From the IMG/VR virus record IMGVR_UViG_3300027971_000039, positions 1 through 64,000 of that record: a stretch of DNA of 64,000 nucleotides. The stretch is one strand, 5' to 3'. The position numbers and the translations under genes were made by a program. Each line of letters begins with the position of its first letter. Positions within the stretch are counted from its first letter, which is position 1. This document shows, in pieces, positions 1 to 64,000 of the stretch. Source of the DNA: a virus. The notes beneath the pieces are model-generated. The model did no database searches and had not been told where the DNA came from. It saw only the letters and a list, made by a program, of their open reading frames with translations.

Positions 1-141
1 CTCGGGAACGGCATGGCAACTGCAAGGTACATACGGAAGAACAGCGAAAACTTTAATCGACTTGGGATACTGTACAAAATAAAAAAAAACCTGTTGTAAC
101 GAATAAAAAAATAATATAGAAATAAATTAAGGAGTAAGAAA

Positions 142-882
142 ATGGAAAACCAAAAGATTGTTAATGTAGCAGATCAAGCCCATCCTAAAATGTCCCCACG
201 GTATAAGACCGTCCAAACTAATCTTATTGCGCAGAAGTTCAAAGATCTTGGATTCATTGTAGATGGTGTGCATCATCGACGTTCTCGCACTTTGCAAGCC
301 GGTTATGGGCGGCATATGGTAAAGCTATCACATCCTGAACTACTCAAGTCAACCGATCATAATGATGTGAAGATGCAACTAATCGTCACGAATTCTTTTG
401 ACGGTTCTTCTGCATTCAAAATTCAACTCGGGTTCTTTCGGTTTGTATGTGCCAACGGAATGATTGTCGGTGAAACTCTTGAAAGCTATAAGCATAAACA
501 CACTGGAATGATTCTTGAAGAACTAGACGAGTCAATTGAACGGATTGCCGCACAAGTTAAGAATCTTTCAGGACTCCTCTCTAAAATGAAAGAAAAAAAT
601 CTTTCCACTGCACAGATAATCTCATTCGAGCATGAGGCCATGAAACTTCGGAGTGATAAAATTCAGGCAGTCGAGTGGACTGCTCGGCGTGAGGAAGATA
701 AGCCTTTGGATTTGTTCACTGTTTATAACCGAATTCAAGAGGATCTCGTGCGGGGCGGCACTGCTGCTACAAGTGCAAGTGGTCGGGTCCGTGTTCTCCG
801 TGAGATCAAAGGAGTCGACAAGCTCCGTGAATTGAACGAGAAATTGTTTGACCTTGCTGTCAAATATGTAGAAGCTGCATAA
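142..882 (+). CDS. DUF932/DUF945-family early protein
   Basis: Motifs NSFDGSSAFKIQLGFFRFVCANG, YNRIQEDL and LNEKLFDLA are typical of DUF932; AAGGAG RBS upstream; followed by a terminator. Confidence 0.8.
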   Translation: MENQKIVNVADQAHPKMSPRYKTVQTNLIAQKFKDLGFIVDGVHHRRSRTLQAGYGRHMVKLSHPELLKSTDHNDVKMQLIVTNSFDGSSAFKIQLGFFRFVCANGMIVGETLESYKHKHTGMILEELDESIERIAAQVKNLSGLLSKMKEKNLSTAQIISFEHEAMKLRSDKIQAVEWTARREEDKPLDLFTVYNRIQEDLVRGGTAATSASGRVRVLREIKGVDKLRELNEKLFDLAVKYVEAA

Positions 883-919
883 TATAACAAAAGTTTAGTC
901 TTGCCAAGGTAGGAGAGTC

Positions 920-941
920 AGCCCACGGAGGGGCTTTTTTT
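920..941 (+). terminator. Rho-independent terminator
   Basis: AGCCC-ACGGAG-GGGCT stem-loop followed by a T-run. Confidence 0.65.
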
Positions 942-1070
942 AGGAGTCAATATGAAAAAGCAGGACGTTTGTGCAATTGACGACATTTTAAAAACGCTAG
1001 AAATACCAGATGACAATGTAATGTTAGACACACTTTTAGAATTAGCAGAAGAACAAGAAAGGAAAGCAGC

Positions 1071-1457
1071 ATGAAACATCTTTCACAACACTTGATTATT
1101 GTTAGCACCTCACTTTCGAACCTTACAGAAGAGGAAAACAAAAAACGAAATGACGAACTCACTCGATACCTTAACCTCATGAGTATTCCACACGAAGAAC
1201 TAACAGGTCGATTTGGTGGAGTTAATGAATTGTGTGTCATGATGGACGGACAACATTCAAGAGTAGCTGAAATTGTGCTTCGAGATTATGATCAGGAATC
1301 ATATCTTGAGCACCATAGCGATCGAACGTGTGAACTTGTATTTGCCAATGGACACCGAAAGAAAATCGGTGTAATGCACGAAGTAACAGAAGTAGAAGCA
1401 TTAAAAAAATTAGCTTGGACAAAGACAAAAGACGGTAGATATTTTGTAGCGGAGTAA
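1071..1457 (+). CDS. S-adenosylmethionine lyase (T3 gp0.3 SAMase-like)
   Basis: Colinear with T3 SAMase as recalled: VS..SNL.EE.N..R, LTG.F...E, Y(D/E)QESYL, LVFANG, G..HEV, T..DGR.F.; position among the first early genes. Confidence 0.75.
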   Translation: MKHLSQHLIIVSTSLSNLTEEENKKRNDELTRYLNLMSIPHEELTGRFGGVNELCVMMDGQHSRVAEIVLRDYDQESYLEHHSDRTCELVFANGHRKKIGVMHEVTEVEALKKLAWTKTKDGRYFVAE

Positions 1458-2505
1458 TTATGACAAAGACAACGTGTGTACATGGTGTTGATTTAGACTG
1501 GGAATGTGACTTGTGTTGGGATTTAGTTGAAGAAGAAGTAAAAGCAAAAGAACAGGAGTCGAAATGAAACAAGAGATTATCATCGGATATAGGAACGGCG
1601 AACCAATCACAGAAGAGGGTGTGTTAATTAAAACAGCAGATCCGAGAATCACTGGCAAGATTTTCGAAGTCGAGGGTAAATACCTAGTGCGAGGTATGCC
1701 CGACAGCCCCCCGAAATGGTTTAATAAACTAAGCGAAGCTATCCAATACTGTCAACCAAGAATGAATGTGTGGTAAATATGGCCTATGTTCAAACGACCC
1801 TAACGGATTTATCTAATGGTAAAACCGAAGTTATTGATGGAACTATGAGTAATTCCGATATTGATTTGACTTTGTATTTGCTAAATAAAAATTACAAAAA
1901 ACTATACACAGTAGAGAGTAATCAAGAAGTTATCATTGCATACTCGGCAAACAAAGTCAAGATAGAATTAAAGATATCTAATGGTGATATGTGATGCTTT
2001 GGGTTGTTTTGTTCTTGTATTACGGAGTTATTCCTTATTTGATTGCTAAATTAATAGAATCAACATTGAGAAGGAGAGATAAAACTTGATTATTTTATAT
2101 GGAATGCTTTATGTGTCTATCGCGATTTTATCTTCCTCTTTTTTTTGGTTTGTGTTGGCTCTAATTGTTTATGGAAAATAAATAAAATTTTTTTATGACA
2201 TGGTTTGGTTTGTTTTTTCTGTTGATTTTAATTCTTTTATTTGGTTTATAATATTTATTGAGAGGTTCAAATGCTAACTGAATACAGCATCCATTTAAAT
2301 GGATACGGGCACTACAGAGTGAGTGCTTCTATCTATAAAGTACAAGCTACTGACGATTTGGAATGTGAAGTTGAACTAATTGAAGTTAAAAAGTTTGATG
2401 ACATCTTAGAAGATTATGCTGAATGTGATCCAACTGAAGATGAGTTATTGTTATTAGAAAAAGAAGTTGCTATTAAATTCTTTAACGCTTTACACTGAGG
2501 TATTT

Positions 2506-2862
2506 ATGGAAAAATTTCTACGCTATGGATGGAAAATTGTTACTGAAGAAAAAAAGAAAGCAGTTACTGTAAAATATATTCACAGCTTGATCGAAAAAAA
2601 TGTTTCATTTCGTGTGCTTGATGCTAAAACAAGAGAAGATCTTACACAAGATATGATTCGGGTTCATTTAAATAGAGGCCGAAGTAAAAATGATCAAATC
2701 CTTGACCCAAACATCTACGGTCCAGATAAACCATTGAACGAAGTTAAATACTATTCTTGTAATGATTGTAAAACACCAACAACCAATCGGTTTAAATGCA
2801 CAACATGCTGGGACGAATGTACAGAAAACACGGATGTTGATTTTCTTTATCACACTCTTTAA
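2506..2862 (+). CDS. PhaR/PHB_acc_N-like DNA-binding protein with C-terminal Zn finger
   Basis: VTVKYIHSLIEKNVSFRVLDAKTREDLT resembles the PhaR N-domain (..F.V.DAKTGEDLT); CxxC..CxxC at the C-terminus; start moved to ATG 2506 after GAGG. Confidence 0.5.
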   Translation: MEKFLRYGWKIVTEEKKKAVTVKYIHSLIEKNVSFRVLDAKTREDLTQDMIRVHLNRGRSKNDQILDPNIYGPDKPLNEVKYYSCNDCKTPTTNRFKCTTCWDECTENTDVDFLYHTL

Positions 2863-2873
2863 GTTGAGGTAAT

Positions 2874-3002
2874 ATGATTCGAGTTATTTTTGTATTGGTT
2901 TTGTTTATGTCGGGATGTAGGACGGTAGCAACAAAATCAGATTGTAGCGCGGTGCGTTGTATGCCAGAAGAACATAACCCAACATACTGGAGGCAAAGAT
3001 GA
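2874..3002 (+). CDS. small putative lipoprotein (not in ORF track)
   Basis: MIRVIFVLVLFMSGC: hydrophobic signal plus lipobox; GAGG RBS; 42 aa. Confidence 0.5.
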   Translation: MIRVIFVLVLFMSGCRTVATKSDCSAVRCMPEEHNPTYWRQR

Positions 3003-3234
3003 GTAACGACATAAAAAAACAAAGAGTTAAAAAGTTATTAGATTCAATCCAAGAAGCAGCGAATCAGTTAATTGATATTGGAACTGAAACAGAACCATCA
3101 ACCTTGGTTATGAGTCTTGCGATGTCTGCATATGAATTAGATCTAATGCAAGAAGCGGCAGACAAGTTCTCTTCATTAAAAGGTACGACAGATAATCAAA
3201 CTGAAATAATTGAATTTAAACCAAAGGACATGCA

Positions 3235-3696
3235 ATGAGATTAATATATCTTTTATTCTTAGCTTTGTTATTACCCTTCAATATCGCAACAAGCAGCTTC
3301 CATGATAAATCACTTAACGCAATCTACAGAGAAGCAGCTAAAACAAATGGCATTCATGTTGGACTTCTTAGAGCTGTTTGTGAAATTGAATCTAAACATA
3401 ACCTAAAAATTAAAAAGGTATGGGATGGAGGTTCATATTCATATGGCATATGCCAAGTAAAACTCGGTACTGCTAGGCTAATGGGGTTTAAAGGTAAAGA
3501 ACAACAGTTGATCGACCCCAAAACAAATATCAATTATGCTTCTAAATACTTAGCCTACCAACTGAAACGATATAAAGGTGATTATAAAAAAGCTATTGTA
3601 TCTTACAATAGAGGAAGCTATAATAAAGATGAGGTAATACCATACTCTGGTAAAGTTGCCTTAGCTTTTCTAAAAGACACATTGAAAGGAAATTAA
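3235..3696 (+). CDS. soluble lytic transglycosylase (SLT domain) with signal peptide
   Basis: AVCEIES catalytic Glu, GICQV, NINYASKYL and SYNRG motifs. Confidence 0.85.
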   Translation: MRLIYLLFLALLLPFNIATSSFHDKSLNAIYREAAKTNGIHVGLLRAVCEIESKHNLKIKKVWDGGSYSYGICQVKLGTARLMGFKGKEQQLIDPKTNINYASKYLAYQLKRYKGDYKKAIVSYNRGSYNKDEVIPYSGKVALAFLKDTLKGN

Positions 3697-3698
3697 TA

Positions 3699-3962
3699 AT
3701 GTCAACACGTATTCGTTATGTCAAAAACACCGAAGGTAATCTTGTAACCAAAGCACCCCTCCTCGTAGCAGGAGATCTACTCACAGTCACCCTTGTTCCA
3801 GGAGAACTTAGTTATGTCATCACTAACGCGAACAATGGTCAGCTAGTAACACAAGATGCAGCTATCTCGATGCAGATGCTCAAGATCAAGGTGAAGAAGG
3901 AGCTTAGGTCTAGAGGTGCGGTATTCAATGATGAGGTGAGAACGAGGGGACCGGCTGAATAA
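3699..3962 (+). CDS. hypothetical protein
   Basis: Clean ORF coupled to the upstream gene and followed by a terminator. Confidence 0.6.
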   Translation: MSTRIRYVKNTEGNLVTKAPLLVAGDLLTVTLVPGELSYVITNANNGQLVTQDAAISMQMLKIKVKKELRSRGAVFNDEVRTRGPAE

Positions 3963-3989
3963 AATAGTCCTTGCATCATGGGGGACAAC

Positions 3990-4022
3990 GGGGTAGCTCT
4001 TGGGTAGGGGCTACCCCTTTTT
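3990..4022 (+). terminator. Rho-independent terminator
   Basis: GGGGTAGCTCT...GGGGCTACCCC stem followed by TTTTT. Confidence 0.7.
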
Positions 4023-4334
4023 ATTGGAGAGATTATGAAAATTATAATTTATTTGTCTATACTAGGTTTCATATATTTAAATAGTTTTGCATCCAAAGAC
4101 AACGTAACGAGTAGTGTAACCAGCAAGGTAATATACAGAGAAGTTAGTCTACAAGCTAATTCGTTTCAAAAAGAAGGGGGAGGATTTTTTAATATACCAT
4201 TTCCACTTACACCATATGATGCTACAACGTATTAATCGTTCGCACTTTATGTGCTCACTTACAGTTACAAGGTAATCACCATACGTACCTTCTTGGTACC
4301 ATACTTTTAAAATTAATTCAAGGAGTGGAAAATC

Positions 4335-4562
4335 ATGGATCTTCAACAGGCTGTAAATAGTTTGAGTGATATCGTAAACTTGGGTGAGCCAAAGAAAAAT
4401 TTGTGCATCACTTTAAAGCACGGTGAAAGTGTATCACTACTGAATGGATTAATTGAAATTGAAGTTGATTTTAAAAAAAAATCAAATGGTGTTCTTCTTA
4501 GATTTAATGCCCCAAGATTTGTAACAATCTTTCGTAAAAAGAAAGAAGTAACAAATGTATAA
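4335..4562 (+). CDS. csrA: CsrA/RsmA-like RNA-binding protein
   Basis: LCITLKHGESVSL..IEIEV...NGVLLRFNAPRFVTIFR aligns with CsrA ML(I/V)LTR..GE.I.I...I.V.V....NQVRIG.NAP..V.I.R, including the RNA-binding Arg. Confidence 0.65.
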   Translation: MDLQQAVNSLSDIVNLGEPKKNLCITLKHGESVSLLNGLIEIEVDFKKKSNGVLLRFNAPRFVTIFRKKKEVTNV

Positions 4563-4770
4563 ATACATAACATTATTGATAATTTTATTTTTAATTGGTT
4601 TAGTTACTTCTTGTGGACCATATCAAGTAAATGTTACACATAAAATAGAAATAGATTTAACACAACTAGAGAATTACTTCAGAGCTATATGCGAAGAAGA
4701 ACAACCTCAAAATATTGAGGGATGTGTAGATGCAAAAACATCAGATTTTTTAAATAAAATTTTACTTTAG
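4555..4770 (+). CDS. putative lipoprotein
   Basis: Hydrophobic N-terminus ending in LVTSC lipobox. Confidence 0.5.
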   Translation: MYKYITLLIILFLIGLVTSCGPYQVNVTHKIEIDLTQLENYFRAICEEEQPQNIEGCVDAKTSDFLNKILL

Positions 4771-4822
4771 TGAAAAAATTTATTAATATTTTGAAGGTTT
4801 ATTAATAGATTTCACACTAAAT

Positions 4823-4874
4823 GTGGGGGAGACCAGTTAACGAGACTGCTGGTCCCCCCGCTTCTTTATTTTTT
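4823..4874 (+). terminator. Rho-independent terminator
   Basis: GGGGGAGACCAG...CTGGTCCCCCC stem followed by a T-rich tract. Confidence 0.6.
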
Positions 4875-5442
4875 AATATTAAGAAAGAATAATAAATGAA
4901 TCACATTGATATTTTATATCGAACATTTCGAACTTTAGGTTTTAATCTTTCTGCTAAATTAGAAGAAAATCCAGACGATAATTACCTAAGAGGTATGCTT
5001 GAGGGCATTAGAATGGCCGACTCCTTAGTAAACGCTTGGGAGATGGAGACAAGTAATTTAACTGACCTTCTTGAATCTAAACATCTACCATTGCCAAGCG
5101 ACGAATCAAATAACCAATGATTACAACATTAATTTCAATCACAGGTTTGTATCTATTATCTTGTGTAATGATTGCTTTTGTTTACGAAGGAATGGATGAC
5201 ACATGATGTTATTTTTAGGATTAGTTATTGGAATGATTACAAATTTTGCTTTTTATGTATGGGGATTTAGAGATGGACTTAAAGAAGGAAGAGCTATTAA
5301 ATCACTTTCTAAATGAAATAAAAAAACAACTCGAATCTAAATCAGATATCGGGTTTATTCCCGAAGAAGAATTAACTTATCTAACAAAAGAAGTTCTTTC
5401 TTTACTTGCTAAAGTAGCAACTAAAAGATTTACGGAGTATTG

Positions 5443-5901
5443 ATGAATATCTTTTATGTAGACAAAGATCCTGTTATCGCGGCCCAACAACTTGTTGATA
5501 AGCACGTTGTTAAGATGCCCCTAGAAACTGCGCAATTGCTCTGTAGCGCGTTTCCTCAAGGCGAAGCACCCTACCGCCGCACTCACTACAATCACCCCTC
5601 TGCTGTCTGGACTAGGCGCTCTCGTGCTAATTATGAATGGCTTATTAAACACGGATTAGCATTGAGTGAAGAATACACTAAACGCTATGGTAAGCAGCAT
5701 AAAAGTAATATAGTGATTCTTTGGTGCCAAGCCAATATTGATCGAATCGAGTGGGAGGAGGATTTTTTCACCGAACCCCCAGAATGTATGCCCAATGAAT
5801 GTAAAACAGGCGACACAGTGCAATCGTATCGTGAATATTATCGTAAACATAAATCATATATTTATAGGTGGACAAACAGTGAAAGACCAACATGGACCTG
5901 A
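5443..5901 (+). CDS. pyrimidine-dimer DNA glycosylase (DenV/endonuclease V family)
   Basis: MNIFYVD.DP..AA..L.DKHVVKM.LE.AQLL, H.NHPS..W and YR.YY signatures. Confidence 0.85.
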   Translation: MNIFYVDKDPVIAAQQLVDKHVVKMPLETAQLLCSAFPQGEAPYRRTHYNHPSAVWTRRSRANYEWLIKHGLALSEEYTKRYGKQHKSNIVILWCQANIDRIEWEEDFFTEPPECMPNECKTGDTVQSYREYYRKHKSYIYRWTNSERPTWT

Positions 5902-7011
5902 TCTAATGGATTATATTTTGGGTAATTTTGAACATTTAGAAGAATTAACACAACAATATCGTGAAAGAAAAAAACAATTAAAAGAAAAAGATCCTCTTTT
6001 TAAAGAAGAAATAGACGAACAGTACAAAGACCACATTAAATATCTTATCTGCTTAGAAATAAGTAGAGATATGGCTTGCTCTTATGAAGAAGCCGTTGTA
6101 TTATATGAAGAGATTGGATTAGGTGAATTGTTTGTATAAACTTTTAAATTTTATTTTAATAATTTGGGGAATAACATTGATTATTTTTATGATTGCAAGG
6201 GTGGTTTTGCGTGGAAAATAACGTTGTTTATGTTGTGGTTATTTCAGGTGAGTGGGGAGAAGACACCGGAATTCACTCTGTTTATTCATCTGAAACCGCT
6301 GCTGAAAAAGTAAGACAAGAAATTGAATCTAATTTATCGGAAGATATGATTGTTTATGTTGAATCACATGAACTCAATGATTGAATTAAATGAACTAACA
6401 CAACTTCGAATAAAAGCAAGCGCAAAATACACAGCAAGTAAAATTGAAAACAAAAATAGAAGAGAAGATTTTCTATTTGTTATAACAAATATCTTGAGTG
6501 TTTTAAAAACTTGTCAATTTGAAGAATCTTTTATCAGAGCCAAAAAAATGATTGTAAAACTTGAGGCACAATTAGATGATACGAGATGTCCTCAAAGTGA
6601 CCTATCTGCTTTCTTTAATCCTCGCTACAAATACGATCAACTTGCATTTGACTTAGCACGAGAAGCAATTGATAAAATTGAAATTAAATTTATCAAAGGC
6701 TACTCAGAATGAGTTTATATCGCTTCACTTGTTCTTATTGCGGAAAAAAATGGGAAATGACATTCAAATACAAAAACGTATTTTGTAATGACTGTAAAGA
6801 CAAGAACATTAAATGTGAAGAAATTAAAAAAGACAATTACTATGATTCAGAAAATGAATCTACTGAACAAGAAAACCAACATGACTATTGGAGAGACTAA
6901 TGTGTTTAATGTGCATTGAGATCCAAAAAGGATTAATTACACCAAATGAGTTTGCTAAAAAAATTGATATGGTTCTTAGAGAAGACCCAGGTCATGCGGA
7001 GGAATTGATAC

Positions 7012-7533
7012 GTGCCCTCACCAAAGCAGACGAAAAATACTTGGAAAAACTGGATAAATATTTACACGAACAACTTACTGAACAGCTCGTTGATATTTTT
7101 TCTATTAAGTAACAGCATAGCTTGCGGCCAACAATACGAACAAAACAATTTTAAAATCAACGCTGATTTTCAAAATTACGTTGATTTATTTGAAGAAAAA
7201 ATAAAACAAAAAGTCAAAATTGATATTGATTATAATAAATTAGAATACCCAATTGTTGGTGTTTGTATAACTTATACAAACGGCTACAAAGAAATACAAA
7301 TAGACAGTGACTCTTGGGTTGAATATGATGAAAATTATAGAGAAGAATTGATTTTTCATGAATTAGGGCATTGTGTTTTAGGCAGAGATCATGATAATTC
7401 TATTATAGAAGGTTACAGAGTACCAAAAAGTATAATGTACCCATACATTTTTGGTTATGCTTATAATAAATATAAAGTTTATTATTTAGAAGAACTTAAA
7501 AATGAAGAAACAGACTGGACAACATATTTTTAA
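7012..7533 (+). CDS. metzincin-type zinc metallopeptidase, possible lipoprotein
   Basis: HELGHCVLGRDH zinc motif and SIMYP Met-turn; IACG lipobox; the true start is probably downstream of 7012. Confidence 0.7.
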   Translation: MPSPKQTKNTWKNWINIYTNNLLNSSLIFFLLSNSIACGQQYEQNNFKINADFQNYVDLFEEKIKQKVKIDIDYNKLEYPIVGVCITYTNGYKEIQIDSDSWVEYDENYREELIFHELGHCVLGRDHDNSIIEGYRVPKSIMYPYIFGYAYNKYKVYYLEELKNEETDWTTYF

Positions 7534-7546
7534 TGGAGTATTCTTT

Positions 7547-7714
7547 ATGAGTAATAAATTAAACACAGGTGGCGTTAGTTTTGAATCAAGTCGAAATGCT
7601 TACAGAGGAACGGTAACAATTAACCGAGTCCGATTGAAAACAAAACGTTATTCAACTCGACTTGGTGCTAAACGTGCTTTAAATAAACTCATTAGAGAAA
7701 TGACCAATAACTAA
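7547..7714 (+). CDS. small basic AP2-like DNA-binding protein
   Basis: GVSF..SRNAYRGTVTIN.....KRYST...A..A pattern resembles AP2/Arm three-stranded sheet plus helix. Confidence 0.45.
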   Translation: MSNKLNTGGVSFESSRNAYRGTVTINRVRLKTKRYSTRLGAKRALNKLIREMTNN

Positions 7715-7755
7715 AAGTAAGTGTGTGGGTTATCCTCCTTTCCCATACACAAACA

Positions 7756-7812
7756 GGGCACCAGTGCTGAACACCTGCACACCCCTCCATCACTGGTGTC
7801 CTTTTTTATTTT
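7756..7812 (+). terminator. long-loop hairpin with U-tract
   Basis: GGGCACCAGTG/CACTGGTGTCC 11-bp stem followed by TTTTTT. Confidence 0.6.
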
Positions 7813-8239
7813 ATTATGAAAATATCAATTGGAAGTAAAAGTCAAAAAAAAGACATCATCAAAATAATTCAACTAAATATTCAAAATGGATATAATATAT
7901 ATTCAGATCAAAATGAATATTATGTTGACGTATTAACAGATGGTTTAACGTATAGAGCACCAGACGCAATTTTTTTATCTATTGATGAATCTGTAAAAAA
8001 GGTTAATTAATATGTTTAAACAAGGCAATGTTTATAAGCACATAAATTGTCTTGATATTTGTTTTCGTGTTGATTCTATTCTTGAAAAAGATAATGGTGA
8101 TATTGAACTAATTGGTTTGTGGTTAAATCAACATTATGATATGATACCAATATGTGAAGATCATATCTTAATTGAAAAAGATAAAATTAAAAAATGGAAA
8201 CAATTATTATAAAATAAACACCAATTAAAAGGAGACAAC

Positions 8240-10129
8240 ATGAGCAAAACACCTTGGGGAGAATTGGGTTACATCACATATAAAAGAACATATGCTAGAA
8301 GAATCAAAGAGAATTCGGAACAAACGGAAGAGTTTGAACAAACGGTTGACCGTGTTATTAAATCGACAAAAAATCAACTCAAAGTGGGCTTCACTGAACA
8401 AGAAGAGTCTCGCCTCAAAGAAATCCTTATTAGTTTAAAGGGTAGTGTTGCTGGGCGATTCTTATGGCAACTAGGAACTAAAACAGTAGATAAACTAGGT
8501 TTAGCCTCACTTCAAAACTGTGCAGTTACTTTGGTGAACGAACCCATTCGCCCCTTTACTTGGGCAATGGATATGCTCATGCTTGGCAGCGGAGTTGGAT
8601 ATAACATTCAACGTGAATATGTATATGAGCTACCCAAAGTACAAAAAGCAAAAATAATTAGACAAGATTCAAAAGACGCTGATTTTATTGTTCCAGATAC
8701 AAGGGAAGGTTGGGTTGAACTTCTTGAACGAACTCTTAGAGCACATTTCGTTACTGGTAGAGGATTTACTTTCTCGACTATTTGCATCAGAGGAAAAGGA
8801 ACAGCAATCAAAGGATTCGGAGGAGTAGCATCTGGCGCAGAAGAATTGTGCTGGGGAATTGAACAGATCAATAGAATCTTAAATGATCGTTCAAATAAAA
8901 AAGTAAGACCTATTGATTGCCTTGATATAATGAACATCATCGGCTACATAGTTGTCGCTGGTAACGTTCGACGCTCTGCACAAATCGCAATTGGTGACAT
9001 GGACGACCTACAGTTCCTAAATGCAAAACGTTGGGATTTAGGCAACGTTCCAAACTGGAGAGCAATGTCAAACAATTCCGTTGTTTGTAATGACATGGCT
9101 CTTCTTCCTGAACAGTTTTGGCAAGGATACATGGGCAACGGCGAACCATATGGATTAATCAACCTGGGCCTCGCTAGGTCTATTGGTAGGGTGGGAGAAA
9201 CACAATACCCAGACCCAGATGTTATTGGATTTAATCCATGTGCTGAACAATCATTAGCAGATAAAGAAACCTGTTGCCTAGCTGAAATCTTTCTCCCTAA
9301 TATTGAATCAGAAGATGAGTTATTTGAAGTTGCAACATATCTTTATCGTATCAATAAACATTCATTATCACTTCCTTGCCATCACCCAGAAACACAAGAT
9401 ATTGTGAATTACAATATGAGGATGGGTATTGGTATAACTGGCTACCTCCAAGCGACAAAAGAGCAAAGAAGCTGGTTACCAAATGTCTATAAAGCCCTGC
9501 GAAAGTATGATAAAGATTATAGTGAACACAATGGGTTTAATCCATCTATTAAACTTACAACAGTAAAACCAAGCGGAACTCTTTCATTACTTGCTGGTGT
9601 AACACCAGGCGTTCATCCTGGTTATTCACAGTATTACATTAGGAGAATACGCATTGCTTCAACATCTCCTCTTGTAAATGTATGTAGGAAAAATGGATAT
9701 GAAGTCGAATTCCAACGTAATTTTGATGGTACTCTTGATAACAATACTGTGGTTGTATCTTTCCCTTGCTCTTTTCCTGCCGGAACAACTTTAGCAAAAG
9801 ATGTAACGGCAATTGATCAACTCAATTTTGTAAAAGAATTACAAACAAATTGGAGCGACAATTCGGTAAGTTGTACCGTTTATTATCGAAAAGAAGAACT
9901 GCCAGAAATTAAACAATGGTTAAATCAAAATTATAATACGTGTGTTAAAACCGTTAGTTTTCTTCTTCACAATGAACATGGATTTGACCAAGCACCCCTT
10001 GAAGAAATAACTAAAGACATGTATGATAAAATTGTATCTAATGTGACACCAATCACATCTTGTGAAATAAAAGAAACCGATATTCAGGACTCCTTCGAGT
10101 GCATCGGAGGAGCGTGCCCAATCAAATGA
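8240..10129 (+). CDS. nrdJ: class II (adenosylcobalamin-dependent) ribonucleotide reductase, monomeric RTPR type
   Basis: TYKRTYAR, GNVRRSA, NPCAEQ catalytic loop, TVKPSGT and C-terminal CxGGACP redox pair. Confidence 0.92.
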   Translation: MSKTPWGELGYITYKRTYARRIKENSEQTEEFEQTVDRVIKSTKNQLKVGFTEQEESRLKEILISLKGSVAGRFLWQLGTKTVDKLGLASLQNCAVTLVNEPIRPFTWAMDMLMLGSGVGYNIQREYVYELPKVQKAKIIRQDSKDADFIVPDTREGWVELLERTLRAHFVTGRGFTFSTICIRGKGTAIKGFGGVASGAEELCWGIEQINRILNDRSNKKVRPIDCLDIMNIIGYIVVAGNVRRSAQIAIGDMDDLQFLNAKRWDLGNVPNWRAMSNNSVVCNDMALLPEQFWQGYMGNGEPYGLINLGLARSIGRVGETQYPDPDVIGFNPCAEQSLADKETCCLAEIFLPNIESEDELFEVATYLYRINKHSLSLPCHHPETQDIVNYNMRMGIGITGYLQATKEQRSWLPNVYKALRKYDKDYSEHNGFNPSIKLTTVKPSGTLSLLAGVTPGVHPGYSQYYIRRIRIASTSPLVNVCRKNGYEVEFQRNFDGTLDNNTVVVSFPCSFPAGTTLAKDVTAIDQLNFVKELQTNWSDNSVSCTVYYRKEELPEIKQWLNQNYNTCVKTVSFLLHNEHGFDQAPLEEITKDMYDKIVSNVTPITSCEIKETDIQDSFECIGGACPIK

Positions 10130-10906
10130 GTTACGATGATTTTTTTTATACACCAAACAGATCAACAACTGCACCAATACCCGGTGTATATAGGTACGAA
10201 TTAATTCCAGCAGAAACCCCAGTTGATTACTATATAGATCTATTTTACGTTTTTGGTCAAGGTTCTGATGAAGAAGTTCTAGAAGCAATGGAAGATACTG
10301 TCTATCTAAAAACAGGCGAATGGTTGACAATTAACACAGACGGTAATATAGAAGTTCAAAAAAAAGAAAGGCACTTAAAATTAGTGGTGACAAATGGATA
10401 AATTACAAAAGTATAAAAACTTATACCCAACAAAAGATGGCTTAGATAACTTAGTTTTACACGAATCAGGTAAAGTAAGTATCCCAAAATGGTTAATTCA
10501 TTTATTATTGAATGAATCTGGAATAAAATCCAGGAAGAAAAGAATTTTAAAAAAGGTTTTAAAAAGACAACTACAAAAACTTTTAGAACGTTATGTTGAA
10601 GAAAACACCAACACATAATTTTGAAATTAAAACATCGGATGGTACATACGTTGTTACAGTTGGTTTATCTTCTAACTTAGAAGATAAAAGAATAAATGCT
10701 CTATATAGTAACGGGACAATAACGACCTGGATATCTAATTTTTGGTGGGACATTCCAGAAGACGAAAAAGATGAAAATGCAAACAAAGATGCGGAACCAC
10801 CTAAACCCAAACATTGTTGGCATGAGTGGAAAGAATACATCGGGTTCACGGAAAGATATTGGTACTGCCAAAAATGTGATGCAAAATCCACGGAGAATCC
10901 AAACAA

Positions 10907-11215
10907 ATGTTTTTAAAGCTAACAGTGCGTTACACAGGTGAAAAAATTACAGTAAATATATCACAGATTGTATGTTACGAATCCCTTATTGAACCCGATC
11001 AGAATTCAGATAACTATGTTTGTGTTGGTTCTTTTCTAACAACAACACAAGACACGATAAGTTTAAAAGAAACCCCGGAAGAAATTGATAGACTTCTTTT
11101 AAGTTCCTATGTTACGATTAAAGAGGCATATGAAAATAGAACTTCAAAAGTACCACAACATCCGACCAACAGTGAAGTCAATGATTCAGAACAACTTCAA
11201 TCGGGATCACGTTGA
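10907..11215 (+). CDS. FlbD/SwrD-like protein
   Basis: MFLKLT...GEKITVN..QI...E and a downstream I.LKETPEEI resemble the FlbD family. Confidence 0.45.
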   Translation: MFLKLTVRYTGEKITVNISQIVCYESLIEPDQNSDNYVCVGSFLTTTQDTISLKETPEEIDRLLLSSYVTIKEAYENRTSKVPQHPTNSEVNDSEQLQSGSR

Positions 11216-11604
11216 TCTAGTTGCAAATATGGCAGTTGCCTGTAATTGCCCAGTAATTGTTTGTTGTTATTATTACGCAGAGTCATTGGGTTATATGCCA
11301 GAAGAAACAAAAAAACAAATAGATAATCTTATGAACTTCTATAAATATGATACCATTGAAGGTGTAGACTTTTTAAAGGAGTGGAAATGAAGGAAATATA
11401 TCTTGTTGTTAGATGTGACAAGTTTGGCCAAGATTATTTTGACATTCCAATCACAGCGCATTTTTCTATGCAAAGCGCAATGAATCAAGTAAATGAAAAG
11501 AAAGAAATGGATAAATTACTTTATATCAATAATTCAGAATATAAAGTCGTAAACATACCAGTCGTTGAATCATTAACAAATTTACAACAAAAACTAAACT
11601 TTGT

Positions 11605-11892
11605 ATGAAGAAAAAAGAATTTAGTTTTGAAACAAATGACGGAACTACTACAGTAGCAAGTCCTGAATATCGAATAGACCTTTATAGCAAACACGTACAA
11701 CAATCTTTAGTAGAACATCCAGATCATTATAACAAAGGTATTGAATGTTGGGATTACATTGTATCTCACAATATGGGATTCCTTGAAGGCAACATCATTA
11801 AGTACATCACAAGATATAAACTTAAAAATGGTAGGGCTGATCTCTTGAAAGCTAAAGAGTATCTTGATAAGCTATTGGAAGAAGTTAAATAA
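11605..11892 (+). CDS. DUF3310 protein (T7 gp1.7-like nucleotide kinase family)
   Basis: V.HP.HY..GIEC.D.I, F.EGNIIKY..RY..KNG..DL.KA..YL. Confidence 0.85.
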   Translation: MKKKEFSFETNDGTTTVASPEYRIDLYSKHVQQSLVEHPDHYNKGIECWDYIVSHNMGFLEGNIIKYITRYKLKNGRADLLKAKEYLDKLLEEVK

Positions 11893-11910
11893 AAGGAGTA
11901 TTAATAATAA

Positions 11911-12177
11911 ATGAAAAAAATTGTAAATGTTCAAGAAGTTGAAGGTGAAGGATTGGTTGGATTACTTGGTGAACGTGTTGAATTGTTTTGTATGAATTAC
12001 ATTTACACAGGCACACTAACTGGCGTAAATACCAATGATGTTCTTCTTGAAGACGCTGCTATTGTTTATGAGACAGGACCATTTGATGATCCTAAATATA
12101 AGGATGCGCAAAAAGTTGGTAATCTTTATGTAAGATCTAATTCTATTGAATCATATAGGAAGACAAATAAACGATGA
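11911..12177 (+). CDS. LSm/Sm-fold protein
   Basis: Sm1-like L..LLGERV.L....IYTGTLTGV....VLLEDA and Sm2-like GNLYVRSNSIESY; strong AAGGAG RBS. Confidence 0.6.
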   Translation: MKKIVNVQEVEGEGLVGLLGERVELFCMNYIYTGTLTGVNTNDVLLEDAAIVYETGPFDDPKYKDAQKVGNLYVRSNSIESYRKTNKR

Positions 12178-12479
12178 ATATTCGTAGTTTAAAACAAAAA
12201 TGGTCTTGGTCTGGGTCTGGGTTTAGGTCTAAGTCTGGATCTAAGTCTGGGTCTGGATCTGGATCTAGGTCTGGATCTGGATCTGGGCCTGGGTTTTGGT
12301 CTTTGTCTGAATCTAGGTCTGGGTTTTGGTCTTGGTCTAGGTCTACGTCTGGGTTTAGGTCTTGGTCTTGGTCTTCGTCTAAGATTAGGTCTTGGTCTTG
12401 GTAGGTTAATAACGATGAATATTCGTAGTTTAAAACAAAAATGGTCTTGGTCTGGGTCTGGGTTTAGGTCTAAGTCTGG
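12170..12479 (+). repeat. 69-bp exact direct repeat (12170-12238 and 12411-12479) plus TCTNNN hexamer array
   Basis: AACGATGAATATTCGTAG...AAGTCTGG occurs twice, 241 nt apart. Confidence 0.95.
12174..12404 (+). CDS. Ser-X (SG/SW/SR/SK) low-complexity peptide 1
   Basis: ATGA overlap with the LSm gene; built from TCT-NNN hexamers. Confidence 0.55.
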   Translation: MNIRSLKQKWSWSGSGFRSKSGSKSGSGSGSRSGSGSGPGFWSLSESRSGFWSWSRSTSGFRSWSWSSSKIRSWSW

Positions 12480-12519
12480 GTCTAAGTCTAGATCTAAGTC
12501 TGGGTTTATGTCTAGATAA
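12415..12519 (+). CDS. Ser-X low-complexity peptide 2 (34 aa, not in ORF track)
   Basis: Translates as MNIRSLKQKWSWSGSGFRSKSGSKSRSKSGFMSR; paralog of 12174-12404. Confidence 0.5.
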   Translation: MNIRSLKQKWSWSGSGFRSKSGSKSRSKSGFMSR

Positions 12520-12522
12520 GTT

Positions 12523-12690
12523 AATTGGGACGGCGTGGGAAGCTAGGGCTTGGGGCAGCAGCCAAGTGTAAACATCAGTTGAAACCCCTTGGAGACACGC
12601 AGTCACGTACTTAAGAGCGTTATGTACGAGCAACAATAAGACACTCCTTATTGTTTGGCAGGAGTCGCGCCCTGCTCCCAATTTTATCCA
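12523..12690 (+). ncRNA. tRNA-like structured RNA, copy 1
   Basis: AATTGGGA/TCCCAATT closing stem, GCGTG/CACGC stem, GCAGG/CCTGC T-arm-like hairpin, inserted hairpins, downstream TCCA. Confidence 0.65.
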
Positions 12691-12717
12691 ATATGTTAAA
12701 GAAAGGTTAAGTGAGTT

Positions 12718-12900
12718 AATTGGGACGGCGTGGGAAGCTGTGAGGGGGTTGAGCGTAATGGCTCGGATACCGCGAAAGTGGAGTGTTACTCACTAGAGAC
12801 ACGCAAGACACAGAAGCTGCATTGAATGTACTGTTGAAATACCCACGTTAGGGGCTGCTCAATGCTGGCAGGGGTCGCACCCTGCTCCCAATTTTATCCA
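12718..12900 (+). ncRNA. tRNA-like structured RNA, copy 2
   Basis: Same three conserved blocks as copy 1 with different inserted hairpins. Confidence 0.65.
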
Positions 12901-12939
12901 ATATGTTAAAGAAAGTTTAACTTACTGACTAGGAGTGTT

Positions 12940-13149
12940 ATGACATTACCAGATGAAAGAACTAGAGCAATCGTAAACGCTAGAAACTTTCTTTATGATT
13001 TAACCGATCCAAAGAAAACTCCTCGTGTACCCAAAATAGTTAGGGAAAGAGCGCGTCGTATTCTTAAACATTATCCTTGGAACTTGCATTTGGCGATTGC
13101 CGCTGCTGTTATGCCCGATGTGTGGGGTAAACCTGAAAATGGAAAATAA
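12940..13149 (+). CDS. BPSL0761-like small protein
   Basis: MT.PDERTRA....FL..L ... P..VR..A..IL.HYP pattern; AGGAG RBS. Confidence 0.55.
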   Translation: MTLPDERTRAIVNARNFLYDLTDPKKTPRVPKIVRERARRILKHYPWNLHLAIAAAVMPDVWGKPENGK

Positions 13150-13155
13150 CTAATA

Positions 13156-13234
13156 TGGCCCATATCTCCTTCGGCTTATATCCGATAGAAAGAGTAGCGG
13201 TGACACGTGGGTTCAAATCCCACTGCGCCGACCA
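13156..13234 (+). ncRNA. atypical tRNA-like element (UAU anticodon-like loop)
   Basis: Canonical T arm GTGGG-TTCAAAT-CCCAC, 3' ACCA, TCGG-CTTATAT-CCGA hairpin; acceptor stem has one mismatch; no normal D arm. Confidence 0.55.
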
Positions 13235-13240
13235 TTAACT

Positions 13241-14218
13241 ATGAAAAGAAAACTTAAACCAATAAAACAAATCGACATGGCCTGGGGTAGCCCAGCTTTT
13301 CTTTCGCCATATTGGGAAATCAATAAGATCAATGTCGATCACGTAAAAAAGAAAAAAAGCTATTCAATCGGCTCCCGTGCAAAACTTCGGAATAGAATAA
13401 AAGGGTTACATAAAAAAATAGGAAACGCTGAAACAAAAAATAAACATATTGTTGTTGCAGCTGGTGCAACGCAAATTGTATTAGGATTGATGCACGTACT
13501 TCGAGAACAAAATCCGAAAATCAAATCAGCTTGGGCTAAACCACCACACTTCTCCAGATTTCCCAAACTAGCGGACTTTGCAAAGCTAGATTGGTTTAAT
13601 ACAGAAGTAGCTATTACAATCACCAGTAACCCAAACAATCCAGATAATAGTATCTCAGATGAAACAGGATCAACCATTCTGGATCTATGTTATAATTGGC
13701 CACAATATACAGATCAAGTTAAAAAGTATGATCACCCAGTAATGGTATTTTCTTTAAGTAAAGCAACTGGTCACGCAAGCACACGCATAGGCTGGGCTAT
13801 CCTAAAAGATAAAGAATTAGCAAAAGCACTGGAAACTTATATCGAAATAAGTACGGGTGGATTATCAATCGACGCGCAAATCCGTGCTGAAAAAGTAATT
13901 GAACACCAGTTATCCACAGATTATACAGTATTTGATTATGGAAAACATGTTTTAAATGAACGTTGGAAAATCATAAATAAATTAGTAGAAGAAAATAAAC
14001 TTTATTTTACAGTCATGAATTCATCTGGAATGTTTCTTTGGGCCAACGGACTGTGCCCGCCCCACATATCCAAGATAAAAGGATCGGATTTAAAAGCAAC
14101 TGATGAATTCTTTAGATTAAATGTTGGATGTGGGCAAGGTGATTTTGATAACTTCTTACAAACAATATGCAAAGGAATTGACACAAGCCACCTGTATAAG
14201 ATAAAAGTATATTACTAG
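13241..14218 (+). CDS. PLP-dependent enzyme of the alliinase/TAA1 (Alliinase_C) family
   Basis: IVVAAGATQ, PNNPD, DLCYNWPQYT, FSLSKATGHASTRIGWAILKDKELA (PLP Lys) and RLN match TAA1/alliinase motifs as recalled. Confidence 0.8.
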   Translation: MKRKLKPIKQIDMAWGSPAFLSPYWEINKINVDHVKKKKSYSIGSRAKLRNRIKGLHKKIGNAETKNKHIVVAAGATQIVLGLMHVLREQNPKIKSAWAKPPHFSRFPKLADFAKLDWFNTEVAITITSNPNNPDNSISDETGSTILDLCYNWPQYTDQVKKYDHPVMVFSLSKATGHASTRIGWAILKDKELAKALETYIEISTGGLSIDAQIRAEKVIEHQLSTDYTVFDYGKHVLNERWKIINKLVEENKLYFTVMNSSGMFLWANGLCPPHISKIKGSDLKATDEFFRLNVGCGQGDFDNFLQTICKGIDTSHLYKIKVYY

Positions 14219-14324
14219 CCAATGGTTACACCCAGGAACTTATGGTCAGCCCAAAGAGAAGGTCCCATTGGTGAAAGGTTGCAGGCGCGTGTACCTTGGT
14301 TGATAAAAAAACGGGCGCACATTC

Positions 14325-14354
14325 TTGACAGTGAATTAAATCATACTCTATAGT
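14325..14354 (+). promoter_or_regulatory. sigma70-like promoter
   Basis: TTGACA-N18-TATAGT in an intergenic position. Confidence 0.5.
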
Positions 14355-14358
14355 TTAA

Positions 14359-14796
14359 GTGATGCAGAAAACATATAAGTTGAAGCTCGCTCCACAAACT
14401 CTTAAATACCTCAAAAAAATCAAGCGCAAATACAAAGTTAAAGTTTCTGTTGGACCTATTCAAGACTTCTCTATAGATGAGTTCGGACTGGAATCTTCGC
14501 CCGGACTTTTTATTGTTTCCGAAGGAAAACCATACATTTACGTTAGCAACAGACAGCCATACAAGGCTGGTCATGATTATGTTGTTTTACATGAGATAGG
14601 ACACCTTTTATCCGACCGATACAAAATACAAAAAACGAAATACGCTCCGCAGGAGGAGGCGTATGCTAACGGTTTTGCTCTTGCAATTGCAACAGAGTTG
14701 AATTTACCATTAAATAAGTCGATTTTACAAGAGATGGGAGAATACTCTCATTCATTTTTTAAAAGAAATATATCTAGCCGGAAACATAATAAATGA
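14359..14796 (+). CDS. ImmA/IrrE-like metallopeptidase
   Basis: HEIGH followed by EEAYANGFA. Confidence 0.7.
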   Translation: MMQKTYKLKLAPQTLKYLKKIKRKYKVKVSVGPIQDFSIDEFGLESSPGLFIVSEGKPYIYVSNRQPYKAGHDYVVLHEIGHLLSDRYKIQKTKYAPQEEAYANGFALAIATELNLPLNKSILQEMGEYSHSFFKRNISSRKHNK

Positions 14797-15884
14797 AAAA
14801 CAAACTATCACACAGCGCATCGAACCAGTTCATGGATTGTCCCACTAAATGGAAGTTCCATTATGTAGATCGTATTCGTTCCAGAACTCAACATGCAGCA
14901 CTTGCATTTGGCTCCGCCGTTGACTCGGCTGTAACGTCTATGCTTAAAGAGAGCGAGAAGAAACCAGAAGACGTATTCGCTTACTTCTGGCGCTTCCAAG
15001 ACATCAACGGTAAGCAAACCTATCTACCAACTTGTACGCAAATTGTATATGCCAACTCGGATTATGACGAGGAGCTTCTTCTTCCGGAAGACCTTGATAA
15101 ACTTAGGGAAGAGTTTAAACTTGAGAATCCATTAGCAGAAGTTCAAAAGGTGTACTCTGAGAAGGAGTACATGGGCTTCGATGGTTTACCAGAAGACCGT
15201 AAAAAAATTCTTAATTATGCAAATTGGCTATCACTCAATCGTAAAGGTTTGTTAATGATTCAAGCTGTACGAGAAGAGGTAATGCCTAAGATTAAGAAGA
15301 TGCACGGCGCACAGGTCTACTGTAAGCTAGAGAACGATGTTGGGGATCTTATTGTTGGCTACGCCGATATGGTAGCAGAATGGGAAGGATATGATGAACC
15401 TATTATATTTGACTTTAAAACTTCTGCAAAGGATTACGCTATTGATTCGGTACTTACGTCGCCGCAATTAACCTTGTATGTTCATTCACTCAGCAACGAG
15501 TACAAGAATACCCGTCGCGCTGGGTATATTGTCTTAAACAAGAACGTGAGAAAGAACCGAACAAAGATCTGTAAGAAGTGTGATTATGTAAACGAGGGCA
15601 CTAACCACAAGACTTGCAACAATACGGTAGAAGGTCTTCGTTGTAATGGAGAATGGAATTCAAAGCTCGACCCCAAGATTCACGTACAAGTTGTGATCGA
15701 CTTGATTCCAGAGAAGACAGAACAGATTGTCCTTGAGAACTTCGATTACATCAACGCATCTATTAAGAATGGTGTATATCATCGTAACTTCTCAAGCTGC
15801 GTAAAGCCTTATGGAAAATGCACATTCTATAACCTCTGCTACAAGGACAGCATGGATGGGCTTGTTAAGCTGGAGGAAAAGTAA
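14793..15884 (+). CDS. PD-(D/E)XK exonuclease (Cas4/RecB-like)
   Basis: LSHS....F..CP, FGSAV, G.AD...IFDFKTS, QL.LY and C-terminal Cys cluster. Confidence 0.8.
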   Translation: MKNKLSHSASNQFMDCPTKWKFHYVDRIRSRTQHAALAFGSAVDSAVTSMLKESEKKPEDVFAYFWRFQDINGKQTYLPTCTQIVYANSDYDEELLLPEDLDKLREEFKLENPLAEVQKVYSEKEYMGFDGLPEDRKKILNYANWLSLNRKGLLMIQAVREEVMPKIKKMHGAQVYCKLENDVGDLIVGYADMVAEWEGYDEPIIFDFKTSAKDYAIDSVLTSPQLTLYVHSLSNEYKNTRRAGYIVLNKNVRKNRTKICKKCDYVNEGTNHKTCNNTVEGLRCNGEWNSKLDPKIHVQVVIDLIPEKTEQIVLENFDYINASIKNGVYHRNFSSCVKPYGKCTFYNLCYKDSMDGLVKLEEK

Positions 15885-17002
15885 TAATGTTTTGGACAAC
15901 AAGGTCTGGAGATGTAATATATATCTCAAAAATGACAACACAACACATTGAAAACTGTATTCGACATTTAGAATTAAACCCAATTTTTGCTGGTAGTTAT
16001 TCAATAGATTCATCTGAAATTGATTGTCATTTTGATTATGAACTAACTGATTCTTGTATAAAAGCTTTTAAAAAAGAACTGAATAAAAGAAAAAATGAGT
16101 TACGTTGAGCATTGTAAGAAGCACGGTCAGTATCACGGAGAAATCTGTGGTGAGTGTTTTGAGGATCTCAAGGTAGAGAATACCAGACTGCGAGAAGCGT
16201 TAAAATACATTGCCTTTGTTGGCCCCGATCAATGTGAAGATATTCTATTTGGAATTCAAAATAATTGTTTAGCCGAAGTGTATAAAGCTGAAGCGTACCG
16301 AACACTTTGGGAGGAAGAATGACAAACGAAGTAACCCATACGATCTGTCCTGAATGCAGTTTATGTTTTACTCCTGACTCTTACGATATTTTAATTAAAA
16401 GGTTAGTGGCCGATAACGACAGACTGCGAGAAGCCTTACAATCAATTGTAAACAGCGGTCCGGCATCACCCGGTGATAAGAAACATGAAATAGCTAAAGC
16501 CGCATTGATAGGAGAATGATTATGTCATTGGGTTCGTTTTATCTTTTTGCTGGATTCGCTGGTTTATTTCTAGGTGTCGTCATTATGTTAGTGAATAAAA
16601 AATGAAAGAACATTTAATTAGATTAATTCTAGATTTATTCTATGCAGCTTGTTACATATTCTTAACTCATACTGGTTATGACATAACAGATAAGCTTCAA
16701 GCCGGTAAAAAAAATGTTATCGGATATGTTATAGCTTGGATCATAGCTGCAACAATAATGTTTTTCTTAACCAAACAGCGTTACGATAAAGAAGTAGAAG
16801 AGGGTAAAAAAGAAGATGAAATTTAATCCCGAGAATCATGTCGTAGGTAAAGTGTATGATCTTACTCAAGAGAATATGAATGCTATGTTAATTCATATTG
16901 ATACGCTTGAAAAAGAAAACGAGCATCTACACGCAATGTTAACTGCAATTAAACAATCTCTGATTGAAATTAGTATTCAATCGGAAGGCACAGTAATGGC
17001 TA

Positions 17003-17983
17003 TTGACGAAATGGAAACTAATAAAGTATTATAAACTTATGATTAAAAAATATGAGACATTCCTTAAAATTGACAAAGATCATTCACCTTCGCCGGGCAT
17101 TGAAATTGTCGGTAAACTACGTCCTGATGTGTATCGAGTGGATTATGACTATAATACCGATAGTGTAACATTTGTTACGATGGAGTCTAACCACGACGAA
17201 TTGGTTGATCTACCCGGAACAGAGTACGAGGCTGTTATTTCAGACGTTGACACCTTTCTTACACCAGAATGTCAGGCTCGATTCGACGCTGTTGGGTTTT
17301 TACATAAGTTCAATATCCTTTTATACGGCGCCCCAGGTACAGGGAAAACCTGTCTAGTTAATCGTGTTGCACAAAAGGTGATCGCTAGTGGTGGGATTGT
17401 ATTATTCAATCCTACACCTGTTTCATTAAAGACAACATTCACTGCTCTTGATTCTATTCAACCAGAGACAAGAGTTCTTATTATCTTTGAAGAAATGGAT
17501 GACCATGTTCGTCGTGATGAAGCAACTCTGCTACATGTACTAGACGGCGAGGTACAAAAGAAGAACGCAATGTTCATCGCTACAACAAATTACATAAACA
17601 AGATCCCTGCCCGTGTTCGTAGGCCGGGTAGGTTCTCTACTGTTGTGGAAGTTAAATTCCCAAACACAGAAGCACGTCGAGCATATTTAAAAACCAAACT
17701 CAAAGATGCTACTGTTATTGAAACAATTGTGGAAAGAACAAATGACTTTAGTATTGATGAATTGAAAGAAGTTGTTCGCGGACATTACTGTATGGGGAAA
17801 GATTTAAATTCCTACATTAGTTATGTTGCCAAGAATTCAGGCAAGGAAATTGATCAAAAGAATTCTGACGATTATGATGATGATGATCAAGGATTTATCG
17901 GCGACCCTGATGATCTTAGTTACAGACAAGCATTGATTGGATTCTTAAATAAAGAATCAACTTCAATTAAAAAAAGAAGGTAA
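17003..17983 (+). CDS. AAA ATPase 1
   Basis: Walker A GAPGTGKT, Walker B IIFEEMD, SRH ATTN...RPGRF; start may be ATG 17039. Confidence 0.85.
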   Translation: MTKWKLIKYYKLMIKKYETFLKIDKDHSPSPGIEIVGKLRPDVYRVDYDYNTDSVTFVTMESNHDELVDLPGTEYEAVISDVDTFLTPECQARFDAVGFLHKFNILLYGAPGTGKTCLVNRVAQKVIASGGIVLFNPTPVSLKTTFTALDSIQPETRVLIIFEEMDDHVRRDEATLLHVLDGEVQKKNAMFIATTNYINKIPARVRRPGRFSTVVEVKFPNTEARRAYLKTKLKDATVIETIVERTNDFSIDELKEVVRGHYCMGKDLNSYISYVAKNSGKEIDQKNSDDYDDDDQGFIGDPDDLSYRQALIGFLNKESTSIKKRR

Positions 17984-18250
17984 TATGGGCAGACCTAAAA
18001 AACAAGTTGAACCTGAAACACAAACAAACGTACTAAATACGGGGAATACAATGAAAGAACTAAATCAAAAATCCAGTCTTAACGATCTAGCTTTAGGAAT
18101 TGCAAAAACTAAAGATGGATGGGCTGTTGTTGAAATTGCATATAATGCAGAATCTGGTGAATCTGACTTGCAAGATATTCACACAGCTGGTATATCTAGA
18201 GATGACGCAATTGAGTTGTTTAAGATTACAGCAGTGGAGAAAGGACTTGT

Positions 18251-18796
18251 ATGAAAACAGTAACAACACCAAAAGGCACAGCACTCCCTTTAGCAAACCT
18301 AAAGGGAAAAGATTATTTGATGGTTGCTCACAGGCTTCAATGGTTTAATGAAGCTGAAACAAACTTTCGCATTGAAACGGATTTTCTCCTCGTCAATGAC
18401 GATCAAACTGTAGCTCGGGCTACTGTGACCGTTTTTGACAAGGAAGGCAAAGAAGTTAAACGCGCTAGTGCAACAAAGCGTGAAACTAAAAAAGATTTCT
18501 CCGATCATACCGAGAAAGCGGAAACATCGGCGGTTGGTCGTGCCCTAGCGATGCTTGGGTATGGCACACAGTTCGCAATCTCTGATCTTGACGAAGGTGA
18601 TCGGATTGTAGATAGTCCAGTTTTAGATACAAGAGGCGCAGCTTCATCATCTTCAGCAGCATCGTCTGCTGCTGTATCTGCGCTAGAAGCAGGTGTCGGC
18701 TCTATTGCCGATATTAAAAAAGCTGGATCATTTAGAAAGACCCCAGCTAAAAAGCCCGATGTGGCAGTAGGAGCAGAATCAGATGGATGGGAATGA
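18251..18796 (+). CDS. putative Rad52/Sak-like single-strand annealing protein
   Basis: KGKDY..V..R...F and EKAETSAVGRALA.LG; acidic/flexible C-terminus; located near the exonuclease. Confidence 0.55.
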   Translation: MKTVTTPKGTALPLANLKGKDYLMVAHRLQWFNEAETNFRIETDFLLVNDDQTVARATVTVFDKEGKEVKRASATKRETKKDFSDHTEKAETSAVGRALAMLGYGTQFAISDLDEGDRIVDSPVLDTRGAASSSSAASSAAVSALEAGVGSIADIKKAGSFRKTPAKKPDVAVGAESDGWE

Positions 18797-19091
18797 AGCA
18801 GTACAATTAGAACAAGAAATGATTAAACAAGAACAGTTGGCTCAAACTCCACCTGAAGAAGTTGCTGCTTCTATGTTTAATTTATATTTACCACGTTTTC
18901 AAATGATGGTAGATAAACTAAGCAATAAGTCACTAAAACGTGTTCTTAGGGCTTTAATTGAATACCCACTAGTAGAAGAGGACACAAAGTTTTCTTCTGA
19001 CTTGGAAAAAGAAACATTTCTTGTTGCTGAGAATTTGATTCTCGCAAAGATTATGATGATCAATCATACTCTAATGGAACATGAAATGGGG

Positions 19092-19120
19092 TTGCAAAAC
19101 CCAGTATCAAATGATAGTAT
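19092..19120 (+). promoter_or_regulatory. sigma70-like promoter
   Basis: TTGCAA-N17-TAGTAT just upstream of ORF 19144. Confidence 0.45.
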
Positions 19121-19143
19121 CTTAGAAGAAGTTAAACAGGAGA

Positions 19144-19458
19144 ATGAATCAAATGGCTAAATCAAAACGTACTGTAGTTGGGTCTGTCTGTAAATCTAAA
19201 GATACTGGTAAGCCAGATTATCTTGTTCTTCGTGGACAAACAGCAGATGCTCTTGCGAAAGCTCTTCTATCGGCTGATAAACAAAAAGGACTTACCCTCA
19301 AACTAGAGAGCAAGAAGTTCCAAATGGAAAGTCTTGATGCTGCTGTTGCTGGGGGTAAGCTATCAAGCGATCTAGCTGAGAAGATCAAAGCTGATCGTAT
19401 CGAAAAGATTCCTGAATGGGTTCGATTTGAACTTGTTCTAGTTGAATCCCAGAAATAA
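19144..19458 (+). CDS. hypothetical protein
   Basis: Clean ORF with GGAG RBS; no family recognised. Confidence 0.6.
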   Translation: MNQMAKSKRTVVGSVCKSKDTGKPDYLVLRGQTADALAKALLSADKQKGLTLKLESKKFQMESLDAAVAGGKLSSDLAEKIKADRIEKIPEWVRFELVLVESQK

Positions 19459-19673
19459 CCCATAGAATGGGTTCGTGACACCTACCTAATCGTGATGGCG
19501 GTTTGTGTAACTATTTATCCATTTGCAAATTAAATAGTGAGAGTGGTGTGTTCGGGATGCAGTCCCGGTGCTTTGTGGAAAGCAACTTTGTTTTTTTGAT
19601 GGTATCAAAACAATGAAAGCTTATAAGCATCCACCGTATTTTGAAGATTTTGGTGGTTAAAGTCTTCCGTGTG

Positions 19674-19700
19674 GCCCCGGCGTTAACGGGGCGTTTTTTT
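19674..19700 (+). terminator. Rho-independent terminator
   Basis: GCCCCG-GCGTTAA-CGGGGC then G and T7. Confidence 0.7.
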
Positions 19701-19714
19701 AAAAGGGGATAGTC

Positions 19715-21667
19715 ATGATGGCACATTTTGTAAGATTTACTAAAGGTGTTGCAGATAAAGGCAAACTCATTCCCCAGAATGAAGTATTTGATCACGTTGA
19801 AGATAATGAAAATGATTATTATGCATCTGCTTATTTATACAACGATAATCAACTAGATGAGTTTAAAAAAACAGGTACCGTTCGCGGCATCAAAAACGTT
19901 GTAACCAATCGTATTTGGTTCGATTTCGATACAAGCGAAGATCCAACCTTTGCACAAATTGACGCTAAAGAAGCAATCCGACGTTTAGAAAAATACGGCA
20001 TTCATCGGAACAATATCGAGATTTATTTTTCAGGTAACAAGGGATTTCATCTTGTTGTAACCTTGAACAAATTTATTACACCAGAACAAGTATACAACAT
20101 CTGTGTAAAAAAGTTTGGAACAAATTTAAAATCTTTAGATAGTGCTGTATACGATCCTTCTAGGATCTTTCGTGTTCCTGGAACAAAACACCAAAAAAGT
20201 GGTTTATATAAAATCCCACTAACATATAACCAAATTCAAACTCTTTCAATCGGTGACATCAAAAGACTAGCAACATCACTTGATAATATCACTGAAGAAT
20301 TTGAATGGGAAATAGCTAATCCAAAAGAAGAGCTATTTGCTATGGAAGAAAAGAAGAAAGAAAAAAAGGAAATTATTCCTGATCTTCTAGACTTCTCCAA
20401 AAAACCACCGCAATGGAAAAATTGTAAGTGGGCTCTTCTTCAGGGTAACTTCAAAGAAGGAGAACGTCATAACGCATTGATGGTAATTGCAGCAACTTGT
20501 CGTGGCTTGGGCTATGACAAAGACACAACTTACTATATGTGTAAGTCTGCAATGAAGAAACAAGCAACGATCACCGGGCAAGAAGAGTTCAATAAAGAAG
20601 AACTGTATACAAACATTATCGAGCAGTCTGTGTTCACTGATAACTGGGAGGGCGGGCAGTATAGCTGTTCTAAACCCGGTTGGCTTCAAACCTATTGCCA
20701 AACGCTAGGTGGTCATAAATGTAAAGTAGAAGAAGCAGAGCCACCAGTCATCAAGATTGAGGACATGGGCACATTGTTTTCTTCTTATGCACAAAACTTT
20801 GAGCAAAACATTATTAAGACAGGAATTCCTAAACTTGATAACCACGCTACTATTTGTGCGTCTACCCTAAACGGATTGCTTGGTCAACCCGGTGCAGGGA
20901 AAACATCAATGTCCCTACAGTATCTTCTTAATACCTCTCAAAACAACGTACATTCAACTTTCTTTAGCTTAGATATGGGTATGCCCATCGTCTATGCCAA
21001 AATGATTCAAAAGCACACTGGATGTGATTTTAAAGAAGTCCTACGTATCTTTAAAGAAGATCCCAAACTCGCCGCTAATCTAAGTGAACAATTAAAGCAA
21101 GAATATAGAAACGTTGGATTTAATTTTAAATCAGGATTAACTGTACCTGATCTAAAACAAACAATAGTTGATCAAGAACAACAGAAGGGTGAAAAGGTTA
21201 AACTTGTTGTTATTGATTACTTAGAATGTTTAGCTGGTCCATATTCCGATCAAACAGCAAACACTGGATTTATTGCAAATCAACTAAAGGATCTTGCAAA
21301 TGACCTATCTGTTGCTGTATTACTATTATTACAGACTCAGAAACATTCAACACCAGATGTTTCAGATCCATTACTATCTCTTAAAGGCGTTAAAGGATCT
21401 AGTTTGATTGAACAAAGTTGTAGTTCTATTCTAACTCTATGGAGAGAGGGATATAATCCTAAAACGGTTAATGACGATAAATATATTTCGTTTGCTATTG
21501 TTAAAAACAGATTCGGTTCTTTATGGTCCGGTGATTTTAGCTGGCACGGAGTCACTGGTGATATTCGAGAATTAACCGAAGAGGAAGAAGAAAATCTTTC
21601 AGAGTTTCGTGTTAGAAAAGCACAGGCAAAATTAGAGGCAGCCCAACAACAAACTGGGTGGGAATAA
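19715..21667 (+). CDS. AEP primase fused to DnaB/RecA-like helicase
   Basis: AEP motifs FDFD, SGNKGFH and D...YD..R.FRVP; helicase GQPGAGKTS, VIDYL and KNRFG. Confidence 0.88.
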   Translation: MMAHFVRFTKGVADKGKLIPQNEVFDHVEDNENDYYASAYLYNDNQLDEFKKTGTVRGIKNVVTNRIWFDFDTSEDPTFAQIDAKEAIRRLEKYGIHRNNIEIYFSGNKGFHLVVTLNKFITPEQVYNICVKKFGTNLKSLDSAVYDPSRIFRVPGTKHQKSGLYKIPLTYNQIQTLSIGDIKRLATSLDNITEEFEWEIANPKEELFAMEEKKKEKKEIIPDLLDFSKKPPQWKNCKWALLQGNFKEGERHNALMVIAATCRGLGYDKDTTYYMCKSAMKKQATITGQEEFNKEELYTNIIEQSVFTDNWEGGQYSCSKPGWLQTYCQTLGGHKCKVEEAEPPVIKIEDMGTLFSSYAQNFEQNIIKTGIPKLDNHATICASTLNGLLGQPGAGKTSMSLQYLLNTSQNNVHSTFFSLDMGMPIVYAKMIQKHTGCDFKEVLRIFKEDPKLAANLSEQLKQEYRNVGFNFKSGLTVPDLKQTIVDQEQQKGEKVKLVVIDYLECLAGPYSDQTANTGFIANQLKDLANDLSVAVLLLLQTQKHSTPDVSDPLLSLKGVKGSSLIEQSCSSILTLWREGYNPKTVNDDKYISFAIVKNRFGSLWSGDFSWHGVTGDIRELTEEEEENLSEFRVRKAQAKLEAAQQQTGWE

Positions 21668-21668
21668 T

Positions 21669-22001
21669 ATGGCACCAAAGAAAAAACAAATAAGCAATGA
21701 CGAAATCAATACGTTTGTATTAGCTTTTATGGGCGAATACATCAATGTTGTTACTGACATTATGATATTGGATTACGCTCAAAACGAAGCACAAACAATG
21801 GAACAAAACGCACCAATGGTTGCGCGTGGATATTTATTAGATGAAGATGATTCATTTCTTTATCTTGGCGAAAATCCACTTGAAATAACACAAGCAATAG
21901 CTAAAAACAAAGTAGCAATGATTCAAGTAGAAAGAAAAAAATCTAAATATGAAGAGATGTTAGAAGAAATGGGAGATGCTAATAAAAAGGATATTAATTA
22001 A
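21669..22001 (+). CDS. hypothetical protein, possible Sm/Hfq-like fold
   Basis: Helix then GEYINVV, RGYLLDEDDSFLYL, AIAKNKVAMI strand pattern. Confidence 0.35.
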   Translation: MAPKKKQISNDEINTFVLAFMGEYINVVTDIMILDYAQNEAQTMEQNAPMVARGYLLDEDDSFLYLGENPLEITQAIAKNKVAMIQVERKKSKYEEMLEEMGDANKKDIN

Positions 22002-22003
22002 TT

Positions 22004-22267
22004 GTGACAGAAAAGTTAACACAATTATTAATAAAAGACTTTAATCCTAAATTTCTGGCTTATGATCTTTTTGAAAATAATATAAACATTGTAATTGCAT
22101 CTGATTGTTTTATAAATCAAGCAATGGTTGATAGAATAAGAAGTGTTTATGCTTGCGTAGAAAATAATTTACCAGAATTATTTGAAAAAAACAGCATTTT
22201 CGTACATGCTTTTACTGAAGACCAGTTACTTGATGTTTTAAAATCACAACTTGAAGAAGGTATATAA
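22004..22267 (+). CDS. BolA-like protein
   Basis: I.IVIASDCF......DRIRSVY...... I.VHAFT..Q resembles BolA F.V.IVS..F.....RHR.VY ... A.TP.E. Confidence 0.5.
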   Translation: MTEKLTQLLIKDFNPKFLAYDLFENNINIVIASDCFINQAMVDRIRSVYACVENNLPELFEKNSIFVHAFTEDQLLDVLKSQLEEGI

Positions 22268-22451
22268 TGACCGAAGGCAGCGTTGTTATTATTGGTGGTA
22301 AATTTGATGAAAGAGTTAGAAAAAACGATGACTCTAATATAGTAGGAACAATTGTTAATAATGTTAAAGGTGAAGTTTGGGTTTTATTACCAGATGGAAA
22401 TATTTGGGTAGGGAAAGAATATCTAGTTTATCCAGTCGAAGAGGATGAACA

Positions 22452-24602
22452 ATGCACGACAGACTAATCTATGGTAAGAATGAAACACAAAGAATTGTTT
22501 CTATTGAAGCTATGGAAAGCGCAGCTGCGCTGGAGATTTTTGTAGAAGATGAAAATAATAACGTTAGTTCTCATCTTGTTAGTAATCGGTATTGGATTCT
22601 TTCGAATAACAACGTTGATCAAAAATTTGCACGATTAAACGGCAACCTTCATTACAAGTGGGGAAAACAATTCTCTACTCGTGAAGATTTCATTAGTTTT
22701 AAGAAACAACATCAAAAGTACGATTTGTATTCTATTCATGACCAAAAGGAATCGGCTATGGTCAAGGATGGAATTACGTATTTCAAAGGCATGAAGCCAC
22801 AAGATGTTTCAATTCTTTCATTTGACATCGAAACCACTGGACTTAATGCACAAGCAAACGATGCAGCAGTTCTTCTTATTTCAAATACATTAAGGATCGG
22901 AAATAAAACACAAAGGAAATTGTTTGCTTACTCTGACTATAATAACGATCCTGTACAAATGGTGGAAGCGTGGTCGAAGTGGGTAAGAAGCGTAAATCCC
23001 TCGATTATCTGTGGTCATAATATTTACTCATTCGACTTGAAGTATCTTTCAGAATACATGCAAGTAAATGGTAATAACTTATATCTTGGGCGCAATGATA
23101 CCGCCATTCGATTTGAAACATATGAATCAAAGTTTCGTGTAGATGGAACCCGAGATCTACACTACAACAAAGTTAAATGCTATGGGCGGGAACTTGTAGA
23201 CACAATGTTCCTTGCCTACAAATATGATATTGGTCGCAAGTACGAGAGCTATGGCCTAAAGAAGATCATTGCTCAAGAAAAGCTAGAAGCGGAAGACCGG
23301 GTATTTTATGATGCTTCACAGATCCGGTTTAAATACAAAGACCCCAAGGACTGGGAACTAATCAAACAATACTGTTTGCATGACGCAGATGATGCACTCA
23401 AACTGTTTGATCTTATGTCACCACCCTTTTTTTATATGACTCAATCTGTACCTAAAAGCTTTCAGTCTATGATTGAATCTGCTTCTGGTAGTCAGATTAA
23501 TTCAGTCATGGTTCGCAGCTACTTACAAGAAAGACATAGCATTCCAAAGGCATCTGCTACCGTTGAGTACGAAGGTGCTATCAGCTTTGGAAATCCAGGC
23601 ATCTATCGAAATGTATTTAAAGTTGACGTTGCATCCCTATATCCATCAATCATGATCGAGTACAAAGTACATTCTCCTCAGAAAGATCCAAACAAGAACT
23701 TCTTGAATCTTGTACAGACGTTTACCGAACGACGACTTTATCATAAGAGCCTAGCTAAGACAGACAAGTATCACGATGATATGCAAGCTGCGTTCAAGAT
23801 TTTCATTAACAGTTGCTATGGATTTCTAGGAAGCACCGGCCTTAATTTCAATATGCCAGATGGTGCAGCATTCATCACTAAAACAGGGCGAGACATTCTA
23901 TCCAAGTCAATTCAATGGGCAAATACAAAAGACTTTAGAATTGTTAACGCAGACACTGATTCTATTTCATTTACAAGATCAGATGAGTCTGAATTTACAA
24001 ACGATGACAGGGGTATGATCTTAAATGAAATCAACTCATTGTTCCCATCTACAATTCGATTTGAAGATGATGGTTTGTATAAATGTGTTATTGTATTTAA
24101 AGCAAAAAACTATGTCCTATATGACGGACATAAAATTAAAACAAAAGGTTCTGCTATTAAAGCAACAACTAAAGAACCAGCTTTACGTGAGTTTATTAAT
24201 ACAATCATCAATAATATTATAGCTGGACATACTGATTATAATTCTGTTTATAAAAAGTATGTTGTAGAAGCTTTCAATATTAAAGATATTAAGCGTTGGG
24301 TTTCCAGAAAAACTATTTCAGAGAAGACTCTCAATCCACAAAGAACAAACGAGCAAAAGATATTCGATATTATCCAAGACTCAAACTTCTCCGAAGGAGA
24401 TAGGATCTATTGCTTCTTCAGAGAAGACGGTAGTTTAGCTCTTGTGGAAAACTTTGACGGTAACTATGATAAAGACAAGATGCTTGAAAAGCTTTACAAA
24501 ACCTCAGAGATTTTTGATACAGTCCTTCCTGAAGGGATCTTCATCAATTATAAATTGAAGCGTAATAAAAAAGCTTTAGAGGAATTGGTGTCAAATGAAT
24601 AG
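22452..24602 (+). CDS. family B DNA polymerase
   Basis: Exo motifs FDIET, GHNI..FDL, YC..D; polymerase motifs DVASLYPS, K..INS.YG, DTDS. Confidence 0.95.
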   Translation: MHDRLIYGKNETQRIVSIEAMESAAALEIFVEDENNNVSSHLVSNRYWILSNNNVDQKFARLNGNLHYKWGKQFSTREDFISFKKQHQKYDLYSIHDQKESAMVKDGITYFKGMKPQDVSILSFDIETTGLNAQANDAAVLLISNTLRIGNKTQRKLFAYSDYNNDPVQMVEAWSKWVRSVNPSIICGHNIYSFDLKYLSEYMQVNGNNLYLGRNDTAIRFETYESKFRVDGTRDLHYNKVKCYGRELVDTMFLAYKYDIGRKYESYGLKKIIAQEKLEAEDRVFYDASQIRFKYKDPKDWELIKQYCLHDADDALKLFDLMSPPFFYMTQSVPKSFQSMIESASGSQINSVMVRSYLQERHSIPKASATVEYEGAISFGNPGIYRNVFKVDVASLYPSIMIEYKVHSPQKDPNKNFLNLVQTFTERRLYHKSLAKTDKYHDDMQAAFKIFINSCYGFLGSTGLNFNMPDGAAFITKTGRDILSKSIQWANTKDFRIVNADTDSISFTRSDESEFTNDDRGMILNEINSLFPSTIRFEDDGLYKCVIVFKAKNYVLYDGHKIKTKGSAIKATTKEPALREFINTIINNIIAGHTDYNSVYKKYVVEAFNIKDIKRWVSRKTISEKTLNPQRTNEQKIFDIIQDSNFSEGDRIYCFFREDGSLALVENFDGNYDKDKMLEKLYKTSEIFDTVLPEGIFINYKLKRNKKALEELVSNE

Positions 24603-24754
24603 TTACTTAATTGCTGGGCTGCTTGTTTTATATGGCGTGGTTATTTGGGTCATTGCTTCCAGAAAGTATTATGGTTTAGGATATGACCATGCAATTGAAG
24701 ATATTGAAAAAATATCTCTTGCATTAAAAAAAGAAATAGAAAAAAGACAAAAGA

Positions 24755-25111
24755 ATGAAGAATAAATTTTTTCAACTTGCTCGTAATATCTCTAAACACT
24801 CAGATCATCCAGCACATCAACTCGGTGCCGTTATTGTTAGAGGTAATCGAATTATCTCTCTTGGTTTTAATAAAAATAAAACCCACACAAAATCTAATCA
24901 TGCATGGAAAAGACTACACGCTGAAATTTGTGCAATCATCAAAACTAAAGAAGATTTGACAGGTTGTACCATTTACGTTTATCGTGAAACTAAGCTTGGT
25001 AATCTAGGAATGGCTCGTCCATGCCCAACATGTTTGGCAGCGATACAAGAAGTTGGAATTAAAAAAATTTGCTACTCAACCGAAAACGGCTACAAGCAAG
25101 AAATAATTTGA
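24755..25111 (+). CDS. cytidine/dCMP deaminase-family protein
   Basis: HAE and PCPTC zinc motifs; GAVIV...IIS.G.N. Confidence 0.85.
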   Translation: MKNKFFQLARNISKHSDHPAHQLGAVIVRGNRIISLGFNKNKTHTKSNHAWKRLHAEICAIIKTKEDLTGCTIYVYRETKLGNLGMARPCPTCLAAIQEVGIKKICYSTENGYKQEII

Positions 25112-25120
25112 GGTAGTTAA

Positions 25121-26101
25121 ATGTCACATTTTATTATTAAAGAAAAAAGCAAGCTACAAGAAATGCAAGTTGGTACAAAGATTCCTGAATCTGATTTTAG
25201 TATCATGACCCCAGATGGAATATTTGTACAACTTCAACACATTGAAGAAGATGAAGTCGATGCTCCATACGAAGTCAATCCTGGTATTTGGGTTATCCAA
25301 AAAGTGGCAACGGGATTAAAGTTGGTTAAAACTTCTTTCGTTAAAGACGAGATTCTTTCATCTTTCGTACATACACAATCAATTACCGATAAAATTGATT
25401 GCTTCTTTAAAAAGCTAGACGTGTACAAAAAGCATGGAATTGAAATTCCTAAACGGGGGCTGCTTCTTTATGGCCCCCCAGGTTCAGGTAAAACAACGGT
25501 CATCAATAAGGTAGCAGAGCAGTATGCCAGTGATGGTAAAACAGCAATCATCATTTGGCCCACAGATAAGTTTGAGGCATTCACCGTTAAAGACTTTATT
25601 AAAAGCTTTACATATGTAGGTGTTGATAAAATTATTCTTGTTGTTGAAGACATCGGTGGTACTGAGATGGACCAGACTCGTATGCGCAGTGATTCTTCTT
25701 TACTCAGTCTTCTTGATAATCAAGAGAAGACATTTAAGATTCCAGTATTGATTCTAGCAACAACTAACTTCCCAGAAGTATTTCTAGGCAATCTTACAAA
25801 TCGTCCACAACGGTTTGACGATAAGATTGAAGTAGGTTTACCCCCAGCCGAGTCTCGCGCAGAGCTTCTAAAGTTCTTTTCTAAAGAAGATACTCCATCT
25901 GATGAGGCTCTTACCTTTATCAAAGGTAAAGCCTGTGCAGAATTCTCTCCAGCACATATCAAGGAATCGATCATTCGAGCTGCTATTTATGACAAACAAT
26001 TAATTGATACTATCAAAGAAGTAGCACAAGAGATTGAGAAATATAAGAAAGCATTCAGCAAACAAAAATCAGTTGGGATGGGGATGACTGACTATGACTA
26101 G
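25121..26101 (+). CDS. AAA ATPase 2
   Basis: RGLLLYGPPGSGKT, VVEDI, ATTNFPE...RPQRFD. Confidence 0.88.
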   Translation: MSHFIIKEKSKLQEMQVGTKIPESDFSIMTPDGIFVQLQHIEEDEVDAPYEVNPGIWVIQKVATGLKLVKTSFVKDEILSSFVHTQSITDKIDCFFKKLDVYKKHGIEIPKRGLLLYGPPGSGKTTVINKVAEQYASDGKTAIIIWPTDKFEAFTVKDFIKSFTYVGVDKIILVVEDIGGTEMDQTRMRSDSSLLSLLDNQEKTFKIPVLILATTNFPEVFLGNLTNRPQRFDDKIEVGLPPAESRAELLKFFSKEDTPSDEALTFIKGKACAEFSPAHIKESIIRAAIYDKQLIDTIKEVAQEIEKYKKAFSKQKSVGMGMTDYD

Positions 26102-26798
26102 ACCCATTAAATATAATAGATATTTAAATAATATGTTCTCAATTAATTCCAATGAATATTTAACTGGAATGTTTCAAGAGAAAATAAATATACACAGCCA
26201 CCTACTAGATTTATATGAAGATAAAATTAATTCAATGTCATCTCGTAGACATGACCAAAAACTATTAAATGAATGTGTTACACCGGCATTTAGTAAATAC
26301 AAATTGATTGACATTGATATGAGTGATTATGATTAATTCAGAACCATTCAACAAATATATAAATAAAAGAGATGGAATTGATAAAGATTCTTATTTAGTA
26401 TATCTTAAACAAGATAACATTGACTTGATGAATCATTTTTTAAACAAGGAATCTGAATCAATAAATAGTTGGTCATCTAAAAAACACGATAAAGATTCTT
26501 GGGGTCAAGTAATGGCAGAGATTCGAGAAAGACATCACAGTGGATAATCTTGTTAATTTAGGTAAATTTAAAAAAGATAAAGAAAAAGTAAAAATTCTAG
26601 AAAAATCAGAAAAAATCATTGAAGAGATGAAGATTATTCTGTATATAATGGAATTGGCAATAAATGGGTTGAGTCACTTTAATAAATACGTATTTGTTAC
26701 AGAGTGTGTATCCGTTTTACAAAGTAATAAAATTCTTCTTGAGATCCATCTTAATAAATATATAAAAGCTGTAGAAAAAATTAAAGAAGAACAAAAAA

Positions 26799-27110
26799 AT
26801 GGTGAACTGGAAAAACCTAGTAAAGAAGATCCCAAATAAAGTCCAACTTTCCAAACGAGGAGAGTATGAAATTGTTTGGGTTGACTCCTTTAAACAACAC
26901 GACGTAGTGGGTGAGACTAGATTTGATCGCAAGCAGATTGCTATAAAAGATAAACTGTCACCAAAGAACACAGTAATCACATACTTACACGAAGTTGCAC
27001 ATGGTCTTTCCGCAGAACATGACATGCAGCTTACTGAAAATCAAATTCTCGCATTAGAAAAGGGCTTGTACTATCTACTAAAAGATGGTAACTTGTTTAA
27101 GAAGGATTAA
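26799..27110 (+). CDS. HEXXH metallopeptidase-like protein
   Basis: TYLHEVAHG; G...FD..QI.I. Confidence 0.6.
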   Translation: MVNWKNLVKKIPNKVQLSKRGEYEIVWVDSFKQHDVVGETRFDRKQIAIKDKLSPKNTVITYLHEVAHGLSAEHDMQLTENQILALEKGLYYLLKDGNLFKKD

Positions 27111-27112
27111 GC

Positions 27113-27772
27113 ATGAAAAAAATACTAATTCTTGGTGATTCCCATCTTCCATATACTGACTTTGATGTTATCAAACAGGCATATGAATTTAATAAAAAAT
27201 TTAAAGCAGATATTGTGGTTTCAACTGGTGACATGACTGACCAGAAATACTGGAGTCGGTTTCCAAAGTCACCAGAGGACGACGGTGGATTACTTGAATG
27301 GGAAAAAGTTTTAGATGGTGCAAAAAAGTTTGCTAAAATGTTTCCGAACATGATTATCCTTAATTCAAATCATGATCGTCGGTATGCAAAAAAAGCAGCA
27401 GAGAGCGGCATTCCTAAAATTATGATTCGAACCTTATCGGAACTTATTCCAAACAAAGGTTGGAAGTGGCACCTTGGTCCAGATCCGCTTGTTATTGACA
27501 ACACAGCGTTTATGCACGGCGACGAACTACAAGGCGGAGTTAAAGCTAAAGCCAATGTTCTTGGAATGAATGTTGTACAAGGGCATTCACACAAGGCAGA
27601 GCTTCACTATGTGAATACGTTTGGTAAGAGCCTATTTGCAATGGATGTTGGATGCACAGTAGACACCAAGAGCGCGGCATTTGATTACGCAGCAACATCG
27701 CTTACAAAAGTTTGGACAGGGTTTGGGTATATTGAAAACGGTGTTCCCCATTTAGTACCAAAGAAAAAATAA
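27113..27772 (+). CDS. calcineurin-like metallophosphoesterase
   Basis: GDSH, GD..D, SNHD, HGD and GHSH motifs. Confidence 0.88.
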   Translation: MKKILILGDSHLPYTDFDVIKQAYEFNKKFKADIVVSTGDMTDQKYWSRFPKSPEDDGGLLEWEKVLDGAKKFAKMFPNMIILNSNHDRRYAKKAAESGIPKIMIRTLSELIPNKGWKWHLGPDPLVIDNTAFMHGDELQGGVKAKANVLGMNVVQGHSHKAELHYVNTFGKSLFAMDVGCTVDTKSAAFDYAATSLTKVWTGFGYIENGVPHLVPKKK

Positions 27773-28019
27773 GAGGTAATTTATGAAAACAGCAAGCCAA
27801 GTAAAAGCAATTGCAGAAAGTTCAAAAGTACAACAAACTACCACCGAACTACAAAAAATACTAACATCAATAGAAAAGGCAGCAGAAGATGGTAATTTTA
27901 AAGTGGCATTTAAAGTTAGACACAATCCAACACAAACAATTGTGCAACAGCTAGAGCAACTTGGTTATACTGTCAGCGAAGAATCTGGATTAATTGTTGT
28001 TGATTGGTCATAATTTTGT

Positions 28020-28095
28020 TGGGCAGTAGCTCAGTTGGTAGAGTGCGCCGCTGTTAACGGCGTGGTCGTAGGTTCGAACCCTACCTGCCCAGCCA
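28020..28095 (+). tRNA. tRNA-Asn(GTT)
   Basis: TGGGCAG/CTGCCCA acceptor, AGTTGGTA D loop, CGCCG-CTGTTAA-CGGCG anticodon arm, GTAGG-TTCGAAC-CCTAC T arm, G discriminator, encoded CCA. Confidence 0.97.
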
Positions 28096-28403
28096 TTATT
28101 TAAAAAATAAACTATGAGTAATAATAAAAGTAAATTATTTAAAAATAATACTAACAAACTTAATAAACATCGAAACGAACTTGTGCCAAATTTTTGGATT
28201 GGCAGGAGAAGCGAATCGGTGTGCTCTATAAAAAACGAATCAATTTACGAAAAAATCGAAACTACAGAAGACATGGACACCTACACTAAAAGTGATATTT
28301 ATCGTAAAAAAGACGACATACACATACTAGAGTTATTTAAAAGATGTAATATTTTAAATACTGTAAACCATTTAAAAATACGTTAATTAAAAGGAGAAAC
28401 AAC

Positions 28404-28856
28404 ATGAAAACAATTCAAGTATTACTTCGTGATGAAAAGGCAATTGCACCAACCCGTAACAAAACAACAGATGCTGGATTAGACTTATATGCTATGGAAG
28501 ATAAGTTTATTGAACTAGGGTCAACAGCTATTATTCGAACTGGTTTATCTGTAAACGTTCCAGAAGGAATGGTTGGTAAAATTGAAGATCGTAGTAGCCT
28601 TGCTGCCAAAGGATTACGAACGGGGGCTGGTGTAATTGACGCTGGTTATAATGGGGAGGTTGGTATTGTAATTCACAATCTAACATCAACATCAACAACC
28701 GATCCTGTTTTATTACGCAAAGGCTATCAAATTCGTCGTGGAGATAAAATAGCACAACTCCTTACATATCAAATTGAAACACCCTCAGTTGAGGTTCTTA
28801 ATAATCTTTGGGAATCTAAACGGGGCTCTGGTGGGTTTGGGAGTTCAGGCCGATGA
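28404..28856 (+). CDS. dut: trimeric dUTPase
   Basis: AGLDL, RSS, GVIDAGYNGE, KIAQL and RGSGGFGSSG. Confidence 0.95.
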   Translation: MKTIQVLLRDEKAIAPTRNKTTDAGLDLYAMEDKFIELGSTAIIRTGLSVNVPEGMVGKIEDRSSLAAKGLRTGAGVIDAGYNGEVGIVIHNLTSTSTTDPVLLRKGYQIRRGDKIAQLLTYQIETPSVEVLNNLWESKRGSGGFGSSGR

Positions 28857-29292
28857 TTACAAATGAGTTCTTTCAAGGATACCACCAAGCCCTTAATACG
28901 GTAGAAGAAAATGTCGAAGCACTTCTTAAACTCAGACAACAAGGCGATAACGACTTCTTCTATACTAGCGCACTCAAACAAGTTAAATCTCATATTGAGC
29001 AGGTGCGTAAATCTTATAAAGAACTACAAAAGCAACTTTCAAATGAGCAAAAGAAAAAGCGAACTTGAAGATAAAATAGAACAACTTGAATCTGAGTTAG
29101 AGGAATTAAAAACCACTAACAATGCACTAAGACGCAGACTTAGGAAAATAGATAGTAAATTTAATGAAGATGATTATTTAGAAGATGATCAAATAGAAAA
29201 AAAATACGAAAGACTAAAACAATATGCCTGTCCTTATTGTAAAAAATTAACAATGGAGGAAGTTGAAATAGCCGGTCGTTTTTTTAAAAGGT

Positions 29293-29670
29293 GTGATAAT
29301 TGTGGCAAAAGAACGAAAGCCGAAAAAACACAATAAAAAAACATTTGTTACAGGCGCATTACGACGCGCTTCTCTCCGTTGGCCTCCTAGAAACATGGCT
29401 TTAAAAAAAGCCCGTGTTGATAGGGGGCTTTATCGTTGTTCAATGTGCGGAGAAAGCTTTAAACGTGATGACATTCATATTGACCACATTATGCCTATTG
29501 TTGATCCATCAAAAGGATTCATCGGATGGGATGATTATATTGAAAAACTCTTTTGTCAAGAAGAAGAATTTCAAATCCTCTGTAAGTACGATCATGAAGT
29601 AAAAACATTAGTAGAAGATGAAATGAGAAAAGCATTAAAAGATGTTGACAAAGTAGACACATCTGAGTAA
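29293..29670 (+). CDS. HNH endonuclease
   Basis: CSMC, HIDHI.P, QILCK..H..KT. Confidence 0.8.
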   Translation: MIIVAKERKPKKHNKKTFVTGALRRASLRWPPRNMALKKARVDRGLYRCSMCGESFKRDDIHIDHIMPIVDPSKGFIGWDDYIEKLFCQEEEFQILCKYDHEVKTLVEDEMRKALKDVDKVDTSE

Positions 29671-29680
29671 TAGTATATTT

Positions 29681-29926
29681 ATGAAGTTGAAACTTGCGTT
29701 TATTCAAGATCCGATAACTAAATTACCTTCTGTCTCACTGACAAATCTAGTAATCTCCGTTTTATTTCTTCTTGTTGCAGCTGGATTAGATTTGTCTGGT
29801 AAAGTAAAAGGAACTAGCATTGCTCTTGAGTATTTTGGTGTTTCTTCTGCTTTGTATTTTTCAAGGCGCATTAATGTAAATGGCCGTAGTTTCACGGCAG
29901 AAAGTGAAGATAAAGGTAATGATTAA
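29681..29926 (+). CDS. putative holin-like membrane protein
   Basis: 81 aa with two hydrophobic segments and a charged C-terminus. Confidence 0.4.
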   Translation: MKLKLAFIQDPITKLPSVSLTNLVISVLFLLVAAGLDLSGKVKGTSIALEYFGVSSALYFSRRINVNGRSFTAESEDKGND

Positions 29927-30755
29927 ACGATTTTTAACAGCGGCTGTTGTTGGTATTGTTATTAGCTCAGTTGTTGGTGGTATGTTGGTCGTCAATAATT
30001 TAACAAAACTTATTAATAATACACCAGTTGCAACAAATACACAGGATTTGGATACTTCAATGTTACCAGATCCAGTGGAAATTAAAGAACCAGAACAACA
30101 ATCGATTGAAACAAATGATTCTGGTATTCCAACTTTAAATTTATCTAAAGGAAATTTTATAGTTCTCTACGGTCCTATTTATGAAAATGGAAACGAAGTA
30201 GCTGAAGCTATTAAGAAAGCAACATCTCGCCGTGGACCGCTTTCTGGAAATGATCCTTTATATCTTTTAATCGATAGCCCAGGGGGAAGCGTAATTACTG
30301 GTGGTGCTATTATTTCTGCAATGGAAGCATCACCCGTTCCTGTACACACGGTATGTTTACAATTGTGTGCTTCTATGGGCGCCATGATCCATCAATATGG
30401 TGTAAAACGTTATAGTGTAAATCGTAGTCTTCTAATGTTTCATGATGCGGCTGGTGGCTTTCAAGGTCCATTTCAACAAGTTATGTCTCGCATGAACACA
30501 ATCAATCGTTTTGTTAATAAAATGTTTGCAAATGTTGCAAAACGCTCTGGACAGCCTTATAAAGATTTTATGCTTAAAATTGGTCCTGAGATTTGGGTTG
30601 ATGGAGAAGATGCTGTTACTCAACATTATAGCGATAGTCTTGTAAGCGTTGTATTTGAAAATAGTGACGCAGTAAATCCACCTTCTTTTGAGACTCTTCA
30701 GATGAAAGAAGAAATTAAAAAGAAGATTCTTAGCGCAGAATACATCAAACAATAA
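29880..30755 (+). CDS. clpP: ClpP-family serine protease with N-terminal membrane anchor
   Basis: IDSPGGSV..G, CASMGA (catalytic Ser), LMFHD (His); probable start ATG 29919. Confidence 0.82.
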   Translation: MAVVSRQKVKIKVMIKRFLTAAVVGIVISSVVGGMLVVNNLTKLINNTPVATNTQDLDTSMLPDPVEIKEPEQQSIETNDSGIPTLNLSKGNFIVLYGPIYENGNEVAEAIKKATSRRGPLSGNDPLYLLIDSPGGSVITGGAIISAMEASPVPVHTVCLQLCASMGAMIHQYGVKRYSVNRSLLMFHDAAGGFQGPFQQVMSRMNTINRFVNKMFANVAKRSGQPYKDFMLKIGPEIWVDGEDAVTQHYSDSLVSVVFENSDAVNPPSFETLQMKEEIKKKILSAEYIKQ

Positions 30756-30756
30756 T

Positions 30757-31005
30757 ATGGAATACATTGTCGGTCTGATTATAGGTTTAGTGGGTTGGTT
30801 GTTCTTTGAACGATCAAAGAGAAAATCTGCTGAAGGTGCTCTAGAAAACTTAGAGACACGAGAAGAAACCCTGAAACTAGATAAAGAAGCAACAAAGAAT
30901 ACAGGGCTACTTGAAGCGGAACAAGCAAAAAGAGAGGAGATTAAAAATGAACAAGATAAAAAATCTCTTAGTGACATTGCTCGTTTTCTCAATGACCGTA
31001 AGTAA
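30757..31005 (+). CDS. putative i-spanin-like membrane protein
   Basis: N-terminal TM helix then coiled coil. Confidence 0.4.
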   Translation: MEYIVGLIIGLVGWLFFERSKRKSAEGALENLETREETLKLDKEATKNTGLLEAEQAKREEIKNEQDKKSLSDIARFLNDRK

Positions 31006-31342
31006 CAGTGCGTTTGCCGACGACGCACTTGTTTTAAACAAAGGACAATCTGCCCCATTTACCGGACTCCTCTTAACTGAGGATAAAGCAAATGAAGTTT
31101 ATAATGATATTAAAAAGTATAAACTTCTAAATGAATCCTTAGAAAAAAGCGTAATTCTATACAAGCAAAACGAAGAACTTTACGATAAAAAAGTAAACAT
31201 TCTTTTAGAACAAAATGATAAATTATCAGAGAACCTTCTACAAGCTAGAACAACAAGTAATTGGGAAAAGGTACTTTGGTTTGGACTAGGGTTTTTGTCT
31301 GTTGGACTAGGAATTTATGGTGTCAAAACGATTACCAAATGA
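30911..31342 (+). CDS. putative spanin-like protein (signal peptide, coiled coil, C-terminal TM)
   Basis: Overlaps the previous gene; AFA cleavage site; G..APF.G.LL motif; probable start ATG 30947. Confidence 0.4.
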   Translation: MKRNKQKERRLKMNKIKNLLVTLLVFSMTVSNSAFADDALVLNKGQSAPFTGLLLTEDKANEVYNDIKKYKLLNESLEKSVILYKQNEELYDKKVNILLEQNDKLSENLLQARTTSNWEKVLWFGLGFLSVGLGIYGVKTITK

Positions 31343-32012
31343 ACAGTCCCTAGAAGATCTATTAAAAACGATAGAAGAATCCGAAGAAAAGAACATTGTC
31401 GGAGTTTCCGATGATGTTTTTTCTTTTATTACGCACTTTAATATTTTACCCGGAGAAGAGTTAGTATTGAAGAGTGTGCTATATGATCTATATTGTAGCT
31501 GGTCCAAAACACCGATTAGTAAGTTTGCATTTGGTTCAAAGGTAGCAAAGTATTTTTTAAATCACCAAAAGGGACCAAGAAATTATCTTAAAATTAATTT
31601 AAATTCAATATCAATACAGAAAGAAACCATTCTAAATTTAGAAAAAAACAAATTAAACAAAATAAAATATCCAACATGGCAAGCACATTATAATCAATTT
31701 TTAAATTTTTATAAGATTAAAAAAGGAAACTCTTGGGTACAAAGCTACGTGCTGATGCATTTTTATGACAAGTGGTGTTATAAAAATAAAAGAAGACGAC
31801 TTTTATCTGAGGTAAGTTTTTTTAATTTTTGTAAATTGCACTTTGAATATAAACGCAATACGGAGAGTAGGATGATGTGGTTTAAAGTAAATAAAGAATT
31901 CATCGACGAATATCTTTCTCCACAAAAGCTTACGCATTTACAACAAGGAAGAGAAAGAACACATGGCAAAAAACAAAAGAGAAAAAACAAAATACCCAGC
32001 ATTAAAACCTGA
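31317..32012 (+). CDS. hypothetical protein with two winged-helix-like repeats
   Basis: Repeated LY..Y..W....S...F pattern resembling D5 C-terminal wHTH domains. Confidence 0.4.
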   Translation: MVSKRLPNEQSLEDLLKTIEESEEKNIVGVSDDVFSFITHFNILPGEELVLKSVLYDLYCSWSKTPISKFAFGSKVAKYFLNHQKGPRNYLKINLNSISIQKETILNLEKNKLNKIKYPTWQAHYNQFLNFYKIKKGNSWVQSYVLMHFYDKWCYKNKRRRLLSEVSFFNFCKLHFEYKRNTESRMMWFKVNKEFIDEYLSPQKLTHLQQGRERTHGKKQKRKNKIPSIKT

Positions 32013-32397
32013 ACTAAATTTAAAGTCAAGATATGAATTAATCGACTATGATTATATTGACAAATTAAAGGAAGAAGAAAAATCCTGGTTAAATAAGTTT
32101 ACAGAAGAATACGTAAACGCCAGTTTAGATTCAAAGAATTTAAAAAATAATTTCCACAATACAGACCAATTAAAAAAAGATTGCTACAGAAGAAACAACG
32201 CCAGAAATAGAGACATTCTAACTCGGGCAAAAGCTTCTGGTAGTTATATTAGTACAGATGAATTGCTTTTAAATAAAAAATCAATTAAAATAAATACATC
32301 AGATACTTTACTCAATAAAACTAGTAATAGCCCGGACAATCTCGAAGAAACCAGCAGCCGAACCGATGACAACAGAAATCAATCCGATGATTTTTAA
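31963..32397 (+). CDS. hypothetical protein (last gene of the + arm)
   Basis: Open ORF; 3' end overlaps the convergent gene. Confidence 0.6.
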   Translation: MAKNKREKTKYPALKPELNLKSRYELIDYDYIDKLKEEEKSWLNKFTEEYVNASLDSKNLKNNFHNTDQLKKDCYRRNNARNRDILTRAKASGSYISTDELLLNKKSIKINTSDTLLNKTSNSPDNLEETSSRTDDNRNQSDDF

Positions 32398-32592
32398 AAC
32401 ACCATTAATTGCAATAACGTGTTGTTTTAGTGGTTCTATTTCTTGACGTAACATCGTTAAATTTTCTTCAGCAACTTCAGTACGCCGGATGTGTTCTTTA
32501 ATGTTTTCTTCTTGTTTTGCTGAAGTAACTTTAAGATCAGAAATGTCTTCACTAATCTTGTCTAAGACTTCATAGATTCTTTCGTTATTCAT
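32308..32592 (-). CDS. coiled-coil plus C-terminal TM protein (holin/XhlA-like)
   Basis: Heptad N-region and hydrophobic C-terminus; last gene of the late arm. Confidence 0.5.
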   Translation of the reverse strand: MNNERIYEVLDKISEDISDLKVTSAKQEENIKEHIRRTEVAEENLTMLRQEIEPLKQHVIAINGVLKIIGLISVVIGSAAGFFEIVRAITSFIE

Positions 32593-34447
32593 TTTCTTCT
32601 TCTCCTATACCAATCATAGATGGAATTGATTCTCTAAAATCGGGACGCTGCATTAGTGCAAAAAGTATGGCTTCTTTTTTAACATTATCACCTTTGGCTA
32701 AGGCATCTTTTAAAGACTTTCCATAAGAGCTATATCCAGTTCTACCAATTAAAGTATCTGCGATTTGATCTAATTTTTGTACGGGGAAGTCGTAAACACT
32801 TTTTCCAACTTGAATTGGCGCTTTAATAATATTAGGTGTTCCTTTTGAAATAGATTCAAACGCATCTTTTGACATTTTTTTAGCTTGCCCAGCTAGATTG
32901 GCTCCAATAACGAGAGGTTTTCGTGCCCAAGATACTTTTAATTGGTTTAATCCTTCTTGTTCGGGCCTCCCCCCCAAAGCCGATCGAATCGTTGCACTTT
33001 GTAAGGAGGTTTGTTCAAATTCATTTTTTAATGAATCAATCATGTCTGCCGTATTCTTAAACCCAGATTGTCTGGCCAAGTCATCCAACTCAGCCCCATA
33101 ACTACTATTTTTTAATTTATTTAAAAGTGGTATCATCCCACCTTCTTCAGAATACATGGCAGCTAAAGCATCTTTACTTTCTTTCCCAGGAAACTTTAAT
33201 TTTTGAACAGTATCCTCAACTGCTGCCAATAGATTTTCTTTTGGTTTCGTAACATCAGACAACCAAGAATCTCTCAACTCAACCGGTGTTCCTTTTTTAA
33301 TTAAACTTTCACTTGTTGCTTCCCTAAATTTTGAAAAGTTTTTTAAATTGTCTTTATAACCCGGAACTGCTCTATCAATTGCCGCTTTAATTTCATTTTC
33401 TAATTCTCTATATTCTGGTCCCATTTGTTTAATTGTATTTCTTAATTCATGTGCTTCTAATGGATTTGTTTGACCAGAAGCCAATCTTTTTATATTAAAC
33501 GCCAATTCAGGTTGTTTTTTTTCTATTTCAGAAGCCAACGCGTTAAATGGTTCTGATCGCAACATAGGAACTTTTACTTCATCAAATGAAGCTCGTTCTA
33601 ATGGGTCTATGATTTTTTTGGCTGCTAAACGATCCATTGTTTTTAATTTTTTAGCTAATGTTGAAATATCCTTTTCTTCTTTTACTAAAACATTTCTAGA
33701 TGATTGTTCTTGAAGAAACCCAAGCCCCTCTTTTCCCATTTTTGCAGATTCAAACATTTCTTGCATTAATGGGTATTTTAAAAGTTCTTCTTTTGATTTT
33801 TGAATTGCACCAGACGCTAATGGACCAGCAGCTCCAAGAACACCACCCAAAACACCACCAGTAACGGCACCAGATTTAACGTCTTCTAATAATTTTTGTT
33901 TTTCTTCCGCAGACGCCCCTATCAATCCACCTTCTGTACTACTTAAAGCACCAGTCACGCCCCCTTGAACGGCACCTGTTAGACCAGCAGCAAGAGCCCC
34001 TTTACCGGCAGCCTTTAATAACTCCTTACCACCTAATTGAGCCGCTGCCCGCCCCCCAGACGCAGCTAATCCAGCACCACCTGTTGCGATTGCTGGGAGC
34101 AGAGAGCCACCGATTTCACCAACAAGACTAGCGGTTGGACTGCGTTCTCTAGCTTCACTTTCCTTTTGTTCTTCAATTTCTAAATACTTTTTATAGAGAG
34201 TAGAAAAGTCATTTTTTTCATCAGAAAGTAAAGCTTTACCACCAGCGGTAAGTTCTTCTAATCCACCCATTGTAAGACCGGATAATACACCACGACCCAA
34301 ATCAGAAGCAGTTTCACCGACTTCTTCTAAAGTTGACTTTGATTCTTCTGTTGGAATGGATTCCGTTAAGGGAACTCGTTCAAATCCTTCTGCTAATGGA
34401 ACCCTTTCAAAACCCTCTGCTAACTGTGGCATAGTTTTCTTTTCCAT
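32585..34447 (-). CDS. putative internal virion/DNA ejection protein
   Basis: Gly/Ala-rich amphipathic segments; last of four large helical genes after the tail genes. Confidence 0.6.
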   Translation of the reverse strand: MEKKTMPQLAEGFERVPLAEGFERVPLTESIPTEESKSTLEEVGETASDLGRGVLSGLTMGGLEELTAGGKALLSDEKNDFSTLYKKYLEIEEQKESEARERSPTASLVGEIGGSLLPAIATGGAGLAASGGRAAAQLGGKELLKAAGKGALAAGLTGAVQGGVTGALSSTEGGLIGASAEEKQKLLEDVKSGAVTGGVLGGVLGAAGPLASGAIQKSKEELLKYPLMQEMFESAKMGKEGLGFLQEQSSRNVLVKEEKDISTLAKKLKTMDRLAAKKIIDPLERASFDEVKVPMLRSEPFNALASEIEKKQPELAFNIKRLASGQTNPLEAHELRNTIKQMGPEYRELENEIKAAIDRAVPGYKDNLKNFSKFREATSESLIKKGTPVELRDSWLSDVTKPKENLLAAVEDTVQKLKFPGKESKDALAAMYSEEGGMIPLLNKLKNSSYGAELDDLARQSGFKNTADMIDSLKNEFEQTSLQSATIRSALGGRPEQEGLNQLKVSWARKPLVIGANLAGQAKKMSKDAFESISKGTPNIIKAPIQVGKSVYDFPVQKLDQIADTLIGRTGYSSYGKSLKDALAKGDNVKKEAILFALMQRPDFRESIPSMIGIGEEENE

Positions 34448-36795
34448 TATCGTTTAACCCCAACAATTTCACTTGTTCTATTGCCATCAACAATTTCACT
34501 TGTGCCGTCTTCGTATATGAATTGTGTTTGATTTGTTTTTTTATTGTATCCACCATCAATGGCTTTTTTAATTTTTTGTTCTTCTTTTTCTGATTTTATT
34601 CCTAAAGATTCTTGTACTTCAGGTAAAACTCTAGAGTCAAAAATTTCCTCTAAGGGCAACCCACGTCGGTTAAACTGTTTTGCTGCGGGACCAAGTAACC
34701 CGGTGTATTCTTTTTTTGCAACATTCTTAATTGTATTAACGGCATCAAGTAACTGTTTTCTTTGTTTTGGTTGTAATTTAGCTGTTCCACCCAAACGATC
34801 AACCTCGTTTTTTAAACGGTCTAAAACACCGACAGCGCTTTGAATTTCTTTTAATTCTGGTCCTCGAACAACAGATGAATCTCCTTGAAAAAGTTTAGCT
34901 GATTGTAATGTTCTGATAGTATCGCCATACATTCCCGCTGATAAATTTTCAAAAGTATTACTAATTCTTTCTGCATTTTTATACATATCAAAGGCGTCTT
35001 TATATCCCTTCGTCATCACTTGATCTCTAGCAGCAATAATTGCCTTTTCTTGTTTTTCGCTATAACCCTTTTCTAATAACGCTGCTCTATCTAAAGCTCG
35101 TTGTCTAGCATTTTCTGCTCTAGCTTCTCTAGCTTCTCGTTGATTTAAAATATTGGTGAGTTGCGGAGCGTACTTCTCTAACGCCTCAGCTGTTGCAGCT
35201 TCAGGAACAGTAATACCTTGTTGTTTTAATAAATCACGCGCAAACTTAGACTCTTCGCTGGCTGGATCTCTGCGACGAGCAAGACGTTGCATTTCATCTT
35301 GTTTTGTCTTCATTGTATAAGCAGTGCCGACATCTTCTACAGGCTGCTCGGCTTGTTTAATTAACTTATCATAAAAATCAGTGCTAACTGGTTTTGTGAC
35401 AACTCCACCCTTAACTGTTCCAGTTAATCCAGTAGCAAATGTTTCAGCAGCCTTACCGATATTACCAAGTAATATACCCTTATCACGCGCTTCTTGAGCC
35501 ATACGAAGCATTTCATTAAAGTCAATTTCTGCTTTTTGAGGCTTTGCTGATTCAGCTTTAATTGCTTCGTTTAATTTAGCTTCAGGGGATTCATCTTCTC
35601 CAACACCAGTTGAAATTGAACTTTTAGGCACAGGAGATGATTTTTGTTGTCCAACGGATTTAATTTCTGAAACAGATTTTTCTGTGTTGTTTGATGGTAA
35701 AAGAGGAGTTGGTCTTTCTGGTACAGCATAATCAAATTGTTGTGGTTTTTTTGATGCTAATTGCACGTCGCTTCCAACACTCTCTTCAGCTAAACCTCTT
35801 TTTTGTAGGTTAGCTAAAATATTAGAACGTTTTAATCTATCTAATTCAGCCTGTTCTTCTTCTTGAAAAACAGTTGCAGTTGGTCGTAATAATTCTAATG
35901 GGGCAGCAATACGGGGAGATACATTACCTAACAATGTTTCAATGCCAGTTAAACCGCCTTCAACTAAATTACCTTTTGAAAAATCATAAGCTGAAGCGGC
36001 TGCCCCTAAAGCAGTTGCTCCTTTACCTAATGCGGGTAAAAATTTACTTAATTTAGAAAGTCTACTAGGTTCTGGCACAGAGTCTATAGTTCTGCCTGTA
36101 GTTTCTATAAAATCATCTATAACAGCAGGAACACCTCTTTTGATTGTAGCGGGTAAATTTTTAGGCGCATTTTGATCAGCAGCTTCCACTACTGTTTCTC
36201 CGGTTGCACCCATTTCAGACTGTGCTTGTTTTAATAAAGCATCAAATAATTTTTTTTCTCTGGGAGTTGCATAATTAGAAACAGTTGGTAATTCTTTAGG
36301 TGCTAATACATCGGCGGATAATTCAGCGGTTTTTCCAGGGACACTTTGACTTTTTACAATATTTTCTGCAATATTTTTAGGTAAGGCAGAGCCAGTTTCT
36401 TCAAATACCCTAGCAGATTCAGCTGCTGGTGAAATAGCACTTTCAAATAGTTTAGCAGATTCAGCTGCACTTTTTCCTAACCGAGATTGTTTTGCTATAA
36501 TATCTTCAGCAATATTTTTTGGCAATTCAGAGCCAGCTTCTTCGAATACTTTAGCAGACGCTTCCGCTGGTGAAATAGAAGGTGCAGCTCTCATTGATTT
36601 CACACCTTTAGCAAGCTCTCCTAATGTACCCAAAGACCGCCCAGCCGCTCTTTCACCACGCGAAACTAATTCAGAAGCAGCTTGTGCTTCACGTTGTGCT
36701 TCTAATACATCATCTACTGACGACATTTGTGGATCTTTGAAAGATTCAGCCCATTCTTTATATCGCTCTAATTCTTCGGGTGTAAAGTTTGCCAT
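34447..36795 (-). CDS. putative internal virion/DNA ejection protein
   Basis: Large helical protein with an internal duplication (ISPA..SA.VFEE.GS.LPKNIAE.I twice). Confidence 0.55.
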   Translation of the reverse strand: MANFTPEELERYKEWAESFKDPQMSSVDDVLEAQREAQAASELVSRGERAAGRSLGTLGELAKGVKSMRAAPSISPAEASAKVFEEAGSELPKNIAEDIIAKQSRLGKSAAESAKLFESAISPAAESARVFEETGSALPKNIAENIVKSQSVPGKTAELSADVLAPKELPTVSNYATPREKKLFDALLKQAQSEMGATGETVVEAADQNAPKNLPATIKRGVPAVIDDFIETTGRTIDSVPEPSRLSKLSKFLPALGKGATALGAAASAYDFSKGNLVEGGLTGIETLLGNVSPRIAAPLELLRPTATVFQEEEQAELDRLKRSNILANLQKRGLAEESVGSDVQLASKKPQQFDYAVPERPTPLLPSNNTEKSVSEIKSVGQQKSSPVPKSSISTGVGEDESPEAKLNEAIKAESAKPQKAEIDFNEMLRMAQEARDKGILLGNIGKAAETFATGLTGTVKGGVVTKPVSTDFYDKLIKQAEQPVEDVGTAYTMKTKQDEMQRLARRRDPASEESKFARDLLKQQGITVPEAATAEALEKYAPQLTNILNQREAREARAENARQRALDRAALLEKGYSEKQEKAIIAARDQVMTKGYKDAFDMYKNAERISNTFENLSAGMYGDTIRTLQSAKLFQGDSSVVRGPELKEIQSAVGVLDRLKNEVDRLGGTAKLQPKQRKQLLDAVNTIKNVAKKEYTGLLGPAAKQFNRRGLPLEEIFDSRVLPEVQESLGIKSEKEEQKIKKAIDGGYNKKTNQTQFIYEDGTSEIVDGNRTSEIVGVKR

Positions 36796-36801
36796 AAAAA
36801 A

Positions 36802-37953
36802 TTACCAGAATTTATACCAAGGTTTTGGAGCGCCGGGATAGCCATATTGTTCCATTGATGCCATTGCAGCTTTTTCTCTTTCAATATCATCCATTGGATT
36901 TTGTGCTGACTTAGACCAATCAACTCCACCAGCAGCTCCAGCAGTACCACCACTCATTCCTGAAACACTAGGAACAGATGGTTTAAACGCAGCTTGACCA
37001 ATAGCACCAGCAGCTTGTCCAACTGCACTACCCATTTGTGCCCAACCTTGCTGTGTTTGTGCAGCTTGTTGTTGCGCTTGAGCAGCTTGTTGACCATATG
37101 TTCCAGCACGTAACTGAGCAAGACGAACTTGATTATTATACATTTCTTGTTGTGCTTGACGTTGGCGCATCATTTCAGCATTTTGTTGTTGAATATTCAT
37201 ATTCATAATCTGTTGTTGTTGAGCAAGATTATATTGTCTTGCTTCATTTTCTTGTGCAACACGGCGTTGTTCTTGCATCATGCGATTTTGAATATTAAAG
37301 CGTTGAAATTCATCTTCTGCACCAGCCCTAGTGCGCGAAATATCAAATTCTTGTCCACGAACTCTACCAGCTAATTCACCACCTTGCATCATTGCTTGTA
37401 ACGCTCTTTGAGATGCAGAAGCGGATCCACGTTCAGCAGCAGCTTGTTGTTGTGCAGCAAGTTCATCAGCGGATTGTAATTGAGCAGCAATACCAGCACC
37501 TGAATCTAAGGCACCACGAGCACGAAGCCCAGCAATAATTTGTTGACGTTTAGCTTCGGCACTACGTTCAGCAGCAGCGCGTTCTTGAGATAATTGAGCA
37601 CGTTCTTCTGCGGTAAAACCAGTACGGCCTCTTTGCTGAATACCAGCAAGGGCTTCCATTTGAGCCTTTTTAAAACGAGGGTCTTCTTGAATTTGCGCTA
37701 CTTTTGAAACACCCTGATCCACAGCCCTTTCAATTTCAGGAGTTAATACACCAGCCGATTTAAATTCTCGTAAATAAATTTGTTTTGCAAGATCTGGCCC
37801 AGCGCCTAACTTTTCAATTTCAGCCAAAGCTTTTTGTTGCGCTCTAGCAGCAGCATCTCTATCACCAGCCGAGGCAATGTTACCAATTACTCCACCAAGG
37901 ATACTAGCTCCACCTGAAATTAAACCTGCTGTAAGCAGTCCACCGAATGGCAT
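36802..37953 (-). CDS. putative pilot/ejection protein
   Basis: Gly-rich hydrophobic N-terminus and Gln/Ala coiled coil typical of podovirus pilot proteins. Confidence 0.6.
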   Translation of the reverse strand: MPFGGLLTAGLISGGASILGGVIGNIASAGDRDAAARAQQKALAEIEKLGAGPDLAKQIYLREFKSAGVLTPEIERAVDQGVSKVAQIQEDPRFKKAQMEALAGIQQRGRTGFTAEERAQLSQERAAAERSAEAKRQQIIAGLRARGALDSGAGIAAQLQSADELAAQQQAAAERGSASASQRALQAMMQGGELAGRVRGQEFDISRTRAGAEDEFQRFNIQNRMMQEQRRVAQENEARQYNLAQQQQIMNMNIQQQNAEMMRQRQAQQEMYNNQVRLAQLRAGTYGQQAAQAQQQAAQTQQGWAQMGSAVGQAAGAIGQAAFKPSVPSVSGMSGGTAGAAGGVDWSKSAQNPMDDIEREKAAMASMEQYGYPGAPKPWYKFW

Positions 37954-37954
37954 A

Positions 37955-38338
37955 TTATATAAACCTCGCTAAATGAAAATATTTTTCAGGGGTATTATTA
38001 AATCCCTGTTCTACAAACAAAGAACTTAAAGTTTCTCTTGGTGTTGAAGTCATGATTAATTCACCATCATTAGCCTTTACAACATCTTCTAATGATTTAA
38101 TTAAAACAGTTAAAGCCTGTTTTTTTAATTCTTTATCTACAACAGACGGATTACTAACAACACCTTCAATCCACCACATAGATGTATTATCTAGTTGATA
38201 AACAAATCCAGCGCAAACAGTATCAACGATAATAGAATTACGTGGAATGTATGAAAATGGTGTGATTGGTAAATCCCAACCTTTATACCATTCTACTAGC
38301 ATACCATAATTGTGTTCATTGACAAATTCAATTTTCAT
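37955..38338 (-). CDS. GNAT-like protein (T7 gp13-like position)
   Basis: CAGFVY....WWIEGVVSNP ... GF pattern; position between tail and ejection genes. Confidence 0.55.
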   Translation of the reverse strand: MKIEFVNEHNYGMLVEWYKGWDLPITPFSYIPRNSIIVDTVCAGFVYQLDNTSMWWIEGVVSNPSVVDKELKKQALTVLIKSLEDVVKANDGELIMTSTPRETLSSLFVEQGFNNTPEKYFHLARFI

Positions 38339-38339
38339 A

Positions 38340-40031
38340 TTAATCTGTTAATCGTAACCCTTTATAAAAGCTACTCATTGTATTTAATTGGTTTTTGATA
38401 TCTGTTCCCCTAGCTTCATATTTGCCAATTAATTCATTCATTACTTTAACTAAATTTTTTCTAGCCTGTGTTCGATCTTTTTCTGCTTTTAATGAATCTT
38501 GTTCGTTTTTACCAGCTACTTGTAATTGAACTAAAGCATCTTTAATGTCGTCGGCTATTTTACCACTAAAAATCTCACTCTTACCGGATTTAATATTTTT
38601 ATAAAATTCGGCTGCCTTTTTTTCTAATTCAACTTGATTTGATTTTAAGTTGTTTAATTCATCTTTGAATTTATATAATCCACCAGTCAGTGCTTTATTA
38701 CCGGCCAATATTTCATTGTCTTTACCACGAGTTTCAAGTAATTTGTTTTTTTGCTCACCATAGTCCATTTCACCTTTTTGTGACCCAACAAGAGATGCAA
38801 TGTCTTCTTTTGAAACTAATCCAGCATCCTTTGCTTTTTCTAATTCTTCTTCTTTAATTGGAGGAAGGCCAGTTAGTTTTCTTAGTGCATTTATTTTACT
38901 AAGATCTGTTTTCTTTGCATACCCTAAAGTAGCGGATTCATCTGCCCCTCTTGAAATGCCCTTTAGCTTAGACGAAATTCCAATTAATTTTTCTTGTTCT
39001 GGTGTTAAAGTTTCGCCTTTTCTTTTTTTAATATCCAACTCTTCAATTTTTTTATCTAAATCAGAGATATTTTGAATACCTTCAAACCCAGAAACATCTT
39101 GTAATCTTACTGCTCTTAGTTGATTAACATCCGAAGGATCTAATCCTAGTTTTTTTAATTCAGATTTACTAACCGATCCAGTAAAAAATAAACCTTCTTT
39201 GAGTTTATCCAAAGCCGCTTTTTTAGATTCAATTTGGGACTTTTGTTCTTCACTAAGTCCAGCCATGTATTTTTCTTGTTCGGCTTTAACGGCGGTTTCA
39301 GCTTGTGTTTTAGCAGCTTCAGTTTGACCTTTAAGCAGCCCGGCTTGTTGAGCAGCAATCTCTTCGGCTGACATTGCTTTTTCAGCTAATCCAGTGGCAG
39401 CCTGTTGTGCTGAAGCTAATTCAGGAGACATCTGTAATCCGGCCATTGCTTTAGCAAAGTCACCGGGGCGAACACCGCCCGGAGCAAAACCAGCATATTG
39501 TTGCGCTAATAGCTCAGGAGAGCCAGCTAATTGAGAAAGAGCTGCTATATTAGCAGTTCCTTGAAGCCCAGTAGGACCTTGGTATTGCATTTTTTGAAGC
39601 TTGTCGTATTCGCTTAGTTCAGCTTCAGATGCCTGACCAGATGTAATTTTACTTAATAAATCACTAATGCGTTCTTGAGCAGGAACGCCACCGGACGCTT
39701 TATTTAATTGCTCTTGAAATTGGGCTTGTTGTTGCTGAAGGGCAGCAGTTTTAGCTGCTACATCTGATTGCAATTTTTGCGCCAAAGCTTGTGAAAAACG
39801 AGGATCTGCCACTGCACCGGCTTGTTGTTGATATGTTACAGGAGCGGCTGGCTTCTTCTGTTGTTGTACTGGAGCCTGTTGAGGCTGCTGCATCGGAGGA
39901 AGTGAACTTTGAACCGCTTGTGATGGTTGAGCAGGTTGCTGCTGTCCCGGTTGTTGAACGGGCTGCTGTTGAGCGGGTTGTTGTTGCTTTTTCCTTGGAT
40001 CATAAGGGTTTATAACAGGAGGCATGGGCAT
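38340..40031 (-). CDS. putative virion protein with Q/P-rich N-terminus
   Basis: Long ORF in the structural operon. Confidence 0.5.
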   Translation of the reverse strand: MPMPPVINPYDPRKKQQQPAQQQPVQQPGQQQPAQPSQAVQSSLPPMQQPQQAPVQQQKKPAAPVTYQQQAGAVADPRFSQALAQKLQSDVAAKTAALQQQQAQFQEQLNKASGGVPAQERISDLLSKITSGQASEAELSEYDKLQKMQYQGPTGLQGTANIAALSQLAGSPELLAQQYAGFAPGGVRPGDFAKAMAGLQMSPELASAQQAATGLAEKAMSAEEIAAQQAGLLKGQTEAAKTQAETAVKAEQEKYMAGLSEEQKSQIESKKAALDKLKEGLFFTGSVSKSELKKLGLDPSDVNQLRAVRLQDVSGFEGIQNISDLDKKIEELDIKKRKGETLTPEQEKLIGISSKLKGISRGADESATLGYAKKTDLSKINALRKLTGLPPIKEEELEKAKDAGLVSKEDIASLVGSQKGEMDYGEQKNKLLETRGKDNEILAGNKALTGGLYKFKDELNNLKSNQVELEKKAAEFYKNIKSGKSEIFSGKIADDIKDALVQLQVAGKNEQDSLKAEKDRTQARKNLVKVMNELIGKYEARGTDIKNQLNTMSSFYKGLRLTD

Positions 40032-40044
40032 AATTCACCTTATA

Positions 40045-40055
40045 ATAGTTGTTAA
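40045..40055 (-). promoter_or_regulatory. putative late promoter motif TTAACAACTAT
   Basis: Exact copies at 40045, 48101 and 58622, each just upstream of a late gene start. Confidence 0.55.
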
Positions 40056-40477
40056 TTCTCGTCGCCATATATAACGACACGGATGTTGTAGGTTTGGCCT
40101 TCAGTTAGACCAGTAATGTGCTTTATTTTAACTAATCCGGGACTTAGTTGTTCCCATGAAACAGTCACACCACTGGATGGAAACGCTGTTGGAATTGATA
40201 TATTATCCACTTTCCCAACAGTAATAACGTTTATATTATTATTAAAAGTAACAGCTAATGTTAATGACGTAATAGGGACACCAGAAGCTGAAACCTGTAC
40301 AGTAAAGTCTTTTATATTACAAAGAATATTATTACGAAGGGTAATTTTATTGTTTAAAGCATCATAAACGTTGTCAAACCCGTTGTTGATAGAAACAATA
40401 AGCTTTTCCACCAATTCGGAATACTGGGGCTTAAAGTCGTTTTTAAATAATCTTCGTAGGGTGGGTAATTTAGCCAT
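40052..40477 (-). CDS. putative tail-associated protein
   Basis: Directly follows the large tail protein. Confidence 0.45.
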   Translation of the reverse strand: MAKLPTLRRLFKNDFKPQYSELVEKLIVSINNGFDNVYDALNNKITLRNNILCNIKDFTVQVSASGVPITSLTLAVTFNNNINVITVGKVDNISIPTAFPSSGVTVSWEQLSPGLVKIKHITGLTEGQTYNIRVVIYGDEN

Positions 40478-43400
40478 TATCTATATGCCCTTGTACTGAA
40501 TGTTTTACCAGTAAGGGTAATACCAAATAATGCATATTGTTCCCTTGCTGTATTGTGAGTAAATTTGACATTTAAATAACGACATCTTTGACAATTAGCA
40601 GGAACAATTGTACGGAATGGAACAGAGTTAGATACTCCACCAAAGAAGTTTCCACCAAACTCGTCGTGCCCAAACAAACCAGATCCACTTCCAGTAAACT
40701 CAATATCAACGAATGCAGGTAGAAGATCGGTTGAGAAACTGAGTTCAGCAGATGTAAATGCTTTACTTGCAAACATTGCTGTTGCTTCGCGAATTTGCTT
40801 GTATGATAGCGGATCACCGAATGTATTAGGAGCGTACACTACAGACGATGTAATTGCGTTATAGACGATAATAGGCCCTTGAACGAAATCAAGAGTCTTA
40901 TTAAGTGTAACTTTTTTGAAAATATAATCAACTGAAACAATTACAGCCTCTTGTAAAGCAGTTCCTTCAATTGGTAAATAGTTAGAGAATGCAATATTTG
41001 GATCTGAATTAAGCTTGTCGATGATTTTATTATAACAAGCAGCAATATCATCAAAGTCGTTATCTCTTGTAGACCAAGTTCCGCCTGTTGTAAAAGAAAT
41101 CAATCCAATTGGAATACTGAATGTATTAGGATTAATTACAGTAACTTCATGGTTACCGTTAATGTCTGGATATGCAGTTGCTCCAACAATTGTAACAATC
41201 CGCCCTGAAATAAGTCCATGTGCAGCTGAAGTTATTTGTGTTGGTGAGGTCAATGTTGCAGATGTAACTGAGCCAGATTTTCCATCAATTGTAGAAAAAA
41301 AGTCACTAATAGATACACCAACATCGGCATCTAACTTATTAGCTAAAGCTACAATTTTGGTTCTAAGATTATCACCACCAACAGCTTTTAGTGTTGAATA
41401 ATAATCAGTATCTGCAACACCAGGGTCTGCATCTAGTTTATTCAATAATGAATTAAATTGATAAACTGTTAATGTTTGAGTTTGAGTTAAAACATCACCG
41501 GCTTTTACGTTTGTGGTTGATGATAATTTAATTACATCATTAAAATAGTTATTTACACCGATAGAGAAATCGTATTGTCTATCAGCATAATCTTCACGAG
41601 TAAATGATTTTCTTTCTTGCTCGATGAAAGATTCAGTTGGCAGTCCTAGATAAAGTCGGTCATCAACTGGATTTAAAACGCCACAGTTGTTTGTTTTTGT
41701 ATATTTAGTCCAAGTTCCAGTTAATGAAGAATACCGGAAAGCTTGTGTAGCATATTGATCACTTGGTTTAGATACAGTCCAAACAAGATATGAATTATCT
41801 GACTCATATCCAATACCAAATGTTGCTGCTCTAAAATTAGGATAGTTTGCTGATTGTAAACGTAAAACTTCAGTGTCAATCGGACGTGATGCAATAGCTA
41901 CACCAGATTCACTAGCAGTTGAAATACCCTGAGTGGTCCAGCAGTACACTAAGTTTTGACTAACAGCAACAGAATCAGGCGCAGCTAAAATGCAGCTACT
42001 ATCGAATAGAGCAACTGTAAATGGTTCTGTTTCAGCAGAAAGACGGTATAACCCATCTTCTTTAAATACGAAAAGAGAATCCCTTAGAGGGAAGATACGT
42101 AGAATTTCTTGTTCTTCTGATCCAATGTCAATAAAGTTACCAGTTACAACGTTGACTGGAACAGCTTCTGGTTGTTCAAATTTAGAATAATATACACGAT
42201 TTTTTCTTGTGTAATTATCAGAGAACTCAGCTAATGTTGATTTAGTGTATGAGAAAGATGTACCAGCAACTGTAATTAGTGCTGTTGGAATTTTTAATTG
42301 AGTAGTAGATATATACTCAACAACATAAACACCATCAATATTTGGTGTAGAGTTACTATTAGAAATTACAATAGTGTCTCCGTTTAAGAATCCATGAGCA
42401 GCACCAAACGTTAAAAGAGTCATTCCAGACCCAGCGTCGGCAATAGCGCCACCGTTTGTTTTATTTGGTGAAATGTCTGGGCTAAAGGAAACACCGGTAG
42501 CTGCGTTGTTAGTGGTTAAATAGAATGGATTATCAACGAATACTGTACCTTCTAATAAAAATAGTCCGGGGTTTGTACCAGAGTAATATGCATAAGTGTC
42601 AAATCCAACCGATGGATTATCTACTTGATCTGCTGTATTTCTGTTTAAAACACGAATAAAACTTAATGTTGCTTCTGCTGTTGCAACAGAAGGAAGGAGT
42701 AAATCATTGCTTGAAATAACAGCAGTTCTACCAGAAACACTTTCACCAACCCCAGCGGTTGTTACAGACGAACTAAAGCCAATTAATCCAGCACCAAAAC
42801 TAATAGAACTAGCAGAGCCATCTACAAGGTAGTTTATTGTAACAATGTTTGTTCCAGTGTTATATGAACATGAGAAGTCATTAATTAAGGAATTAAGTGA
42901 ATTAGCAATCTTTTGTCCAACATCATCTTGTATATTTGATGGAATATAAATTTTAATCAATTTTCTAGATCCAGAATCTGGTGCCAAATCTCCACCTAAA
43001 TCAAACCAAACACGATATTTTGTTTGATTACCCGCGCTGTTAATATCAAAATAATTTGTGGTTTGAACACCAACCCCAGGTGCCGTTAAAGGTGGGGTTG
43101 GTGGAACCGCGATTGTAACAACCCGTTTTACTCCACGAACAAATGAAATCTTACAGTTATTAAAAGATGTTCCATCTGAAATAATAACAGTTGGCGTGCG
43201 ACTTGGAATAGCATCTAATTCATCTTTTAAACGCGCAACACCGAGTAATTCTAAATCACGTAATTGTTTTATTTTAGTGTTGGCGTAGAAAGTATATCCT
43301 TTAAATGTGTTAATGTCATACGCAAATGGTGGGTAGTCATTCGGTTTAGCATCCTCACCACCGGATGTATTAACGTTTGTATAAAGGTTTTCTTTGTTTA

Positions 43401-45174
43401 AGAACGCAGAAGGAACGTTGTCATTGATAGTTAATGTATTATCAGATGATTTCAATGCTGGATCATAATAATTCTGTAGTACAAGACGATAATCTACAGG
43501 CGGTAGTAAGTCTTCAAGAGGAGAAGAAAAGAAAGCATTAACTTGAGTGGTTTCAGTGCGGTAAAGTTTGTAATAATAACTTGAATCAATGTTGTGTGGA
43601 ACAGTGAATTCTAAGTCAACAGATGCTTTTGTAGTTAAAGAAAAGCTAGAAAGACCAATTGATGTTGAATAAGCACTATTAATAACATTGGTTGATTCTG
43701 CTTTTAGTCTAGAAATAATAGCAGATAGATATGTTTGTTGAGCAAATAACTGAGCACCAGTGCCACGAACGTCAACAATTCCAGTGTCTTCTGCTGCAAC
43801 AATTTCAACAGGTTCTGTAATAGAACGGTATTTATTGCTTTCAATTTTAGCAAGCCCTAAACTATCAACAGCAACACTCCAAATACCAGTAGTACCAGCA
43901 GCAGATACCGATCCCGATGCAACAGAAACGGTAAATGTTGTAGGGGATTTAACTGTTGCTGTTAATGTTGTGTTTAAAGAAGGATATGCCGTGTTTTGTA
44001 TAACTACTTTTTGTTGATCTGTTAAACCATGTGCAACGGTTGTTGTTATTGTTACAACACCACTAACATCCGCAGTGTGAGAAGCAATTACGCCACTGAT
44101 ACCCAACGGATTTGAGATCGTATAGTCTCTTGCTGTAAAGGTTACAGAACCTGCTGTAACAGATGCAACTGTTTGATTACCATTAATATTTGTGATAGGT
44201 AAGTTATTAGATTTAAAATCAACCAAATTAATTTTATCACCAACAGCAAAATAATCCGCCGGAACTACAAACGTAGATAAAAAATTAACTGTAATAATCC
44301 CGCTTGATGCTGTAACTGTGTTAATATTTAATGGTTCATAGGCGGTAGCACCAGTTCCAGTGTCGTTAGCAAATAAAAGATCTTCGTCAATTTTTTTAGC
44401 CAACGCAATCATTTTTGATCTAAGATCAATTGCATTGGTTTCGTTTGTAACTTTTAAAGTGGAATAATAATCACCTGAATTAATTACACTGTTTGCACTA
44501 GAAAGATTATCTAATGTATTTAACAAACGGTTAAAGTCCATTTGCAATAACATTTTAAGTGGGTTATATACAACAATTCGTTCAGACGGAGTTCCAAGAA
44601 TTTCAACGTTGTTAGCGTCAATCTTACCCCAAACAAGTTTGTAAGCAACTGTGCTGTTTTCTGTTAGAAAAGATTCTTGATCGCCGAATGTTGTATTTAA
44701 ACGTGCCTGAAGATCTAACGCTTTAATTCCACCTGCTGGAGTAATGTAACCAGATGCGCTTGTAAATTCAGAGGAACTAGCAGCTGAAATCTTTTTAATA
44801 CCTTCATTTGTTGTAAAATAGAAGTTACCGTTTTTAGCTTGACTATATTTAATTCTTAATCCGGCTTCAACTTCTGTGAAGGAGCCTGAGAATTCAGTGA
44901 ATTTAGCTTCACCGCTGTTTAGCACTCCGTCTTGATACGCAATTTTATCACCATAATGACGTAAAATACGCTGACGATAAATAGCCAATTGTTTAGCTGT
45001 TTGTAATGAAGGGATCTCTTCACCAAATAAAGCATATCCACGACGAGATTCAATAACATCATCACGACGAATAATGACGTTATTAGCCTCAACGAGAGAA
45101 CCCGGAGGTAGTTCCAATGCATTAGGGGAGAAATTTAGACCAAGTGCCTTGAGGTTAACAGTTGAAGAAGCCAT
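40477..45174 (-). CDS. tail nozzle/stabilization protein (tubular B-like) with inserted FCCH-like domains
   Basis: N-terminal LPPGSL.EA.NV....G, RVYYSK..QPE, RDSLFVFKEDG propeller motifs; repeated AHG(L/F)..G..(V/I).I modules. Confidence 0.65.
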   Translation of the reverse strand: MASSTVNLKALGLNFSPNALELPPGSLVEANNVIIRRDDVIESRRGYALFGEEIPSLQTAKQLAIYRQRILRHYGDKIAYQDGVLNSGEAKFTEFSGSFTEVEAGLRIKYSQAKNGNFYFTTNEGIKKISAASSSEFTSASGYITPAGGIKALDLQARLNTTFGDQESFLTENSTVAYKLVWGKIDANNVEILGTPSERIVVYNPLKMLLQMDFNRLLNTLDNLSSANSVINSGDYYSTLKVTNETNAIDLRSKMIALAKKIDEDLLFANDTGTGATAYEPLNINTVTASSGIITVNFLSTFVVPADYFAVGDKINLVDFKSNNLPITNINGNQTVASVTAGSVTFTARDYTISNPLGISGVIASHTADVSGVVTITTTVAHGLTDQQKVVIQNTAYPSLNTTLTATVKSPTTFTVSVASGSVSAAGTTGIWSVAVDSLGLAKIESNKYRSITEPVEIVAAEDTGIVDVRGTGAQLFAQQTYLSAIISRLKAESTNVINSAYSTSIGLSSFSLTTKASVDLEFTVPHNIDSSYYYKLYRTETTQVNAFFSSPLEDLLPPVDYRLVLQNYYDPALKSSDNTLTINDNVPSAFLNKENLYTNVNTSGGEDAKPNDYPPFAYDINTFKGYTFYANTKIKQLRDLELLGVARLKDELDAIPSRTPTVIISDGTSFNNCKISFVRGVKRVVTIAVPPTPPLTAPGVGVQTTNYFDINSAGNQTKYRVWFDLGGDLAPDSGSRKLIKIYIPSNIQDDVGQKIANSLNSLINDFSCSYNTGTNIVTINYLVDGSASSISFGAGLIGFSSSVTTAGVGESVSGRTAVISSNDLLLPSVATAEATLSFIRVLNRNTADQVDNPSVGFDTYAYYSGTNPGLFLLEGTVFVDNPFYLTTNNAATGVSFSPDISPNKTNGGAIADAGSGMTLLTFGAAHGFLNGDTIVISNSNSTPNIDGVYVVEYISTTQLKIPTALITVAGTSFSYTKSTLAEFSDNYTRKNRVYYSKFEQPEAVPVNVVTGNFIDIGSEEQEILRIFPLRDSLFVFKEDGLYRLSAETEPFTVALFDSSCILAAPDSVAVSQNLVYCWTTQGISTASESGVAIASRPIDTEVLRLQSANYPNFRAATFGIGYESDNSYLVWTVSKPSDQYATQAFRYSSLTGTWTKYTKTNNCGVLNPVDDRLYLGLPTESFIEQERKSFTREDYADRQYDFSIGVNNYFNDVIKLSSTTNVKAGDVLTQTQTLTVYQFNSLLNKLDADPGVADTDYYSTLKAVGGDNLRTKIVALANKLDADVGVSISDFFSTIDGKSGSVTSATLTSPTQITSAAHGLISGRIVTIVGATAYPDINGNHEVTVINPNTFSIPIGLISFTTGGTWSTRDNDFDDIAACYNKIIDKLNSDPNIAFSNYLPIEGTALQEAVIVSVDYIFKKVTLNKTLDFVQGPIIVYNAITSSVVYAPNTFGDPLSYKQIREATAMFASKAFTSAELSFSTDLLPAFVDIEFTGSGSGLFGHDEFGGNFFGGVSNSVPFRTIVPANCQRCRYLNVKFTHNTAREQYALFGITLTGKTFSTRAYR

Positions 45175-45188
45175 AGAACCTCATCGGG

Positions 45189-46490
45189 TTACATTCGTTT
45201 ACGAGTTCCCATTTTACCATAACGAAGGAGTGAATGCCGAGCGGTAATTTTTTGTGGGCTTCCCTCGACGCGATCGTCCAGGATCGTTCCTTGTCTTGTC
45301 TCAATTTCTTGTAGTTTGGCGTTTGAAGCTTGTAAACCTTCAACATCACCAATAGCGGCTAGAATTCGAGCAGCTGTACGTTCTGCAAGTGTGTTATGGA
45401 GATCTGGTGGAATTTGAGGAATAATACATTCATTGGCAACACAGGCATAATCACCAATTTGAATATTGGCAATAGCTGGAGCGAAGTTATATCCATTTGA
45501 GTAGTAGGTATAAAGGTCTGTTTTTGTCACCTTGAAATAGTGAACATCTGTGGAACCTTCAACACGACTACCTACAGCCTGTACTGTAATATCATACGCA
45601 TATGTGCGATGACCGGGCTTAGTTTGTAGGAAGTCGACCTGATCACCTACATTGAATAAACCTTCATATGTTGTATTAATTTTAAACCCAATCAAAGATT
45701 CGATTGAAAATGGATCAACAACAGTAGAAGGATCGGATGTAAAGGACGCGGTAATGTCCTTGTATGTAATTACAACAGTTGAACCGGATACAATCGCTGT
45801 TGTATTAGAGATAGAAGCAGCATTGATTGCCGCTTGAAGGTTTGCAGCTGTTAGAGCCGCTGTCCCACCAATAGCAAAATCTACACCCGCTTCGAGAATG
45901 TAGATTGTTGGAGTGTTGCTTTGGTTGTTTAAGCTGATAACTAGCTTATCACCAGCAAGTGGATTTGATGCTAATGTAACATCTTGAGTAAATCCAGTGA
46001 AGAGGCGAGCCCTACTATCACGTACAAGCTGGTTTGGACGGAGGAAAATAAAGAAATTCAATTTTCCACTTGGATCGCCAACGACACTAGGAGTTAAAAG
46101 AATGTCATTGTTTTCCAAATAGAATTTATGAATCGCTTGGTTGGCACCAATATTGCGTTGAAAAAATGCCTTATCGTCAGAAGAAATTCTGGTCATTTCA
46201 AAGTAATTACCAGAAGCATCTGACCAAAATAGATCGCGCAATTTCATTCCAATTGAACGATCTGGAATAGCATAACGGCTAATATTAGTGACAAGAGGCA
46301 CCTGAACCCTGTACACAAAATATTCCTCGTGATATTGCATCACAGCAGGAACCTGACTAATAAACATTTCTTCGTTGGCAAATGCAAGAATATCATCTTC
46401 CGTAAAAGTATTTTGACTAATAGGAAATAATATTTTACGCTTGACAGCTTCGATTAGTTTGTCTGATGTGTACCAAGGGGTAGTTGCCAT
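45189..46490 (-). CDS. head-tail adaptor (tubular A-like)
   Basis: LIEAVKR, F.EDDIL.FANE, Y.IP, PQIP.DLH. Confidence 0.6.
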   Translation of the reverse strand: MATTPWYTSDKLIEAVKRKILFPISQNTFTEDDILAFANEEMFISQVPAVMQYHEEYFVYRVQVPLVTNISRYAIPDRSIGMKLRDLFWSDASGNYFEMTRISSDDKAFFQRNIGANQAIHKFYLENNDILLTPSVVGDPSGKLNFFIFLRPNQLVRDSRARLFTGFTQDVTLASNPLAGDKLVISLNNQSNTPTIYILEAGVDFAIGGTAALTAANLQAAINAASISNTTAIVSGSTVVITYKDITASFTSDPSTVVDPFSIESLIGFKINTTYEGLFNVGDQVDFLQTKPGHRTYAYDITVQAVGSRVEGSTDVHYFKVTKTDLYTYYSNGYNFAPAIANIQIGDYACVANECIIPQIPPDLHNTLAERTAARILAAIGDVEGLQASNAKLQEIETRQGTILDDRVEGSPQKITARHSLLRYGKMGTRKRM

Positions 46491-46906
46491 TATGCCTCCT
46501 CAGATTCTTCTTCTTCATCTTCCTCTTCTGACTCACCTTTCATTGCTTTTAGTTTAGCTAGTTTTTCTTCAAGTTTTTTAATTTCAGACTCAACATCATC
46601 AGCAGCTTCAGCCATACCAGCTTCGCCGCTTTCTTCAGCTTCCATGTCTTCTAGTTGGCCTTCTTCTCCGTTTGGCATTTCACCAACGAGTTCTTTAGCC
46701 TTATCTAGACCTTTTTTAAGATCTTCTTTGCTTCCAGCCATGACGGATACTTTTTTAGCCATCATGTCTTTAAGACCAGAACCCATTTCAGACGACATAT
46801 CGTCTTTCAATTCTTTAAGAACGCCCATTTTGGCCTTTTGTTCAGCAGGACCAACTTTTCTAGCCTTCTTTTTTTCAAGCATTTTTAACATTTTTTCATG
46901 CATCAT
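46490..46906 (-). CDS. hypothetical charged protein
   Basis: K/M-rich N-half and E-rich C-half. Confidence 0.55.
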   Translation of the reverse strand: MMHEKMLKMLEKKKARKVGPAEQKAKMGVLKELKDDMSSEMGSGLKDMMAKKVSVMAGSKEDLKKGLDKAKELVGEMPNGEEGQLEDMEAEESGEAGMAEAADDVESEIKKLEEKLAKLKAMKGESEEEDEEEESEEA

Positions 46907-47179
46907 AAATCACCAAAATTAGCTAAAAGCTTTTCCACTTAAAGTAAAAGTACGTTGCAGTGAACCTGAACCACTGGTTGCAACAGCCGGAGCTGAATCA
47001 CGGGTTGTTACACGTACAGCAGCATCAACCAAACTACCCTGGCAAGAAGAAATGTAATTTGCAATTTTTGACATGGTTTCATCTGGGTTTACAACAGAAG
47101 GACTTAAACCAAGCTTATCATTAAGCGAGGCAATATCATCACTTTGTGCATCAATAACAATAACTAAATGTGCCATATT

Positions 47180-47596
47180 TTAACTCCTAGATATTAATAA
47201 TAAAATTATGGTGGCGAATTGTATTCCCGCGACCAGTATTGTCCATTTTGGAACAATCTTTTTAATAACTTGTACTTCCCGTATAACTTCAACTGGAACT
47301 TCAACAATCCGTTCAACTTGCACTTCTTTAATTATTTCTACGGGAACATTAATTCTTTTTTCAATCGTTTTAATAATTTCAATTGGCTTATCAACATAAA
47401 CAATTTCTTTAATTTTTTTCTCAATGATCTTTTCAACAGGAACTTCTATTCGTTTTTCAACAATACGCTCAACTGGAATTTCAACAATTCGTTCAACTTC
47501 TTTAATAACTTCAACTGGAACCTCGATAATTGCCGGTCCAGAACTAAATTGTGTTGTTTGGGTGGGCTCTCCCCCACCTATTGTAATTTTTCCCAT
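47180..47596 (-). CDS. VPV/EKI-repeat protein with C-terminal TM
   Basis: Tandem (I/V)E(V/I)PVE(R/K/V)I repeats. Confidence 0.65.
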   Translation of the reverse strand: MGKITIGGGEPTQTTQFSSGPAIIEVPVEVIKEVERIVEIPVERIVEKRIEVPVEKIIEKKIKEIVYVDKPIEIIKTIEKRINVPVEIIKEVQVERIVEVPVEVIREVQVIKKIVPKWTILVAGIQFATIILLLISRS

Positions 47597-48087
47597 TATG
47601 ATTTAAGTATAATAGTATATTGAACATTTCCACCAGTTGGTGCTGAACTGCAAACAATTCTAAGTCTTTTTGAAATAAATTCTGTTACACTAGATGCATT
47701 AATACCAATTGAAGCTGGGGAAGAAATTTCAGAACCTAAATTTGCCCAAACATCCCCAGTAACATCTGGGCTTCCTTGAACATAACACTTACCAGCAGCA
47801 GAAACGCCAACAAGTGCTTCTGTGTATACTTGAAATTTTGAATATTTATCCGCTCCAGGAATTGTTAATAAAACTGTACCGTTGGCTGTTGTTGGGGTGT
47901 GAGTGGGGGATAATGATGAATTGGAGACAGCTGGATATGTAAGAACACTATCTCCATCTGTTGCATTAAGCTCAATAGCAAACTCAGTTGCAGATGCTAT
48001 AATAACACGATTGGCTTCTTCAACCCCGTCGTAAGCACCAACAACACATTGACTAGCATCTAATTTTGTTTTATTTAAATTTGCCAT
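47596..48087 (-). CDS. putative virion beta-sandwich protein
   Basis: Start moved to ATG 48087; beta-rich sequence. Confidence 0.45.
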   Translation of the reverse strand: MANLNKTKLDASQCVVGAYDGVEEANRVIIASATEFAIELNATDGDSVLTYPAVSNSSLSPTHTPTTANGTVLLTIPGADKYSKFQVYTEALVGVSAAGKCYVQGSPDVTGDVWANLGSEISSPASIGINASSVTEFISKRLRIVCSSAPTGGNVQYTIILKS

Positions 48088-48100
48088 AAATATACACAAT

Positions 48101-48111
48101 ATAGTTGTTAA
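48101..48111 (-). promoter_or_regulatory. putative late promoter motif TTAACAACTAT
   Basis: Second exact copy, 14 nt from the ATG at 48087. Confidence 0.55.
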
Positions 48112-51100
48112 ACTGTGTTAGCTCTAAATTTAATAGTGGCCCCAGAACCTGTGCTTGTTGATGTATATTGTATTTGCCCAGCTGAAGTTATACTAAAAAC
48201 TACACCAGTATCATCGCCAATATAATCTTGGCTCATTTCCCAAGAAGCACCCTTTTGGATGCCTTTTAAAGTATATTCAGCGTAGGTTGAGCTACGTTCA
48301 ACTGTTACAATAGCTTCAAATCCTCTTGTCACGGCATTTGCAAAAACAAAACTGGTTATATTAGCAGCAGATGACTGGTTATCAACTGCTGGGAAAGAAG
48401 TCTGATCAATATCACCGATAGATAGGTTTAATTGAATCCATTGAGATCCGTCATTACCAAAAAACTTATCTAAATCAGTATCATATATAACTAATCCAGA
48501 AAGATTTGTCAAAGCAATTCTTTGTGCAGTCGTCGCCAATCCAACACGAATTGATGTATTAGAACCAATTTCTATTGCAATTTCCGCATTAGATGTTGCT
48601 TTAGAAACTCCACCAATTTTTAATGATTTACCTAGATAGTTTTCTGCTCCGGTATCTTCAATTGAAATACCCCAAGCATTTGTTGCATTAGAACTTAAAA
48701 CGTTAGATCCACCATCTATTCTTAAACCATAAAGATTTGTAATTGAAAGGCTTCCACCAAAATTAGCAACTAATCCTTTATAAAGATGTGCATCTGTAAT
48801 TGTTCCACCTGCACTGGTAGAGTCAATAGCCAACGCAGACAAATTCATCGAAACTTCTTCTACTAACGCCCCAGATGCAGCTGCTACTTGAGACACAAAC
48901 CCTACAGAAACAGCACCTAAACCAACTGTTGTGTTTTTATTGTAGTCGTCGTTAAAGTTCATGAAACCGGCCATGTTATTTAATATAACATCGGTATTGG
49001 TAATCGCTGAACCTGCTTCCACTTCAAAAACCGGTCTAATAACGTTTCCTGAATCAACAAGACTTGGAATATTAGAAACTGTTGTAAATGATACGTTACT
49101 ATTTAAAGTTCCACCATTAATATCAAGACCAACTGGACGGTTTGTAATAGTGGCAGAACTTAAATCAACTTTTAAACCCGTGACATCTGTATATGTTCCA
49201 GTTGGAGCAAATGAAACACCCTCAATTGTTGTTGCATCACCAGAAGGAATTAGCTGCACGCTTCGGATAGTACCAGCATCACCCGTACCATCGTGTCTAA
49301 ACGCAATAGCTTCTCCGGTGCAATCAGAAGATCCACTAGCCAAATAATGAGTTATATTAGTGCCAACTCCGGTATAGCTAGTTTGAGAATTATATGCATT
49401 AAAGTTAGTGGGAGCACTTGTCCCATAACCATACACTTGAATTGGTGTATAATTATCAACTGGTTCATTTATTGGTGAGTTGACTTGAACAGCTGATAAA
49501 TTAACTAAACCTATATTTGAGACAGAGGGACTTATTGATACAGAAATATATTCAGGAACACCAGCTGGAATTGTAAGAGAATTTTGTGCCCCAATTTGAA
49601 GAGAACCAACATCATCAAATGTATATCCTGGAACTTCGGTTAAAATACCAGTAGTTGAATCAAATCCAGCAAAATATGAAGCATTTCCAGTTACAGCCGC
49701 TTCTACTTGACCGACTGTAGCTGCGTCATCAGCAGCAACACCATCTACAACGTTATTAATCTGATGAGTGCCCATGTTAAGAGCACCAGACATTGTACGT
49801 GTACCACTAGCTAATAAGTATTGAATGTGATCATCATTACCCAAACCACTTAATAGACTATGTGTTGTTGCTTCACCAGCAGGAGTATATAACTGAGTTC
49901 CACGGAAATCAACATAATCTCCACCATTAACAGAACGAATCCTAGCTTGAGGATCATTTGTATATCCATCGGCTGTTTGAAATACAACAGTACCTAATGC
50001 AACAAATTCAGCAAACGGCAATCCTGAAAGACTAGTAATTTCGGTGGAAGCAGCGTTTCTTGCGTCTGTGACATTATTATATTGATTAATACCTTGAATA
50101 CCAACTACAGGAGAATCCTTATCATTTGTGGCAAAAAAGTGAACTAGAACATAATCATTGTTTGTAACTTGTGTAAACTGCCAAGAACCACCTGTAAATT
50201 GATTGTAAGGTAGGCGTCCGTTTGCACCTGTATAGCCAGCAGTTCCGCTGTAAATAACAGGGTACGCATCTGCTGGTTTTTTACGCCATAATTGTCCTTG
50301 GCGATATAAAACAGGAATTTGAGCTTGTGGTAAAATCTCAATTAATATATCTTCATCTCTAATTTTACCTTCATCTGCATCAAACTGTGCGTTTGCTGCA
50401 AGATTGCCAGTACCGTCAACGCTAAAGTTTTGTAATGCCAAACCACTTAAATATCTAGCACCAAAAACAGTATGAAGATAAGTGTGGGTAGCACCATCCA
50501 TTGTAAGACCATGACGTTCTTCTGCAAAATAAGAACGGCTATTTGTATCGGTGTTCCAATAAACAATGGAAACTAGTGCATTGTTTTCAAATAATTCTGA
50601 ACCTAATATTTGTGTAGAACTAAGTGTCCCAGAATCATTAAAATAAATATAATGATTACCAGCTAGATTAGGGATTTGGATACTTTGAGTTGTAGTTTTT
50701 GTAAACTTTGCACCCTTTACATAAAAGTCAAACGAAGCTCCAGTAGGAGCAATTGTAAAGGTTCTTGCTGGTGAGGTGTCGCTAAATGAAGTGACAGAAT
50801 CATCTCGATTAGGAAATCCAGTAGGTTCTTTTGTAACTTGATTTTGAGAAACAAATCTATTAGCTAATTGATCTAATCCTTCAATAACATCGTCTGGTGC
50901 TGGTGCCCAGTCGGTAGGATTGGCTGGATTATATTCAATTGTAACAGTTCCAACAATGTCTGTAGTTCCCGCTATCTGACCGATATTAACATCAGGCGAA
51001 TCTAATGTTACAAAACTACCTTGTGCAGTTAAATCACCATCAATTATTACACTATCGTCAAATGTTTTATCACCAGCAAAATTTTGTGATGTAGTAGAAA

Positions 51101-51938
51101 CTACACCAGGATTTGTACTATCAGCTGGCTCAAGATTTAAAACTTGACCAGATAGAGTTGCGCCATCGGCATTGGGAGAAGACCCAACAGCACTCAAAGT
51201 AACTGGATCATGAGAAGATTGATCAATTGTAATACCAGCAGCACCAGCATCAATTGTAGCAACGCCAGCTTGATTAGGTGCTTTTAATTGCCAACTATTG
51301 CGATCTGGAGTAACCTTAACAAATCCAGCAATAGCTAAATTTTCTTCTATTTCAATTCCAGCATCAGAAGCAGAAGCAGCTGCTCCTCCATAATTTATAG
51401 TTATGTTTTTATCTGTTACGTAAAGAATATCACTTTGAACTAAAACAGTCGCACCGGGGGCACCGATGTTAATATTATCAGCAGTCGCGCCGATTGTAAG
51501 GGTATTGGTGGAAGAATCAATTCCACCTTTAGCATCAATTGCCCCTTCTACAATAACGTCATCATTAAATGTTTTATCACCAGCAAAGGTTTGGGCTGAA
51601 GTGGATACAGCACCGGGATTAAGCGCATTTGCTTCATTTAAATTAATTTCTGTTCTAGAAATGTTACCATCTACAACACTAGTTAAACTAAGACCTTCTG
51701 GGCTATCTCCACCAAATGCACCTATTTGAAATCCACTATCAACCCAAAGAGAAGCGTCATCGTACCAAACGTAAACTCTACTAGTGTCTAAAACAATACG
51801 AGCATCACCCGGAGCGTTTCCTACTAATGGCAAGGACGCTTCATCGGCTACAGGAGATTTCCATTGAACAGCACCAGCAGGACCACCTCCGCCCGTTAAA
51901 TCGAAGCCCCCAAAAATCAAAGGATTAAAGCGCATCAT
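48108..51938 (-). CDS. long tail fibre/spike protein
   Basis: WK.PVA....LP..GN..GD.R N-terminal motif, repeated NPG.VST..Q.FAGDKTF, G/S/T-rich beta structure. Confidence 0.7.
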   Translation of the reverse strand: MMRFNPLIFGGFDLTGGGGPAGAVQWKSPVADEASLPLVGNAPGDARIVLDTSRVYVWYDDASLWVDSGFQIGAFGGDSPEGLSLTSVVDGNISRTEINLNEANALNPGAVSTSAQTFAGDKTFNDDVIVEGAIDAKGGIDSSTNTLTIGATADNINIGAPGATVLVQSDILYVTDKNITINYGGAAASASDAGIEIEENLAIAGFVKVTPDRNSWQLKAPNQAGVATIDAGAAGITIDQSSHDPVTLSAVGSSPNADGATLSGQVLNLEPADSTNPGVVSTTSQNFAGDKTFDDSVIIDGDLTAQGSFVTLDSPDVNIGQIAGTTDIVGTVTIEYNPANPTDWAPAPDDVIEGLDQLANRFVSQNQVTKEPTGFPNRDDSVTSFSDTSPARTFTIAPTGASFDFYVKGAKFTKTTTQSIQIPNLAGNHYIYFNDSGTLSSTQILGSELFENNALVSIVYWNTDTNSRSYFAEERHGLTMDGATHTYLHTVFGARYLSGLALQNFSVDGTGNLAANAQFDADEGKIRDEDILIEILPQAQIPVLYRQGQLWRKKPADAYPVIYSGTAGYTGANGRLPYNQFTGGSWQFTQVTNNDYVLVHFFATNDKDSPVVGIQGINQYNNVTDARNAASTEITSLSGLPFAEFVALGTVVFQTADGYTNDPQARIRSVNGGDYVDFRGTQLYTPAGEATTHSLLSGLGNDDHIQYLLASGTRTMSGALNMGTHQINNVVDGVAADDAATVGQVEAAVTGNASYFAGFDSTTGILTEVPGYTFDDVGSLQIGAQNSLTIPAGVPEYISVSISPSVSNIGLVNLSAVQVNSPINEPVDNYTPIQVYGYGTSAPTNFNAYNSQTSYTGVGTNITHYLASGSSDCTGEAIAFRHDGTGDAGTIRSVQLIPSGDATTIEGVSFAPTGTYTDVTGLKVDLSSATITNRPVGLDINGGTLNSNVSFTTVSNIPSLVDSGNVIRPVFEVEAGSAITNTDVILNNMAGFMNFNDDYNKNTTVGLGAVSVGFVSQVAAASGALVEEVSMNLSALAIDSTSAGGTITDAHLYKGLVANFGGSLSITNLYGLRIDGGSNVLSSNATNAWGISIEDTGAENYLGKSLKIGGVSKATSNAEIAIEIGSNTSIRVGLATTAQRIALTNLSGLVIYDTDLDKFFGNDGSQWIQLNLSIGDIDQTSFPAVDNQSSAANITSFVFANAVTRGFEAIVTVERSSTYAEYTLKGIQKGASWEMSQDYIGDDTGVVFSITSAGQIQYTSTSTGSGATIKFRANTV

Positions 51939-52678
51939 AAAAGTTCCTTCGGAATTTTATTATTTTTTTTAATATTATCAACTGCCCATAATGGTTGTAG
52001 GTTTGTATAGTGGCAGCATTCAAAGAATTTTTCTTCTGATATTTTAATTGCAACGCTTAATGGAAATATATGGTCAATATGCCACTCACCATAGTTTTCC
52101 CAAGACATACCGGGGTAAAATTTATTTTCTATATGAGCTTTAAATGTTTTAAAATCACAGCCCAATTTTTTACTTTTAGATTTTAAATTATTTTTTCTAA
52201 TCATATGTGCAACTCTAGTTCTTGCGTATTTTATTGCTCTAGCACATGGATCTTCTTTTAATCTTTTTTTAATGTATTGTTTTTTCTTTTCTCTTCTTTT
52301 GATTAGTTTTTCTTCTGTGTCTCCGCCTTGCCAATTATTAGCCTGTTCTTTTGTTTTACCCAATTTAGCTAATCTCATTTTTTCTCTAACAACTGGATCT
52401 TTAGCTGGGTTTTCAAACATATTTCTATATTTTAAGCAGTCGGATAATTTTCTTTTTTTAATCTTTTCTTTTTTTGGTCTAGGTGGTTTATTCTTTTCTG
52501 CACAAGATTGACAATTTCCACTATTATTGTCTTTAATTATATTCCAAGCCTGAGCATAAGAAATTTCTCTTTTATTAGAACAAGTCAAACATGTCACAAT
52601 AAAACGAGTTTTACGTTTATTAATAGTGGGGTCTATCGGAGTTACTATATCTTTGTATTTATCCCACAAATTAATCAC
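51935..52678 (-). CDS. free-standing HNH homing endonuclease
   Basis: CxxC pairs, NUMOD-like basic region, WHIDHIFP and HYTNLQPLWA.DN..K.NK; inserted in the structural operon. Confidence 0.8.
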   Translation of the reverse strand: MINLWDKYKDIVTPIDPTINKRKTRFIVTCLTCSNKREISYAQAWNIIKDNNSGNCQSCAEKNKPPRPKKEKIKKRKLSDCLKYRNMFENPAKDPVVREKMRLAKLGKTKEQANNWQGGDTEEKLIKRREKKKQYIKKRLKEDPCARAIKYARTRVAHMIRKNNLKSKSKKLGCDFKTFKAHIENKFYPGMSWENYGEWHIDHIFPLSVAIKISEEKFFECCHYTNLQPLWAVDNIKKNNKIPKELL

Positions 52679-52688
52679 AAATCACCTA

Positions 52689-52958
52689 TTAGGAAATACG
52701 TTCAGCAGAAATCATTTGTGCTCTAGTGCCGTCTGTATAAATAATTCTTAAAGAGTAAAGAGCAGTTCCACTTTCTGAAAAACTGTAGGTTTCTGTGTCG
52801 TTTGCAATAGTAGTTGTTGAAATAGCTAATTCAACTTTACGTCCAATTTTACCAGTCAAAAAACCATCAACACTAAGAGTTGCGTTAACATCGTTGTATG
52901 AACTCTGCATCGTTTGTTCATAATCAAGGTGGGATAATGGCTTTTGAGTAATGGACAT
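52689..52958 (-). CDS. hypothetical virion protein
   Basis: ORF in the late operon with AAGGT RBS. Confidence 0.5.
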   Translation of the reverse strand: MSITQKPLSHLDYEQTMQSSYNDVNATLSVDGFLTGKIGRKVELAISTTTIANDTETYSFSESGTALYSLRIIYTDGTRAQMISAERIS

Positions 52959-52959
52959 A

Positions 52960-53124
52960 TTATTTACCTTTTTTCATTGTAGCTTTTGTCTTTGAGAACT
53001 TGCGAGATTTACCTGCTGAACTTAATGAAGCAGCAACCGCTTGCTTACGGGGATAACCAGCCTTGATCATTTCTCTAATATTCTCACTGATCGTTTCTTG
53101 GCTCTTTCCCTTTTTGAGCGGCAT
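52960..53124 (-). CDS. small basic protein (54 aa, not in ORF track)
   Basis: [35 protein letters not shown]..., a common small phage family; TAATG overlap with the upstream gene. Confidence 0.7.
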
Positions 53125-53552
53125 TATTTAATCCTCTGTTTGATGAGATATTGGCGAGCTTCAGAAACTGTTCCAATGTCGCTTAAAAGATTCTGACAAC
53201 CAGAACTATAACCACCTTGCTTTACAAGCATATCCACCATAGAACAAAGTTCTTTTTCCTTACCAAGAAGGATAGTAAAGTATTCTTTGTTTTCCTTTAC
53301 TTGTGAAGGCATTCCTTGCATGGAGGACATAACCATTTGCATTACTTGGTTAATGTCGTATGATCCATAGAGAGATACATACTTCTCACCAGCACGGTCA
53401 TATTCACCTTGTAAAGCTTCGTAGAAATCACCAAGAGCATCGTGATCTTGAAAAAAGAGGGAACCTTTTACATTGTGGTGCATAGCTTGTGATATAATTT
53501 GCATCATTCGGAGTTGGGCAACAAGTTTAAGGAATAGCTCTTGTGGATTCAT
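53124..53552 (-). CDS. Dps/ferritin-like protein
   Basis: [18 protein letters not shown]......DR..E matches the Dps ferroxidase signature HWNVKG..F...H..L..Y......D..AE. Confidence 0.7.
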
Positions 53553-53567
53553 ATTTTAATTTCTCCA

Positions 53568-55355
53568 TTAAGCGTTTATAAATGTTGTATATTGCCACGT
53601 GTTTGTTGAAGTATTGTGCGTATACAATCTTCCTGCTGATATACCAATTTGACTTGCTGTTACATTACCTGTTGCACCTGTTAAAATACCATCATTTAAA
53701 AATGAATCTATTCTTAATATAGCGGGAATATATAAACCAGAAATTCCAGCTGATTTAGCTCTTTTTTGTTGTCCTACTTCTGTTTGTAATACGTTTATTG
53801 AACAATTTCCATTAAAATAAATAGTGCCTAAAATGGGGTTTATATTTCCGGTTGCTGCGTTATATGTTGATAAGGCTCTTATACCACACCCCATACCAAA
53901 ATATATAGCACTAGGACTACCTTTACTTACACCAGCAAGAGCGCCTCCACCCATTGCAATTATATTATTAATCAATGCATAACCTTTAAATACAATCGTC
54001 CCAGCATTTCCACCAGTAACACCAGCAAAACTAGATGGCGTACCATATGCTTGTATTTGTCCTATAACACAAGAACCACCTATATAAACAGGACCGCCCT
54101 TTCCTCCTTTTGCAACAGTTGCGTTAGCACTAGAAAGAACACTTCCGCCATATGTTTGAATAAGACCAAATACTTCATCAGAAGTACTAGAAGAAAGAGT
54201 ACCCGCATAAAAATTACCATTGATAAAAACTTTCCCACCATCTCCAGGGGAAAGAGATGTAGTTCCATTTCCCCCTGTATTTACAAAATTGCAATGCCCC
54301 GATACACTGCCATAAATCATTATACTACCAGCATTTCCACCATTAAAACTATTACCTGAAGCGTACACATATAAACTAGGATTGGGGCTAGTATCAGTAG
54401 TTATGTTACCACCAACAGTTAAATTACCACCGTTAGCCTTACTTAAAGAAGAAGTTGTTGTGTCAGCACCCAAAGAAATAACATTACTATAAACATAATT
54501 GGTGGCATAAATAGAACCATTGACAATTAAATTATTTCCAGCTTGTGTTGATCTTCCTCTAAATGTATAACTTTCAGAAAGAGTATAAGTAAGAGTAAAA
54601 GAATCACCTACAGCAAAAGGCGGGATTCCACTATCACCAACATAAATTTCATTTGAACCAACAATTTCGATATTATTAGAAAAAGATTGCCCCGATAGTG
54701 CGCCAGAAGTAAATGTAACCGTTAAATAATAATTATAATAAGTTAAGTTGATATTTTTTAAAACATAGGGATCAAATACATTGCTAATAATTAACGTTAA
54801 ATCTCCCATTGAAGGTGAGGGAAAAATAGATCCCAAATTACTCGATCCAACACCAGCTGTACTGCTTCCAACTGTTGTTGTTGTTGTTCTAGATGTAGTA
54901 TTAAGTTGTCCTAAATAATAATCACCATCAATTGTTAAGGTTTGTTGTGTTGTTGTACTATAATCAAAACCATTAGAAACACGAACATCACCCCTAATTG
55001 TAACAGCTGGAGAACCAGAAGTAAAAACATCACCCAAAACAGTAAAATCGCCATTAATAGTGACAGACGCACCACTAAGAGTACAATCACCTAAAACAAG
55101 AACAGAACCATTATATGTTCCTGTCAAAACAGCCCCTGCTGGAAGAACATTCGAATTCCCCCCAGTAAGCAAACTCCATTTTCCAGCAGCAAGATCAGTT
55201 GCAAATGATAAACTAGATGTATGAGCGATTAAACACAAATACAACGCATTACTTTGAATCACTATTTGATTTAAAATATAAGATTGACCAGAGGCCCATA
55301 TTGTTGCTAGTTCTTGACTAGAAGTAAAGTGTTGTAAGGTTCTATTAAATGCCAT
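53568..55355 (-). CDS. Gly-rich tail fibre/receptor-binding protein
   Basis: N-terminal WASG..Y.....V......Y.C..AHTS (CBM5/12-like) and GGNAG repeats. Confidence 0.6.
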   Translation of the reverse strand: MAFNRTLQHFTSSQELATIWASGQSYILNQIVIQSNALYLCLIAHTSSLSFATDLAAGKWSLLTGGNSNVLPAGAVLTGTYNGSVLVLGDCTLSGASVTINGDFTVLGDVFTSGSPAVTIRGDVRVSNGFDYSTTTQQTLTIDGDYYLGQLNTTSRTTTTTVGSSTAGVGSSNLGSIFPSPSMGDLTLIISNVFDPYVLKNINLTYYNYYLTVTFTSGALSGQSFSNNIEIVGSNEIYVGDSGIPPFAVGDSFTLTYTLSESYTFRGRSTQAGNNLIVNGSIYATNYVYSNVISLGADTTTSSLSKANGGNLTVGGNITTDTSPNPSLYVYASGNSFNGGNAGSIMIYGSVSGHCNFVNTGGNGTTSLSPGDGGKVFINGNFYAGTLSSSTSDEVFGLIQTYGGSVLSSANATVAKGGKGGPVYIGGSCVIGQIQAYGTPSSFAGVTGGNAGTIVFKGYALINNIIAMGGGALAGVSKGSPSAIYFGMGCGIRALSTYNAATGNINPILGTIYFNGNCSINVLQTEVGQQKRAKSAGISGLYIPAILRIDSFLNDGILTGATGNVTASQIGISAGRLYTHNTSTNTWQYTTFINA

Positions 55356-55749
55356 TTTCTTCTCCAGTTACAATCGGTTTAACCACCAAAGAATCTTCTT
55401 GTTGAATCGGTACTTCGGTTGGTGTTTCGTTAACAAGCTCGGGTTCTAATGCCACTTTTGGTTCAAACCAAGGAATATGTGGATTTTGCTGTGCCGTTGT
55501 TGGGACAACCCATCCATTTTCTTCGTCTGTAATTGTTTTTTTTGTGCTATCGTTTATTTTAGTTCCGTCAAAATTTAACCCTAAAAGTGCCCTAGATTCT
55601 TTTAATAAAAACACAACGCGCTCGTAATTTTGTTCAGATACTTCACATTGTGTTGTTTCTTCGGCACGAACAGCGATACCAAGCGAATCACAAATATGGT
55701 TACCGTTAATATCTACTATGTATTCATTTTTAAAAATTGTAATTTTCAT
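55345..55749 (-). CDS. hypothetical protein (possible fibre chaperone)
   Basis: Lies between two fibre genes. Confidence 0.4.
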   Translation of the reverse strand: MKITIFKNEYIVDINGNHICDSLGIAVRAEETTQCEVSEQNYERVVFLLKESRALLGLNFDGTKINDSTKKTITDEENGWVVPTTAQQNPHIPWFEPKVALEPELVNETPTEVPIQQEDSLVVKPIVTGEENGI

Positions 55750-55753
55750 AATA

Positions 55754-56467
55754 TTATACTTTAATTATGTAGTTAACATAAGCATTTTTAGGGCGGGTTT
55801 CATTTCCACCGTCAGATGGAACAACAGTTGCACTAGGTCCGCTTGTCCCAGGAGACTCAGAAACAACAACAGTTGCACTAGGTCCGCTTGTTCCTGGTGC
55901 TTCTGAACTAATGATAGTACCGGATGCGGCATTTACAGTTACTTGCGTATCGGCCTGATTTTGAGTAGTAGTTTGTACGCCGGTTCTAGATATCGTTCCA
56001 GATACAGCACCAGCAGCTTGTCTTATTGTATGATTGTGGTTACCACCACCATGGCTGTGCGCGTTTACTGTATGACTATGACTACCACCACCGTGGCTGT
56101 GTGCATTTACAGTGTGGCTGTGGCTACCACCACCATGATTGTGAGAAGAAAAATTTTCACTTTGTATAGAACTGACACTATTCCCGGTATTTCCACCAGC
56201 ATTCATTGCTGTTCTTGTTAATTTATCGGGGTCATTTGAAGAAACACCAGAAACACCACGTAAAAAAACACCCCTATAATCAGGGACATTAAAAGTCGTT
56301 GCATTGTCCCCATATCCACAAGAAACACCTATAGCTAAAAATAATCTAGAATAAACCGATCTACTTACGGCAGACCCATTACAAATTAACCACCCATCGG
56401 GCGCAGTTGCCCCAGCATATGGTAAAACTATTCCAGCTGGAAAAACATCATTTACTAAAAAACTCAT
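55754..56467 (-). CDS. tail collar domain protein
   Basis: P.G....YAG..AP.GWLICNG.AVSR..Y..LF.AIG, FNVPD.RG.F.RG, HSH repeats, ETRPKN.YVNYIIK. Confidence 0.9.
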   Translation of the reverse strand: MSFLVNDVFPAGIVLPYAGATAPDGWLICNGSAVSRSVYSRLFLAIGVSCGYGDNATTFNVPDYRGVFLRGVSGVSSNDPDKLTRTAMNAGGNTGNSVSSIQSENFSSHNHGGGSHSHTVNAHSHGGGSHSHTVNAHSHGGGNHNHTIRQAAGAVSGTISRTGVQTTTQNQADTQVTVNAASGTIISSEAPGTSGPSATVVVSESPGTSGPSATVVPSDGGNETRPKNAYVNYIIKV

Positions 56468-56476
56468 AATTCACCA

Positions 56477-58144
56477 TTAAATTAAATAAAAGTTAGTTCC
56501 ATTACTAGTAATTGTTAATGAATCGTATTGTGAAAAAATTACTCTAGAAGCAGATCCATCAATTGTACCACTTGGTGGGCTGATTGTAATAACACCAGCA
56601 CCAGCATCAACTTTCTTGATATTAAAAATTTTACCAGCTGTGGGGGCGGGGAGTGTTATAGTAATCCCACCAACACCACCTGTTGCTAGAACAATACTAT
56701 TACCGTTTGTTAGAATTGTATTAGATGAGACAGAGGTTACATTGGCATAAACAAAAGCATCAACTTCTGATGTAATTTTTACAGCAGTTGATCCACCTGC
56801 GCCATTAATAACCATTCTGTCAGATGCACAAGCGGTTCCAACAGGAACAACCCATTGCCCAGCATTACTAGGTGCTGTTTGTGTATAAGCGCCCGGAGTT
56901 AGAGCATCAACGAAAACAGATTGACCGATGGTGAAACTTGCACCAGCAATTGTTATCTCTCCGCCAACCTGTACGCGGGAGGTATCAAGAGCTACACCAA
57001 TAAAACCAATCTTATTATCATCACCAGCGTCAATTAATTGAGCGTTTCCTGAAGAATCTAGATAAACTGGTTTACCCGCTGCAACACCGGCCCCAGCACC
57101 AACAACGTTGATTGTAGAAGATCCGCTACCAGAGCCGCCGACAACATACCATCTAGCGTCTGTAGAATTATAGATTAAGAAAAGAGATGCTCCGTTTTCT
57201 AGTGAAACAGCACCACCTGTTCCTGTAACAACCCTATCAACAGCGGTTGCAGAACCAGATTGATTTTGAACTATTACATTAGCGCCCGTTAGATTAGAAA
57301 GAACAAGGTGCTGTCCATTTAATCCTGCTGCAATACCATTAATTGTTCCAGAACCACTATTTAAACGAGCAAAAGATTTTGTTGTAGTTATGGTAGAAGA
57401 AACACCAAGACTCTGCATTTCAGTACGAAGAAATCCCGAAGTAACAGCGTTTGCTACAGTACCAACGGTAGTAACACCCAAACTATCAATTGTAACTTCA
57501 CCTGAAACAGTGGTTGCTGTGGGGATGCTAGATGCATTGCCTAATAGAATTTGTGCAGAGGAAAGAATGACATCAGTAAGAACACCAGACGCATTGTTAA
57601 GAACAACAGAATTAACAGTACCAGAAGCTAGTTTGCTTCGCGCAATGTTCGCTCCTACTTTAATATCACCATCTTCAATGTTTGAGAGAGTATTTAAATC
57701 AGCATCAATTGTTTTATTTGTAAGAATCGCGTTGTGTGCTTCTGTTACAATAGACGAGGCAGTTAAACCATTGTGATAATTTAACACACCAGTCGACGGT
57801 CTTACAATAGTGTGAGTTCCAGTTCCCTGAGAAGATAAATTTTCAGCAGACCCACCCGATGATAATGATACTTGAAATGTATTTGCTGTTGCAGAAATTA
57901 TGTAATAGTTAGTAGACGATACAAGCGGGGAAGGAAGAGTGCCTGAAGAAGAAAAATTAACAATATCATTATTACTAAAACCATGTGAATTTATTGTTAT
58001 AAATTCTGTGGATATGTTTACAGCTGCTGGTGCAAATTGTCTTGATGTATAAGAAACATCAAGATCTCCTTTTTCGCTTGCAGTTGAAGCAGCTTTAGGT
58101 ACGATCCTCAATCCTTCAATAAATTTACGAAAATTTAATGCCAT
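56477..58144 (-). CDS. putative fibre/virion structural protein
   Basis: HGFS..D.V module, LTNKTIDAD.NT.SNI fibre motif, ITLPA....GK...IKK C-terminal domain. Confidence 0.6.
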   Translation of the reverse strand: MALNFRKFIEGLRIVPKAASTASEKGDLDVSYTSRQFAPAAVNISTEFITINSHGFSNNDIVNFSSSGTLPSPLVSSTNYYIISATANTFQVSLSSGGSAENLSSQGTGTHTIVRPSTGVLNYHNGLTASSIVTEAHNAILTNKTIDADLNTLSNIEDGDIKVGANIARSKLASGTVNSVVLNNASGVLTDVILSSAQILLGNASSIPTATTVSGEVTIDSLGVTTVGTVANAVTSGFLRTEMQSLGVSSTITTTKSFARLNSGSGTINGIAAGLNGQHLVLSNLTGANVIVQNQSGSATAVDRVVTGTGGAVSLENGASLFLIYNSTDARWYVVGGSGSGSSTINVVGAGAGVAAGKPVYLDSSGNAQLIDAGDDNKIGFIGVALDTSRVQVGGEITIAGASFTIGQSVFVDALTPGAYTQTAPSNAGQWVVPVGTACASDRMVINGAGGSTAVKITSEVDAFVYANVTSVSSNTILTNGNSIVLATGGVGGITITLPAPTAGKIFNIKKVDAGAGVITISPPSGTIDGSASRVIFSQYDSLTITSNGTNFYLI

Positions 58145-58153
58145 GTAAGCCTC

Positions 58154-58615
58154 TTAACTTTGCTGTAAGGTTTGAGCGGAGAAGCTAACCTTACCTGAAC
58201 TATATCCCGCTAATGTTGGGGTTGTGAGTTGAACTTGACCAGCTGAAGTTATATTAAACGTACAATCAGCATCACCAACATAATCTCTTGTTAATGTCCA
58301 AGCTGAACCATCATAAACTACTGTAATATTACCAGCTTCACTAACAGTTGAACTTCCAATCCGGATTACGGCGTATTTAATATAACCAGCACGAACCGCA
58401 GAAGTTGGAAAGTTTAAATCTGTAATGTCTAAATTTGTGTTAACATCGCTAACTAAGTTAAATACTTGAGGTGCAATGTCGTATGGCCCAACAGCAGATA
58501 AGAGAGCCTGTTCTGTGGCTTGGGCAAATTCAATAACTGCCGGAGCCCAATTAGGTGACTCTCCAGAGGAGGGAAATTCAATGGGCGTGCCCTGAATAGT
58601 AATTGTTACACTCAT
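58154..58615 (-). CDS. virion structural protein
   Basis: Shares its C-terminal domain with the 1276-aa fibre. Confidence 0.5.
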   Translation of the reverse strand: MSVTITIQGTPIEFPSSGESPNWAPAVIEFAQATEQALLSAVGPYDIAPQVFNLVSDVNTNLDITDLNFPTSAVRAGYIKYAVIRIGSSTVSEAGNITVVYDGSAWTLTRDYVGDADCTFNITSAGQVQLTTPTLAGYSSGKVSFSAQTLQQS

Positions 58616-58621
58616 ACTTTT

Positions 58622-58632
58622 ATAGTTGTTAA
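58622..58632 (-). promoter_or_regulatory. putative late promoter motif TTAACAACTAT
   Basis: Third exact copy, upstream of ATG 58615. Confidence 0.55.
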
Positions 58633-58647
58633 ATACTCAAAATTATA

Positions 58648-60075
58648 TTATTTTTTATATACTAGGCGTAGTTTACCACAATCATATACTCGGTATAGAC
58701 CATCTTTTAGAGAGTGTTCATGCTCAGTCATTCCAATTGGAGTATTCACCAACGCCTTTTGTCTAGATTGTTTGGATATAATGATCGCTTTCTTAGAGTC
58801 ATAATAAAAATAATCTGGAGGTAGTATCCCATCTAAAACCCAGCCATTTTTAATCCAAGAAGATCCATTGGACCACCTTAAATCAATCCATGTAATAAGT
58901 TCACTATATTTATTGCTTGCAAATTTAGTTAATTTAGTAATTCCACCAGCAACAGTATAGTTTTCCTTTACACAATACCTACTAATGACATATTCTTTGT
59001 TTTTTCTATGATGCTTTCCGATTGTAATTACAGACAGTAATTCGTCGTTAAAGTATAAACCAATTGCTTCTATAAATGAACACGACCCTAAAATGTGATA
59101 TTGATTTAAAAAATACTTAGCTTCTTTTTTAGGAACTTGTCTTATTTCACATTCCCTTCCGTATATTCTTATTTCATTTTTACCTAATTTAGATCGTAGA
59201 AAGGACTTTACTTGATTGCATTTATTCTTCCATTCAAAATCAAATATATGAATTAAATCCAACCCAGCTTCTTTTGCTATATTTGTTTTATCTAGGTGAT
59301 ATTTAGGATACATTTTTTTATTGTATTCTGAATGCCAAAAAGCACCGTTATATTCAATAGCTATATTATACTCTTTAATTTTTAAATCAATTTGTTTTGG
59401 GTTTTTTCCACCAATAAAAGAAGATTCTGCTGTAATACCAATAGATTCTAGCCATTTTTTTATTTGTAGTTCGCCTTCCGATACAAAGAAATTACCATTT
59501 TGTAATAGTGTATTTAGATATTTTTCTTTTGTTTCTGGTAAAGACGCTGGATTCTCTACTCCATATTTTTTTAAATTCGACTCTTTTAAGCCCAATTTAA
59601 TTTTTTCAGAAAACATGGGATTAGATACACCATGATTTGTAATGGTTGTTGAAATTTGTTTTTTTCTTAATTCTGGACTATGCATGGGGGATTCAACCCC
59701 ATAATTAGACTTTAATGTGTTTTTTGATTTGTTGAGAAACTCTTTATTTTGTAGTGCGTGTTCAACGCCATACTTTTCTTTCATTGTAGAGCGAGCTTTT
59801 TTACGCACTTCTACAGCGGCACCGGCATTAGCAACTCCATATTTTGATAGGTTGGTGGATTCTCTGCGTTTTTTAACAGAGTTCGGATGCGTGCTTGCGT
59901 TTGCTTGTTGTAAAGCCTTAAAAGAAGATACAAATTCACCGAATTCATCATCAATAAAGATCAATTTAGTATCTTTATTATATATATCTAATTGATTTAA
60001 TTTGAGTTTAACTCCATCTGGAGTCCAATATTTACTTTCATTTCTTTTTTGAATTACACCTTTGGGTCTTGCCAT
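58648..60075 (-). CDS. free-standing putative homing endonuclease (YGV repeats plus Vsr/PD-(D/E)XK-like domain)
   Basis: Five (K/N)(Y/H)GV repeats, then SEGE.QI, ID, IAIEYNGAFWH, LIHIF..EW; K-rich, AT-rich insertion after the capsid gene. Confidence 0.7.
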   Translation of the reverse strand: MARPKGVIQKRNESKYWTPDGVKLKLNQLDIYNKDTKLIFIDDEFGEFVSSFKALQQANASTHPNSVKKRRESTNLSKYGVANAGAAVEVRKKARSTMKEKYGVEHALQNKEFLNKSKNTLKSNYGVESPMHSPELRKKQISTTITNHGVSNPMFSEKIKLGLKESNLKKYGVENPASLPETKEKYLNTLLQNGNFFVSEGELQIKKWLESIGITAESSFIGGKNPKQIDLKIKEYNIAIEYNGAFWHSEYNKKMYPKYHLDKTNIAKEAGLDLIHIFDFEWKNKCNQVKSFLRSKLGKNEIRIYGRECEIRQVPKKEAKYFLNQYHILGSCSFIEAIGLYFNDELLSVITIGKHHRKNKEYVISRYCVKENYTVAGGITKLTKFASNKYSELITWIDLRWSNGSSWIKNGWVLDGILPPDYFYYDSKKAIIISKQSRQKALVNTPIGMTEHEHSLKDGLYRVYDCGKLRLVYKK

Positions 60076-60125
60076 AATTTTATTGTATATTGGTTAAGCT
60101 GTGTTTTCAAGATTGAGAAAGAAAA

Positions 60126-60162
60126 TAAAAAAGAAGGAGGATACAATTAAGTATCCCCCTTC
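60126..60162 (-). terminator. terminator after the major capsid gene
   Basis: On the minus strand GAAGGGGGATAC-TTAATT-GTATCCTCCTTC followed by TTTTTT. Confidence 0.75.
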
Positions 60163-60176
60163 CCCAATGTTACTGA

Positions 60177-62539
60177 TTAGCTATTAACAATGTCAGTAAT
60201 AATGGTGTTACGACCGGGAGCCTGACAGAAGAGGGCCTGATCGGTGTAAAGGCGTAGCTCGTAAGCCGCGCTGTTCTCTAGGTCACGGAAGAACTCTTCA
60301 CCTTGACCGGGACGCTTGAAGGTGATATCGGTAGAACCGACGCGCATCCAGTCTTCAACGTTAAGAAGATAAGCATATCCTTGCTTAACATAAAGAGACG
60401 GCTCAATTTCAATCTCACCATTTTGTGAATGGAATTTGAGTGATTTTGATCCGTTTTCCATTTTAGCAGGACTGTAGCTCTGATCATACTTGCGTAGAGC
60501 AGCTTGGTCGGTGAGCATATTCTGCCAAGAACGGACGTTGACTAGAGCAAGAAGTGTACCTTCTTGACCTTTTTCAACGGCACGGGTTGCAGCCTGTCCG
60601 AGTTTGGTAAAGGATAGAGCAGCTGAAGCTGCGCTATAGGTGTTACCACGGAAGAGGTTGTAAGTTCCAACGTCGATGTTGAAGAGTGAACCTGAAGAAA
60701 CGGTTAGAATCTTGTGGATTCCAGCGAATTCGTTTCCGTAAGCCCCTTTGTGCCAAATAATATCACCAGAAGCGATGAGAGCAGCAACAGAAGAGTCACA
60801 GGTAACAGTCTGAGCAGACATGTCTACTGAAAGAACCTTAACAGATGCTTTTAAGGCACCAGTTGAAGGATCGCGAATTTCAATAGGCATTCCTTCTGCC
60901 CCTGCCCAGATACCAGGTGCCCATTCACCGGTTTCAATGGTGATAACTGCACCAAGTGCGGAGTCAACAACAGCATATCCAACCTGACCATAGAGCATTT
61001 CGATTTCGAGCTTCTTGGCCATAGAACGGAGCATGTTTGCCACTAGGAATTTAGTAGCATCCATGAAAGCCTTCTGACCACCGAGAGCAGCACGAGAAGC
61101 AGCGACATAGCCAAGGAGTGAACGGAGAACGGCTGGAGAGCCTTTCACCTGAGCGTCTTTGACTTGTCCTGCGACTGGAGCTTGTAAGTTAACAAATTCA
61201 AATACTTAATGTATTTGTGTGGGGCTCTTTATCCCCACAGTCCCATATTTCTATGGGATTGGACTATCTTTTTTTCCAAAAACAGCTATAAAATAATTTA
61301 CCATTGATTTATCTAAATTCATTAATTTAGCAATCTTATGTGGCGTATTATTATTGATATGTAAAGAAAGAATTTGTTCTTTCATTTCCATATACTTTTT
61401 TGGAAATCGAGGACTCGTGGAAGGATTATTAACATTTTCAGTCTCACCTTCTAGTCTCTGCGCGTGTCCAGAGATTTCTTCTGAACTTCCGCTCTGATTG
61501 GCATGAGAAAGATATTCAAACTTAAAATTTTTACGAATAACATTATATTTACAACTAGCTAAAATACTACTTCTAGAAATATTTAATTCTTTGCAAGCAT
61601 TTTTAAAAGAACTAAAAACATATACTTCTGATGTAATTGTATTTATCGCTTTCACACCAACAATATGATTTGTCGATTCTTTGTTTAATTTTTTATTTCT
61701 CATTTTTTGTTTTGTTTCGTTGTCAAAAGTGTAATCATTACCACCAGTGGTTAAATTATAACCATTTGGGCGTAATGTATTATAAAATTCAATAAAATAT
61801 TTTTCATAATAATTTAATGAATCTTTATCAAAACAAGAAATAATTTCTTCAAATATAAAGTTATTAAGGCCGTATTTTTTAAAAGCCTTACCCAAAATAC
61901 CAGATTTTGTCCACTTGTGTGCACCCCAACGTAAACGAACATTACGTTTGGTTTGACCAACGTATTGTTGTCCGTTAACTTTGTTAGTGATTAGGTAGAT
62001 TAATCCGTATTTCATTTTATCTTTCTTTTAGCGTTCCAGGTTTTTTCCTCAATTTTCACTATACTGTTACCAGTATAGGGCCCTTAACTTAACAAGTCAA
62101 GGCGTCTTCGTCTGATCCGGCAAAAGTCACTCCGTGTTCTAACATACTGTTATCATTGAGTTTTTCTCAATAGGCTGGTCATTTCTGCCAACCTCTACCG
62201 TTTCATTTTGTTATTTCGGTAGTTCGGACTATCGCATCAACTTTCGTTGCCAACTCGTTTAGTCTCTCACGGTGCTTTCGCTTCCGCCTTGTCACCCTCT
62301 ACAGGGCTTCCAAGTCAATTAGAGTCGGTTTAGGCTCGGCTTAGAAGTTAACCGAGGATAATTGGCTGGTGATATAAATTCCCAGGTTGCTTATCCTTGC
62401 TCATGAACTTGATCTTATTTAGCAACTTAACCCCATCTGGGATTAACTCTGCAAGACGATCGGCATAAGTTTCTTTGAAAAATCCATTCAATGTTCCAAC
62501 GGTATTATTTGGAGTACCGTAAGTATTTGCACTTGCCAT
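60177..62539 (-). CDS. major capsid protein, three exons (62539-62351, 62142-62100, 61192-60177; 415 aa spliced)
   Basis: Joining at group I splice sites gives ...HQPIILG|LEHGVTFAGSDEDA(F)|NLQAPVAGQVKDAQVKG... in frame; follows a scaffold-like gene and precedes a strong terminator. Confidence 0.85.
61193..62099 (-). mobile_element. group I intron 2 (907 nt) with homing endonuclease
   Basis: Exon ends in U, intron ends in G; P1 GCCU/GGGC, P10 AAGUUAA/UUAACUU, P3 AAUUGAGGA/UCCUCGAUU, P7 CAGAGACUA / AAGAUAGUCC. Confidence 0.92.
61251..62015 (-). CDS. intron-encoded GIY-YIG homing endonuclease
   Basis: GLIY.ITN..NG..YVGQT, R...H, E...I, GYNLT.GG, followed by NUMOD-like modules. Confidence 0.92.
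   Translation of the reverse strand: MKYGLIYLITNKVNGQQYVGQTKRNVRLRWGAHKWTKSGILGKAFKKYGLNNFIFEEIISCFDKDSLNYYEKYFIEFYNTLRPNGYNLTTGGNDYTFDNETKQKMRNKKLNKESTNHIVGVKAINTITSEVYVFSSFKNACKELNISRSSILASCKYNVIRKNFKFEYLSHANQSGSSEEISGHAQRLEGETENVNNPSTSPRFPKKYMEMKEQILSLHINNNTPHKIAKLMNLDKSMVNYFIAVFGKKDSPIP
62143..62350 (-). mobile_element. group I intron 1 (208 nt, ORF-less)
   Basis: P1 CUCGGU/GCCGAG with U.G, P10 UUCUAA/UUAGAA, P3 CCGACUC/GAGUUGG, P7 GAGACUA / GAUAGUCC, terminal G. Confidence 0.92.
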
Positions 62540-62562
62540 ATACTATATTTCCTTTCTATTAA

Positions 62563-62886
62563 TTATTCTTTTACAACGTATTTTAAAATAACACTGTCGG
62601 CAGCAACCATAGCTGCACTGAGTGTTAGAGTTACTTGTGAATCAGCAACGCCGCCAGAAGGAGTTCCAATTGCAATTCCAGCTTGAGCGATTAGATAAAC
62701 ACCAACGCTGTCGTCACAATGTAAAGCAGCCCGAACTTCAGCAACAGGCTCACCCACTTGAATTACAACATTGGTTCCTGCCCCAAGAGCAATAACACCA
62801 ATGTCTGATAGTTTTAAACAAAGTTCCTGCACTTTTAGTGCAACCGAAAGAACTTTGTCGTCTTTTGATTGATAAGAAATTGACAT
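62563..62886 (-). CDS. putative head decoration/minor capsid protein
   Basis: Small beta-rich ORF between scaffold and capsid genes. Confidence 0.45.
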   Translation of the reverse strand: MSISYQSKDDKVLSVALKVQELCLKLSDIGVIALGAGTNVVIQVGEPVAEVRAALHCDDSVGVYLIAQAGIAIGTPSGGVADSQVTLTLSAAMVAADSVILKYVVKE

Positions 62887-63006
62887 ATTATTTCCTATAT
62901 TTGGTTAAATGGTTAATAGTTAATTGCCTTGTAATCTTCTTAGATATTTCCACTCAGTATACCTGGTTATGGAAAGTCTTAGTTGACTACCCTATAAAAC
63001 AAACGA

Positions 63007-63942
63007 TCAAACTCCGAAAAAGTCCTTATAAGACATTTTCTTTTCAGGTTCTTTTACAGAAGTTTTACCGCCCGTATCTTTTACTGCTTTAGCCGAAGAA
63101 ACAGCAACTGCTTCTTTAGCCTTAGCAAGATTCTTTTTACGAAAATTAGCTAAACGCTGCTTTCCTAAAAACTGTTCTAATGCCTCATCTGGCATAGCGT
63201 TGATGAGGGTTTGAATATCTTTTTCAAGTTCTTGTTTTACAAGAGGAATAACATCTTCAGCAGAAACATCATATCCTTCTTGCAAAGCTACAAGCATATA
63301 ATCTGCAATCTTCTTAACCACATATGGTTCTTTAGGAAGATTAGAGCTTTCTAAAGCAGCGGTCATTTGCTGATCGTACTTCTCGTATGCTTGCTCTTGT
63401 AGTCGTTCAAATTCTTTTTGTTCGAATTGTTGTTTTTCTTGTTCACGTTCTTGTTTAAGAGAACGAAGTTCTTCTTCGATTCGTTCTTTTTCAAGTTGTT
63501 CAGGTGATTTTTGGGAGTTTTCAATTTCTTGTTCAATAATTTGTCTTGCTAATTCACGTTCATCAATACTAAGTTCTTTAAGAAGCTTGCGAGGGTTTTT
63601 AGTGCCTTCGGTGATTAGCTGACGAATTTCTTTTTCAAGCTGGGCATATTCTTGAGCGCGTTTTGTTCCCATGCGTGACATTTGAAGGTGGCGCTTCATG
63701 TATTCAATAGCTTCAGGATCATCTGGAATTTCAAATGGAAGATCTTCATCAATCTCACGTCCATCTACTTTTAGACGGAGAGAACGAAGCCTAGCTGCTT
63801 CTTTAACGGCAGCTTTTGCTTCTTGACTAGAGTTTTGGGTTGTTTCTGGGGCATCTGCAATTTCGGCAGAAGAAGATTCGAATACCTCGCTTGAGGTTTC
63901 GGGACTAGCTGATTGTACAGCTTGTGCTGATGAATTATCCAT
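63007..63942 (-). CDS. capsid scaffolding protein
   Basis: Acidic N-terminus, LKVDG.E motif, long charged coiled coil; upstream of the capsid gene. Confidence 0.7.
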   Translation of the reverse strand: MDNSSAQAVQSASPETSSEVFESSSAEIADAPETTQNSSQEAKAAVKEAARLRSLRLKVDGREIDEDLPFEIPDDPEAIEYMKRHLQMSRMGTKRAQEYAQLEKEIRQLITEGTKNPRKLLKELSIDERELARQIIEQEIENSQKSPEQLEKERIEEELRSLKQEREQEKQQFEQKEFERLQEQAYEKYDQQMTAALESSNLPKEPYVVKKIADYMLVALQEGYDVSAEDVIPLVKQELEKDIQTLINAMPDEALEQFLGKQRLANFRKKNLAKAKEAVAVSSAKAVKDTGGKTSVKEPEKKMSYKDFFGV

Positions 63943-64000
63943 AATATGATACCTTTTTTACGCCCTTACGGGTAGTTTAAAGTGAACCGCTCGACATGAG

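What the first reader, a model, noticed from the sequence alone, without database searches (positions are those of the whole stretch)
11911..13234. Candidate phage ribonucleoprotein system: LSm-fold protein, Ser-X peptides and three tRNA-like RNAs in one block
Seen: a co-oriented, tightly packed block of an Sm-fold ORF, a translationally coupled SG/SW/SR peptide (ATGA overlap), a duplicated second peptide, two tRNA-like structured RNAs starting immediately after its stop codon, a small ORF and a third tRNA-like element. Established: Sm/LSm/Hfq rings bind U-rich RNA, and Ser/Arg-rich low-complexity tracts occur in RNA-binding assemblies. Both RNA copies carry an identical AAUUUUAU near the 3' end. 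Inference: these parts may form a single RNP, for example tRNA decoys against anticodon nucleases, RNA repair/turnover adaptors (Y RNA-like) or translation control. I know of no described system with this composition.
Basis: partly seen in the sequence, partly recalled or inferred. Interest (0 to 1): 0.85.

Follow-up and report, generated by a model that had tools for sequence, protein, structure and literature searches.

The report
Phage Sm-like/Ser-X cassette with novel RNA
A freshwater phage carries a small movable cassette: an acidic, probably Sm-like protein, very basic serine-repeat peptides, and a previously unlisted structured RNA; the protein-peptide pair is widespread in phages, but the RNA joins it only in this phage group, and its function is untested.

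Summary
All seven features are at the stated coordinates. The 88-aa ORF (11911-12177) and the Ser-X peptides (12174-12404, 12415-12519) form a real, widespread two-gene phage module. 33 of 37 related viral loci and 13 of 20 judgeable MAG loci have such a peptide beside the gene. The serine codon of the repeat changes by lineage (TCT, TCG, TCA, AGC), so the hexamer array is coding.

The two ~180-nt elements (12519-12692, 12714-12902) are a genuine structured RNA family with strong covariation and no Rfam match. They are not tRNAs. In this phage group the RNA starts at the peptide stop codon, and protein, peptide and RNA travel together in three genomic contexts. The RNA is absent from 54 more distant module loci. 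It also occurs without the module, once in the same slot, and in other lineages beside a DUF6948 + Gly-X pair or an RRM protein.

The third "tRNA-like" element (13172-13231) is a sub-threshold tRNA remnant. It is absent from close relatives and is not part of the unit.

The single-RNP reading is therefore only partly supported. This scan found the protein-peptide pair before in at least nine other genomes. I found no paper or Rfam family describing it.

The parts
11911..12177 (+). Gene for an 88-aa acidic small protein of a large uncharacterised viral family, probably with an Sm-like small beta-barrel fold (unverified)
   Evidence: ORF. 37 viral homologous loci. More than 7,500 proteins at E<=1e-3 with no Pfam domain. 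547 clusters at 50% identity. Median pI 4.96. Pfam LSM is only 13.3 bits.
12174..12404 (+). Ser-X repeat peptide 1: 76 aa, a basic leader followed by (Ser-Gly/Arg/Trp/Lys)n, with its start overlapping the upstream stop codon (ATGA)
   Evidence: The leader and the alternating Ser are conserved across loci of 33-66% GC, while the Ser codon differs by lineage.
12415..12519 (+). Ser-X repeat peptide 2: 34 aa, a paralogue with the same 25-residue N-terminus
   Evidence: Direct repeat D2 is 91% identical. One metagenome contig joins 12169 to 12411 and so lacks peptide 1.
12519..12692 (+). Structured RNA, copy 1: invariant core with its own peripheral hairpins
   Evidence: Covariance model R1 gives 145.3 bits, E=7e-37. 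GC is 0.49 against about 0.37 for the genome. No Rfam match.
12714..12902 (+). Structured RNA, copy 2: 98.9% identical to the single copy in the relative L003
   Evidence: R1 gives 212.9 bits. Identity. Covariation.
12940..13149 (+). Neighbouring gene, not part of the cassette: 69-aa BPSL0761-family protein
   Evidence: NCBIfam NF041728, 62.7 bits against a cut-off of 35. It follows the RNA in the window, L003, L006, L049 and L053. Other genes follow the RNA in other lineages.
13172..13231 (+). Neighbour, not part of the cassette: degenerate tRNA remnant with an acceptor stem, an intact T arm and an ACCA tail, but no anticodon arm
   Evidence: Rfam tRNA 23.1 bits, below 29. No ARAGORN call. 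Absent in L003 together with the gene at 13241-14218. No exact match to its 3' half in viral or genome contigs.

Best explanation
The block is a mosaic, not one obligate machine.

**The core pair (shown).** Its core is a widespread accessory phage gene pair. The first gene encodes an acidic ~88-aa protein. Its stop codon overlaps the start of one or more strongly basic (pI about 12), rapidly diversifying peptides. Each peptide has a short conserved basic leader followed by serine alternating with glycine, arginine or tryptophan.

**How the pair works (inferred).** The two products are made together and act as a complex. The folded, probably ring-forming Sm-like protein holds or doses the disordered polycationic peptides. 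The peptides supply a nucleic-acid-binding (most likely RNA-binding) surface. This would do in trans what the Arg-Gly tails of eukaryotic Sm proteins do in cis.

**The RNA (shown).** In this freshwater phage group the pair carries at its 3' end a 150-230-nt structured RNA. The RNA has a closing helix, an invariant core and exchangeable peripheral hairpins, and its closing helix begins 3 nt after the peptide's stop codon. The three parts move together between genomic sites. The RNA family has its own wider distribution.

**What the RNA does (inferred).** It is most likely a cis-acting intercistronic or 3'-end element for transcript processing, protection or punctuation, and possibly a stable small RNA. 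It is probably not a required subunit of the protein pair.

**Neighbours.** The BPSL0761-family gene and the tRNA remnant are neighbours only.
For: **Linkage of protein and peptide**
- A period-6 array starts 4-112 nt after the homologue's stop codon in 31 of 37 viral loci and lies only upstream in 2 more. Three of the 4 remaining loci have under 65 nt of downstream sequence.
- All but one array lie within 700 nt of the gene.
- Ser-X ORFs are present in 33 of 37 loci. The 4-nt start/stop overlap occurs in 16 of them plus the window.
- In an independent set, 13 of 20 MAG loci with at least 400 nt downstream have such ORFs.

**The array is coding**
- The dominant Ser codon is TCT in 11 rows, TCG in 12, TCA in 3 and AGC in 5, out of 31 rows. 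Ser stays at every second position throughout.
- 705 of 795 X positions are Gly, Arg or Trp.
- Only this frame gives a conserved product.

**Fast evolution of the repeat**
- Window against L003: protein gene 96.3% identical, leader 96.7%, RNA 98.9%, repeat part 71.1%.
- L005 and L007 have identical protein genes, but their peptides are 118 and 84 aa.

**Opposite charge**
- Median pI is 4.96 for the protein and 12.0 for the peptides.

**The RNA is real**
- Viral set: 94.4% of cells paired, 15 pairs with changes on both sides, 0 of 500 shuffles as good.
- Separately fetched metagenome set (one locus duplicates a viral one): 93.1% paired, 15 such pairs, 0 of 500.

**The trio moves together**
- The RNA starts at the peptide stop in the window, L003, L004 (twice), L005, L006, L008, L106 and L137.
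- The cassette lies after the DUF3310 gene (window, L003), after the exonuclease gene (L043/L137, L046, L007, L051), or upstream of the reductase gene (L042) in related backbones.

**The RNA is independent of the pair**
- R1 finds none in 23 MAG module loci.
- There is only one stray approximate core match in 54 module loci, 323 kb.
- The RNA stands alone in L049 and L053 in the same slot, and beside other genes elsewhere.
Against: - No binding, expression or fold evidence was obtainable. The structure predictor and the complex predictor were closed.
- The Sm-like assignment is sub-threshold. Pfam LSM matched at E<=1 in 5 of 32 members and at E<=0.1 in 1 of 103. PDB profile searches gave no Sm protein.
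- The X codon is almost always NGG, and about 92% of Gly codons are GGG. A constraint at the nucleic-acid level therefore cannot be excluded.
- In three separate lineages the RNA abuts genes of RNA-binding type: this pair, DUF6948 + Gly-X, and an RRM protein. That fits a real RNP better than a mere cis element.
- All RNA loci outside the module set were found through an exact 17-nt seed, so the sampled distribution is biased toward near relatives.
Confidence: 0.5

Rival explanations
1. True three-part RNP. The Sm-like oligomer and the basic Ser-X peptides assemble on the structured RNA. The RNA's invariant core is the protein-binding platform, and its exchangeable hairpins are a cargo or specificity part.
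For: - In this phage group the RNA follows the peptide stop in every locus that reaches past the stop (window, L003, L004, L005, L006, L008, L106, L137).
- The trio keeps together at three genomic sites.
- In other lineages the same RNA abuts a DUF6948 + Gly-X repeat pair (L045/L140, L104) and an RRM_1 protein (L158, E=5e-21).
Against: - 54 other module loci lack the RNA, often with no room for it.
- The RNA stands without any such gene in L049, L053, L044/L152, L050/L139, L054, L082/L115, L092, L125 and L142. The five such viral records searched whole (L044, L050, L054, L049, L053) hold no homologue of either protein, but they are only 6-44% complete.
- The U-rich tail is not conserved.
- No binding test was possible.
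Confidence: 0.2
2. The RNA cores act chiefly as recombination joints or mobile regulatory cassettes. They flank accessory genes and mediate their shuffling between phages, much as the promoter/stem-loop cassettes of T4-type phages are said to do (recalled from my own knowledge). The RNA's neighbourhood with the Sm-like pair would then be a by-product.
For: - RNA copies flank cassettes. L050/L139 has RNA, a 71-aa ORF, then RNA. L004 has peptide, a 5' RNA core, protein, peptide, then RNA. The window has two tandem copies.
- The cassette is present or absent at two sites in related backbones.
- Diverse unrelated neighbours surround the RNA.
- In L106 a 17-aa duplicate of the exonuclease C-terminus lies just after the RNA.
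Against: - Compensatory base changes and G-U pairs on the coding strand show selection for an RNA fold, not only for sequence identity.
- No recombinase or endonuclease is associated with the element.
Confidence: 0.15
3. The hexamer arrays are not genes. They are a non-coding repeat (GG every six bases) in RNA or DNA that serves as a binding platform for the neighbouring protein, in the manner of TRAP or CsrA sponge RNAs (recalled).
For: - The X codon is nearly always NGG, and Gly is GGG in about 241 of 262 cases whatever the genome GC.
- The arrays are open in several frames.
Against: - The three bases between the GG pairs are always a serine codon (TCT, TCG, TCA or AGC) and never another triplet.
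- A conserved start and basic leader precede every array, and the start is coupled to the upstream stop.
- Other frames give products that differ by lineage, or contain stops.
Confidence: 0.05
4. A toxin/neutraliser or host-takeover pair. The polycationic Trp/Arg peptide harms the host by binding its ribosomes, RNA or membrane, and the acidic protein made just before it keeps it in check or delivers it.
For: - The gene order, the 4-nt overlap and the opposite charges resemble two-gene neutraliser systems.
- The pair is an accessory cassette present or absent among close relatives.
- The peptides diversify fast.
Against: There is no similarity to any PADLOC, Pfam or NCBIfam toxin family for the peptides beyond low-complexity noise. 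There is no experimental hint.
Confidence: 0.1

Closest known systems
Eukaryotic Sm/LSm proteins with basic dipeptide-repeat tails (SmD1, SmD3, SmB, LSm4; recalled from my own knowledge)
   Same: A small domain with Sm-like sequence signals is combined with a basic low-complexity dipeptide repeat, in an RNA-related setting.
   Different: - The repeat here is a separate, translationally coupled gene. None of 16 longer homologues read, out of 20 found, has a C-terminal fusion.
- The repeat is Ser-Gly/Arg/Trp, not Arg-Gly.
- The core is acidic.
- The Pfam LSM model is not met.
Bacterial Hfq with small RNAs, and Pfam Phage_Hfq (PF23874)
   Same: A small putative ring-forming RNA chaperone encoded next to a structured RNA. 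Phage_Hfq, LSM and Gemin7 are the nearest named clusters in the language-model search, with scores of 0.80-0.83, which count as leads only.
   Different: There is no significant sequence match to any of them. The RNA is not generally linked to the protein.
Phage DUF6948 protein + Gly-X repeat protein pair
   Same: The layout is the same: a small protein gene overlapped by a dipeptide-repeat ORF. In L045/L140 and L104 this pair sits directly after the same RNA family.
   Different: The protein family differs (PF22253). The repeat is Gly-Ser/Tyr/Asp, not basic Ser-X. The RNA lies upstream rather than downstream.
tRNA (Rfam RF00005) and tRNA-like processing signals
   Same: - In the two large RNAs a 7-bp closing helix stacks directly on a terminal hairpin, and four helical domains meet at a junction.
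- The third element keeps a canonical T arm and an ACCA end.
   Different: - The two large RNAs do not match the tRNA model at all.
- Their terminal loop is not a T loop, and they have no CCA end.
- The third element lacks an anticodon arm and scores below threshold.
Intercistronic processing or stabilising structures of phage early operons, such as the T7 RNase III sites, and the mobile promoter/stem-loop cassettes of T4-type phages (recalled)
   Same: A conserved structured element sits exactly at gene boundaries in the early/replication gene cluster and flanks accessory genes.
   Different: This element is much larger, with a multi-helix junction and an invariant single-stranded core. No processing has been shown.

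Membership tests
Sm/LSm/Hfq superfamily | Match to the Pfam LSM (PF01423) or a related model above its curated cut-off | tested here: not met
   - 13.3 bits against a cut-off of 23.4, E=0.069.
- 5 of 32 family members match at E<=1.
- 1 of 103 matches LSM and 1 of 103 matches LSM14 at E<=0.1.
- The search of the phage's own genome with PF01423 found nothing.
Sm/LSm/Hfq superfamily | Sm fold: an N-terminal helix plus a five-stranded bent beta-barrel | not testable with these tools
- PDB profile searches gave 0 hits and then 4 unrelated weak hits.
- The pattern of conserved hydrophobic residues is compatible with the fold. This is my inference.
Sm/LSm/Hfq superfamily | Homo-oligomeric ring and binding of U-rich or A-rich RNA | not testable with these tools
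No RNA run was listed.
Sm proteins with basic tails | Low-complexity basic repeat fused to the C-terminus of the domain | tested here: not met
   In 16 of 20 longer homologues that I read, the domain is always C-terminal and the extensions are N-terminal. The repeat is a separate ORF.
tRNA (RF00005), for the two large RNAs | Score at or above 29 bits with the tRNA covariance model, or an ARAGORN call | tested here: not met
   No Rfam hit of any kind over 12519-12902 at E<=10. ARAGORN finds only tRNA-Asn at 28020-28095.
tRNA (RF00005), for the third element | Score at or above 29 bits and a complete cloverleaf with an anticodon arm | tested here: not met
   23.1 bits. Only 8 nt stand where the 17-nt anticodon arm should be. 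No ARAGORN call.
Any described RNA family (Rfam 15) | Match at the gathering threshold | tested here: not met
   Nothing at the RNA positions in the window. Nothing in 8 diverse RNA-bearing loci, where only ordinary tRNAs elsewhere matched.
Ro/Y-RNA RNP | A TROVE (Ro60/Rsr) protein gene in the genome | tested here: not met
   PF05731 finds nothing in the 85.8-kb record, while the control rings in Deinococcus radiodurans.
BPSL0761 family (ORF 12940-13149) | NCBIfam NF041728 above its cut-off | tested here: met
   62.7 bits against a cut-off of 35, E=2.3e-17.

The most novel reading that the evidence does not exclude
The structured RNA is the cognate RNA of a family of phage ribonucleoproteins. 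One conserved RNA scaffold with swappable hairpins is paired, in different phages, with interchangeable small RNA-binding proteins that carry low-complexity repeat partners or tails: the Sm-like protein + Ser-X peptides here, DUF6948 + Gly-X, and an RRM protein. The cassette in this window would be one complete example.
Probability: 0.17. Interest if true: 0.88.

Novelty: new variant of a known kind. Interest (0 to 1): 0.62.

Why it matters
The protein-peptide pair belongs to a very large viral family: more than 7,500 proteins at the 90% cluster level and 547 clusters at 50% identity. It has no Pfam family, no name and no paper that I could find. If the small protein is an Sm-type ring that works with separately encoded dipeptide-repeat polycations, phages would have their own version of the pairing of a folded core with a disordered basic tail. 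That pairing is otherwise known from eukaryotic RNA processing.

The RNA is a new, well-supported structured RNA family of phages. Its invariant core and exchangeable hairpins invite a direct test of its function. The fact that protein, peptide and RNA move together in one phage group gives a concrete and cheap experimental entry point: co-expression, pull-down and end-mapping.

Tried and rejected

**Searches that gave nothing useful**
- Expression: no RNA holder was listed for 11600-13400. Only DNA contigs could be laid.
- PDB sequence-profile searches gave 0 hits, then 4 weak unrelated hits: thymidylate kinases, MnxF and CelE2.
- The ESM Atlas had no structural model for the window protein or for P0017.
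- The variable hairpins as antisense regulators: the longest complementarities to the phage's own 85.8-kb genome (11-12 nt) are no longer than those of shuffled sequences.
- Source of the tRNA remnant: no exact match to its 3' half in viral contigs or genome contigs.
- Ro/Y-RNA idea: no TROVE gene.
- The simple promoter/terminator scan gave nothing decisive for the RNAs. The hits inside the hexamer array are artefacts of the repeat.

**Ideas and hits rejected**
- The blastn hit to Synechococcus phage S-SCSM1 is a low-complexity match antisense to a giant virion gene. I dismissed it.
- I considered that the shared 5' core is a phage-polymerase promoter. The 21-mer occurs only at the two RNA starts in 64 kb, so it is not a general promoter.
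- C-terminal fusions of the Sm-like domain with the repeat: none among 16 read of 20 found.

**Literature**
- Three full-text searches listed no paper on such a phage pair. I saw only the search listings and abstract starts and read no paper. Supplementary files were not consulted.

**Not examined**
- Whether the GenBank phage MW202825 (L041), whose homologous ORF is unannotated, also has a Ser-X gene.
Full report
**Setting.** The window is the first 64 kb of an 85.8-kb IMG/VR virus record. Its GC content is about 36-37%. The best-covering DNA runs are labelled freshwater metagenomes. The finding lies in the plus-strand replication and nucleotide-metabolism cluster. That cluster holds a ribonucleotide reductase, a DUF3310 protein, a PD-(D/E)XK exonuclease, a DnaB-like helicase and a family B polymerase.

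**Observation.**
- An 88-aa ORF lies at 11911-12177.
- A 76-aa ORF lies at 12174-12404. Its ATG overlaps the upstream TGA.
- A 34-aa paralogue lies at 12415-12519.
- Two elements lie at 12519-12692 and 12714-12902. They have an identical 26-nt 5' end and an 87%-identical 68-nt 3' end, but different middles.
- A 69-aa ORF lies at 12940-13149.
- A tRNA-like stretch lies at 13172-13231.

Tandem Repeats Finder reports period-6 arrays over 12201-12402 and 12443-12517.

**The protein-peptide pair.** The search for related loci returned 37 viral loci with a homologue at 42-94% identity.
- A simple period-6 scan found an array starting 4-112 nt after the homologue's stop in 31 of the 37 loci, and only upstream in 2 more (L034, L038).
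- Of the other four, L010, L013 and L036 have 47, 63 and 0 nt of downstream sequence. Only L019 has room (3,988 nt) and no array.
- Only one array in all loci, with an unrelated CGCCGC unit in L014, lies more than 700 nt from the gene.

The repeat unit is NGG followed by TCT, TCG, TCA or AGC, depending on the lineage. In the frame that begins at a start codon next to the upstream stop, every locus encodes a short basic leader followed by serine at every second position.
- In 31 rows (30 loci plus the window; L007, L012 and L020 were left out as duplicates of near-identical loci), the dominant serine codon is TCT in 11, TCG in 12, TCA in 3 and AGC in 5.
- 705 of 795 residues between serines are Gly (262), Arg (226) or Trp (217).
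- Four different triplets that are all serine codons, one of them from the other codon box, are hard to explain except by selection on the protein. The other frames give products that change with the lineage or contain stops.
- The start overlaps the upstream stop by 4 nt in 16 loci and the window.

An independent set of 23 loci came from MAG contigs of many phyla. Several lie on large Nitrospinota contigs, so they are probably prophages. In that set, Ser-X ORFs lie beside the gene in 13 of the 20 loci with at least 400 nt downstream. The seven without are six Nitrospinota loci (L064, L066, L067, L071, L072, L073) and L076.

The protein is acidic, with a median pI of 4.96 and a range of 4.54-6.54. 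The peptides have a median pI of 12.0 (n=40).

The repeat part evolves far faster than its surroundings.
- Window against L003: protein gene 96.3%, leader 96.7%, RNA 98.9%, repeat 71.1% nucleotide identity.
- L005 and L007 have identical protein genes, but their peptides are 118 and 84 aa.
- One metagenome contig joins 12169 to 12411, giving a form without peptide 1. This could be a real variant or an assembly collapse across the 107-nt direct repeat.

One observation remains open. The X codon is nearly always NGG, and about 241 of 262 Gly codons are GGG. This is expected if units interconvert among Gly, Trp and Arg by single changes at the first codon base. It also leaves room for a constraint at the RNA level.

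**Is the protein Sm-like?** I could not settle this.
- Pfam LSM matches at 13.3 bits, below the cut-off of 23.4. It matched at E<=1 in 5 of 32 members and at E<=0.1 in 1 of 103 diverse members. In that same scan LSM14 matched in 1 of 103 and DUF6897 in 14 of 103, best E 0.0047.
- Profile searches of PDB sequences gave no Sm protein.
- In the language-model search, the nearest named clusters for two family members were LSM (0.83), Gemin7 (0.80-0.81), Phage_Hfq (0.80) and DUF2642 (0.79). All are below the tool's 0.9 line and count only as leads.
- The structure predictor and the complex predictor were closed.
- The family is large and unannotated. More than 7,500 proteins match at E<=1e-3 with no Pfam domain among the 120 listed. 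There are 547 clusters at 50% identity.
- In 16 of 20 longer homologues that I read, the domain is C-terminal and there is no fused repeat tail.

I estimate a small beta-barrel of the Sm type at about 0.7-0.75, as inference.

**The two large RNAs.** Nothing in Rfam 15 matches them at E<=10. Nothing matches at gathering level in eight diverse loci either.

RNAalifold on six copies gave four supported features: a 7-bp closing helix, a 5-bp inner helix enclosing a branched 5' domain, a variable 3' domain, and a terminal hairpin that abuts the 3' strand of the closing helix. I built covariance model R1 from this alignment.

An exact scan for the 17-nt core in IMG/VR gave 14 loci, of which 12 have a full or partial model match. 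The other two are GC-rich chance matches inside genes. Of the 80 loci fetched, 12 have a model match.

Covariation is strong in both sets.
- Viral set: 94.4% of cells paired, 15 pairs with changes on both sides, 0 of 500 shuffles reaching the observed values.
- Metagenome set: 93.1% paired, 15 such pairs, 0 of 500 shuffles.
- Slid controls pair at only 35-53%.
- G-U pairs lie on the coding strand, so the fold belongs to the transcript.

These alignments were fitted to the model, which favours it. All loci were found through the exact core, so the core's invariance is partly by construction.

The RNAs are GC-rich (0.49-0.61) in an AT-rich genome. They are not tRNAs by any model. What they share with tRNA is only a four-domain junction and a helix-on-helix stack.

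**Is the RNA part of the system?** The evidence points both ways.

For a link:
- In every locus of this phage group that extends past the peptide, the model match begins at the peptide's stop codon. In the window the closing helix begins 3 nt later. This holds for the window, L003, L004 (twice, once as a 5' fragment), L005, L006, L008, L106 and L137.
- Synteny mapping against the window's proteins shows the trio at three positions in related backbones. It lies between the DUF3310 gene and the BPSL0761 gene (window, L003). It lies directly after the exonuclease gene (L043/L137, L046, L007, L051). It lies upstream of the reductase gene (L042). The corresponding sites are empty in the other genomes.
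- The three parts therefore move as one cassette.

Against a link:
- R1 finds no RNA in the other viral module loci or in the 23 MAG loci.
- A tolerant search for the core (up to 3 mismatches) in those 54 loci, 323 kb, gave a single hit. It is on the opposite strand and lacks the second motif. The same search recovered the RNA in all seven control loci.
- In 12 of the 19 more distant loci measured, the gap from the peptide to the next ORF is only 8-70 nt.
- L049 and L053 share the window's backbone and have the RNA directly after the DUF3310 gene and before the BPSL0761 gene, with no Sm-like gene or peptide.
- The RNA also lies between other genes elsewhere:
  - in front of a small membrane ORF and a DUF3310 gene (L044/L152);
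  - as two copies around a 71-aa ORF (L050/L139);
  - after a uracil-DNA glycosylase gene (L054);
  - beside unnamed ORFs (L082/L115, L092, L125, L142).

A suggestive pattern:
- In L045/L140 and L104 the RNA sits between an SSB gene and a DUF6948 gene (E=1.4e-18), which is overlapped by a Gly-X repeat ORF.
- In L158 it sits 111 nt upstream of an RRM_1 protein (E=5e-21).
- So three kinds of RNA-binding-type genes abut this RNA in different lineages. I did not test this statistically, and the sample is biased by the seed.

**The AAUUUUAU tract.** It is partly the 3' strand of the closing helix. Other lineages have non-U-rich sequence in its place.

**The third element and the neighbours.**
- The stretch 13172-13231 aligns to the tRNA model from end to end. 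It has a good T arm and an ACCA tail, but only 8 nt where the anticodon arm should be. It scores 23.1 bits against a threshold of 29.
- Contigs of relatives carry G instead of C at 13226. This turns a mismatch in the acceptor stem into a U-G pair.
- L003 goes directly from the BPSL0761 gene to the sequence that corresponds to window position 14222 onward. It lacks both this element and the alliinase-like gene at 13241-14218.
- L049 has the alliinase-like gene, with its ORF overlapping the end of the BPSL0761 gene. That leaves no room for the element.
- The element's 3' half has no exact match in viral or genome contigs.
- I read it as a decayed tRNA remnant specific to this lineage. It is not a component of the cassette.

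**How it most likely works.**

Shown:
- The pair is co-transcribed and its translation is coupled.
- The two products have opposite charge.
- The peptide is compositionally constrained but free in sequence, and it expands and contracts quickly.
- The cassette is accessory.

Inferred:
- The acidic folded protein binds and doses the polycationic peptides. The complex acts on nucleic acid, most plausibly RNA.
- In this phage group the RNA folds 3 nt behind the terminating ribosome. It probably protects or punctuates the 3' end of the peptide message, or it is released as a stable RNA.
- The RNP reading remains possible at about 0.2.

**Known or new.**
- Three full-text searches listed no paper on such a pair (I saw listings and abstract starts only).
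- The pair has no Pfam, PHROG or NCBIfam family.
- The RNA has no Rfam family.
- This scan met the protein-peptide pair before in at least nine other genomes. It once met the pair beside other tRNA-shaped RNAs that the earlier agent judged unrelated to it. Those are unchecked AI notes. My counts above are my own.
- New here: the RNA family with its covariation support, its independent distribution, and the co-mobility of the trio in one phage group.

Noticed in passing
window 13241-14218: A 325-aa alliinase-like PLP enzyme (Pfam Alliinase_C, E=1.1e-47) is encoded in a phage replication cluster. Homologues at 50-62% identity lie in the related contigs L049, L043/L137, L046, L051 and L007. It is absent from L003.
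   Followed up: partly
window 14222-14354: A segment conserved in L003 ends in the best sigma-70-like promoter match of the region (TTGACA, 18-nt spacer, TATAGT; 11 of 12). It lies just before the M78-like peptidase gene at 14359.
   Followed up: no
L045 6410-7095 (= L140) and L104 159-856: The same RNA family lies directly upstream of a DUF6948 gene, which is overlapped by a Gly-Ser/Tyr/Asp repeat ORF. This is a second kind of small protein + dipeptide-repeat pair next to this RNA.
   Followed up: partly
L158 171-791: The RNA lies 111 nt upstream of a 118-aa RRM_1 protein (E=5e-21) with a low-complexity tail. The contig also encodes what looks by eye like a papain-type peptidase, as in L050; I did not run it against Pfam.
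   Followed up: partly
L050 (minus strand) 6704-7333, = L139 1348-1977: Two diverged copies of the RNA flank a single 71-aa ORF with no family match.
   Followed up: no
L063 2045-3549: Up to seven tandem Ser-X ORFs, some overlapping, follow the Sm-like gene on a contig binned as Patescibacteria. L033 has four such ORFs and L039 has three.
   Followed up: no
window 12169/12411 (run X2): A 1,079-nt metagenome contig joins these two positions across the 107-nt direct repeat, giving a form without peptide 1. It may be a real variant or an assembly collapse.
   Followed up: no
L106 686-736: A 17-aa stretch identical to the C-terminus of the window's exonuclease lies just after the RNA of the cassette. 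This may be a footprint of the cassette's insertion behind the exonuclease gene.
   Followed up: no
proteins P0141, P0144, P0197: Some family members of 186-218 aa match the profile in two stretches, which suggests tandem duplication of the domain.
   Followed up: no
L041 3001-3173 (GenBank MW202825): The homologous ORF in this deposited phage genome has no annotated feature under it.
   Followed up: no

Follow-up and report, generated by a model that had tools for sequence, protein, structure and literature searches.

According to the available excerpts of PMC8541194 and PMC3706429, the group I introns of phages lie mostly in genes of DNA metabolism, and the first-pass annotation of the DNA studied here was right on this point. 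Capsid genes are also among the described locations. In the mycobacteriophage LittleE, the major capsid gene contains a group I intron that carries a homing endonuclease gene, and splicing of this intron was demonstrated by RT-PCR and N-terminal sequencing, as stated in the excerpted account of Pope et al. 2013 (PMC3706429), which also cites a capsid-gene intron in the lactococcal phage Tuc2009. The available part of Yutin et al. 2021 (PMC7886860) describes intron-rich capsid genes for the Delta and Zeta groups of the crAss-like phages. For the td intron of phage T4 with I-TevI, the record AF158101.6 gives group IA and a GIY-YIG endonuclease. Here, we analyzed a major capsid gene in the window, i.e. 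the whole stretch of 64,000 nucleotides of viral DNA, which belongs to an uncultured phage with an 85.8-kb genome. This gene for a protein of 415 amino acids very probably contains two mobile group I introns, with 43 nt between them. The observations behind this reading are colinear exons, the bases at the junctions, covarying RNA helices, and endonuclease domains. The coordinates of all features are collected in Table 1.

Table 1. Exons, predicted introns, RNA helices and endonuclease gene of the interrupted major capsid gene (positions in the window)
Feature	Position	Strand	Description
Exon 1, major capsid gene	62351..62539	-	189 nt, 63 codons, ATG at 62539, 3' end CTCGGT
Intron 1 (predicted 'type A' group I, no reading frame)	62143..62350	-	208 nt, terminal G at 62143
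Intron 1 P10 guide	62346-62341	-	6 bp
Intron 1 P1 guide	62340-62335	-	6 bp, U.G
Intron 1 P3-P8 core	62331-62223	-	fold and covariation
Intron 1 P7	62264-62260 with 62231-62227	-	P9, P9.1, P9.2 come after
Exon 2, major capsid gene	62100..62142	-	43 nt, TTAGAA...GACGCCT
Intron 2 (predicted 'type B' group I, with P7.1)	61193..62099	-	907 nt, terminal G at 61193
Intron 2 guide	62088-62080	-	P1 4 bp with U.G; P10 7 bp
Intron 2 P2	62078-62059	-	family comparison
Intron 2 P3	62052-62046 with 61413-61407	-	family comparison
Predicted GIY-YIG homing endonuclease gene	61251..62015	-	254 aa, within intron 2
Intron 2 P4'/P6/P7/P7.1	61496-61414	-	family comparison
Intron 2 P8	61406-61397 with 61282-61273	-	family comparison
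Intron 2 P7 3' strand	61266-61261	-	family comparison
Intron 2 P9 to P9.2	61258-61200	-	family comparison
Exon 3, major capsid gene	60177..61192	-	1016 nt with stop codon, begins TTAAC

The list of open reading frames splits and truncates the capsid gene, as had been noticed before, into a 63-aa ORF (62348..62539) and a 323-aa ORF (60177..61148), and similarly short lengths were found for about 19 of the best 120 database homologs of the capsid protein. Because gene callers truncate the capsid gene, the annotation of these widespread uncultured phages is corrected when the introns are recognized. When the three exons were joined by a script, 1248 nt were obtained that encode 415 aa and contain a single terminal stop codon; the coordinates and the junctions CTCGGT/TTAGAA and GACGCCT/TTAAC of the first-pass annotation turned out to be exact. 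A comparison with intron-less homologs had been proposed as a check, and the joined protein proved to be colinear with the uninterrupted metagenomic homolog P0003, with 400 of 415 residues identical and no gaps. Residues 1-63 of this homolog were 100% identical to exon 1 (tblastn). At both junctions, the joined product was identical to four of the five homologs that were checked; the fifth (P0049) differed in four residues at the junctions and also aligned without gaps. Exon 2 encodes LEHGVTFAGSDEDA and the first base of an F codon, and its residues are mostly invariant among 26 homologs. As 43 is not a multiple of three, skipping of this exon would result in a frameshift, exactly as previously proposed.

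The exon 3 product matched PHROG 14242, 'major head protein', with an E value of 1.7e-10, and tblastn with exon 3 retrieved one distant relative, from a Silvanigrella phage, with 29% identity. With a threshold of E<=1e-5, the capsid protein has 2209 homologs, and the majority of them are about 415 aa long. A Pfam search with the capsid protein yielded no match, and a PDB sequence search with a capsid profile of 26 sequences yielded only matches at chance level. The AlphaFold model was poor (pLDDT 57) owing to the low diversity of the alignment. For this reason, its best Foldseek matches, which were phage capsids, were weak (E 3.8e-5, TM 0.19).

The identity of the inserts was analyzed together with the interruptions of related capsid genes. 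In an automated spliced alignment, a T preceded the insert and a G was its final base for 41 of 50 interruptions, and the same was true for 26 of the 30 junctions with a single best placement. Hand correction turned two of the nine misses into T/G; L072-1/L035-1 (T before, A last), L027-1, L061, and L067 were counted as misses. The 1065-nt 'intron' of L061 holds two ribozyme cores, and thus this insert in fact consists of two introns with a micro-exon that was missed. For 31 distinct T/G introns, P1 pairing with the native exon averaged 6.3 bp, compared to 3.2 bp with exons of other sites, and the respective values for P10 were 4.4 bp and 1.5 bp in the cross-site control. The first-pass annotation had described a U.G P1, a P10, a P3/P7 core, and a terminal G for both introns of the window, and all of these were present, with the helices backed by covariation; P4-P6, P8, and P9 were present as well. 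The colinearity with intron-less homologs and the covariation make the assignment of both inserts as putative group I introns well supported.

The group I model of Rfam did not recognize the two inserts. Rfam RF00028 had no match at E<=1 over positions 59500-63500, which include both introns, and none at E<=10 with intron 1 alone. In the same search mode, the positive controls T4 td and nrdB reached 40.3 bits and 35.7 bits, respectively (gathering score 50). Conversely, our own core model scored 12 and 10 bits on the T4 td and nrdB introns, which was not significant. The best Rfam score was obtained with RAGATH-33, and its 16 bits, compared to a gathering score of 120, were taken as chance. 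Other types of insertions were also considered. Inteins were rejected, as each insert opens with an in-frame stop codon and neither length (208 and 907 nt) is divisible by three. The lack of a reverse transcriptase frame and the small size of one insert (208 nt) led to the rejection of group II introns, and translational bypass was excluded by the insert length.

The single-sequence fold of intron 1 recovered its helices with a z score of -4.87. With nine related introns from four sites, RNAalifold predicted P1, P3, P4, P5, P6, P8, P9, and P9.1. When the P7 pseudoknot was included, 95.4% of the cells were paired in these nine introns, compared to 28-42% with slid partners. Both sides had changed in 36 of 51 pairs, a value that was reached by none of 500 shuffles, although kinship among the related introns inflates the shuffle statistics. 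The core helices of intron 1 itself were intact (25 of 25 pairs), and model R1 scored 126 bits on it. When the phage collection was searched for close and remote DNA matches, the only one had a length of 67 nt and was found in the Roseobacter phage CRP-118 (OR420741.1). In this phage, the core model of intron 1 reached 89 bits over the full length of the model in the gap between two fragments of a ribonucleotide reductase, and P3 was kept via changes on both strands. Ribonucleotide reductase is a classical target gene of group I introns.

The anatomy of intron 2 was deduced from a comparison with a relative of 256 nt without a reading frame. In a family of 12 introns, all cells were paired in P3 (84/84), P6 (36/36), P7 (60/60), P7.1 (60/60), and P9.1 (66/66); the values for P8 (68/72) and P9 (72/72) came from a best-of-scan search and are therefore biased towards pairing. 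Two positions of P7 had changed on both sides, and in intron 2 of the window every helix listed is fully paired. P7.1 covaries, and an inner hairpin is present in most relatives. P7.1/P7.2 between P7 and P3' are a mark of class IA; just two bases separate P7 from P3' in intron 1. In the available part of PMC3984707, P7.1 and P7.2 are named as features used in the classification of group I introns.

The reading frame of intron 2 is predicted to encode a GIY-YIG homing endonuclease. Residues 4-87 matched Pfam PF01541 with 43 bits (cut-off 22.6, E 5.6e-11), and the protein matched PHROG 314 and 7168, both 'homing endonuclease', with E values of 1e-28 and 3e-22. A second GIY-YIG match was not present in the genome, and a sequence search for relatives with solved structures found none. 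The N-terminal part is encoded in L5 and a helix-turn-helix-like part in L8, and between them the frame crosses the P4'-P8 core at about residues 173-206. As the frame traverses the catalytic core, its translation could interfere with folding.

These features suggest the following course of events. Once transcribed, each intron would fold independently, and its 5'-proximal guide would form two helices, P1 with the 3' end of the preceding exon (U.G at the cut) and P10 with the 5' end of the following exon. Guanosine would be bound by the P3-P9 core, and two transesterifications would excise the intron behind its terminal G and ligate the exons. Excision of both introns would be required for an open capsid frame. 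The intron 2 endonuclease presumably cleaves intron-less capsid alleles of co-infecting relatives, and repair would then copy the intron into them. Intron 1, which lacks a gene, probably spreads via the repair tract of its neighbor.

Among 69 informative related viral contigs (IMG/VR), the capsid gene was uninterrupted in 45 and interrupted in 24. The interrupted genes contained one to three resolved interruptions, and the shortest exons had a length of 18 nt. At least 13 insertion sites were found, all of which are inside nt 63-270 of the capsid gene. All ten intron reading frames that were tested encoded homing endonucleases of the LAGLIDADG, GIY-YIG, or HNH type, and introns without a reading frame were found only next to introns with one.

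This distribution bears on the question of whether the phage uses splicing to delay or dose capsid synthesis, a control function that would be compatible with two mobile group I introns. The first-pass annotation had proposed that two splicing events may set the timing of capsid synthesis. The capsid protein would indeed depend on both excisions, translation and folding could compete because the ribozyme core is partly covered by the endonuclease frame, and overlapping frames are said to be tightly controlled in the available part of PMC3984707. However, the same protein is made from an uninterrupted gene in the 45 intron-free relatives, the number of introns, their site and the endonuclease family are freely variable in the other 24, and no lineage-wide conserved feature was found that could act as a regulator. 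The proposed role in timing thus remained unsupported, and we regard a control step as unlikely. Because of this variation and the many intron-free genes, the introns appear to be selfish homing elements and not a conserved regulatory device.

Very unlikely is a second alternative, namely that the inserts are derived from group I introns and have lost self-splicing, such that they need a phage or host protein or the neighboring ribozyme, or that one of them has decayed and the genome is a defective variant. Decay does occur in the relatives: an 832-nt intron of L012 has a frame of only 48 aa, and a 502-nt intron of L048 contains a 106-aa remnant. The missing Rfam match and the short P1 of intron 2 would also fit. 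In addition, no RNA read of this exact genome showed a splice. However, the core helices are whole in both introns of the window, the exons are undamaged in the comparison with P0003, and the identical arrangement of three exons and the same two introns was found in three independent assemblies (L011, L013, and L017).

The RNA libraries contained contigs of relatives in the uninterrupted exon 1-2-3 form; their similarity to the window is 89-95%, and they could represent intron-less relatives or DNA in the libraries. In one RNA-library contig, the final base of intron 2 is joined to about its sixth base, as in a circularized group I intron, a junction that is based on one contig with a depth of 4.9 and is uncertain by one base. 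A run labelled as lake-water metatranscriptome contained two contigs with at least 99% identity to the window. RNA cover was absent at 62116-62283 in all four runs, which carries no weight as evidence.

It is extremely improbable that the gene is split in the DNA and never rejoined, yielding separate polypeptides, or that the contig is an assembly chimera: the ORF caller does give separate pieces and precedents such as Aeh1 nrdA/mobE have been described (cited in the available part of PMC7344957), but a 43-nt exon is too small for a polypeptide of its own, the inserts have conserved, covarying RNA structures with guides that fit their own exons, and independent assemblies contain this arrangement as well.

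In the capsid gene, the blocks 511-540, 661-720, and 1021-1050 are as conserved as the hot spot of insertion at nt 63-270 and were intron-free in all 69 loci, and therefore nucleotide conservation alone fails to explain the confinement of the hot spot. A literature search, which is a weak indication, found no capsid-gene multi-site hot spot of this density. We tentatively propose a joint reading, which is possible but rather doubtful as a whole. The first 270 nt of the capsid gene might be a battleground of mobile introns, in which two ribozyme chassis were re-aimed to at least 13 sites by guide changes alone and swapped endonuclease genes of three families. Gene-less introns might persist only as hitch-hikers, no more than about 100 exon bases away from an armed neighbor, and the intron 2 endonuclease might be translated through the core, with its halves housed in two loops. 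If this were true, translation of the endonuclease and splicing of the capsid message would be mutually exclusive on one RNA molecule.

The mechanism is textbook knowledge, and introns in capsid genes, including multiple introns, have already been published. The relatives analyzed here form a compact natural experiment on the spread of introns, with at least 13 sites in about 210 nt and three endonuclease families, and they also offer two ribozyme families beyond the reach of Rfam, as well as adjacent introns with and without genes. The Staphylococcus phage Twort offers a parallel, namely one gene in which related group I introns are separated by small exons: in 1999, Landthaler and Shub reportedly described three group I introns and exon skipping for its orf142. 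The locus resembles LittleE, as far as the excerpts of that report extend, in the intron-containing major capsid gene, the U before and the G at the end of the intron, the endonuclease gene, and an exon fusion that is colinear with intron-less relatives. However, LittleE has one intron with a LAGLIDADG-like endonuclease on the opposite strand, whereas the window contains a pair of introns separated by 43 nt, its GIY-YIG gene has the orientation of the capsid gene, and splicing is predicted. The crAss-like phages share a metagenomic capsid gene in several pieces, with five fragments in one example, and group I introns with endonuclease domains. They are, however, of another lineage and from the human gut, and in the available part of the report their introns were recognized by protein domains only, whereas intron RNA structure and guides were resolved for the window. 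The CRP-118 insert shares its ribozyme core family with intron 1, but the gene that harbors it encodes a reductase of a marine podovirus, and the insert is unannotated and not described as an intron in the record. With the T4 td intron, intron 2 shares a GIY-YIG gene inside a phage group I intron. The td intron, however, interrupts a gene of nucleotide metabolism and is recognized by Rfam (40 bits), unlike the introns of the window, and the endonuclease frame of intron 2 extends across the catalytic core and is accommodated in the loops L5 and L8.

The virus record comprises 85,827 bp in a single contig rated complete by CheckV, and the window covers its first 64 kb. The capsid gene is located at 62539..60177 on the minus strand. 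As the first-pass annotation had claimed, the ORF list splits it, into pieces of 63 aa (62348..62539) and 323 aa (60177..61148) with a 254-aa ORF between them. The exon coordinates and junction strings of that annotation also proved correct. When the three exons were joined by script, 1248 nt were obtained, corresponding to 415 codons and one stop, and the product was colinear with the uninterrupted metagenomic homolog P0003, with 400 of 415 residues identical and no gap. Four of five checked homologs were identical at both junctions, while the fifth, P0049, differed there at four residues, again without a gap.

Exons and inserts of the capsid gene
Feature	Length	Coordinates	Strand	Basis
exon 1		62539..62351	-	strand read-out
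insert 1	208 nt	62350..62143	-	strand read-out
exon 2	43 nt	62142..62100	-	strand read-out
insert 2	907 nt	62099..61193	-	strand read-out
exon 3		61192..60177	-	strand read-out

Exon 3 matched PHROG 14242, 'major head protein' (E 1.7e-10), and had 2209 relatives at E<=1e-5, mostly of about 415 aa. The protein had no match in Pfam or among PDB sequences. The AlphaFold model of P0003 was poor (mean pLDDT 57), and its best Foldseek matches were the phage capsids VP1, PhiTE, and SPO1, albeit weak ones (E 3.8e-5, TM about 0.19). The gene product is thus likely, not proven, to be the major capsid protein.

Rfam model RF00028 gave no match over 4 kb at E<=1, nor over intron 1 alone at E<=10; in the same mode it recovered the T4 introns td (40 bits) and nrdB (36 bits). 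Against this negative result, the comparative evidence says yes, and from sequence comparison both inserts are predicted to be group I introns. Scanning IMG/VR with exon 3 yielded 73 loci, of which 45 were uninterrupted, 24 were interrupted, and 4 were cut off and uninformative. Using a purpose-written spliced alignment, 50 interruptions were placed in the 24 loci and the window. T was the last exon base and G the last insert base in 41 of the 50, and in 26 of the 30 junctions with one best placement. Inserts L012-3 and L072-2 conformed as well once corrected by hand, and the third insert of locus L001 equals the site-201 intron of locus L009. The best-placed insert ends broke the rule in loci L072 and L035 (2781-3064), L027 (1219-2193), and L067 (3001-3935); either the boundaries are a few bases off, or these are altered copies.

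Guide pairing was measured on 31 distinct inserts obeying the T/G rule, with the exons of other sites as control. A guide near the 5'-end of each insert paired with the upstream exon of that insert, forming U.G at the cut site (mean 6.3 bp versus 3.2 bp for the control), and the stretch just 5' of the guide paired with the insert's own downstream exon (4.4 bp versus 1.5 bp). The P1 pairing with U.G and the P10 pairing previously noticed in both window introns are present, with 6 bp (intron 1) and 4 bp (intron 2) for P1, and 6 bp and 7 bp for P10.

The type A alignment, made for intron 1, comprised nine related frameless introns from four sites. RNAalifold predicted P1, P3, P4, P5, P6, P8, P9, and P9.1. 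Including the P7 pseudoknot, which was added, 95.4% of the cells were paired, compared with 28-42% when the partners were slid by 1-3 columns. Both sides had changed in 36 of 51 pairs, and none of 500 shuffles attained the pairing and change values. Folded singly, the window intron yielded the same helices (z = -4.87). R1, our covariance model of its P3-P8 core, found only intron 1 in the phage's own genome, and 18 copies in 31 related loci. It also matched at full length, with 89 bits, between the two fragments of the ribonucleotide reductase gene in Roseobacter phage CRP-118 (2492-2604 of locus L075, about 35075-35187 of OR420741.1), whose annotation shows two CDS (gp44, gp45) and leaves the gap between them blank. 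Because of this match, the gap is predicted to be an unannotated group I intron. Ribonucleotide reductase genes are typical targets of group I introns.

For intron 2 (type B), the site-201 intron of L009 (256 nt, no frame) equals the 847-nt intron of locus L004 except for 17 nt that are swapped for an endonuclease gene, which places that gene in loop L5. In an alignment of 12 type B introns, all cells were paired in P3 (84/84), P6 (36/36), P7 (60/60, two positions being changed on both strands in loci L061 and L072), P7.1, an additional helix lying between P7 and P3' (60/60), and P9.1 (66/66). P8 (68/72) and P9 (72/72) were each chosen as the top result of a small scan, which biases these two counts towards pairing. 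The P3/P7 core that the first-pass annotation had described is present in both introns. In the window and its four relatives at site 232, a 10-bp P8 stem encloses roughly 115 more bases of coding sequence.

The 254-aa frame encodes a GIY-YIG protein (Pfam E 5.6e-11; PHROG 'homing endonuclease'). It starts in L5, traverses P4', P6, P7, P7.1, P3', and the 5'-strand of P8, continues in L8 with a further helix-turn-helix-like segment, and stops inside P9. The peptide encoded by the core (ANQSGSS..IS.HAQRL; 61496-61397, minus strand) is kept in relatives whose endonuclease frame ends soon afterwards, such as L004. Because of this conservation, the core bases appear to double as RNA helices and protein linker. 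A review indicates that endonuclease frames usually lie wholly in loops and that core overlap occurs under tight control (PMC3984707), so the layout is uncommon but known. In the phage genome, neither a second GIY-YIG gene nor a further copy of either core was present; the only other match to the two nuclease families searched was a partial HNH match (E 4.2e-5) in a small frame at 29293-29670 on the plus strand.

The relatives revealed 13 insertion sites, at P0003 nucleotides 63, 73, 102, 147, 159, 171, 177, 189, 201, 203, 232, 258, and 270, and two more without a firm position. No interruption was found in codons 90-415 in 69 loci. The one to three interruptions resolved per gene are lower bounds, since L061 has two cores in one: within 2885-3949, called as one 1065-nt insert, R1 finds a type A core at 2909-3019 (108 bits) and a type B core is present too, so this stretch is read as two introns with a missed micro-exon. 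Internal exons ranged from 18 to 156 nt; two consecutive 18-nt exons were seen in L012 (2020-3973) and one in L038 (97-1219).

All 10 intron reading frames tested encoded homing endonucleases: LAGLIDADG at sites 63, 102, 147, and 159, GIY-YIG at 171, 201, 258, and about 169, and HNH with NUMOD3 at 177 and 189. Each of the 25 interrupted genes had at least one intron bearing a frame of at least 187 aa, and all 14 genes with a frameless intron also had an armed intron 18-108 exon bases away. This pattern would fit a spread of frameless introns by co-conversion, an argument weakened by the shared ancestry of the loci. Frames reduced to 48 aa in an 832-nt intron (L012, 2020-2851) and 106 aa in a 502-nt intron (L048, 3466-3967) look like stages of endonuclease decay. 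Nucleotides 61-450 are highly conserved, yet not above some intron-free blocks, so conservation alone does not explain the hot spot. Another mobile-element gene, the second at this locus, lies directly downstream of the capsid gene: a free-standing 475-aa frame (58648-60075, minus strand). It matches PHROG 3339 'homing endonuclease' (E 3e-93) as well as Pfam DUF7487, and KYGV-type motifs recur in the N-terminal half of its product.

Four metatranscriptome runs cover small shares of the window and were compared as assembled contigs only. Run X2, labelled lake water, contained two contigs of 151 nt with 99% or higher similarity to exon 3. One contig of run X1 (depth 38.7) links 61192 to 62351 across about 44 unplaced letters, and one of run X4 links 61184 to 62358 across 58 letters, exactly 8+43+7; both represent the uninterrupted form of exons 1-2-3. 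Because they are only 89-95% like the window, they may stem from spliced RNA, intron-less relatives, or library DNA. X1 also contained intron 2 contigs, and contigs of this run end precisely at 61192, where exon 3 begins. Circularised group I introns give a permuted junction. A 230-nt X1 contig (depth 4.9) starts within the endonuclease gene and extends to base 6 of intron 2, followed by 29 letters that are a relative's version of the last 29 intron bases, the first 13 being identical to 61193-61205. It maps to 61896-62094 and 61193-61221, joining the last intron base to about the sixth. This is the order expected of circular excised intron 2, seen in one contig, whose junction position is uncertain by one base. 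The idea that splicing sets the timing of capsid synthesis gained no support; most relatives are intron-less.

Three introns reportedly interrupt orf142 of phage Twort. Capsid-gene group I introns are already known from published reports: splicing was shown for that of mycobacteriophage LittleE, in a paper that also cites the Tuc2009 capsid-gene intron (PMC3706429), and crAss-like phages have capsid genes in up to five pieces (PMC7886860). In jumbo gut phages, the mean number of group I introns per genome is 18.5, and RNA reads support 37 of 76 predicted introns (PMC12880540). The less usual features of the window are two ribozyme families that Rfam does not reach, a dense hot spot of 13 sites, and an endonuclease frame that passes through the core to enter a second loop.
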